Shown: positions 1-34,135, counted from the first letter of the stretch. The stretch: 34,135 bases of DNA from Candidatus Sericytochromatia bacterium (GCA_036676985.1 JAKFBU010000018.1:1-34135), one strand, 5' to 3'. Notes: generated by a model not told the origin, from the letters alone. Made by a program: numbers and translations.

Positions 1-1
1 T

Positions 2-418
2 CTAGCCCGGATAGCGCGTCGAGAGGGCCCCGGCCTCGTCCAGGAGGGCCTGCACGGCGTTCATCTTCATCATGAGCGCGGTGGTACCGCCCTTCACGAG
101 CTGCAGGTCACCCTTCATGATGGCGGGCACGGGGTAAATCGCCTTTTCCAGGAGCAGCTTCCAGTTGGCGGCCACCCCGCGGATGACGTACTCAGCCTCG
201 TAGGGGCCGGGGCCCGCGACGCGGCTCGCGCTCTGGCAGGCGCCGTCCTGCACATGGAGCACCAGGGCCGCGGGCTCGACGCCCTTGTCGGGATCGGGCA
301 GGAGCGCGAAGGCCAGCGAGGTGGTCCAGCCCTTGTTGGCGTCCTTGAAGGCCTTGCTGTCGTTGAGGCGCTCGGCCAGGGCCGAGACCCAGCCGTCGGA
401 CAAGAAATCGACTTCCAC
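2..418 (-). CDS. SCP2 sterol/lipid-binding domain protein
   Basis: GTG at 418 follows AGGAGG (425-430). 'FLSDGWVSALAERLND...W..L......AIMKGDLQLVKG' is the SCP2-like pattern. The start is trimmed from the ORF track's 514. Confidence 0.8.
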   Translation of the reverse strand: MEVDFLSDGWVSALAERLNDSKAFKDANKGWTTSLAFALLPDPDKGVEPAALVLHVQDGACQSASRVAGPGPYEAEYVIRGVAANWKLLLEKAIYPVPAIMKGDLQLVKGGTTALMMKMNAVQALLDEAGALSTRYPG

Positions 419-530
419 GCAGAACCTCCTCATAGAGCGGGCGAGGGACCGGACGTGGCGGCCAAGGCGAGTGACCGTCCGGTTGCTAACCAGACAATTA
501 TCGCGAGGCCGCACGGAAAGTCAATCGGGC

Positions 531-3500
531 CTAGGAGAACAGGAACTCCAGGTCCTCCTGCGAGAAGGCCTGCGACAGGCCCTCGCCCTCGAGCACGTCC
601 TTGGCGAGGCGGCGCTTGCGCTCCTGTAGGGCCAGGACCTTCTCCTCGACGGTGTCCTTGGCGATGAGCTTGTAGGAGAAGACGTGCCGGGCCTGGCCGA
701 TCCGGTGCGCCCGGTCCGTGGCCTGCTCCTCGACCGCAGGGTTCCACCAGGGGTCGAAGAGGACCACGTAGTCCGCGCCCGTCAGGTTCAGACCCGTGCC
801 GCCCGCCTTCAGGCTGATCAGGAAGACCGGTGCCGTGCCCGCGTTGAAGCGCTGGACCCGCTCGATCCGGTCCTTGGTCTGGCCGTCCAGGTACTCGAAC
901 TCCACGCCATCCGCCGTCAGGCGGTCCGAGAGGATCCGCAGCACCTTCACGAACTGCGAGAAGATGAGCACCCGGTGCCCCTCGGCCGAGATCTCGCGAA
1001 CCAGCTCCATGACGTGGTCGACCTTGGCGGAGGGAATGGTCGGCAGGTGGGGAGCCACGATGCGCGGGTCGCAGCAGGCCTGGCGCAGGCGCAACAGGCC
1101 CTCGAGCACGTTGAAGCGGGACTTGGCGAGGCCCACGCGCGCGACGGCCCCCATGACCTCGTGCCGGACGCCCGCCAGGAGCTCGTCGTAGAACCGGCGC
1201 TGCTCGGGCCCGAGCTCGCAGTAGCTTACCATGTCGGTGCGCGGCGGCAGATCGGGGGCGACCTCCTGCTTGAGACGGCGCAGGATGAAGGGGTGCGCGC
1301 GGCGCCTGAGCGCGTCCACGGGCGCCTCGGCGCCCGCCTTGAGGTAGCGGTCCCGGAACTGCCGCTCCGAGCCCAGGTAGCCGGGCATCAGGAACTGGAA
1401 CAGGCTCCACAGCTCGAGCAGATTGTTCTCGATGGGCGTACCCGTGAGGCAGAGGCGATGGTTGGCCTGGAGGCTGCAGGCCGTCTTCGCCCCCTGCGAG
1501 CGCGGGTTCTTGATCATCTGGGCCTCGTCCAGGATGACGTAGTGGAACCGGCGTCCCTTGAGCGTGCCGAGGTCCCGGCGCAACAGCGCGTAGCTCGTGA
1601 CCACCACGTCCGCGCCGTCCAGGTCGAGGGCCTGGGCATGCCGGTCGGAGCCGTGGAAGACGGCGACCTTGAGGCCCGGCGCGAAGCGCGCGAACTCCTG
1701 CTCCCAGTTGAAGACCACCGAGGTCGGGGCCACCAGCAGGCTCGGGCCCTGGCGGCCGGCCTCCTTCTCGCGCAGGAGGAGGGCGATCGCCTGGATGGAC
1801 TTGCCGAGGCCCATGTCGTCCGCGAGGATCCCGTTGAGCCCGTTGTCCCGCAGGAAGCAGAGGTAGTCCAGGCCCCGCCGCTGGTAGCCGCGCAGCTCCC
1901 CGACGAAGCCCTCGGGCACCGCCTGCTGAGGCACGGTCTCCTGGTGCTGCAGTAGGTGCAGCAGGGCGTGCCAGTCGGTGTCGGCCTGGGCGGAGTCCGC
2001 GGCCTCCATGATCTCCTGGGCTGCGATCGCCTGGTACCTTGGCAGGCGTTGGCGGACGCGATCGCCCGAGAGCAAGGCGTCGAAGCCGAGCGAGCCCGCG
2101 AGCGCCTGTTGGCGCGCCAGCCACTCTTCGGGCAGCCGGGCGAAGGCACCCGTGCCGAGCCGGACGAAGCGCGAGCCGGAGCGCATGGCCTTGAGGAGGC
2201 TCTGGCCCTCGAGGGGCTCGCCGTCGAGCGTCAGGTAGGTCTCCATGTCGAACCAGTCGGTGCCGGAGGCGATGCTGACGCTGACGCTCGCATGCCGGCG
2301 GTCGACGCGGTGACGGGTGAGCCGCTCCTCGCCGTAGACTTCCCAGCCCTCGGTCAAAAGCGCGGGGATCCCGTCCATGAGAAAGCCGAGGGCCGCATCG
2401 CCCCAGCCGGTCCACTCGCCGGAGCCCCGGGCCTCCAGCCCCGTTCCCGACATGCGGCGGATCAGGGCCGCTTCTGCCTCGGCGTCGCGCTCCCAGAAGC
2501 CCCAGGCGCCGTCGAGCTCTCCGCCGACCGCTCGGCGCGGGTCGGTGGGGCTGATGGGCATGGCCGTGCCGTAGGTGAAGCCCAGGCGCGCCACCAGGCC
2601 GTCGTCCTCCTCGTGGAGGGTGAGGCGAGCGAGCGGCGTGACGCTTGGGTGGAGGCGCGGCGGTGCGGCGGGCGCCACCGGCTGGGCCGAGCCGTCGGGC
2701 ACGGAGGACTCGCCCTCGACGACCGGGTGGAGGGTGCCGTCCATGAGGACCCATGCGGGGTCTTCCCCGATCAGCCGGGCCGGGGCCGCGGGGACCGGAA
2801 TGCCTTCCAGCTCCCAGATCTCCTGTTCGCCCTCCCAGGTGGAGACGCGCCGGCGGACGATCGGGCGATCCGCGCGGATGGACAGGAGCTGGCGGCCTCC
2901 GGCGTAAACGAAGGCGTAGTCCTGCAGGAGCTCCAGGATGGGCGTGACGTCCGCCTCGCGCAGGGGGACGCCGCGGGCGTGCGGCGAGGAGAACGAGCGA
3001 CCGTGGGCCTGGTAGAAGGGGATGAGGCGCTCCAGGATGGCCCGATCCTCTTCGCGCGGCGGGTTCTTGGGCATGCCCCAGAGGCCGACCGGGCGCGCGG
3101 TGCCGGGCGTCAGGTCGTCGCGCAGCTTGGCCGTGTCGAGCGACAGCCACAGGCACATGGGCCGCTGGTACATGGCGGCCAGGGACTTGGGCGGCGGCGC
3201 GGGCCAGCACGTGTAGAGCGTGACTTCCTGGCCGGGCTCAAAGGGGGTGTCGGCGGCGGCCGTCTGGGGCAGCACGGGGTTTTCCAGGAACGCGAGGCCC
3301 AGGGCGGCCACGTGCTTGCACCGCTCACCGAGCGGGCAATCGCACCGGGAGTGGAAGGTCTGGCCGTCCCAGTCGAGGCGCGTCGTGCGCAGGTAATCGG
3401 AGCCGTCGTCGACGGTCGCCTGGACGCTCAGGGCGTCCGGGCGGGGGGCTGCGATCGCGGGCTCGGCCACGCCGCCCCGCCGGAGGCAGGTCGCCCCCGT

Positions 3501-3569
3501 CCGCAGGACAGCGGATCCGATCCACTGCTCGAACTCCGCACGTGTGAAAAGCCGGGTCAATACGTCCAA
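531..3569 (-). CDS. SWIM zinc finger plus SNF2-family helicase/translocase
   Basis: SWIM CDCPLGERCKH; motif I LADDMGLGKS; motif II ILDEAQ; motif III LTGTPIEN; C-terminal SLKAGGTGLNL and QATDRAHRIGQ. Confidence 0.95.
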   Translation of the reverse strand: MDVLTRLFTRAEFEQWIGSAVLRTGATCLRRGGVAEPAIAAPRPDALSVQATVDDGSDYLRTTRLDWDGQTFHSRCDCPLGERCKHVAALGLAFLENPVLPQTAAADTPFEPGQEVTLYTCWPAPPPKSLAAMYQRPMCLWLSLDTAKLRDDLTPGTARPVGLWGMPKNPPREEDRAILERLIPFYQAHGRSFSSPHARGVPLREADVTPILELLQDYAFVYAGGRQLLSIRADRPIVRRRVSTWEGEQEIWELEGIPVPAAPARLIGEDPAWVLMDGTLHPVVEGESSVPDGSAQPVAPAAPPRLHPSVTPLARLTLHEEDDGLVARLGFTYGTAMPISPTDPRRAVGGELDGAWGFWERDAEAEAALIRRMSGTGLEARGSGEWTGWGDAALGFLMDGIPALLTEGWEVYGEERLTRHRVDRRHASVSVSIASGTDWFDMETYLTLDGEPLEGQSLLKAMRSGSRFVRLGTGAFARLPEEWLARQQALAGSLGFDALLSGDRVRQRLPRYQAIAAQEIMEAADSAQADTDWHALLHLLQHQETVPQQAVPEGFVGELRGYQRRGLDYLCFLRDNGLNGILADDMGLGKSIQAIALLLREKEAGRQGPSLLVAPTSVVFNWEQEFARFAPGLKVAVFHGSDRHAQALDLDGADVVVTSYALLRRDLGTLKGRRFHYVILDEAQMIKNPRSQGAKTACSLQANHRLCLTGTPIENNLLELWSLFQFLMPGYLGSERQFRDRYLKAGAEAPVDALRRRAHPFILRRLKQEVAPDLPPRTDMVSYCELGPEQRRFYDELLAGVRHEVMGAVARVGLAKSRFNVLEGLLRLRQACCDPRIVAPHLPTIPSAKVDHVMELVREISAEGHRVLIFSQFVKVLRILSDRLTADGVEFEYLDGQTKDRIERVQRFNAGTAPVFLISLKAGGTGLNLTGADYVVLFDPWWNPAVEEQATDRAHRIGQARHVFSYKLIAKDTVEEKVLALQERKRRLAKDVLEGEGLSQAFSQEDLEFLFS

Positions 3570-3687
3570 CGAGGTGACTCAGTCCGTCTGACGGGGCTCG
3601 GCCGGGACGTGCCGGCAAAGCCCCAGGATGCGCCGGGGCGCCCGAGGCGAAATAGCCATCATACCATTTCTCGGGGCGTAGGCGGGC

Positions 3688-5226
3688 TCAATCCCCGTGA
3701 ATGCGGGCCTTGCTCACGATCATGGGGTGGTCGGACGTGTCCCGGACGAGCTTGCCCTGGTCCTTGACGTAGCCGCTGAAGGACACGTCCGACGAGCCGA
3801 AGATCCAGTCGATGCCCATCTGGCGGGGACGACCGTCGCGGCCTTCGTTGGCGGCGTTCATGTCCGTGCCCTTGGACATCCGGTTGAAGTACTCCTCGCG
3901 TTCGTTCATGTCGCCCGTCAGGAAGACCGGCTTGCCGCTCTTGCGCAGGCGGTTGACGAGGTCGATCTCGAGGTCGGTCGCCTTGTCGCGCCACTTCTCC
4001 TGGTCCGGGTGCTTGCGGGTGCTCGCGGGGTTGTGGAAGTTCGTGAAGTAGGCCTCCTGGCCCGTCTCCTTGTTGCGCAAGAGGACGACGGGCATGTCGA
4101 CCTTGTGGCCGCCGAAGTACGGGATGGCGATGCTGTCGGCCTTGACCAGGTCCCACTTGTCCTTGCGCCAGGCGATCGAGTTCGCGTTGGCCTGGCCGGG
4201 GAGCTTTTCACCGGGATAGACGCCGAACTTGTCGCCCGCCACCTTCTTGAACTCTCTCAGCTGGTCGCTCTGCAGCTCCTGGAAGCCCACCACGTCGACC
4301 TTGTGCTCGTTCAGGAGCTTGGCCGCGCGCCGGATGCGGGTGACGCCCGAGTCCATGCCCGGCTTCTCGCCGCCGGGCGTCGTGTGGCTGCTGCCGAGCA
4401 CGTTGAACGAGCTGATGACGAGATCCGTGGGCCCCTTGGCGCTCTGGGGGAGCGTCGGCTCCTCGAGGCCGTTGGCGGCCTCCGCCTGGTAGTCCGCCTT
4501 GATGGTCTCGCCCAGGATGCCGCCGAAGACCTCGGCCTTGCGGTCGGCCTCCTGGCCGTTGTGGAACTCGAGGCGCGAGACGCGGCGATCGCCGTCCAGG
4601 TCGTAGCCCCGGAACTCCTTGCCTTCCTTGCGGGAGAGGACGCCGTCGCCGTTGCGATCCAGGGCATCGAACCGCCCCTCGAACCGTTCGTCGCGCTTGG
4701 CCTTCCAATCGGCGCCCCGGCCCGCATGGAACTCCTCGCGCGTGACCTTGCCGTCGTCGTTCGCGTCGTAGCCCTCGAGCTCCCGGCCCTCGCGCTTGCC
4801 GAGCTTGCCGTTTCCGTCGGCATCCAACTGATCGAAGGTGTGGTTGCGGATGGCCTCGCGGGCCGTGGCGCGGTCGGCGCGCTGGCCCTGCAGGAACTCC
4901 TCCTTGGAGACCGAGCCGTCCTCGTCCTTGCCGTAGCGCCCGAAGCCCTGGGCTTCGGCCTCGTTCAGCTTGCCGTCGCCGTCGGCATCCAGGAGCTTGA
5001 AGTCCATGCGCGACTCTTTGCGCGAGACCTTGCCGTCGCCGTTGGCGTCGCGGGCGGCAAAGCGCGCGGCACCTCGCTCCAGCAGCTCCTTGCCGCTGAG
5101 CGTCCCGTCCTGGTTGGCATCCAGCTTTTCGAAGCGCGGATCGACCTTGCCCTTCTGGCCCTCTTCGGCCGCCTTGCGACCGCCAGGCTTGCTGGGATGG
5201 GGACGGGAGTCGGCGTTGATCTTCAT
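3688..5226 (-). CDS. Multi-EF-hand protein fused to an endonuclease/exonuclease/phosphatase (EEP) domain
   Basis: ATG at 5226 (MKINAD) follows GGAGG. About 8 DxDxDG-type loops, then EEP motifs SFNVLG, GFQE, NFHNP, TGDMN, IDWIF and SDHP. Confidence 0.85.
   Translation of the reverse strand: MKINADSRPHPSKPGGRKAAEEGQKGKVDPRFEKLDANQDGTLSGKELLERGAARFAARDANGDGKVSRKESRMDFKLLDADGDGKLNEAEAQGFGRYGKDEDGSVSKEEFLQGQRADRATAREAIRNHTFDQLDADGNGKLGKREGRELEGYDANDDGKVTREEFHAGRGADWKAKRDERFEGRFDALDRNGDGVLSRKEGKEFRGYDLDGDRRVSRLEFHNGQEADRKAEVFGGILGETIKADYQAEAANGLEEPTLPQSAKGPTDLVISSFNVLGSSHTTPGGEKPGMDSGVTRIRRAAKLLNEHKVDVVGFQELQSDQLREFKKVAGDKFGVYPGEKLPGQANANSIAWRKDKWDLVKADSIAIPYFGGHKVDMPVVLLRNKETGQEAYFTNFHNPASTRKHPDQEKWRDKATDLEIDLVNRLRKSGKPVFLTGDMNEREEYFNRMSKGTDMNAANEGRDGRPRQMGIDWIFGSSDVSFSGYVKDQGKLVRDTSDHPMIVSKARIHGD
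4560..5135 (-). repeat. Four tandem EF-hand pairs (coding repeat; approximate bounds)
   Basis: DANQDGTLSGKE, DANGDGKVSRKE, DADGDGKLNEAE, GKDEDGSVSKEE (degenerate), DADGNGKLGKRE, DANDDGKVTREE, DRNGDGVLSRKE, DLDGDRRVSRLE. Confidence 0.85.
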
Positions 5227-5436
5227 GAGGGCCTCCAGGCAATGACTTCTTACTGTCATGGATGTACCCGCGGCGCTGCGCCAGCTTGTGTCGCCTAACG
5301 AACTCTTAATGAAGCGCCCGAGCGCCGCCCGGCAACCGCGCCGAGAAACGTCGGCCATGGCGCCCAATCGATCGAGACGTCGTCCCGCTACGATCCGAGG
5401 TCGGTTGCTCGTTTTCGTGACGGATCGGAGGAGCGC

Positions 5437-5718
5437 ATGGACCACGACGCGGAGGTGGAGGCCCTGGCCCGCTCGCACTGGCGCGTGGGGCTGACGCTGA
5501 CGGCCCTCGTCATGGCCGTCTACTTCGGCTTCGTGCTCCTGGTCGCCTTCCAGAAGCCGCTGCTCGCCATGACGATCGCCCCGGGGCTGAGCCTCGGGAT
5601 CCTGGGCGGGGGACTCGTCATCGTGTTCGCCTGGCTGTTGACCGGCTGCTACGTACGCTGGGCCAATCGGCGCTACGACGCCGTGATCGCCCGGCTCAAG
5701 GCTAGCAAGGAGGGCTGA
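5437..5718 (+). CDS. yjcH: DUF485 (YjcH-like) small membrane protein
   Basis: Two TM helices and '[10 protein letters not shown]'. It lies directly upstream of actP, with a GGAGGAG RBS. Confidence 0.9.
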
Positions 5719-5719
5719 C

Positions 5720-7288
5720 ATGACCACGTCGTGGGGCCGCCCGGATCCGATCGCGATCGCCTTCTTCCTCGTCTTCATCGGCCTGACGCTCGCCGTCACG
5801 TACTGGGCGGCCAGACGCACCCGGAGCCCCCACGAGTTCTTTGCCGCCGGGGGCAACGTCTCGGCCGGCCAGAACGGGCTCGCGCTGGCCGGTGACTACA
5901 TGAGCGCCGCGAGCTTCCTCGGCATCGCGGGCATGGTGGCCCTCAAGGGCTTCGACGGGCTGATGTACTCCATCGGCTTCCTGGTGGGCTGGCCCGTCGT
6001 CATGTTCCTCATCGCCGAGCCCCTGCGCAACCTCGGCAAGTACACCTTCTCGGACGTCGTCGCCTACCGGCTCGGGCAGGCCCCGGCCCGGATCGCGGCG
6101 GCCATGGGCGGTCTGGCGGTGGTGACCTTCTACCTGATCGCGCAGATGGTGGGGGCCGGCAACCTCATCCAGCTCATGTTCGGCCTGCCCTACGAGTCGG
6201 CGGTCGTCATCGTGGGGGCCGTGATGCTCGCCTACGTCCTCTTCGGCGGCATGCTCGCGACCACCTGGGTACAGATCATCAAGGCCGTCCTCCTGCTCGG
6301 CGGAGCGAGCCTGCTCGCCCTCCTGGTGCTCGCACGCTTCGGCTTCAACCCGCTCGCGCTCTTCGCGGCGGCCGCGGCCCGGTACGGGGCGGCGAGCCTT
6401 GGGCCGGGCACGCTGGTGGCCAATCCTTGGGACGCGCTGTCTTTGGGCCTCGCCCTGATGTTCGGCACCGCCGGCCTGCCGCACATCCTCATGCGCTTCT
6501 ACACGGTGCCGGACGCCCCGGCCGCGCGCCGCTCGGTCTTCTTCGCCACCGGGCTCATCGGCTACTTCTACCTGGTCACCTTCGTCCTGGGCTTCGGGGC
6601 GGCCGTGCTCGTGGGCCGCGACGCTGTGACGGCCGTCGACAAGGGCGGCAACATGGCAGCCCCCATGCTCGCGGCCATGGTGGGCGGCACGCCCTTTTTG
6701 GGCTTCATCTCCGCGGTCGCCTTCGCGACCATCCTCGCGGTGGTGGCGGGCCTCACGCTCTCGGGCGCGGCCGCCCTCTCGCACGACCTGTGGTCCCATG
6801 TGGTGCGCAGAGGCCAGGCCCCGGAGCGCGAGCAGCTCGTCGTCGCCCGGGCGGCCACGGTGGCCCTGAGCCTGGTGGCGATCGCCCTGGGCATCGTCTT
6901 CAAGGGTCAGAACGTCGCCTTCATGGTGGGGCTGGCGTTCGCGATCGCAGCGAGCGCCAATCTGCCGGCGCTGCTCCTGTCGATCTTCTGGCGCCCCTGC
7001 ACCACGCTCGGGGCCGTGGCCTCCATGGTGACGGGCACCTGCTCGAGCCTGCTCCTCATCGTGCTCTCACCGGTCGTGCAGGTGGACATCCTGGGCCACG
7101 CGAGCGCCTGGTTCCCCCTCAAGAATCCGGCGCTCGTCTCCATGCCGCTCGCCTTCCTGGCGGGCATCGCCGTCTCGCTGCTCTGGCCCGAGGCCGCGGC
7201 GAGCGACCGCTTCGCGGAGCTGAAGCACCGGACTCACCTGGGGCCGACCCGGCGTGCCTCCGCGCGTCCCGAAACCGACGCGATGTGA
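5720..7288 (+). CDS. actP: Cation/acetate symporter ActP (SSS family)
   Basis: [48 protein letters not shown] and [18 protein letters not shown]. Confidence 0.95.
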
Positions 7289-7400
7289 AGGGTGAACCGG
7301 GACTGACCGGATGGCCCGCGCCATCTCCTGGACATCAGGCCTCGGAGAACGCCAGCCCTGGGGGGCCATGGCCGTGCGGCGCGCCCTCGCACGCGGAGCG

Positions 7401-9335
7401 TCAACCATGATCCGGCTCGCTGCCGTCTTCGAGCGGAGCCGGCCTCAGCGGCAGCGTGAACCAGAAGGTGGAGCCCTTGCCGAGCTCGCTCCAGACCCCG
7501 ATCTTGCCGCCGTGGGCCTCGACGATGGCCTTGCTGATCGATAGGCCGAGGCCCGTGCCCTTGCCCTTCCGGATGCCCGCCTCGAGCTGGGAGAATCGCT
7601 GGAACAGCTTGGGGATGTCCTCGCTCGCGATCCCCTCCCCCGTGTCCTCGATCTCGCAGCGCAAGTGATCGTCCGCCTGCCAGGCACGGATCCGGATCAT
7701 GCCTTCCGGCGCCGTGAACTTGAGGGCGTTGCCGATCAAGTTGGTAAGCACCTGCCCGATCCGTTGACCGTCCATGGTCGCCATGAGCGGCTCGGCCGGC
7801 AGCTGGGTCTCCATGTGCAGCCGTCCTTCCTCGAGCTGGGGCCGGAAGCTGTCGGCCGCCTGCCGGATCTTGTCGGCCAGGTCTTCGTCCTCGAGACGCA
7901 AGCGGAAGGTCCCGGCCTCGAGGCGCGCGAAGTCCAAGAGATCGTTCACGAGGAACTCCAGCCGCCGCGCGCCGTGCTCCAGCTGGTCCACGAACTCGCG
8001 CTGCAGGGCCGACAGTGGACCGCCGATCTCGTCCTCCAGGAACTCGGCGTAGCCCATGATGGAGGTGAGCGGGGTCCGGATCTCGTGGGAGACGGCGTTG
8101 ACGAAGTTCGTCTTGAGCACGTCCAGCTCCTGGAGCTTCTCGAACTGGGCCCTGAGCTGGTTCTCCAGTCGCTGGCGCTCCGTGACGTCCATGGCCACCC
8201 CGATGACGCCCGTCGTCGTCCCCGAGGGATCCTTCATGGGGCCGTACCAGACCTCGAAGACGTAATTATCGACCGTCACCAGGTCACTGAACGTCTCGCC
8301 GGCCAACGCCCGGCTGATATTCCGGGCGACGGCGGGCACGTCGGAAAAGTTCTCGTCGGCGCACAGTCCCACGAGCTGCTGGCGATCGCCCAGCAGGGCG
8401 AGCCCCTTGCCTTCGGCCATGGTAAAGCAGCCGTTCAAATCGGTGGCGAACAGGACGATGGGGGCGTTGGTCACGACCGTGCGCAGGCGTTGCTCGCTCT
8501 CGCGCAGGGAGTTGTAGAGGCGCGCCAGCTGCTCCGTGCGCTCCTGCACCTGCTGCTCCAGGTTCTCCGCATAGGCCTGCAGGCGGGCGGCCATCTGGTT
8601 GAAGTCGAGCCCCAGCTGGTCCAGCTCGTCCCGGGGCTCGCCGGGCACGGGGACATGGGCCGTGTAGTCCCCCGCCCCGAAGCGCCGGACCGCCGATACG
8701 AGGTCGTTCAGCCCCTGGGTGAGCCGGAAGCTCAGGACGACCGCCAGGACGGCGCTCAAGGCGAGGAAGAGCAGGATGATCGCGAGCGTGTAGAGCCGCG
8801 AGGTGTGCAGAATGGCCAGCTCCTCGGCCGCCGACGTCCCGATCCGGATGATGCCCGCTGGCTCCTTCAGGTAGCCCCGGACGTAGGGCACGGCGAGATC
8901 GAAGATCGCCTCTCCGCTCGGGAGCTTGTACGCCTGCGTCACCTGGTGGCCCGTCGCGAGCGACTCGAGCCCGCGGCGGGTGAGGTCGTCGTCGTAGCGC
9001 CGCCCGATCTGGCTCGGGTCGCTGTGCGCGATGGCCCGGCCGGTCTTCGCGTCGACGACGATGACGTAGCGGAGGCGCGGGTCCCGCTGCACCAGGGACT
9101 CCAGGTAGGCCTGCACCTGGTACTTGCCGGCGAACATGACCTGGTTGATGGATTGCTGGATGTTCGCCGCGTACAGGCGCTCGCGTTCGTGCACCTGCTG
9201 CAGGAGCATCTTGGTGTGGAAGGTGTTGAGGAAGGCCCCCAGGGTCCCGAGCGTCAGGGCCATGAAGCCGATCATGACGATCGTCAGCTTGGTCCGGATG
9301 GACCGGAAGCGCGTGGACGGCGTGCGGGTCACCAT
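7401..9335 (-). CDS. Membrane sensor histidine kinase (periplasmic Cache-like, HAMP, PAS, HisKA, HATPase)
   Basis: Two TMs flank a periplasmic domain. HAMP '[13 protein letters not shown]', H-box [12 protein letters not shown]-box [11 protein letters not shown]-box GTGLGL. ATG at 9335 overlaps the upstream stop codon. Confidence 0.92.
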
Positions 9336-10375
9336 ATCAGCCGACTCCCGGGCACGTGGGAGCTGGGGTCCCACGGCTTGCGGATCACGGTGGGAATGGG
9401 GCCCATCCAGCCGGGATAGGCGGCGAGGCTGGCCCGGGTCAGGGGATAGACCGTGAGCAGGACCTCGCGCGGAATCCGCTCGCCTCTAAGGAGGCGATAG
9501 GTCCAGCGCATGCTCTCCGCGCCGAGCGGCCCCATGAACTGGGCCGTATCGATGGCCAGGAGGCCGTCGCGCTCGAGCTCGGCGATCGCCCGGGGGTCTC
9601 CGTCGACCGTCGCCATCACGGCGTCGCGACGGCCCGCGCGCTGCAGCTCGCGCAGCACGCCCAGGCCGCCGCCGTCGTTGACACAGAAGATCGCATCGAT
9701 GGTCCCCGGCGGATGCCGGGCCACGATCTGCCGACCGGCCGCCTTGCCCCCGACCGGCTCGACGGCCTCGTAGCGGCCCACGATGCGGTAGGGAAGGCGC
9801 GCCTCGCCCAGAGCGTCGAGCAGACCTTCCACGCGCTCGATGGTCGAGGAGACGAACGGATACTCCACCAGCACGAGCCGCAGCGGCTTGGCTGCCGTTC
9901 GGCCCTTGAAGCGCTTGGCGAGATATTCCCCGTCGAGATGGCCGGCCAGGTGATTGTTGCTCGTCAGGTAGCAGGCGAGCTTTCCCTCGAGGACGTACTG
10001 ATCGTAGGCGACGACGGGAATCTTGGCCCGGTTGGCCGTGAGCACTGGCTTGGAGAGGGCCGCCGAGTCGATGGGCTGGAGGATGATCGCATCCACTTTC
10101 AGCTTGACCAGCCGGTCCATCGCGGCGATCTGGTTCCGGACGCCAGCCTCCCCGTCTCCGCCGACAAACGGGATGAGCTGCACGGGACGATCGGGGTGCC
10201 GTCGGTTGATCTCCTCGGCTGCCCGCTCGAGTCCGCGCCGCATGCCGACCTGACCCTGGATGGCCATGGACCAGTACACGACCCCGACCCGGTAAGGCGT
10301 TGCCGCGCGTGCCGGAAGCGCCGCGACCCCGATCGCGGCGAGGCAGGCTATGAACAGACGGACGATCCTTCGCAT
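9329..10375 (-). CDS. Periplasmic sugar-binding protein (RbsB/type I fold)
   Basis: Signal peptide [24 protein letters not shown]; '[12 protein letters not shown]', 'KIPVVAYD' and '[14 protein letters not shown]'. Confidence 0.85.
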
Positions 10376-10450
10376 GGCATGTCCATTATCCCACGGGGGC
10401 GGCGATTGCGACGTAAAGGCTCGGTGAAGACCCAGCCGCGCCGCGCAACA

Positions 10451-10480
10451 GGACGACCGACCAACCATGGCCGGTCGTCC
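10451..10480 (-). terminator. Hairpin downstream of qorB, possible terminator
   Basis: GGACGACCG...CGGTCGTCC is a perfect 9-bp inverted repeat that can be extended. The U-tract is weak. Confidence 0.45.
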
Positions 10481-10524
10481 CCCGAGGGGTCCGGCGCCGC
10501 CGCGGCGCCGTCAAGCGACAGTCG

Positions 10525-11415
10525 TTACGCCTGCAGGGCCGGAGTCTTCAGGGCTTGGGCGACGGCCTCCGCGAGCGACGCCGTGGAGCGGCCGGTCAGG
10601 GCGCTGATTTGGCGGCCGGCGTCATAGAGCGCCCCCTGGGAGGCGCCGACGTCCGAGTTGGCCAGCATGGCCGCGAGCGCCTCGGGCAGCCCGGCGCCCA
10701 GCAGCACGCCCTTGTAGGCGTCCTCGGGCAGGTCGTTGTAGGCGATCGCCTCGCCGGCCTGGCGGCCGATCTCGGCGGCCAGCTCCGCCAGGGAGTACGA
10801 CTCGTCGCCCGCCAGCTCGTACACGCGGCCGGCCTGATCGGCCTCCGACCGCAGCACGGCGGCCGCGGCCTCGGCGTAGTCCACGCGGTTGGCCAGGGAG
10901 ATGCGTCCCTCGCCGGCGCTGCCGACCATGGCCTTGAACTGCAGCACGGTGGGCACGCTCATGGTGTAGTTCTCGACGTACCAGCCGTTGCGCAGGAGCA
11001 CGAAGGGCACGCCCGACGCCTGCAGGGCGGCTTCGGTCTGGCGATGCTCTGCGGCGAGGCTCAGGGGCGAGCTGTCGGCGTGCAGGATGCTGGTGTAGGC
11101 GATGAGCTTCACGCCGGCGCGCTTTGCCGCGTCGATGACGGCCCGGTGTTGCTCCAGGCGCCCGCCGATCTCGCTCGACGAGATGAGCAGCAGGCGGTCG
11201 ACGCCCGTGAAGGCGTTGGCGAGGGTCTCGGGGCGGTTGTAGTCCGCGAGGCGGACCTCGACACCCTTGGCGGCCAGGTCCTGAGCCTTTTCGGGGCTGC
11301 GGACGGCCGCGACGAGCTGAGAAGCGGGCAGCGACCGCAGGAGGGCGTCGATCACGAGCCGGCCGAGCTGGCCGGTGGCACCGGTGATGGCGATGGTGGA
11401 GGCAGTGGAAGTCAT
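10525..11415 (-). CDS. qorB: NAD(P)H:quinone oxidoreductase, NmrA-like atypical SDR
   Basis: IAITGATGQLG, LLLISSSE, LRNGWYVENY and YELAGDE match QorB/YtfG. ATG at 11415 follows AAGGA. Confidence 0.88.
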   Translation of the reverse strand: MTSTASTIAITGATGQLGRLVIDALLRSLPASQLVAAVRSPEKAQDLAAKGVEVRLADYNRPETLANAFTGVDRLLLISSSEIGGRLEQHRAVIDAAKRAGVKLIAYTSILHADSSPLSLAAEHRQTEAALQASGVPFVLLRNGWYVENYTMSVPTVLQFKAMVGSAGEGRISLANRVDYAEAAAAVLRSEADQAGRVYELAGDESYSLAELAAEIGRQAGEAIAYNDLPEDAYKGVLLGAGLPEALAAMLANSDVGASQGALYDAGRQISALTGRSTASLAEAVAQALKTPALQA

Positions 11416-11463
11416 TCGGGGGTCCTTTCGTGAGGTCCGGGCCGGGGCCCGGGTGTGAAACCG

Positions 11464-11482
11464 TGTAACTGACACACTTACA
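11464..11482. promoter_or_regulatory. Rrf2 operator upstream of qorB
   Basis: TGTAAC-N7-CTTACA, i.e. TGTAA-N9-TTACA. Confidence 0.75.
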
Positions 11483-11506
11483 ATTAGGCGAAAAAAAGAG
11501 GCATGC

Positions 11507-11938
11507 CTAGGCCGGGGCGTCGCATGCGACCACCTCGTCGAGCACACCGGCGATGGTCTGAACGGCGAGCTCTTTCTCGAGGGCCCGCTGGGCGCGGGTC
11601 AAGGTGCCCAGGAGCGCCGTCTGGATGTTTCGACCGATGGGACAGGCGGGGTTCGGCTGCTCATGGTGCAGCGCGAAGAGCTCGCCTTCGTCGACGGCCC
11701 GGTAGACGTCCAGCAGCGTGATCTCGGCGGCGGGCCGCGCGAGCAGAGCGCCGCCTCCGACCCCCAGCTGGGACGTCGTGAGGCCCGCCTTGGAAAGCAG
11801 ACCCAAGAGCTTGCGGACGACGGCGGGGTTCGTGTTGGCGCTGCCGGCGATCCACTCGGAGGTCACGGGCTTGCCGCCGCTCTGGGCGAGCAGCGTCAGG
11901 ATGTGGACGCTCACGATGAACCGGCTGCTGATGGCCAT
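11507..11938 (-). CDS. Rrf2-family repressor, YwnA/SifR type
   Basis: SSRFIVSVHIL, TNPAVVRKL, ITLLDVYRAV and the HHEQPNPACPIGRNIQ Cys motif. It lacks the 3-Cys Fe-S motif of IscR/NsrR. Confidence 0.93.
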   Translation of the reverse strand: MAISSRFIVSVHILTLLAQSGGKPVTSEWIAGSANTNPAVVRKLLGLLSKAGLTTSQLGVGGGALLARPAAEITLLDVYRAVDEGELFALHHEQPNPACPIGRNIQTALLGTLTRAQRALEKELAVQTIAGVLDEVVACDAPA

Positions 11939-11951
11939 GGGCCCTCCTCTG

Positions 11952-11990
11952 ATGTGTAACCATTATGGATACACATTCCGGTTCTGTCAA
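11952..11990 (-). promoter_or_regulatory. Sigma70 promoter overlapped by an Rrf2 autorepression palindrome
   Basis: TTGACA (11985-11990)-N17-CATAAT (11962-11967). Palindrome ATGTGTAACCAT-T-ATGGATACACAT at 11952-11976 matches 11 of 12 positions. Confidence 0.8.
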
Positions 11991-14287
11991 GCCGTTTTCA
12001 CCGATTCGTTCGCCCCTTTCGGCAACGTGAACCAGAAGGTGCTGCCGCCATCGGACCCCGCGCTGCGCACGCCGATTCTGCCCCCGTGCGCCTCCACCAG
12101 GCCCTTGCTGATGGTCAGGCCCAGGCCCGTGCCCCCCACCCGGCGGGTGGAGCTCATGTCCAGCTGGACGAAGGGCTTGAACAGCTTGGCCTGATCGGTC
12201 GGCGAGATGCCGGGGCCCGTGTCCGTGACCTCGGTGACGACCTCGCCGTCCCGCTCGAAGGCGGCCACCTTGACGGCCCCGCCGGTGGGCGTGAACTTGA
12301 TGGCGTTCTCCACCAGGTTGGTCAGGACCTGGGTGACCCGCTCCGGGTCTAACGAGGCGACGAGGGGTTGCGGCAGGTCGCATGTCAGGGCGATCTCCTT
12401 GTGATCAGCAAGCGGCCGCAGGATGGACACGGCGTCCTCGAGCACGGAGTCGTACGGCGCGACCTGCTTGTTGATCGACAGCTTTCCCGCCTGCAGTCGG
12501 CTCATGTCCAGCAGGTTGTTGACCAGCGCGAGCATGCGATCGGACCCATTCTGGATCTTGGCCAGGTATTCGTGCTGCTGCGGGTTGAGGGGGCCCGCGA
12601 GCTCGTCGTCGAGGATGCTCGTGAAGCCCGTGATGAAGTTGAGCGGGGTCCGCAGCTCGTGGCTGATGACGGACAGGAACTCGTCCTTGTAACGGTCTGC
12701 TTCCTCGAGGGCCGCGATCTTCTCCTGCTGGAGCTTTTCCCGCTCGACGCGCTCGGAGACCTCCTGGGCCAGGATCAGCACCCCATCGTTCTCGCCGCCG
12801 TCCAGGACCGGATAGTAGACGATGTCCCAGTACGTGTGGCGCTCCTGGCCGTCGAGAGCGTAGACGAAGGGGAAGCTCGAGGCACGATACGGCCTGCCGG
12901 TCTCGAGGGTGCCGCAGAGCAGCCCCGCGACTTGCCGCTCCGCGTCGGGCCCGAAGATCTCGGCGATCGCATGGCCGACGATCCGGTGGGGCGGAATGCC
13001 GGTGAGCCGGGAGTATTCGGGATTCGCCCAGCGAAAGACCAGGTCGCGGTCCAGGTAGGCGATGGCGGCGGGCGTGTTCTGGATGATGCGATCGGCGAAC
13101 GCCCGCTCGTGTGCCACCTCTTGCGCCCGTTCCGCCAGCGCGGCCTCCGCCTGCTTGCGCTCGGTGATGTCCCGGAAGGCGACGACCACCCCTGTCACGT
13201 CGCCCCGCTCGCGGATGGGCGTCGCGAGGTATTCCACCGGAAAGTGCGTGCCGTCCTTGCGCCGGAAGACCTCCTCCACCGAGTGGGAGGGCCGTCCGGT
13301 CCGCATGACCGCCTGGATGGAGCAGTCCTCCGCCGGGAGGGACCCGCCGTTCGCCGTCTGGCGATGAATCAGGTCGTGCCACGACTTGCCCAGCAGCTCT
13401 TCGGCCGTGTAGCCCGTCATCTCCGTGCCGGCGGGGTTCACGAAGGTGATCCGGCCCGCGGCGTCCTGGCCGACGATGCCCTCGCCGATGGACTGGAGGA
13501 TCAGGTTGTTCACGTTCCGCTGGGCGGAAAGCAGGTCCTCCATGTGCCGCTTGTACGAGCTCAGGAGGGCGATCACCAGGATGAAGAGGGTGCCGGCGCC
13601 GATGGCCGCCGCGCCGAGGTTGTCGATCCGCAGGGCCGGGCCCCGCGGTGTGGCGGCGACCTCGAGGGGCACGTATCGCGCGGCGGCCATCCCGGTGTAG
13701 TGCATGCCGGCGATGGCGATCCCGATGAGGACGGCGGCTCCGATCTTGAGGACGCCGACGTGCGCGGGGGCCGTGCCGCGCAGCCGGAAGGTCAGCCAAA
13801 GCGCGCTGATGCAGCCGGTGACGGCGATGACGATGGAGGCCGCCACGAGCCACGGGTCGTAGCGAAGGGCATAGGGCATCCGCATGGCCGCCATGCCGCA
13901 GTAGTGCATGGCGGCGATGCCGAAGCCCATGAGCAGGCCTCCCGCCAGCAGGCAGCGCAGGCCGAGCGCCATGCGGCTCGCGACGTACAGCCCCCACCAG
14001 GACGCGGCGATGGCCACCAGCATGGAGGCGACGGTCAGGACCACGTCGTAGGCGGCGGGGCCATGCTCCTTGTAGGCCAGCATGCCGGTGAAGTGCATCG
14101 ACCAGATGCCGATCCCCATGGCCGCCGCGCCGCCCATGAGCCAGTGCCTCCGGGCACGGTCGCGGGCTTGGGTGACGCGGCTCGCCATGTCGAGGGCGGT
14201 GTAGCCGGCGCCGATGGCGATCAGGATGGAGAGGACGACGAGGATCGGATCAAAGCTGCTCATCGCCCCATGGGACGCATGGTGCAT
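11987..14287 (-). CDS. MHYT-PAS-PAS histidine kinase
   Basis: MHFTGM, MHYCGM and MHYTGM motifs in the TM region; two PAS domains; SHELRTPL; NAIKFT; GGTGLGL. The start is either 14287 or 14263. Confidence 0.92.
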   Translation of the reverse strand: MHHASHGAMSSFDPILVVLSILIAIGAGYTALDMASRVTQARDRARRHWLMGGAAAMGIGIWSMHFTGMLAYKEHGPAAYDVVLTVASMLVAIAASWWGLYVASRMALGLRCLLAGGLLMGFGIAAMHYCGMAAMRMPYALRYDPWLVAASIVIAVTGCISALWLTFRLRGTAPAHVGVLKIGAAVLIGIAIAGMHYTGMAAARYVPLEVAATPRGPALRIDNLGAAAIGAGTLFILVIALLSSYKRHMEDLLSAQRNVNNLILQSIGEGIVGQDAAGRITFVNPAGTEMTGYTAEELLGKSWHDLIHRQTANGGSLPAEDCSIQAVMRTGRPSHSVEEVFRRKDGTHFPVEYLATPIRERGDVTGVVVAFRDITERKQAEAALAERAQEVAHERAFADRIIQNTPAAIAYLDRDLVFRWANPEYSRLTGIPPHRIVGHAIAEIFGPDAERQVAGLLCGTLETGRPYRASSFPFVYALDGQERHTYWDIVYYPVLDGGENDGVLILAQEVSERVEREKLQQEKIAALEEADRYKDEFLSVISHELRTPLNFITGFTSILDDELAGPLNPQQHEYLAKIQNGSDRMLALVNNLLDMSRLQAGKLSINKQVAPYDSVLEDAVSILRPLADHKEIALTCDLPQPLVASLDPERVTQVLTNLVENAIKFTPTGGAVKVAAFERDGEVVTEVTDTGPGISPTDQAKLFKPFVQLDMSSTRRVGGTGLGLTISKGLVEAHGGRIGVRSAGSDGGSTFWFTLPKGANESVKTA

Positions 14288-14465
14288 CAATCGGGATTGC
14301 CTCCAGCTAGCTCTGATCCCCATTATGCCATGATCTTCACGATAGGCTCACGCTGGGGCCCGGCTCGCGGGATCCGATTCCCACGGAGCGACGCGTCGCG
14401 GGCGGACTTGAACGCCCTGCGACCTGGTGGCGGTCCCAGCCGCCTCTGGCTGTTCGGTGCGGTGG

Positions 14466-14816
14466 TTACCGGCGAAAGTAGCCGTATCGCTGCAGGCACT
14501 CGAGGTACTGGGTCGAGCAGTTTCGGCGCCTGACCGCGGGGCCATACGGACCGAAAGGCCCCGAGTACTGAGCCACCGACAGGCAGCTTCGCAGCGTGCG
14601 CATGCAGCGGCGCCTGGCCTCGTCCGGGCGCACCGTGGGGTAAGGGGTGTAGGGGTCGGCGATGGCGTTCTGGGCGACGCCCCGGTCGATGATCCGGGCT
14701 TCATCGCGCTCGGGGGTCGCGAGAAAGGAGTCGGGGTTGCCGACGCTTCCGGGCACCGTGCAGGCCGGCAAGGCGAGGTATAGGCTCAGGCCCAGGAGAT
14801 TCCACTGCTTGAGCAT
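14466..14816 (-). CDS. Small lipoprotein with twin CX6C motif (paralogue 1)
   Basis: GGAGG RBS; signal peptide ending LALPAC; CMRTLRSC...CSTQYLEC; homologous to both neighbours. Confidence 0.8.
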   Translation of the reverse strand: MLKQWNLLGLSLYLALPACTVPGSVGNPDSFLATPERDEARIIDRGVAQNAIADPYTPYPTVRPDEARRRCMRTLRSCLSVAQYSGPFGPYGPAVRRRNCSTQYLECLQRYGYFRR

Positions 14817-14834
14817 GTCACACCTCCGTTGGCC

Positions 14835-15221
14835 CTAGCGGATCGGGGACGGCGTCGACTCGATGCCCCACAGCCGCAAGCAGTTCTCATACCGAGCGGA
14901 GCATAGCGCGCGTCCGTTCGGGGATCCGCCGATGAGCTGGCCGGGCTGCCCCGGGTTGGCCTGCTGATCGGCCGTGATGCAGGATGAGTATTGTTGGCGA
15001 CACAGTCGGAGCGCCGAGAAGCGTCGGGCCGCTCAGGTCGTCCCCCCGGGCCGGTAGGGACCGACGTAGCCGGTCTGACTCGTGGTCCGATCGGCCTGCT
15101 GGGCCCGGTTGTCCGAGGTGTCGGGCAGAGCCGGGTTGGGATGGCTGCCCGTCCCGAGATCCGAGCATGCCGCCAGGGCGATGCATGCGCCCATGACCAG
15201 GAGATTCAAGCGCTTGAGCAC
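14835..15221 (-). pseudogene. Twin-CX6C lipoprotein paralogue 2, interrupted by an in-frame TGA at 15033-15035
   Basis: Lipobox LAAC. After the TGA the same frame reads AARRFSALRLCRQQYSSC...CSARYENCLRLWGIESTPSPIR to a TAG at 14835. Confidence 0.8.
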
Positions 15222-15256
15222 GATCTACCTCCTCCCCGTCCGATGACGTGACGTGA

Positions 15257-15285
15257 ATCCTAGTCGGCTTCTCGCCCCATGTCAT
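15257..15285 (-). promoter_or_regulatory. Putative promoter of paralogue 2
   Basis: ATGACA-N17-TAGGAT, also present upstream of paralogue 3. Confidence 0.65.
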
Positions 15286-15359
15286 GGGCGGCTAGGAATA
15301 AAAGCCCCATATTCGTTGGCCGGATCGCCCCTTGCTCAACGAGGCTAGGGTCCTCGTCG

Positions 15360-15704
15360 CTAGAGGCCGAGCCTCTGCAGGCACTCCTGGTATCTGGCCG
15401 CACAGCCCCCGCGACGGGGGCCTCCGCCGGACAGGCCGGGCAGGTCCGGCGTCGACTGCTGGGCCACCGAACGGCAGCTCAAGTAGAGACGCAGGCACAG
15501 GCGCCGCGCCGAATATCCCCTGCGGCCCCACGAATCGGAGTAGGGCGCGTAGGGGCCTGGGTCCGAGACCTGGCTCACGGAGCGATCGGCCTGCATCGCT
15601 TGGGAGCCCGGGGTAACGGGTTGAGCAAGGTTGGGGCTGCCGCCGGGAACCGAGCATGCCGTCAAGGCGACGCAGACGCCCAGGAAAGTCCACCGCTCGA
15701 GCAC
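15360..15704 (-). CDS. Small lipoprotein with twin CX6C motif (paralogue 3)
   Basis: AGGAGG RBS; lipobox LTAC; CLRLYLSC...CAARYQEC. Confidence 0.8.
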   Translation of the reverse strand: MLERWTFLGVCVALTACSVPGGSPNLAQPVTPGSQAMQADRSVSQVSDPGPYAPYSDSWGRRGYSARRLCLRLYLSCRSVAQQSTPDLPGLSGGGPRRGGCAARYQECLQRLGL

Positions 15705-15739
15705 GATCCACCTCCTCTCCGGCGATCCGTTCGGCGTGG

Positions 15740-15768
15740 ATCCTAGAGGACGTGTCGTCGCGAGTCAT
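15740..15768 (-). promoter_or_regulatory. Putative promoter of paralogue 3
   Basis: ATGACT-N17-TAGGAT. Confidence 0.65.
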
Positions 15769-15952
15769 GGGCAGGTATGAAGGACTGCCCCGAAAAGTTC
15801 TCCCGATCGGCGGTTGCACCCTTAGGCCTTGCTCTGCCGTCATGCTCGATCCGACGTGGCCTTGCCGCTGGATCCGGAGGACGTCGCGCTTGAGTCTGGG
15901 CGTCGTCTGCCTTACCGGAGTGCCGGACGTACGGAACGGAAGGAGCTGCGAC

Positions 15953-16836
15953 ATGACGTGGCCGGATCGCCGCATGCTGGGATTGCTCGGCATCGACGCG
16001 CCCATCCTGCTGGCCCCCATGGCGGGGGCCGCCTCCATCGAGATGGCGATCGCCGTCTCGGAGGCAGGAGGCCTGGGGGCCCTCGCGTGCGCCATGCTGA
16101 CCTCCGAGCAGGTCCGGCGGCACGTGGAGGTCTTCCGTCAGCGCACGTCCGGGCCCCTCAACCTCAACTTCTTCTGCCATTCGCCGGCCGACCCGGATCC
16201 GGAGCGAGAGCGGGCCTGGAAGCAACGCCTGGAACCCTATTACCGGGAGCTGGGGCTGGATCTTGACGCTCCGACGCCGAAGGCCGAGCGATCGCCGTTC
16301 GATCCGACCATGGCCGCGCTCGTCGAGGAATGCCGGCCGGAGGTCGTCAGCTTCCATTTCGGCCTGCCGTCGAGCGACCTGTTGGCCCGCGTGAAGGCAA
16401 CTGGCGCCACGGTTCTCTCGACCGCCACGACCGTGGCGGAGGCCCGTTGGCTCGAGCGCCATGGCTGCGATGCCATCCTTGCTCAGGGCGCCGAGGCAGG
16501 AGGGCACCGCGGCATGTTTCTCGCCCAGGATCCCGCGATGCAGTCCGGTACCATGGCCCTCGTCCCGCAGGTCGTCGATGCGGTGAAGGTTCCGGTGATC
16601 GCCACGGGGGGCCTCTGCGACGGGCGCGGCATCGCCGCGGCGCTGGCCCTGGGCGCCGCCGCGGTGCAGCTTGGCACCGCCTACCTGCGCACTCCAGAGG
16701 CGACCATCACGGCCCTCCACCGTGAGGCGCTGAGGACGGCCGGGGAGGATCAGACGGCCCTCACCAACGTGTTCACGGGCTGCCGGCCGGTGAGCTGACT
16801 AGACGGCTGGCCGCCGAGGCTCTGGCGCTGCTCTGA
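15953..16836 (+). pseudogene. Nitronate monooxygenase family flavoprotein with an internal deletion and frameshift
   Basis: PILLAPMAG, VVSFHFGLP and QGAEAGGHRG are present. Family similarity stops at TNVFTG (about 16780), and the family-type C-terminus LPAGELTRRLAAEALALL* follows immediately in another frame (16780-16836). Confidence 0.78.
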
Positions 16837-17141
16837 CCGCCATGCCGCGAACGGGACCGGGGCCCGTGTTATCGGCAAGGTGCGCCAAAACGCGATTTCT
16901 TGGCCAGGTTTGCGACGCCTCTCAAGCCTGGCAGGCGGCTGAGCGCTGAGAGACAGCCTTTAGCCGCCGTTGCTGCTCGAGGGCAGGCCCGTGCAGGCCT
17001 GAGCCGACGCCGAGCGTATGGCGGTTGTGTCCCCGACTCGGCTCGCGCATGATCCTGCGGATGGAGCCGGCGAAGCAGCGAGCCATCGCGCTTTCAGCCG
17101 ACCCCAGTCCCTTCTTCGACTTGCGACAAGGAGGCAGATTC

Positions 17142-17810
17142 GTGCTGAAGAACTCCACCAGAACGGCGGCCTGGGCCGGAATCCTGGCGCTGGCCTCGCT
17201 TTCAGGGTGCGCGACGCCAGGACCATCGCGCGCTCCGGACGGCTCCGCCGCGCCGCGCCATGTGCTCGGCGGGCAGGCCACTGCGCCCACCCAGCAGATG
17301 CAGGAAACGCGGGTCCTGGCCAACGACGTCGATCAGCGCTTCACGACCGGTGCCGCCCAGACCAACCTGGCCGAGGTCGCCATCGGCCAGCTCGCCCTCC
17401 AGAAATCCCAAAACGAGGGCGTCCGCGCGCTCGCTCAGCGGACGATGGGGGATCACTCCACCGTCCAGAGCCAGCTCACGACCATCGCCCAGGCGGCAGG
17501 CCTGTCGCTCCCTCAGGAGCCGAGCCCGGCACAGCGTGCGCTCGCCCAGCGCCTGAGCGGTCTGTCCGGCGCTGAGTTCGATCGCGCCTATGCGACGGCC
17601 CAGGTCCAGGGCCACGTGCAGAGCGAAGCCAGCTATGAGCGTGAGATTGCCCAGGGCCAGAATGAAGGGCTGCGTAACCTGGCCCGCGAGACCCTCCCCA
17701 CGATCCGGATCCACCTGCGGATGGCCCGAGAGCTCGCCGCGGAGCTGCGGGGAGGCCCCGGGTCCGACGATGCGACCGGCGACGTCGCGGTCCCGCCGAC
17801 TCAGCCCTAA
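17142..17810 (+). CDS. DUF4142 domain lipoprotein
   Basis: GTG after AAGGAGG; lipobox LSGC; 'NLAEVAIGQLALQKS', 'LSGAEFDRAY', 'QVQGH' and 'LPTIRIHLRMA'. Confidence 0.88.
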   Translation: MLKNSTRTAAWAGILALASLSGCATPGPSRAPDGSAAPRHVLGGQATAPTQQMQETRVLANDVDQRFTTGAAQTNLAEVAIGQLALQKSQNEGVRALAQRTMGDHSTVQSQLTTIAQAAGLSLPQEPSPAQRALAQRLSGLSGAEFDRAYATAQVQGHVQSEASYEREIAQGQNEGLRNLARETLPTIRIHLRMARELAAELRGGPGSDDATGDVAVPPTQP

Positions 17811-17827
17811 CCGCCGCAACGAGAGGA

Positions 17828-17855
17828 GCCTGGCGCGGCCCGGGCCGCGCCAGGC
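17828..17855. terminator. Perfect 28-bp palindrome between convergent genes
   Basis: GCCTGGCGCGGCCC|GGGCCGCGCCAGGC. No U-tract. Confidence 0.6.
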
Positions 17856-17856
17856 C

Positions 17857-19137
17857 TCAGGCCTCGGGATGCCGGACCGGCAGTTCGAACCAGAAGGTGC
17901 TGCCGGATCCCGGCACGCTCTCGACCCCGATGGATCCGCCGTGCGCCTCTACCAGGGCCTTGCTGATCGAGAGACCCAGCCCGGCCCCCTTGCCCATGCG
18001 CACCCCGGCCTCCAGCTGGGAGAAGCGCTGGAACAACCTGGGCCGCTCGTCGAGGGGGATACCGGGTCCGGCATCCGCGATTTCGCAGCGGATCGTCTCG
18101 GCGCGACGCATGGCGACCACCTCGATCCGCCCACCTTGGGGCGAGAACTTGATGGCGTTGGAGAGGAGGTTCGTGAGCACCTGTCCGATGCGCTGCGCAT
18201 CCAGTTCGAGCTGCAGCGGGCTGTCTTGGAAGCTGGCCTTCAGCGAGACCTGCGTCTCGTCGGCCTGAGGCCGGAGGCTTTCGATGACCTCGTGCACCAG
18301 GTCGCCCAGATCCCCGGGTGCCACCTTGAGCGTGAAGGTGCCGGCCTCGATGCGGGCGAAGTCGAGCAGGTCGTTCAGGAGAAATTCCAGCCGCTTGGCG
18401 CCGCGCTGGATCTGGCGAATGAACTCGCGTTGCTCGGGGGTGACGGGCCCGCCGACCTCGTCTTCGAGGAACTCGGAGTAGCCCACGATCGAGGTCAACG
18501 GGGTCCGGAGCTCATGCGTGACCGAATTGACGAAGTTGTTCTTGAGCTGATCCAGCTTCCTGAGCTGGTCGTACTGGTCACGAAGCTGTGCTTCCAGCAG
18601 GGAGCGTTCGGTGACGTCTTGGCTGGTGCCGACCAGCTTCACCACTCGCCCCTCGGAGCCGATGACCGGCCGGCCGATCGTATGCATGTGAAGGACCCGA
18701 CCGTCGGGGTGGATGACCCGGTACTCCATGGCAAAGGGCTCCCCGTGCGCGATGGCTCGGGACACCAGGGCCTCGTGTTGCGGCAGATCGTGGGGATCGA
18801 TGCGGGCGATCACCCGCGCCCGGTCGATGGTGGGCATGGGGTCGAACCCGAAGTTCCGGAACTGCTGTTCCGACCACCTGAGCTGGAGCGTGGCGACGTC
18901 GAGTTCGAAGCTGCCTATCCGGGCCAAGCGCTGGGACTCCGCCAGCATCTCCTCGCTCTTGCGCAGGGCCTGTGTCCGCTGGACCACCTCGGACTCGATG
19001 CGCGTCGTCAGCTCGCCCAGGGCCTCGGTCAGACGCCTTTCTTCCCGTTTCGCACGCTGGGTCAGGACGGCGACCTGCTCACGCAGCCGCTCGTTTTCAG
19101 CTTGGAGTTCGGCAAGGGTCGGTTCGCTGCGGTGCAC
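17857..19137 (-). CDS. Soluble PAS histidine kinase
   Basis: N-terminal coiled coil, PAS_3-like domain, THELRTPLTSI, NAIKFS and GAGLGL. No TM helix. Confidence 0.92.
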   Translation of the reverse strand: MHRSEPTLAELQAENERLREQVAVLTQRAKREERRLTEALGELTTRIESEVVQRTQALRKSEEMLAESQRLARIGSFELDVATLQLRWSEQQFRNFGFDPMPTIDRARVIARIDPHDLPQHEALVSRAIAHGEPFAMEYRVIHPDGRVLHMHTIGRPVIGSEGRVVKLVGTSQDVTERSLLEAQLRDQYDQLRKLDQLKNNFVNSVTHELRTPLTSIVGYSEFLEDEVGGPVTPEQREFIRQIQRGAKRLEFLLNDLLDFARIEAGTFTLKVAPGDLGDLVHEVIESLRPQADETQVSLKASFQDSPLQLELDAQRIGQVLTNLLSNAIKFSPQGGRIEVVAMRRAETIRCEIADAGPGIPLDERPRLFQRFSQLEAGVRMGKGAGLGLSISKALVEAHGGSIGVESVPGSGSTFWFELPVRHPEA

Positions 19138-19295
19138 GGGCGGTCCCCGATCGTCTTGGGTTAGAAGTTTTCAACTATCGCAAAAAGGGACGCCATCAGG
19201 CAATAGTTTCCGTGGCTTGCGGCCCTCCCCCCATGCAGATCGTCGTCGGGTCAGGCCTCCTGTCCTGCGCCGGCTCGCGGGGGACCGCGCCCGGG

Positions 19296-20063
19296 CTACA
19301 GCAGACGATGGGTGTTGGGGTCGCGAAACCAGATCGCGACCGCGCGACCGGCCCGTGGCAAGCCCCTTTCGGCCAGGTCGGGCCGCACCGCGTGCGAGGT
19401 CCCTTCGACGATCCCGTATTCCGGTGTCTCGGCGCGGTAACGCACGTGCACCCAGTAGCCGGATCCCGTCTTCTCGCCGCGACTGTTGACGATCGTGCCC
19501 GTGATGACTCGGCTGCCAATGGCCAGACGAGCGTCACGGCGCTTGAGCACTTCCCCGTAGCCCAGAGCGCCGAGGGCAAAGGCCAGCAAGAGCCCGAAGA
19601 ACCCCAGGCGCCACGTGCCGAGACCGCGGGCGCGGAAGTCCCGGTCGGCGGTCAGGGTGTCCGGTCTGCCGGGTAGCTGTCGAACGGCGAGGGTGGCGCC
19701 GACGGGCGTCTCGCGGTAGGTCTCGCCCCGCACGCCGATCGTGCGGACGGCTTCCGCATGGGAGGTCGGGTCGACGATGCGGAGGGTCAGCTCGTGGGCG
19801 GTTCCCCGCTTGGAGGTGACGAGGCGCGCGTCCGTCACGAGAGCCTGGCTGATCCTTCCCTGGGTCGCCAGCTCGGCATACCGGGAGAACTGCCAGGCTA
19901 CGATGAGGGCGACGCAGACGGCGAAGAACAGCAGCACGCGGCCGATCAGCGTGAAGGTCGAGGCTGCGTCATCGGCGACCGGGCGTGGCGCCTTGCCGGC
20001 GACGAAGTCGGCGTTGCGGGGATCGAGCAGAAAGGGTGGCGTGGCGACGTCTGGAATCGAAAT
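19296..20063 (-). CDS. Membrane protein with two DUF3592-like modules; start uncertain (ATT 20063 or GTG 19937)
   Basis: TM, beta-rich domain, TM, beta-rich domain. The open frame extends to an ATT 7 nt after AAGGAG. Confidence 0.6.
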   Translation of the reverse strand: MSIPDVATPPFLLDPRNADFVAGKAPRPVADDAASTFTLIGRVLLFFAVCVALIVAWQFSRYAELATQGRISQALVTDARLVTSKRGTAHELTLRIVDPTSHAEAVRTIGVRGETYRETPVGATLAVRQLPGRPDTLTADRDFRARGLGTWRLGFFGLLLAFALGALGYGEVLKRRDARLAIGSRVITGTIVNSRGEKTGSGYWVHVRYRAETPEYGIVEGTSHAVRPDLAERGLPRAGRAVAIWFRDPNTHRLL

Positions 20064-20220
20064 GGCAAAGCTCCTTTTTCAGCGGTTCTGCCCAGCGTGC
20101 CGGCACGCGTTACGCGTGCGCCTCGTCTCGGGCTCCCGGCCCAGGGGCACCCAAATCGTCTATTCCCCAACTCACGGAGGATATGGCTCCCGGCCGCAGG
20201 TCGGGATGCCTCGGGACTGC

Positions 20221-20262
20221 TTGACAGCTCCGCGCCGGCGGCCCATTATATAGACTGGTCTA
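20221..20262 (+). promoter_or_regulatory. Sigma70 promoter with an LmrA/QdoR-like TetR operator
   Basis: TTGACA (20221)-N17-CATTAT; ATTATATAGACTGGTCTA (20245-20262) contains TAGAC-N2-GTCTA. Confidence 0.8.
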
Positions 20263-20276
20263 GAGAAAGGACGCCG

Positions 20277-20840
20277 ATGACGACCCATCCCCGGGACAAG
20301 CTGATCGAGACGATGGCCCGCTTGATGCAGGCGCAAGGCTACCGCAACACGGGGCTCAACCAGCTGCTTGCCGAGAGCGGGGCTCCCAAGGGGTCGCTCT
20401 ATCACTATTTCCCGGGCGGTAAGGAAGCTCTGGCGGTCGCTGCCCTGGAGCACTCCGCTCGTCAGGTCGCGGAGCGGATGAGCCTGCTGGCGGCCACGGC
20501 GGCGACCCCCCGGCAGGCCCTCGAGGCGGTCTTCGAGGCCTTCATCGGCGACCTCGAGCAGTCCGGCTTCCAGAAGGGGTGTCCGGTCGCGACCGTGACC
20601 CTCGAGGAGGCCGCGCAAAGCCCGAGCATCCAGCAAGCCTGCGCTCGGGCCTTCGAGCTCTGGCATGGCGTGCTGGCCGCGTACTTGCAGCAGCAGGGGA
20701 TCGACCATCCGGACCAGCGGGCCGAAAGCCTGCTGATGGCCCTGGAGGGCGCCCTGATCCTGAGCCGCGCGCAGCGGGACTGCGCTCCGTTGCGGCGGCT
20801 CGTGCAGTCGGTGGCCTTGGCGCTGCCGCAGGAGGACTGA
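20277..20840 (+). CDS. TetR-family repressor, LmrA/YxaF type
   Basis: QGYRNTGLNQLLAESGAPKGSLYHYFPGGKE, GCPVATVTLE and LEGALILSR. Confidence 0.93.
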   Translation: MTTHPRDKLIETMARLMQAQGYRNTGLNQLLAESGAPKGSLYHYFPGGKEALAVAALEHSARQVAERMSLLAATAATPRQALEAVFEAFIGDLEQSGFQKGCPVATVTLEEAAQSPSIQQACARAFELWHGVLAAYLQQQGIDHPDQRAESLLMALEGALILSRAQRDCAPLRRLVQSVALALPQED

Positions 20841-20844
20841 GGAG

Positions 20845-21774
20845 ATGAGAACACGCTGGTTTGCCTGGATCGTTGCGATCGCAGCCCTGGTGCTGACGCC
20901 GGCCGCCCGGGCCGCCGAACCGTCGCCCGTCTCCGGTGAGGCCGTCCCCGTGCCCGCCAAAAAGGTGGACGTGCGCTTCACCCTGTTCAAGACCTCCGAG
21001 GTCCAGACCCAGGAGGGCCTGGTCTTCGAGGGCGGCGACCTCTTCAAGCGGATCAGCATCAATCACACGGCCGTGCTGGTGCAGCATCCTCGGGGCCGCT
21101 TCCTGTTCGACACCGCCCTGGGGCGGGACATCGATCGCCAGTATCGACAGGATATGCCCTGGTGGGCCAAGCCGCTGTTTGCCTACGGCCCGGTGACCCC
21201 GGTCCAGGATCAGCTGGAGGCCGCCCGACTGGGGACGGTGGACCGCATCATCCTCTCCCATGCCCACTGGGACCACGCCAGCGGCCTGGTGGACTTTCCT
21301 AAAGCGGAGGTCTGGATCACTCCGGCCGAGAAGGACTTCATCGCCCGGCAGCACCCCGGCGCGGTCCTGCCCAGCCAGGTGGGCTCGCCGGCCTTGAAGT
21401 GGAAGGTCTACGATCTGGACGATCGTCCCTTTGCCTCGTTCGCCCGCAGCCGGGACGTGTTCGGAGATGGGAGCGTGGTCCTGGTTCCCTTGCCTGGCCA
21501 CACCCCGGGCTCGGTGGGGCTGTTCCTCACCGTGGCCTCGGGCCGGCAATACTTCTTCTGCGGGGACGTGGTCTGGAAACTGGAAGCGGCCCGGCTCGTG
21601 AAGCCCAAGTTCTGGGTGCCCAGCCGCATCGTGGACAACGATCGCCCGGCGACCCTGCACGCCGTCGCACAGCTGCACCGCCTCATGGTGGCGAACCCGT
21701 CGCTGGTCGTGGTGCCGACCCATGACGCGGCCGTCCATGACGCCCTAGGCTACTACCCGCGCTGGATCGATTAG
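20845..21774 (+). CDS. Secreted metallo-beta-lactamase-fold hydrolase (lactonase-like)
   Basis: Signal peptide ending ARA; SHAHWDH, GHTPGS, CGD and THD metal ligands. Confidence 0.9.
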   Translation: MRTRWFAWIVAIAALVLTPAARAAEPSPVSGEAVPVPAKKVDVRFTLFKTSEVQTQEGLVFEGGDLFKRISINHTAVLVQHPRGRFLFDTALGRDIDRQYRQDMPWWAKPLFAYGPVTPVQDQLEAARLGTVDRIILSHAHWDHASGLVDFPKAEVWITPAEKDFIARQHPGAVLPSQVGSPALKWKVYDLDDRPFASFARSRDVFGDGSVVLVPLPGHTPGSVGLFLTVASGRQYFFCGDVVWKLEAARLVKPKFWVPSRIVDNDRPATLHAVAQLHRLMVANPSLVVVPTHDAAVHDALGYYPRWID

Positions 21775-21813
21775 TTGGCCCTAGCGATCGTCATCGGGGC
21801 CAGCGGGGCAGCT

Positions 21814-22527
21814 TCAGATCGGTGTCGCGCTGTGACGGTGCGTGTGCCACAGGTCCCACTCGGCCCCCATGCTCGCTGCCATGCGCACGGTCTCGCCGCT
21901 GAGCGGATGCCGCATCTCCAGCTGGCAAGCATGTAGCCACAGGCGCTGTAGGCCCAGCTGCCCTGCCAGGTCGCGGTTGAGCGCTCCCTTGCCGTGGGTG
22001 GTGTCGCCGATGATCGGGTGGGAGAGGTGCTTCATGTGCCGGCGCAGCTGATGCCGCCGACCGGTCAGGGGGGTCAGCTCCACCAGGGCACAGCGGGTGG
22101 TGGGAAAGCGGCCTTGCGGCAGCGGCAGCTCGTAGCGCTCGAGAGTCCGAAAGCGGGTCCGGGCCTCCTGCGCCTCCTCGCGCCGGTCGTGCCGGTCGTC
22201 GGAAATGCGGCGCAGGGGATGGTCGATCAGCCCCTCGTCGGCGGGCCAACCGCGAACCACGGCATGGTAGGTCTTGTGCAGGCCCGCGCCGGATTCGAAC
22301 GCCTGGCCCATGGCGCGGGCGGTCTGAGGATCCAGGGCGAACAGCAGCACGCCGCTGGTGCCCTTGTCGAGCCGATGGACCGGCCAGACCGGTCGGCCCA
22401 GCTGGTCGCGGAGCAGCTGCATGGCAAAGCGGGTCTCGCCCGCGTCCAGGCCGGTGCGGTGCACCAGCAGTCCAGGCGGCTTGTCCACCGCGACCAGATA
22501 GTCGTCGCTAAAGAGAATCGAGAGCAT
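21814..22527 (-). CDS. truC: tRNA pseudouridine synthase C (RluA family)
   Basis: DKPPGLLVHRT, VHRLDKGTSG and TGRRHQLRRHMKHLSHPIIGDTTHGKG. Confidence 0.85.
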   Translation of the reverse strand: MLSILFSDDYLVAVDKPPGLLVHRTGLDAGETRFAMQLLRDQLGRPVWPVHRLDKGTSGVLLFALDPQTARAMGQAFESGAGLHKTYHAVVRGWPADEGLIDHPLRRISDDRHDRREEAQEARTRFRTLERYELPLPQGRFPTTRCALVELTPLTGRRHQLRRHMKHLSHPIIGDTTHGKGALNRDLAGQLGLQRLWLHACQLEMRHPLSGETVRMAASMGAEWDLWHTHRHSATPI

Positions 22528-23035
22528 AAGGCCAGTATCTCATGGCGGACCCCCGCGAGGCTTGCCTCACCGCGCCGGTGCGACGCCGCGGGCGGAACTT
22601 CTCGACGGAGGGCCGCTTCGCCTGCGGAGAGGCCCTCAAGGTCGTTGGTTTGGCGGTGCCTCCCGGCGATCGCCGAAACAAATGGCGGTTTGACGGACGA
22701 TTACCCTATCAACGCGAAACCGAAATAAATTTCGCAGTATTGGCGCAAATTCTCGCGCTTCGGATCGCTCTTCCCATTAGAACTGTCTCATTATTGCCGG
22801 ATTGGGCCACCGATCCAGAAAGCTCGAAAAGTCCCGGCCCCGTTGATGCTGGTCGCTGAAAATCAGCGCAACGGCGCCCACCGAGAGCGCCTTGCGTGAA
22901 CTCGTACGGCCAAGTGTCAGTCAGAGCCCGCATTTCTGACATCAATTCCTGTGATGTGTTAACAGTTGTAACTAAGCTAGCTCATATTCCCCCCTAAACT
23001 GCCTCAAGTAACAGATAAGGTGGAGGAATAGGTCG

Positions 23036-23335
23036 ATGCTGCATCCCGTGTCTGGTTTCGAGGAAATTCGGCTCAGTAAGCTCACCAGCATTGCTGGGCA
23101 GGGCTATAAAGCCGATTCTCACTTGTTCCTGACGTTGCCTGCCGTCCTGATGCTCGTCTCGGTGGCCGCCTGCGCTTGGCGATCGGCGAACGGGATGCTG
23201 CTGACGATGGTGGCGCTCAGCGGTATCTGCGTCCTGGCTGCCATATTCGGTCTCAACCTCCTCGTCAGGACGTTTCAAGAGTTATTTCGCGCCGAGGCAG
23301 GGCCCGGCCCGGATGCCCCGGGCTCCGGGTCCTAG
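23036..23335 (+). CDS. Hypothetical 2-TM membrane protein at the head of the nor cluster
   Basis: GGAGG RBS and two hydrophobic helices. It ends 28 nt before norC. Codon usage is atypically AT-rich. Confidence 0.55.
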   Translation: MLHPVSGFEEIRLSKLTSIAGQGYKADSHLFLTLPAVLMLVSVAACAWRSANGMLLTMVALSGICVLAAIFGLNLLVRTFQELFRAEAGPGPDAPGSGS

Positions 23336-23363
23336 ACCGTCGACGCGAAGAAAGGAGAATTCC

Positions 23364-24218
23364 TTGGACAACGAGAAAGCCGCCGCGCTAGGCAAGTGGC
23401 TCTTCTTCGGCGGCACCGCGGTGAGCCTCGCGGTCATGTTCTTCTACCTGGCCCCCCTGTCGCTGGCGCACATGGACAAGTCCGGCCACATCGAGGGCAA
23501 GTCGGTCCCTGCCGAGGTGGTGAAGGGCAAGCAGGTCTTCCACAAGTTCGTCTGCATCGACTGCCACACCATCCTCGGTGACGGCACGCAGTACGCCCCC
23601 GATCTCGGCCGCGTGGCCATCTCGCGGGATGACGACTTCCTGAAGAAGTGGGTCCGCGATGCGCGCGGCATCAACCCCAACAGCGCCATGCCCTCCTTCC
23701 CGGCGATGACCGAGGAAGAGGCCTCGGATCTCGTCGCCTTCCTCAACTTCACCAGCAAGGTGAACCTGCCCGAGGACCTCTGGGCGGACATGAAGGCGAA
23801 GAAGGATCCTTACGACAAGCGCGCGTACCAGAAGGAGACCAACCCCTTCGCCCTCAGCTACTGGCCGCCCCGCCCGATGAGCGCGGACAAGGCCGCCGTC
23901 GCGACCACCGCCTCGACGCAGGATCCCCTGGTCGCGGAGGGTGAGCAGCTCTTCCACTCGAACTCGGTGGCCTCCTGCAATACCTGCCACGCGATCGGTG
24001 GCCAGGGTGGGCAGATCGGTCCCGATCTCACCGACATCGGCAGCGCGACCCGCAAATCGCGGTTCGGCAACCCGGTCGACGCCAAGTTCCTCGAGGTCAA
24101 GTTGGTCGATCCGGCTGCGGACAACCCCGCGAAGACGTCGGCGATGCCCTCGTTCAAGGCTCTCTCGGATCACCAGCGCAGCGCCCTGGTGGCCTACCTG
24201 CGAACCCTCGGGCAGTAG
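23364..24218 (+). CDS. norC: Nitric oxide reductase cytochrome c subunit, di-haem variant
   Basis: TTG after AAGGAG; N-terminal anchor 'FFGGT'; CIDCHTILGDG..YAPDL; MPSF; WPP; a second domain with CNTCH, GPDL and SAMPSF. Confidence 0.85.
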   Translation: MDNEKAAALGKWLFFGGTAVSLAVMFFYLAPLSLAHMDKSGHIEGKSVPAEVVKGKQVFHKFVCIDCHTILGDGTQYAPDLGRVAISRDDDFLKKWVRDARGINPNSAMPSFPAMTEEEASDLVAFLNFTSKVNLPEDLWADMKAKKDPYDKRAYQKETNPFALSYWPPRPMSADKAAVATTASTQDPLVAEGEQLFHSNSVASCNTCHAIGGQGGQIGPDLTDIGSATRKSRFGNPVDAKFLEVKLVDPAADNPAKTSAMPSFKALSDHQRSALVAYLRTLGQ

Positions 24219-24230
24219 AAAGGAACCGGT

Positions 24231-25649
24231 ATGTCCCTATCCATCAAATATGAAAGTCAGCGCCTGGCATACCCCTTCTTCCTGATGTCTGGCCTGGTGT
24301 TCGGTCTTCAGATCATCTTCGGCCTCCTGGCGGCGGCCCAGTTCATCTGGCCTCAGCTGGGCCTGGGCACGGTGCCCTTCAACATCTCCAAGGCCGTGCA
24401 CGTCAACTGCCTGGTCGTCTGGCTGCTCATGGGCTTCATGGGCGCCACCTACTACATGACTCCGCTCGAGTGCGAGCGGGAGATCTTCAGCCCCTTGCTC
24501 GCCAAGATCCAGTTCTGGGCCCTCTCGGTCGCCGCGGTGGTGGTCGTCCTGGGCTACGTCTTCGACGGCGTCACGGGCCATGCGTTCAACAACCTGTTCC
24601 TGGACACGGGGCTCTTCTCGGAAGGCCGCGAGTACCTGGAGGCTCCCCGCTGGGCCGACTGGGCCATCGTGGGCGTCATCCTGATGTACCTCTACAATGT
24701 GGGCATGACCTACTTCAAGGGCAAGAAGACCGACATGATGGTCATGATGCTCGTGGGTCAGTTGTGCCTGGCGGTCGCGTACCTCCCGGGCATGTTCTTC
24801 AACCCGGCCATCTCCAATGACCTCTTCTGGCGCTGGTGGGTCATCCACTACTGGGTCGAGGGCTCGTGGGAGCTCATCGCCTCGGCCATCCTGTGCTTCC
24901 TCCTGATGACCATCCTCAAGGCCCCCCGTCGCTCGATGGAGCGCTGGATGTGGCTCGAGGTCGCGCTCGTCATGATCTCCGGCCTGCTCGGCATCGGCCA
25001 CCACTTCTACTGGATCGGCACCCCTCAGATGTGGCTGTGGATCGGCTCGATCTTCTCGGCCATGGAGCCCATTCCCCTGCTCCTGATGGTCTGGGACGCG
25101 TTCCGGCACAGCCAGGAGCATGCGCGCAGCATCACCAACAAGCCCGCCATTTACTGGACGGTCGGTCACGCGCTGTTCAACTTCGTCGGCGCCGGCCTCT
25201 GGGGCGTCATCCACACGCTCGCCCCGGTCAACGCCTACACCCACGGCACCCAGATGACGGTCGCCCACGGCCACCTGGCTTTCTTCGGCGCCTACTCGAT
25301 GCTGATCATCGCTGCCTGGTACGTGGCGCTGCCGACGCTCCACGGCTACACCTCGGAGACGGCGTGGGATCAGAGTCGCGGCATGAAGGGCTTCTGGTGG
25401 ATGGTGATCTCCATGTGCACCATCACGCTCGTCCTGACGGGCGCCGCCCTGGTCCAGGTCTACCTGGAGCGGGTGGTCGGCATGGACTTCGTCGTCGTGA
25501 AGACCCAGTACAACATGGTCTTCTGGATCGGTCGCTTCATCGCCGGTGGCGCGTTCCTGTGGGGCTGCGTCTACGTCTGGCGCGACCTCATCCGGATCGC
25601 TCCGGCACAGGCACCCAAGGCCTCGGCGCACCTCGCGCCGACCGCCTAA
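24231..25649 (+). CDS. norB: Nitric oxide reductase catalytic subunit (cNOR)
   Basis: VHVN, GREYLE, WWVIHYWVEGSWE, GHHFYWIG, SAMEP and HGHLAFFGAY give six His ligands and five NOR glutamates. There is no His-Tyr crosslink tyrosine. Length is 472 aa. Confidence 0.95.
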   Translation: MSLSIKYESQRLAYPFFLMSGLVFGLQIIFGLLAAAQFIWPQLGLGTVPFNISKAVHVNCLVVWLLMGFMGATYYMTPLECEREIFSPLLAKIQFWALSVAAVVVVLGYVFDGVTGHAFNNLFLDTGLFSEGREYLEAPRWADWAIVGVILMYLYNVGMTYFKGKKTDMMVMMLVGQLCLAVAYLPGMFFNPAISNDLFWRWWVIHYWVEGSWELIASAILCFLLMTILKAPRRSMERWMWLEVALVMISGLLGIGHHFYWIGTPQMWLWIGSIFSAMEPIPLLLMVWDAFRHSQEHARSITNKPAIYWTVGHALFNFVGAGLWGVIHTLAPVNAYTHGTQMTVAHGHLAFFGAYSMLIIAAWYVALPTLHGYTSETAWDQSRGMKGFWWMVISMCTITLVLTGAALVQVYLERVVGMDFVVVKTQYNMVFWIGRFIAGGAFLWGCVYVWRDLIRIAPAQAPKASAHLAPTA

Positions 25650-25660
25650 CGGACACGCTG

Positions 25661-25691
25661 ACGTCGCGCCCCGGCTGCCGGGGCGCGACGT
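25661..25691. promoter_or_regulatory. Intra-operon GC hairpin after norB
   Basis: ACGTCGCGCCCCGGC-T-GCCGGGGCGCGACGT with perfect 15-bp arms and no U-tract. Confidence 0.7.
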
Positions 25692-25712
25692 TCGCCAAAC
25701 GGAGGTTACTCG

Positions 25713-25820
25713 ATGGACACGTTCATGCTGGGGTTCACCGGCGTCTTCCTGATCGTCACGATGTTTGGCGGCCTTTTCGCGCTTTACAAGATCAACCAGC
25801 GCCTGTCTGCGGAGGGCTAA
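25713..25820 (+). CDS. 35-aa single-TM microprotein (absent from the ORF track)
   Basis: GGAGG 7 nt before the ATG; MDTFMLGFTGVFLIVTMFGGLFALYKINQRLSAEG; tightly packed in the operon. Confidence 0.75.
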   Translation: MDTFMLGFTGVFLIVTMFGGLFALYKINQRLSAEG

Positions 25821-25823
25821 GTC

Positions 25824-26003
25824 ATGTCGCATCACTACATCACGTTCTTCTTCCTGTTCGTCTGGATGATCGCCCCTCTCATCTGCTTCTGGCGGGCGCC
25901 GCACAAGAACCGTGACCCCTACGTCTGGATCTTCTTGGCGACCCTCCTGGGTCCCCTCGTCGCGCTGGTCTTCCTGAGCCTTCCGGCCAAGCGGACCGCC
26001 TAG
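25824..26003 (+). CDS. 59-aa 2-TM microprotein (absent from the ORF track)
   Basis: GGAGG RBS lies inside the previous gene's end; MSHHYITFFFLFVWMIAPLICFWRAPHKNRDPYVWIFLATLLGPLVALVFLSLPAKRTA; high GC3. Confidence 0.8.
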   Translation: MSHHYITFFFLFVWMIAPLICFWRAPHKNRDPYVWIFLATLLGPLVALVFLSLPAKRTA

Positions 26004-26013
26004 AAAGAGACTT

Positions 26014-26961
26014 ATGTCCAACCTGGCGAATACCTTCGGGCGTCGCTACTTCCGCAACCGCAAGGTTGTCCAGATCCTGACGACGCTCTTCTGGCTTTCG
26101 CTCCCGCTTTCGGGGCTGCTGCAGGTCGATATCCGCCATCTGGCTCTCGTCGTCGCGGGGCGGCCCTGGCCGCCGCGCGTCATCCTGCCGGCTGACGCCC
26201 TCAAGCGAGGGGCAACCGCCCACTGGGACGTGGTGGCGCCCGTGCTCCTGCAGGGCGTGCTGCCGGTTTTGATCCTGGCGATCGCCGTCATCACGACGGC
26301 GCGCTTCTTCGGACGCGTGCACTGCGGCTACAGCTGCACCTACGGCTTGCTGGCCGAGACGGGCGAGGCCATGTTCCGCTGGGCCAAGCAGCCCGCTCCC
26401 GGTCGAGCCTTGCGCCTCGCCCTGGTCTGGCTGGGGGTGGTCCTCGCGGCGCCCTTCGTCGCGTTCACGATCATGTCGCTGTTCGTCAGGCCCGAGGGCG
26501 TGATCGGGGGCTTCCAGAACCACAACCTGGGGATCATCGTCCCCTTCTCGTACCTCACGGCCCTGGCGGTGGCCGTGGGCGGCTTCGTCCGGCTGTACTT
26601 CTGCCGCTACATCTGCGGCGTGGGCCTCATTCAGACGCTGTCCTGGATGACCAACAAGAAGGCGCTCGAGGTGGGCTTCAACCCCACGGCCGCCGCCGAC
26701 GGCTCCCACGGGTCGATGCGGGATTGCACCGGCTGCCATGCCTGCAAGAAGGCATGCCCCATCGGCTTCGACCCGCGCCAGCCCAAGCGGTACATGATGG
26801 CCTGCTTCCAGTGCGGAGAGTGCCTGAAGGCCTGCGAGGACGAACTCCTGCCGCTCGGACGGGGGATCGCGATCGGGTTCCACTTCCAGGATCCCCTCTA
26901 TCCCTTGCCCGCCCAGGAGGTGAAGCACCAGCCACGGCCCGGGAATGAAGCCGAGCATTGA
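26014..26961 (+). CDS. Membrane 4Fe-4S polyferredoxin, CcoG/FixG/NapH-like
   Basis: GRVHCGYSC, FCRYICG, CTGCHACKKACP and CFQCGECLKAC; about 4 TMs. Confidence 0.88.
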   Translation: MSNLANTFGRRYFRNRKVVQILTTLFWLSLPLSGLLQVDIRHLALVVAGRPWPPRVILPADALKRGATAHWDVVAPVLLQGVLPVLILAIAVITTARFFGRVHCGYSCTYGLLAETGEAMFRWAKQPAPGRALRLALVWLGVVLAAPFVAFTIMSLFVRPEGVIGGFQNHNLGIIVPFSYLTALAVAVGGFVRLYFCRYICGVGLIQTLSWMTNKKALEVGFNPTAAADGSHGSMRDCTGCHACKKACPIGFDPRQPKRYMMACFQCGECLKACEDELLPLGRGIAIGFHFQDPLYPLPAQEVKHQPRPGNEAEH

Positions 26962-27041
26962 GCTACCTCATAGCCCTGGGGATCAGGTTTCGTTTATGGT
27001 CGACTCCCGCGCCCGTCAATCGTTCGAAAGGTGGAACTGCC

Positions 27042-27233
27042 ATGCCGAAGCCCGCGTCCCAGGATGAGACCCGCCTGCCTGCTCAGCAGGCCGATACGGA
27101 GGTCGAGAAGCTTTACGAGAGCTGCTGCGGTTCGTGCGGTTCGCCCAGCCCGACGAGCTCGGGCGTTGCGCTGGAGGTGCTGACCCCGGTTCCCATGGCG
27201 ACCGATCGGGGGAACGGTCACAGCAAGCCCTAG
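27042..27233 (+). CDS. 63-aa peptide with a CCGSC motif
   Basis: AAGGTGG RBS; MPKPASQDETRLPAQQADTEVEKLYESCCGSCGSPSPTSSG... Confidence 0.5.
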   Translation: MPKPASQDETRLPAQQADTEVEKLYESCCGSCGSPSPTSSGVALEVLTPVPMATDRGNGHSKP

Positions 27234-27306
27234 CAGGCAAAATCCAGGACAAGACGCGCGGCGGGTCCCCGAGGTTCGGAGGCCCGCTGCGCGTCTCGGC
27301 ACGGCG

Positions 27307-27780
27307 CTACGGGTGTCCGTAGATCATGTTTTGGATGGTCGCGCGCAATCCCTCGATTTTCGCCCGGTTCATGCGGCCCTCGAAGGCGCATCCCCCGAAG
27401 AGGTATCGTTCCGTGCCGTCTTTGAGCACCAGCGTGAGGTCGTAATAGACGCTGCCATTGCTTGCGCTGCCCTGACGAGTCAGTCCGATGCGTTCGACCT
27501 CGGAGAAGGGCGTTTCCTCGAGGCGGGTGCCCCAGCGGCGCCGGATTTCCAGGCGAACGCGACGGCGCTCGGGAGAGACCGTCACGACTCTCGATTCACC
27601 CATGAGGAGTGACAGGAGGGAAAGTCCCAGTATCAGCAGTCCCAGCAAGAAGCCGGCACTCGCGTTGCGATCCGGGACGCCGGCACAGACCTTCGCCAAC
27701 CAGGCGCCAGCGGCCATCCCGGCAAGCCCCAAGACGACTCCTGCCGTCTTATTGCTTTTGAGTACCAGGTCCTGGTTCAT
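27307..27780 (-). CDS. Hypothetical membrane protein (2 TM plus PH-like beta domain)
   Basis: ATG at 27780 after AAGGTGG; two hydrophobic helices, then a beta-rich region ('PFSEVERIGL'). Confidence 0.75.
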   Translation of the reverse strand: MNQDLVLKSNKTAGVVLGLAGMAAGAWLAKVCAGVPDRNASAGFLLGLLILGLSLLSLLMGESRVVTVSPERRRVRLEIRRRWGTRLEETPFSEVERIGLTRQGSASNGSVYYDLTLVLKDGTERYLFGGCAFEGRMNRAKIEGLRATIQNMIYGHP

Positions 27781-27932
27781 GCCTGCCACCTTTCACGTCC
27801 TTGCCACGCTCTTCGCGCCTGAGCAGCTTGTACCCACCGTCCGAACGATTCAAAAAACGACGGCCAGCAGGGCTTCAACCTGTTGGCCGTCGCTTCGATT
27901 CGCGGTTGCGGCGCCCGGAGGCGCGCCAGCCC

Positions 27933-28478
27933 CTATGGCTCGAGGTGCAGCACGAACGCGTCGGGGTGGTGGAAGTCCGCCTCGGCTCCTGGATGGGCCA
28001 GGGCCCAGTAGCTGATCCGACCAGCCGGTTCGGCCACCACCATGGCGATCGCGAGGCTCCAGGGCGCCGCGGCCAGCCCCAGGCCCGTCAGGTCGATGGT
28101 CGCCGTGGCCGTACAGGTCCCCGGCCGCTTCGACACGTCGAACGGTAGGGCCTGGAAGGCCGCCTCGTCCCTCATGCCGGCCCGGTAGGCGTCGAAGCGA
28201 AAGACGTTCCAGTGGCCGGACGGAGCCAGGTTGAACTCCCAGTATCCCGGGGCTTCCGGACTGGTGAGGAAGAATTCGAAGCAGGTCTCCTCCCAGAGCT
28301 CGCGCCGTCGCTCGGGGCGATTGGCGGCCGGGGCCAGGGCGATCGCACCCTCCGGGCTCTCGAGCCGCCACTCCAGGTTCAGCATGGCGCCCGACCGCCG
28401 GGCCTCGCCCGAGATCCGCACCCCCTCCGGGGCGGGCATGCCGGGAAAGGGCGCGAGCTCGAACGTCGTCCCGCTCAT
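27933..28478 (-). CDS. DOMON-like domain protein
   Basis: ELWEETCFEFF, YWEFNLAPSGHWNVFRFDAYR and YWALAHPGAEADFH; ATGA overlap with the upstream kinase. Confidence 0.85.
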   Translation of the reverse strand: MSGTTFELAPFPGMPAPEGVRISGEARRSGAMLNLEWRLESPEGAIALAPAANRPERRRELWEETCFEFFLTSPEAPGYWEFNLAPSGHWNVFRFDAYRAGMRDEAAFQALPFDVSKRPGTCTATATIDLTGLGLAAAPWSLAIAMVVAEPAGRISYWALAHPGAEADFHHPDAFVLHLEP

Positions 28479-29587
28479 CGCAGGGCCTGCACGATGGCGC
28501 GCAGCTCGTCGAAGCGCTCGTCGATGCTCTGGGCGAGCCTGAACTGGACGAGGGCACGGGCCAGGTTCTGGCCGCGGCGGGAGACCTTGAAGTAGGTGTC
28601 GCCCGCGAGGTGATCGGTGAAGAAGCGCAGGCCGAGCTCGAAGGCGATGAGCCGGGCCGACTCGGGGACATAGTCGAAGTCCGCCGGGTCGAAGAAGCCC
28701 CGCGCCACCTCCAGGTAGCCTTCCAGCACGGCCTTGCCGAGGACCGGGTCGAACTGCACCGCTTGCCAGTTTTCCGTCTCCTCACCGGCCGGATTGCAGG
28801 ACGAGCGCAGGCAGTCCCCGATGTCGTACTGCACCAGACCGGGCTTGATGGTATCCAGGTCGACCATGGCGATCGCCTGACCCGTCACCTCGTCGAACAG
28901 GATGTTGTTGACCTTGGGATCCCCGTGGATCGGCCGCAACCGCAGGATACCGCGCTCGCGGGCCGCTTCGAGGACCGGCACCCAGTCCCGGTGCTCCTGG
29001 ATGAAGCGGGTACACCACGCTTCTTCGGGCGACGGCGTGGTGCCGGCGGTCGGGGCGACGTCATCGTAGTGGGCCAGGTACCCCGGGGTGATGTGAAAGC
29101 CCGGCAGGGTGTCCGCCAGATCCTCGGTGGGAAGGTCGCTGAGCAGGGAATGGAAGGTTCCCAGGGCGAAGCCGACCTCTCGGGCGAGCGTGGGATCCTG
29201 GATCGTGTCGACCGTCCGCGAGTGGCCGATGAAGCTCAGGGCCCGCCAGTAGGAGCCGTCGGCGCCCCGAACGTGGTCCGCACCGTCCTTCGTCAGCAAG
29301 ACGTGGGGCACTTCCCAGCGACGACCGGACGGGAGTTTCTCGCTCCGTCGCTCGAGATGGCCGGAGATCGAGCGGATGTTTCGCATGACCAGGTCGGGCT
29401 GCTGGAACACCCGGGTGTTGAGGCGCTGCAAGAGGAAGGGGGCCTGGGTTCCGCCCGCGGGCGTGACCCGGTAGGTCTTGTTGATGTTCCCGCTGCCGTA
29501 CTCCCGGATATCCGCGTTCGGCGAAGCGGACAGGAACTGGGCGGCGACTTCTTGTAGCTGGAGGGTCTCGGTGGCGTCTACGGACAT
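28475..29587 (-). CDS. APH-superfamily phosphotransferase, N-acetylhexosamine 1-kinase (NahK)-like
   Basis: GSGNINKTY, LLQRLN, HGDPKVNN, VDLDTIKPG, DIGDCLRS and LRFFTDHL.GD.YFK. Confidence 0.88.
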   Translation of the reverse strand: MSVDATETLQLQEVAAQFLSASPNADIREYGSGNINKTYRVTPAGGTQAPFLLQRLNTRVFQQPDLVMRNIRSISGHLERRSEKLPSGRRWEVPHVLLTKDGADHVRGADGSYWRALSFIGHSRTVDTIQDPTLAREVGFALGTFHSLLSDLPTEDLADTLPGFHITPGYLAHYDDVAPTAGTTPSPEEAWCTRFIQEHRDWVPVLEAARERGILRLRPIHGDPKVNNILFDEVTGQAIAMVDLDTIKPGLVQYDIGDCLRSSCNPAGEETENWQAVQFDPVLGKAVLEGYLEVARGFFDPADFDYVPESARLIAFELGLRFFTDHLAGDTYFKVSRRGQNLARALVQFRLAQSIDERFDELRAIVQALR

Positions 29588-29682
29588 GGGGCGATTCCTT
29601 TCACCGGCCGGTCTTGGCTGCCGTTAGCCTACCATGTCACGGCCGGCGTTTCGATAGCGCCGCAACAGCAGGCTTACGGTCA

Positions 29683-30426
29683 TCAGGTCGACAGTCTGCC
29701 CCGGGTGACTTCCAGGCGTTGCCCAAACTCGACCGGGACCGCGTGTGCGTCTGTCAGTCCCGCCTCCTTCAGCAAACCAACGAGGAGCGGCCGGTGATCG
29801 TGGAGGAGTCCGAGCTGGGTCGCATGGTCCTCTTTGTGAGCGTGGTCGTGCGCGAGACCATGCCCGTGACGCTGCGGGTGGGCATGCCCGTGACCGTGAG
29901 GTTGGTCGTGGCCGCCGTGGTGCGCCTGGTGACGATTGTTTCCTGCTTGATCCAAGGACTGAAAGTCGATGACGAAGACCCGCCCTCCCGGCTTCAACAC
30001 GCGCCGGATTTCGCGGACGGCTCGCGCGAGCACCTCGGGTGCCAGGTGATGCATGACGAGGCTGCTGACGATGACGTCCACCGTGGCGTCCGCAAAGGGT
30101 AGTTGCTCGATCGACGCGACCCGGTAGTCGATGGGGAGACCAGCGCGCTTGGCCTTGCGCCGGGCCCCGGAGATCAGATCGTTCGAGAGGTCGATGCCGG
30201 CGACCCGTCCGGTCGGTCCAACCCGCCGGGCCAATGCCATCGCCAACTCCCCGGTGCCACACCCGAGGTCAAGCACCGCCTCACCAGGAGCCACCTCGAT
30301 CAGGTCGGCCGTGAACTCGCGGAACGCGCGTGCCCTACCGCCTATCCAGCGGTTGAGGGAGACCTCATATCGCCAGGGAGCGAGCGCACCTCGGATCGAG
30401 GACGCCTTGACCGTTCTTCCTGTCAC
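29683..30426 (-). CDS. Class I SAM-dependent methyltransferase with a His-rich insert
   Basis: GTG at 30426, 7 nt after AAGGAG; VLDLGCGTG, LPFADATVD and RVLKPGGR. Confidence 0.88.
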   Translation of the reverse strand: MTGRTVKASSIRGALAPWRYEVSLNRWIGGRARAFREFTADLIEVAPGEAVLDLGCGTGELAMALARRVGPTGRVAGIDLSNDLISGARRKAKRAGLPIDYRVASIEQLPFADATVDVIVSSLVMHHLAPEVLARAVREIRRVLKPGGRVFVIDFQSLDQAGNNRHQAHHGGHDQPHGHGHAHPQRHGHGLAHDHAHKEDHATQLGLLHDHRPLLVGLLKEAGLTDAHAVPVEFGQRLEVTRGRLST

Positions 30427-30529
30427 CGTGCTACTCCTTGTCCACTGCGTCACCCCGCGAGCGTGCGGAAGGCGCCTGAGCGTTGATCGGTTTGAGCGAA
30501 GGTCGGAGAATCATCCGACGAGTGGGAGA

Positions 30530-30982
30530 TCAGCCATGCTCGACCGCTTCCTGATGGCGGTGCGGCGCCCGCCGGTATACTTCGGTCGATAGGTCGGCGA
30601 GCGTCACTCGGCTGAACTGCTCCAACACCAGCGCTTCCGCCTCTCGGAGCGACTGATTGATGGTCTGGTTGACGACCTGTTCGACGAGACAGGTTGGCTC
30701 GTCGTTGCGGTGGCCCAGCCCGAGCATGGCGGGCTCGCCAAGGGCCTTGTAGACGTCGCCCAGCGTGATGTCGCCAAGGTCGCAGGCAAGGGTCCAGCCG
30801 CCGCCATGACCCTTCACCGAGTGTATCCAGCCGGCTTCGCGCAGGCCGGACAACGTCCGGCGGACGACGACCGAGTTGGTTTGCAGGGCGGCGCCCATCT
30901 CCTCAGAGGTCATCGGACGCTGCTTGTGCGCCAGATGCAGCAGGAGATGGAGGACCATCGACAGGCGGCTGTCTCTTTTCAT
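30530..30982 (-). CDS. Rrf2-family transcriptional regulator
   Basis: DSRLSMVLHLLLH, TNSVVVRR, KGHGGGW, ITLGDVY and PTCLVEQ. Confidence 0.93.
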   Translation of the reverse strand: MKRDSRLSMVLHLLLHLAHKQRPMTSEEMGAALQTNSVVVRRTLSGLREAGWIHSVKGHGGGWTLACDLGDITLGDVYKALGEPAMLGLGHRNDEPTCLVEQVVNQTINQSLREAEALVLEQFSRVTLADLSTEVYRRAPHRHQEAVEHG

Positions 30983-31019
30983 GTAACTTATACTATTACG
31001 TGATTCCGCTCGGTGTCAA
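30980..31019 (-). promoter_or_regulatory. Promoter (probably leaderless) with an Rrf2 operator
   Basis: TTGACA (31014-31019)-N18-TAGTAT (30990-30995)-7 nt-ATG. Palindrome CATGTAAC-N7-ATTACGTG at 30980-31002. Confidence 0.75.
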
Positions 31020-31146
31020 CCCGCATGGTCAGGCGCCGCGTTGTGGCGAGCGGATTTGATGAAGGTCGTGCCCTTGATATCACGGCGTGGTTGCGGGGAA
31101 TAGCATGGCAGGCAAGGGCTCCTTGGCTGCCTGGGGAAACTTGACG

Positions 31147-33639
31147 ATGCGGTTGCAATTCCGATGGCTCCCGGTACTTGCGCTCGGCGTGAGCATGTGC
31201 GGCTGTACGGCCCCCCTGACGGGGCTTGGAGCCTTGACCCACAGCGGCACGGCGCCCCAGCAAGCAGGAGAGATCGTCTCCAACAATTCGGGCAACCTGG
31301 TGCCGGCCATCGGCAGCGGCCTGATTTCCAACAACTCAGGCAGCCTGAGCGGCGTGGTCCGGGGCTCGGCCGGGATCGTCTCGAACAACTCGGGCAACTA
31401 CCGCATCACGTCCAATGACGACGTCCCCCTGTCGGGCATCCGGGTCCGCCTGCTGAACGCGGCGGGCCAGCCCCTCATGGATGTGAGCGGCCATGCGATC
31501 GACACGATCACGGACGCCCAGGGTGCCTACCGCTTTGGCGGCGTGGTGCCGGCGCGCAACCTCCTGGTCGCCGTCGACTTGCCGGCGGACAAGGGGAGGC
31601 TTCTGGCGATCGCCCCCAAGGACGGCCCCACGCAGCGCGTGGCGGATCTCTCGCTCGTGAGCTCTCTGACCACGGGCTACATCGTCGATCAGTACGTCAA
31701 CGGCCAGCCCGATCCGCAAACGACCCTCGACAAGCTGCCTCCGAGCGTCGAGACGGACCTCCGGGCGAAGGCCCGGACGGCGTTGACGTCCCAGGCGGCG
31801 AGCATCACGTCGCTTTCGACCGAGGAGGTCGTCCGGACGGTCAACACCCTGCGCGAGCATGACCACGCCTTCGACACCTTGCTGGAAGACGTCCGTCGGC
31901 TCCTCATCGCGGCCGGTCAGTCGGATCTGGGCGACGGTTTGCCGGGCACGCGCGTGATGCTCTTCGACCTGCGCGATCTGGCTTGCCGATCGGACGGCAC
32001 CCTGCTCGTCTGCTCCAACGAGGACGGGCGGGTCTACCGCCTGGCGGCCGATGGCCGCTTGATCAAGGTGGCGGGGACGGGGTCGACCGAAACCGGGAGC
32101 CTGGATGGAAAGGCCGCGCTCGACGCAGGCTTCGGCCGCATCGCCGCCATGACCCTCGACGAGCAAGGCGACCTCCTGATCCTCGAGAACGACTACCTCA
32201 CCTCGCGCCTGTCTCGCGTGGACGCGGGCGGCCGGGTGCATGCCGTCGACCTGGGCGGCCGCGTGATGTCCTCCGTCGCGGCCGGTCCGGGGCAGCTGAT
32301 CTACGGCTTCGACCACCAGCAGGTCTGGTCGATCTCGCCCACGGGTGCGGTTCAATCCGTCTTCACCGTCCCCGATCTGCCGCTCCAGGACCTGAGTTTG
32401 AAGGGCCGGGACGGCGACGGAAACCTCTACTTCCACGCCTTGATGGATGGCGAGACCGGTCGCCAGGAGGTCTATCGCTTGAACCTCCAGACGGGCTCCT
32501 TCCAGCGCATGGAGCTTGCAGGGCGCGGAGACGTGAACGGCACCCTCTGCATCGACGGCCGCGGGAACGTCTTTCTCGGCGGCGAAGGGGGGACGGACAA
32601 CTTCCTGGCCGTCTACAGCCCGGGCCAGCCTCAGCGGCTCATCCCCAACGACATCGACGGCTATCCCATCAAGGCGGCCGCGGCCACGGTCGACGGGCGG
32701 ACCTACGTGGCCCTCTCCAACCTCGACAACCCCGTTTACCGGATCGCCGACGGCAAGGCCACGCACGTGGCGGGTTACACGAGCGTCGGCGTCACGGGCG
32801 ACGTCCTGGGCGACGCCAACTCGCTCGCGCTCGGGATGGTCAGCGGCATGGCGGTCTCGGGCTCGGGCGACCTGTACGTCGCGCAGTCCAACGGCAACTA
32901 CTCCGAACCCTCGCGCATCTTGCGCGTCACCCTGGGCCGTCAGGCCTCCGTCCACGCGGCCTCGACCACCTGGGACATGGGCGTGCTGGCGTTCGGGCCG
33001 GATCAAGCCCTCTACTTCCGGGACAACGGGAAGACGGAGGTGCAAGACGGCGACCTGGCGATCGTCTACCGGATCCACAAGCTCGCTGCGGATGGGACGG
33101 ATCAGGTGGTGGTGCAACCGGATGCCGGTTTCACCGGCAATTGGGACATCGACGACTTCACGATCGGTGCGGACGGCACGATCATGGCGTGCGTCAATGG
33201 CCAGATCCGGCGCTACTCGTCCGATGGCACGCTGCTGTCGACCGTTTGGACCGGAGGACAGCCCATGCCGCTGGCGCTCGACGCCCAGGGCGTCCTCTGG
33301 TTCGTGTCCGGAGAAACCCTGCGCAAGTGGACCTCCGGCGCGGGCGTGCAGACGGTCTTTAACGATGCGCGGCTGGCCTCGGGGACGTCGTTGGTACTGG
33401 ACGGCGCGGGGCGCGCCTACCTCTCCCGGCGCGAGGCGAACGAGGTTCTCGGCGTGACTCTCGCCACCGGCCAGATCGAGACCATCGCGGGTCCAGGCGG
33501 GCGACACTTCGCGGGCCGCGGCGTGGACGACAGCCTCAAGTCGCCCGGTTTCCTGGCGATCGACCCGGAAGGGACGCTCCTCATCTCGGACTACGGGCAC
33601 CGCCAGATCAAGCGCATCGCCGCCTCCGGCCTGCGCTGA
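31147..33639 (+). CDS. Large putative lipoprotein with SNNSG repeats and NHL-like beta-propeller domains
   Basis: Signal peptide ending GVSMCGC; carboxypeptidase-regulatory-like 'TDAQGAYRF'; NHL-type blades such as 'LKSPGFLAIDPEGTLLISDYGHRQIKRI'. Confidence 0.8.
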   Translation: MRLQFRWLPVLALGVSMCGCTAPLTGLGALTHSGTAPQQAGEIVSNNSGNLVPAIGSGLISNNSGSLSGVVRGSAGIVSNNSGNYRITSNDDVPLSGIRVRLLNAAGQPLMDVSGHAIDTITDAQGAYRFGGVVPARNLLVAVDLPADKGRLLAIAPKDGPTQRVADLSLVSSLTTGYIVDQYVNGQPDPQTTLDKLPPSVETDLRAKARTALTSQAASITSLSTEEVVRTVNTLREHDHAFDTLLEDVRRLLIAAGQSDLGDGLPGTRVMLFDLRDLACRSDGTLLVCSNEDGRVYRLAADGRLIKVAGTGSTETGSLDGKAALDAGFGRIAAMTLDEQGDLLILENDYLTSRLSRVDAGGRVHAVDLGGRVMSSVAAGPGQLIYGFDHQQVWSISPTGAVQSVFTVPDLPLQDLSLKGRDGDGNLYFHALMDGETGRQEVYRLNLQTGSFQRMELAGRGDVNGTLCIDGRGNVFLGGEGGTDNFLAVYSPGQPQRLIPNDIDGYPIKAAAATVDGRTYVALSNLDNPVYRIADGKATHVAGYTSVGVTGDVLGDANSLALGMVSGMAVSGSGDLYVAQSNGNYSEPSRILRVTLGRQASVHAASTTWDMGVLAFGPDQALYFRDNGKTEVQDGDLAIVYRIHKLAADGTDQVVVQPDAGFTGNWDIDDFTIGADGTIMACVNGQIRRYSSDGTLLSTVWTGGQPMPLALDAQGVLWFVSGETLRKWTSGAGVQTVFNDARLASGTSLVLDGAGRAYLSRREANEVLGVTLATGQIETIAGPGGRHFAGRGVDDSLKSPGFLAIDPEGTLLISDYGHRQIKRIAASGLR
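31273..31398 (+). repeat. Three (I/L)(V/I)SNNSG peptide repeats
   Basis: IVSNNSGNL (31273), LISNNSGSL (31321) and IVSNNSGNY (31375). Confidence 0.9.
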
Positions 33640-34015
33640 CCGCCACCCGGCGGGGCGCAAGGCGAGATCCGGGTCGCCGGCCGGTCGGGCTTCTCCCGGC
33701 CGGCGGACGTCCCGGGGATGCCGTTGAGCAATCCCGGGCAGCCGACCAGCGGGCTGGATAGTCCCTTGACGAGCATCCCCAGGGCATTTTGCGAACGGTT
33801 CACCGCTTCTCCCATGGGTGCGGGCACGAACAGCCAGGGTATCTTCCGTCTTGCCGGAACAACAGGCGATCAGCCTCGAATCAAACGGCTGCTTTGAGCC
33901 CCCTTGGACCAGATGAGGGTGGCACCGAGCCCGTCATTAGGAGCCAAAGGGAGCATTTCGAGCCGTAGGGGAGCGACAGAGGGCCCCGTTTCTCGGGGTT
34001 CGCCACCGCGGGCCC

Positions 34016-34057
34016 AAAAACACCAATCCCCGCCGAGCTTTCGCCTGGCGGGGGTTG
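34016..34057 (-). terminator. Intrinsic terminator for a minus-strand unit entering from the right edge
   Basis: Minus strand reads CAACCCCCGCCAGGC-GAAA-GCTCGGCGGGGATTG followed by GTGTTTTT. Confidence 0.65.
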
Positions 34058-34135
34058 CTGCTTCGCGCGCGGTCCGACGTCAATCCATCGGCGGGCAATG
34101 CCCCGGAGAGTGCCCTCTCCTCGCAGCGCGTCGCG

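Follow-up and report, generated by a model that had tools for sequence, protein, structure and literature searches.

The stretch of DNA analysed here, in the following called the window, comprises 34,135 nucleotides from a Candidatus Sericytochromatia bacterium (GCA_036676985.1 JAKFBU010000018.1:1-34135). All seven co-oriented open reading frames (ORFs) of the original prediction exist at the positions predicted for them on the plus strand. The first of them, orf1 (23036-23335), encodes 99 amino acids (aa) and is followed by norC, whose longest ORF (23313-24218) begins with an ATG at 23313 and comprises 301 aa. The start of norC is probably the TTG at 23364 (23364-24218), which has the sequence AAAGGAG 7 nt upstream and a position common to the relatives; with this start the 23-nt overlap with orf1 disappears. 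A gap of 12 nt separates norC from norB (24231-25649; 472 aa). Downstream of norB lie p35 (25713-25820; 35 aa), p59 (25824-26003; 59 aa), the gene of a NapH/CcoG-like membrane polyferredoxin (26014-26961; 315 aa), called ferredoxin below, and p91 (26958-27233), encoding a CCGSC peptide of 91 aa from a TTG start. Third-position GC amounts to 0.86-0.93 in norC, norB, p35 (0.86), p59 and the ferredoxin gene, and to 0.75-0.76 in orf1 and p91. Shine-Dalgarno-like (SD) sequences precede orf1, norB, p35, p59 and the ferredoxin gene. Two transmembrane (TM) helices were predicted by a simple hydropathy scan in orf1, one in p35, two in p59, four in the ferredoxin and none in p91. The CCGSC peptide had been counted as a member of the cluster, a view that was given up since p91 homologues sit elsewhere in related genomes.

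About 50 nt upstream of orf1 a promoter-like site (TTAACA, 18 nt, CATATT; 22959-22988, plus strand) was found as the single sigma-70-like match between 22500 and 27900. On its own this site is weak evidence because shuffled sequences give a mean of 0.7 matches. The surrounding block from TTGTAACTAAG to AGCTCATAT is conserved in the orthologous upstream region of the related genome G012, but not at the related loci L004 and L005. Directly after the stop codon of the ferredoxin gene there is a weak terminator-like hairpin with a five-pair stem and a T-rich tail (26975-26997, plus strand), which is only suggestive since seven terminator-like sites were found in the region and 4.0 are expected. 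The cluster is surrounded by unrelated genes for a pseudouridine synthase, a metallo-beta-lactamase fold protein, a TetR protein, a phosphotransferase and a methyltransferase. Two Rrf2-family regulators are also encoded within the window.

The NorB protein matches that of Pseudomonas aeruginosa (3o0r_B) over residues 4-448 (E 3.5e-110) and aligns end to end both with it and with the Roseobacter denitrificans structure (PDB 4xyd; E 5.3e-97). It nests within clades of cytochrome c-dependent nitric oxide reductases (cNORs) that contain structurally solved enzymes. The haem and FeB ligands of a cNOR are all present: alignment A1 shows no variation at H57, H206, E210, E214, H257, H258, E279, H346 and H348, and the eight tabulated ones other than H57 are kept in 81 of 81 loci compared. 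They align with H60, H207, E211, E215, H258, H259, E280, H347 and H349 of P. aeruginosa NorB, which comprise the ligands of haem b, haem b3 and FeB together with the Glu cluster. NorC, a membrane-anchored c-type cytochrome with CxxCH and Met directly upstream of NorB as in a cNOR, matches 3o0r_C with residues 27-152 (E 2.7e-13); its TM anchor spans about residues 26-52, and C81xxC84H85 as well as M126 are invariant in alignment A5. Next come an insert of some 29 aa specific to the clade, a WPP motif and another haem c domain of class I (residues ~205-301, C222xxC225H), so that NorC contains two CxxCH motifs in total. The Pfam model Cytochrom_C detects two stretches, the best one at 207-299. 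This second domain occurs in the source genome and G012 and is missing in L004 and L005; therefore it is dispensable.

For the NorB of cNORs that do not use NorQ and NorD, the chaperones of iron insertion, a signature of four residues was published in 2025. The window NorB has P232 and R234 in place of the acidic pair at the NorD-docking positions (D220/E222 in Paracoccus denitrificans), and the hydrophilic residues E243 and D289 at the plug positions of the K-channel analogue (I244 and F290 in P. aeruginosa). Both the existence of cNORs without NorQD and the sequence signature of their NorB have been published (Appelgren and Adelroth 2025, PMC12067857). That paper proposes the D/E pair on NorB as the docking site of NorD and describes the K-analogue positions of the NorQD-independent class as "often E" and "hydrophilic, often H". 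Our comparison of 81 loci agrees with this report, bearing in mind that kin are not independent in this set, in which Marinobacter and Shinella/Rhizobium dominate one side and Nitrospirota the other. The plugged type with I and F/Y was found at 50 of the 81 loci, always together with the D/E pair (50/50), and 49 of these have NorQ and/or NorD in the flank; the one other, L050, stops at norB. The remaining 31 loci show the open type with E and D/H; 29 of them lack the D/E pair, and neither NorQ nor NorD was found in any of the 31 flanks.

No gene for a MoxR ATPase or a VWA protein lies near norCB in the window. The claim that norQ, norD, nirS and nosZ are missing from the window holds, because the genome's own NorQ, NorD and NirS match only contig C76 in tblastn searches and nosZ is located on contig C67; a qNOR-like gene is present in addition. 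Contig C76 carries nirS (Cytochrom_D1, 496 bits), a cytochrome c gene, norC, norB and the genes of NorQ (AAA_5 and CbbQ_C) and NorD (VWA). The NorQD genes of the source genome go with another norCB pair, a paralogue of that in the window, whose signature is reversed: the four diagnostic positions read D, E, I, Y in the C76 paralogue versus P, R, E, D in the window NorB. The occurrence of both cNOR types within one genome is a new point.

The window type of NorB was found in 4 of 47 genomes of the class, including the source genome, and the order orf1-norC-norB-p35-p59-ferredoxin is kept in all four. Most of the accessory ORFs, p91 being the exception, are conserved beside norCB in the nearest clade, in support of the original prediction. 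No NorQ or NorD gene lies in the flanks of L004, L005 and L084. Searches of the three other genomes with the cluster found neither CbbQ_C nor NorD (0/3 each), an absence that is not proof in metagenome-assembled genomes of 96, 93 and 91 % completeness. All three relatives have nirS, nirK or nosZ within about 5 kb of the cluster, and nosZ is present in 4/4 genomes. In G012, the cluster adjoins a cytochrome c gene and nirS, whose product is 81 % identical to the NirS of the source genome, and sits where the latter has norCBQD; its NorB is the only cNOR found in G012. The cluster of G002 is divergent from nosZDF, and in G003 NirK is encoded 4.7 kb away.

Three orphan small membrane proteins of the operon, orf1, p35 and p59, are new here. 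Orf1 has a strong SD sequence (AAGGTGGAGGAA) and combines a conserved N-terminal segment, TSIAGxGYxxDSHLFLT, with its two predicted TM helices. It is located directly upstream of norC in the other three genomes (52-77 % identity; dN/dS 0.26-0.43). It matches no family in Pfam and NCBIfam; a profile search yielded 43 proteins, every one of them without a name or labelled "hypothetical", and in no case does a Pfam family cover the orf1 module. The gene of the single-TM peptide p35 is preceded by the SD sequence ACGGAGG and lies between norB and p59 in 4/4 genomes (31-74 % identity); its dN/dS of 0.43-0.88 is nearly neutral between the more distant pairs. The protein p59 forms a predicted TM hairpin with a conserved loop, APxKxRDPYxW, on the predicted cytoplasmic side. 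It has 20 invariant columns across the four genomes and a dN/dS of 0.33-0.77, and a search of 1.84 billion sequences returned three representatives below E 1e-10. Neither p35 nor p59 was assigned to a family of Pfam or NCBIfam. More speculatively, the three proteins may be clade-specific small structural or assembly subunits.

The ferredoxin belongs to the superfamily of NapH/CcoG/NosR-type membrane polyferredoxins, as its four predicted TM helices, two CX3C motifs (C104/C108 and C197/C201) and two 4Fe-4S motifs of the form CxxCxxCxxxC (238-248 and 264-274) indicate. The Pfam models Fer4_5, Fer4_8 and Fer4_18 score 27.6, 35.0 and 29.1 bits (cut-offs 22, 27 and 27). Assignment to CcoG (TIGR02745) was rejected at 64.9 bits versus a cut-off of 316.7; the alignment covers no more than positions 52-276 of the 435 in the profile, hence the C-terminal part is missing. 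NapH/MauN (TIGR02163) was likewise rejected (31.6 versus 213.05 bits), and no NapH above the cut-off was found in the 47 class genomes. Orthologues scoring 400 bits or more are present in 4/4 genomes with the window type of NorB, always adjacent to it, versus 0/43 of the others. All four encode a bona fide CcoG separately, that of the source genome (C76:79184-80458; 441.6 bits) near a cbb3-like gene. In a tree, the nor-linked ferredoxins stand apart from nine CcoGs with full support. Homologues directly after norB exist in Nitrospirota and in Marinobacter/Halopseudomonas; they share about 27-30 % identity with the window ferredoxin over nearly the full length (~80-111 bits) and group with it (SH-aLRT 83, not starred). 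This nor-linked subfamily, extending to Nitrospirota and Marinobacter, is a further new point. Since Marinobacter and Halopseudomonas have the ferredoxin alongside NorQD (norCB-fdx-norD), it is not simply a replacement of NorQD. Nor is it a general requirement of cNORs without NorQD, as the flanks of the 13 other open-type loci do not contain it; these loci come from Chloroflexota, Acidobacteriota, Gemmatimonadota, Sulfurimonas-like bacteria, Aquificota and others.

We infer the roles of the accessory proteins. CcoG is an assembly factor of cbb3 oxidase acting as a cupric reductase, and by analogy the ferredoxin might act as a reductase that matures or maintains the metal centre of NorB; we rate this as the most likely role, albeit tentatively. 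A NapH-like quinol dehydrogenase feeding NorC from the quinone pool, which would make the enzyme a quinol-linked cNOR bypassing bc1 and soluble cytochrome c, would suit the NapH-like architecture. NapH models score the nor-linked homologues as well as CcoG models do (45-67 bits on the NapH model for those from other phyla), and a membrane-bound donor would fit the additional haem domain of NorC. However, all 12 cysteines of the ferredoxin are predicted to be cytoplasmic, the cluster lacks a NapG-like periplasmic Fe-S partner, L004 and L005 keep the ferredoxin without the extra haem domain, and a gene for a soluble-type cytochrome c adjoins the G012 cluster. Such a donor function is therefore unlikely and ranks below the reductase.

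The six-gene block from orf1 to the ferredoxin gene (23036-26961) is probably one operon encoding a cNOR of the NorQD-independent type. The alternative that the NorQD of C76 act in trans to mature the window enzyme, their absence from the window being a mere matter of gene location, can appeal to the presence of both proteins in the same genome; it is very improbable in view of P232/R234 at the positions where all 50 plugged-type NorBs sampled have D and E, of the open-channel residues, and of the relatives in which NorQ and NorD were not found. The earlier proviso that norQD might lie elsewhere and be required was thus right as to the location, while the evidence argues against the requirement. 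An enzyme that only detoxifies NO and has no link to denitrification would agree with the unrelated neighbours in the source genome and with a window devoid of nir and nos, but it is hard to reconcile with the nir and nos genes beside the relatives' clusters and with G012, where the enzyme is the sole cNOR and part of the nirS island; we consider it improbable. Least probable by far is a membership of NorB in a putative N2O-reducing haem-copper family without NO reductase activity, which Murali et al. (2024, PMC11214002) report as a near relative of cNOR, since NorB groups with cNORs of solved structure, lacks none of the cNOR ligands and keeps the Glu cluster, and ordinary nosZ occurs in every one of the four genomes.

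Judged by sequence, the window operon is a genuine second NO reductase operon of an already described, NorQD-independent kind. The prediction of a cNOR operon without norQD is borne out. The term "non-canonical" was too strong, because cNORs without NorQD and their signature are described in PMC12067857, and a di-haem NorC is the rule among the non-NorQD clades sampled. "Self-contained, possibly for detoxification" does not fit a genome with nirS-cyt c-norCBQD, nosZ and a qNOR-like gene; together with the denitrification genes beside the relatives' clusters, these point to a respiratory enzyme belonging to a known cNOR class. Electrons would enter via periplasmic c-type cytochromes and, in the source genome and G012, through the extra haem c domain carried by NorC, similar to CcoP in cbb3 oxidases. 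FeB might reach its site through the open cytoplasmic channel without NorQD. In denitrification the enzyme would partner NirS or NirK as the reductase of NO; in the source genome it would be an additional isoenzyme next to NorCB(QD). More speculatively, the ferredoxin, itself of the NapH/CcoG/NosR kind, would face the cytoplasm. The unstudied conserved membrane proteins of the operon are candidates for how NorQD-independent cNORs are matured, and the enzyme may, as originally proposed, have different partners for electron delivery and metal maturation.

With the cNORs of P. aeruginosa and R. denitrificans (3o0r, 4xyd) the window enzyme shares the two subunits, the haem/FeB ligands, the Glu cluster and a NorC anchor with haem c and Met. 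It differs in the lack of adjacent norQD, in P and R for the D/E pair, E and D for the I/F plug, the NorC insert and second haem c, and in the additional small membrane proteins and ferredoxin. Thermus thermophilus NorCBH resembles it in the absence of norQD and of the acidic pair, in hydrophilic K-analogue residues and in a small membrane-protein gene after norB. However, according to Appelgren and Adelroth (2025, PMC12067857) NorH is found in only a small group of thermophiles, and the window clade has three small proteins and a polyferredoxin; the source genome additionally carries a NorQD-dependent cNOR. CcoG is similar to the window ferredoxin in its Fer4_5-type CX3C motifs, two 4Fe-4S motifs and a gene beside an enzyme related to the C-family of haem-copper oxidases, but the ferredoxin scores far below the cut-off, is truncated at the C-terminus and coexists with a true CcoG. 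NapH/NosH proteins share the length of about 300 aa, four predicted TM helices, cytoplasmic Cys motifs and the linkage to a denitrification enzyme, whereas the window ferredoxin stays below the NapH cut-off and no NapG/NosG-like partner is encoded. The norCB-ferredoxin-norD clusters of Marinobacter/Halopseudomonas and the di-haem norC-norB-ferredoxin clusters of Nitrospirota have the ferredoxin directly after norB, as in the window, but lack orf1, p35 and p59; the former furthermore possess norQ, norD, a mono-haem NorC and a plugged-type NorB. Metagenomes carrying DNA of the clade are of soil or groundwater type.

By sequence, the core enzyme encoded by the cluster (23036–26961, +) is an ordinary cNOR. 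NorB matches the NorB structures of P. aeruginosa (E 3.5e-110) and Roseobacter (E 5.3e-97) over almost its full length, and the match to qNORs is much weaker. A cbb3-type oxidase, a reading prompted by FixO, CcoP and CcoG-like matches, was rejected since NorB matches cNOR structures at E 1e-110 and cbb3 chains (CcoN) at 1e-6 to 1e-8 only. Residues H57, H206, E210, E214, H257, H258, E279, H346 and H348 align to the P. aeruginosa positions which we take to be the haem ligands, the FeB ligands and the glutamate cluster. An alignment of 11 sequences shows no variation at any of the nine, and the eight tabulated ones (all but H57) are retained in 81 of 81 related loci. NorC matches its P. aeruginosa counterpart with residues 27–152 (E 2.7e-13), including the invariant C81, C84 and H85 (CxxCH) and M126. 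Past this region follow a clade-specific insert of about 29 aa, a conserved WPP motif and then a second class I haem c domain (C222xxC225H; Pfam Cytochrom_C stretch 207–299). The NorC of G012, a genome of the same class, is also di-haem (84 % identity over residues 11–301); those of the orthologous loci L004 and L005 are mono-haem and end right after the WPP motif.

The seven co-oriented open reading frames (ORFs) described originally were all found. The first six, orf1, norC, norB, p35, p59 and the ferredoxin gene, are densely packed with gaps of 12 nt (norC-norB), 63 nt (norB-p35), 3 nt (p35-p59) and 10 nt (p59-ferredoxin). GC3 lies between 0.86 and 0.93 in five of them and at 0.75 in orf1, and a Shine-Dalgarno-like sequence is located upstream of orf1, norB, p35, p59 and the ferredoxin gene. 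The longest norC frame begins with an ATG at 23313 and overlaps orf1 by 23 nt. However, the TTG at 23364 is the more likely start because AAAGGAG is found 7 nt upstream and because the norC orthologues begin at the equivalent position, with TTG in L004 and L084 and with ATG in L005. A simple hydropathy scan predicts two TM helices in orf1, one in p35, two in p59 and four in the ferredoxin as well as the NorC anchor. A sigma-70-like site (22959–22988, +) within a sequence block kept in the closest orthologous locus is the only match upstream of orf1, and no FNR/DNR- or NsrR-type box was recognised there by eye. The window also encodes two Rrf2-family regulators (30530–30982, −, and 11507–11938, −; 51.5 and 56.7 bits, superfamily cut-off 73.3), one of them 3.3 kb downstream of the nor cluster; they match HypR, RirA and CymR weakly, with no NsrR equivalog among the families listed.

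NorQ and NorD are chaperones for FeB insertion. In a recent classification of 259 NorBs (Appelgren and Adelroth, FEBS Lett 2025, PMC12067857), 195 of 195 NorBs with NorQD nearby are reported to retain an acidic pair on the surface, proposed to dock NorD (D220 and E222 in P. denitrificans), and to have the K-channel analogue plugged by two hydrophobic residues (I244 and F290 in P. aeruginosa). According to the same study, the 34 NorBs without NorQD are variable at the acidic pair and hydrophilic at the plug pair, and the authors suggest that an open K-channel analogue could make such cNORs electrogenic. At these four positions, read from a HMMER alignment to 3o0r_B and a MAFFT alignment, the window NorB has P232, R234, E243 and D289, and its NorQD-linked paralogue on contig C76 of the same genome has D, E, I and Y. 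Among 81 loci (this paralogue, L002, and L004–L083), 50 are of the plugged type (I plus F/Y), all with the D/E pair and 49 with a NorQ and/or NorD match within the 6-kb flanks; the exception, L050, stops at norB. The other 31 are of the open type (E plus D/H) with NorQ or NorD in none of the flanks and the D/E pair missing in 29. Since many of the loci come from Marinobacter and Shinella/Rhizobium and 16 from Nitrospirota, they are strongly clustered by lineage, and this count agrees with the published rule (PMC12067857) but is no independent statistical test. The operon described originally is real, but less exotic than the label "non-canonical" implies; by its NorQD-independent signature, the enzyme belongs to a known, recently defined cNOR class. 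Di-haem NorC, present in 23/31 open-type loci vs 3/50 plugged-type loci, is common outside the model organisms; an extra cytochrome domain on NorC-like ORFs of Nitrospirae was remarked in passing earlier (PMC8756737).

The closest NorBs in a species-level genome collection belong to two MAGs labelled Oscillatoriaceae cyanobacterium and Candidatus Sericytochromatia bacterium (75–76 % identity), followed by Nitrospirota (50–53 %). In a maximum-likelihood tree ("quick" method; 47 of 82 rows kept, 35 near-duplicate Marinobacter and Shinella/Rhizobium rows dropped), the window NorB groups with L004 and L005 under full support, and the Nitrospirota join them as sister group at SH-aLRT 87 (not starred); the paralogue on C76 falls among the NorQD-type NorBs, which make up a distinct, starred clade. 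Of the 47 genomes of the class, 16 show a NorB match at E 1e-60 or better. The window type is restricted to four of the 47: the window's genome, G012 (93 %), G002 (75 %) and G003 (77 %). The loci L085 and L086 from G002 and G003 duplicate L004 and L005 with identical scores; hence, four distinct genomes are counted. The other 12 genomes possess the NorQD-linked type only, with NorQ beside norB in 12 of 12 loci. The presence of cNOR and qNOR in Sericytochromatia was already noted (PMC6349859). The Photo_RC family has no match in the window's genome (estimated completeness 100 %; Synechococcus control positive), which fits a non-photosynthetic sister lineage of Cyanobacteria.

The statement that norQ and norD are absent holds for the window, but both are encoded in the same genome on contig C76. 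There, a nirS island (C76:99500–117500, L110) comprising nirS itself, three other cd1-like frames and genes resembling those of haem d1 biosynthesis continues into a cytochrome c gene, a di-haem norC, norB, norQ and norD. This second NorB is 42 % identical to that of the window; NorQ shows AAA_5 and CbbQ_C domains, NorD a C-terminal VWA domain and NirS a Cytochrom_D1 match of 496 bits. Furthermore, the genome contains nosZ (nos_propeller, 113.8 bits) and a NirK-like gene under the family cut-off, and NarG was not found above its family cut-off. A qNOR-like open frame of 778 aa (C64:34636–35856, L003), 27 % identical to NorB, would add a third candidate haem-copper NO reductase.

The order orf1-norC-norB-p35-p59-ferredoxin is identical in all four genomes, so that the accessory genes are conserved together with the reductase. 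Between the window's genome and G012, dN/dS (Nei-Gojobori) is 0.37 for orf1, 0.54 for p35, 0.33 for p59, 0.26 for the ferredoxin and 0.15 for norB; it stays below 1 in all pairs with up to 0.88 for p35 (L004 vs L005), the synonymous rates being probably underestimated at such GC3. In G012 a cytochrome c gene comes next after the cluster (C96:47–3959, −) and then, in divergent orientation, nirS, whose product is 81 % identical to NirS of the window's genome and which is accompanied by nirE/F/DLGH/J/N-like genes, labelled by position and similarity to the C76 island. The window-type enzyme is the only cNOR found in G012. Since the same nirS island flanks norCBQD in the window's genome, the NorQD-independent module of this sister genus (C96:1–16000, L121) occupies the place of the NorQD-dependent one, which suggests module replacement between two cNOR types at one locus. 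In G002, orf1 and a nosZ-nosD-nosF-like set point away from each other, and in G003 a NirK (338 bits, above the family cut-off) is encoded 4.7 kb past the ferredoxin gene; nosZ is present in all four genomes. Neither the CbbQ_C family nor the NorD of the window's genome was matched in the three other cluster-bearing genomes (completeness 96, 93 and 91 %). The cluster had originally been regarded as a self-contained unit, possibly for NO detoxification. Its position near nir or nos genes in three relatives speaks against this and argues for a respiratory role in denitrification. In the window the neighbours are a pseudouridine synthase, a metallo-beta-lactamase fold protein, a TetR regulator, a phosphotransferase and a methyltransferase; here, the cluster has merely ended up in an unrelated gene context.

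The window ferredoxin matches Fer4_5, Fer4_8 and Fer4_18, each above the cut-off. It remains far under the curated cut-offs for CcoG (64.9 bits, cut-off 316.7; profile positions 52–276 of 435) and NapH (31.6 bits, cut-off 213), the nor-linked homologues stay below both as well, and among PDB sequences only generic 2×4Fe-4S matches were obtained (E at least 0.034). According to the positive-inside rule, the N-terminus, both CX3C and both 4Fe-4S motifs are predicted to be cytoplasmic, a placement like that of the motifs in NapH. A bona fide CcoG (441.6 bits) is encoded separately on C76, near a cbb3-like gene about 30 kb upstream of the nirS island. In the class, 30 of 47 genomes have such a separate CcoG, among them the four that carry the nor cluster, and none of the 47 has a NapH above cut-off. 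At a threshold of 400 bits, orthologues of the ferredoxin are confined to the four genomes with window-type NorB and always lie beside norB; the next match in the class reaches 69.7 bits. In a collection of 5.8 billion proteins the family comprises 23 clusters at 53 % identity or more, named, if at all, "4Fe-4S dicluster domain-containing protein", "ferredoxin-type protein NapH" or "polyferredoxin".

Distant homologues (about 27–30 % identity, near full length) directly follow norB in other lineages. In Nitrospirota they lie within the flank in 12 of 16 loci, upstream in one of these 12 (L009); of the four loci that have no homologue, two break off no more than 46 nt from norB. Among plugged-type loci, 23 of 50 have a homologue, all from Marinobacter or Halopseudomonas, in the order norC-norB-ferredoxin-norD; the flanks of the 13 remaining open-type loci contain none. 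A tree with no outgroups other than 9 CcoGs and 2 NapH-like proteins separates the 22 nor-linked proteins from CcoG with full support; they group at SH-aLRT 83 (not starred) on long branches, which is compatible with, though no proof of, a nor-associated ferredoxin subfamily. A description of a ferredoxin adjoining norCB was not found in the open-access article texts searched. Marinobacter nauticus (L037, 7481–8431) and Halopseudomonas yangmingensis (L045, 7480–8388), both carrying the gene between norB and norD, are cultured and genetically tractable hosts.

HMMs of orf1, p35 and p59 matched this clade only among all loci examined, and nothing in Nitrospirota, Marinobacter or other nor loci; the three proteins are therefore additions specific to this clade. 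In addition, six Nitrospirota loci have no small TM ORF in the gap between norB and the ferredoxin gene. Orf1 combines a strongly conserved N-terminal segment with its two predicted helices. Its profile collects 43 proteins of 61–115 aa, which are either unnamed or "hypothetical" and lack a Pfam family over the module; for eight of them the length of the longest contig equals that of a ferredoxin match, which suggests shared contigs. The p59 protein has 20 invariant columns including the loop APxKxRDPYxW and only three representatives under E 1e-10 among 1.84 billion; p35 is conserved chiefly as a hydrophobic helix. Look-ups in the ESM Atlas gave no family for p59 (best 0.91, unnamed clusters) or orf1 (best 0.76), and orf1 matched no PDB sequence. 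A PLDc_N-type module in p59 was considered and is unsupported, as Pfam assigns no family to p59 itself or to the N-terminal module of its distant relatives; zinc-ribbon or GYF_2 domains occur downstream in several of these. A complex prediction of NorB, NorC (residues 18–195) and p35 (score 0.01, mark 0.32) speaks neither for nor against p35 as a partner.

Following the published work on the class, FeB would arrive without an ATP-driven chaperone, possibly via the open K-channel analogue. By analogy, the second haem domain fused to NorC may be an electron-entry domain and orf1, p35 and p59 may be subunits or assembly factors. CcoG serves the maturation or maintenance of the metal centre in cbb3 oxidase, and the family also has members for the reductases of nitrate (NapH), nitrite (NirI) and N2O (NosR/NosH) beside that of oxygen (CcoG). 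The ferredoxin could be a quinol dehydrogenase or a cytoplasm-facing Fe-S oxidoreductase for metal-centre maturation or maintenance; the latter, by analogy with CcoG, is preferred because no periplasmic partner is encoded and because the protein coexists with NorQD in Marinobacter. A wider reading makes the nor-linked ferredoxin the NO-reductase member of the NapH/NirI/NosR/NosH/CcoG family, a cytoplasm-facing Fe-S reductase which would supply or re-reduce the FeB iron through the open K-channel analogue and, in this clade, would form together with orf1, p35 and p59 the missing chaperone-free FeB maturation route in a cNOR rendered electrogenic by the open channel; taken as a whole, we hold it to be improbable.

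For the supply of non-haem iron in NorQD-less cNORs, the locus offers candidates, namely the nor-linked polyferredoxin and three orphan membrane proteins. What makes it valuable is this conserved set of candidates for maturation without chaperones and the occurrence of both cNOR types in one genome, a natural experiment extended by the sister genus with the independent module at the norCBQD place in the nirS island. In addition, denitrification modules (nirS, two cNORs, a qNOR-like gene and nosZ) are documented in a non-photosynthetic relative of Cyanobacteria from soil/groundwater-type metagenomes, which bears on who makes and consumes N2O in these habitats. The sequencing runs listed as containing the stretch are of DNA type, from soil, groundwater and rhizosphere, with no RNA run among them.

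The CCGSC peptide p91 (26958–27233, inner ATG 27042) had been counted as a member of the operon and has to be removed from it, as its homologues in G012, G016, G017 and G018 are located away from nor genes and from the genes flanking the window cluster. A weak terminator-like hairpin lies between the ferredoxin stop and the inner ATG. In G018, the match falls on the Cys-rich N-terminal portion of a 277-aa Methyltransf_31 protein, which presumably resembles arsenite methyltransferases; p91 may be either a free-standing copy or a leftover of that Cys-rich module. Elsewhere in the window, a 722-aa protein (3688–5856, −) matches the XopAW calcium-binding effector family (70.6 bits) and lanmodulin (32.3 bits) below threshold, which suggests EF-hand-like metal-binding repeats. 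Two large sensor histidine kinases are encoded at 11987–14323 (−) and 7401–9374 (−), the former with an N-terminal membrane module matching NF038348 at residues 23–255.
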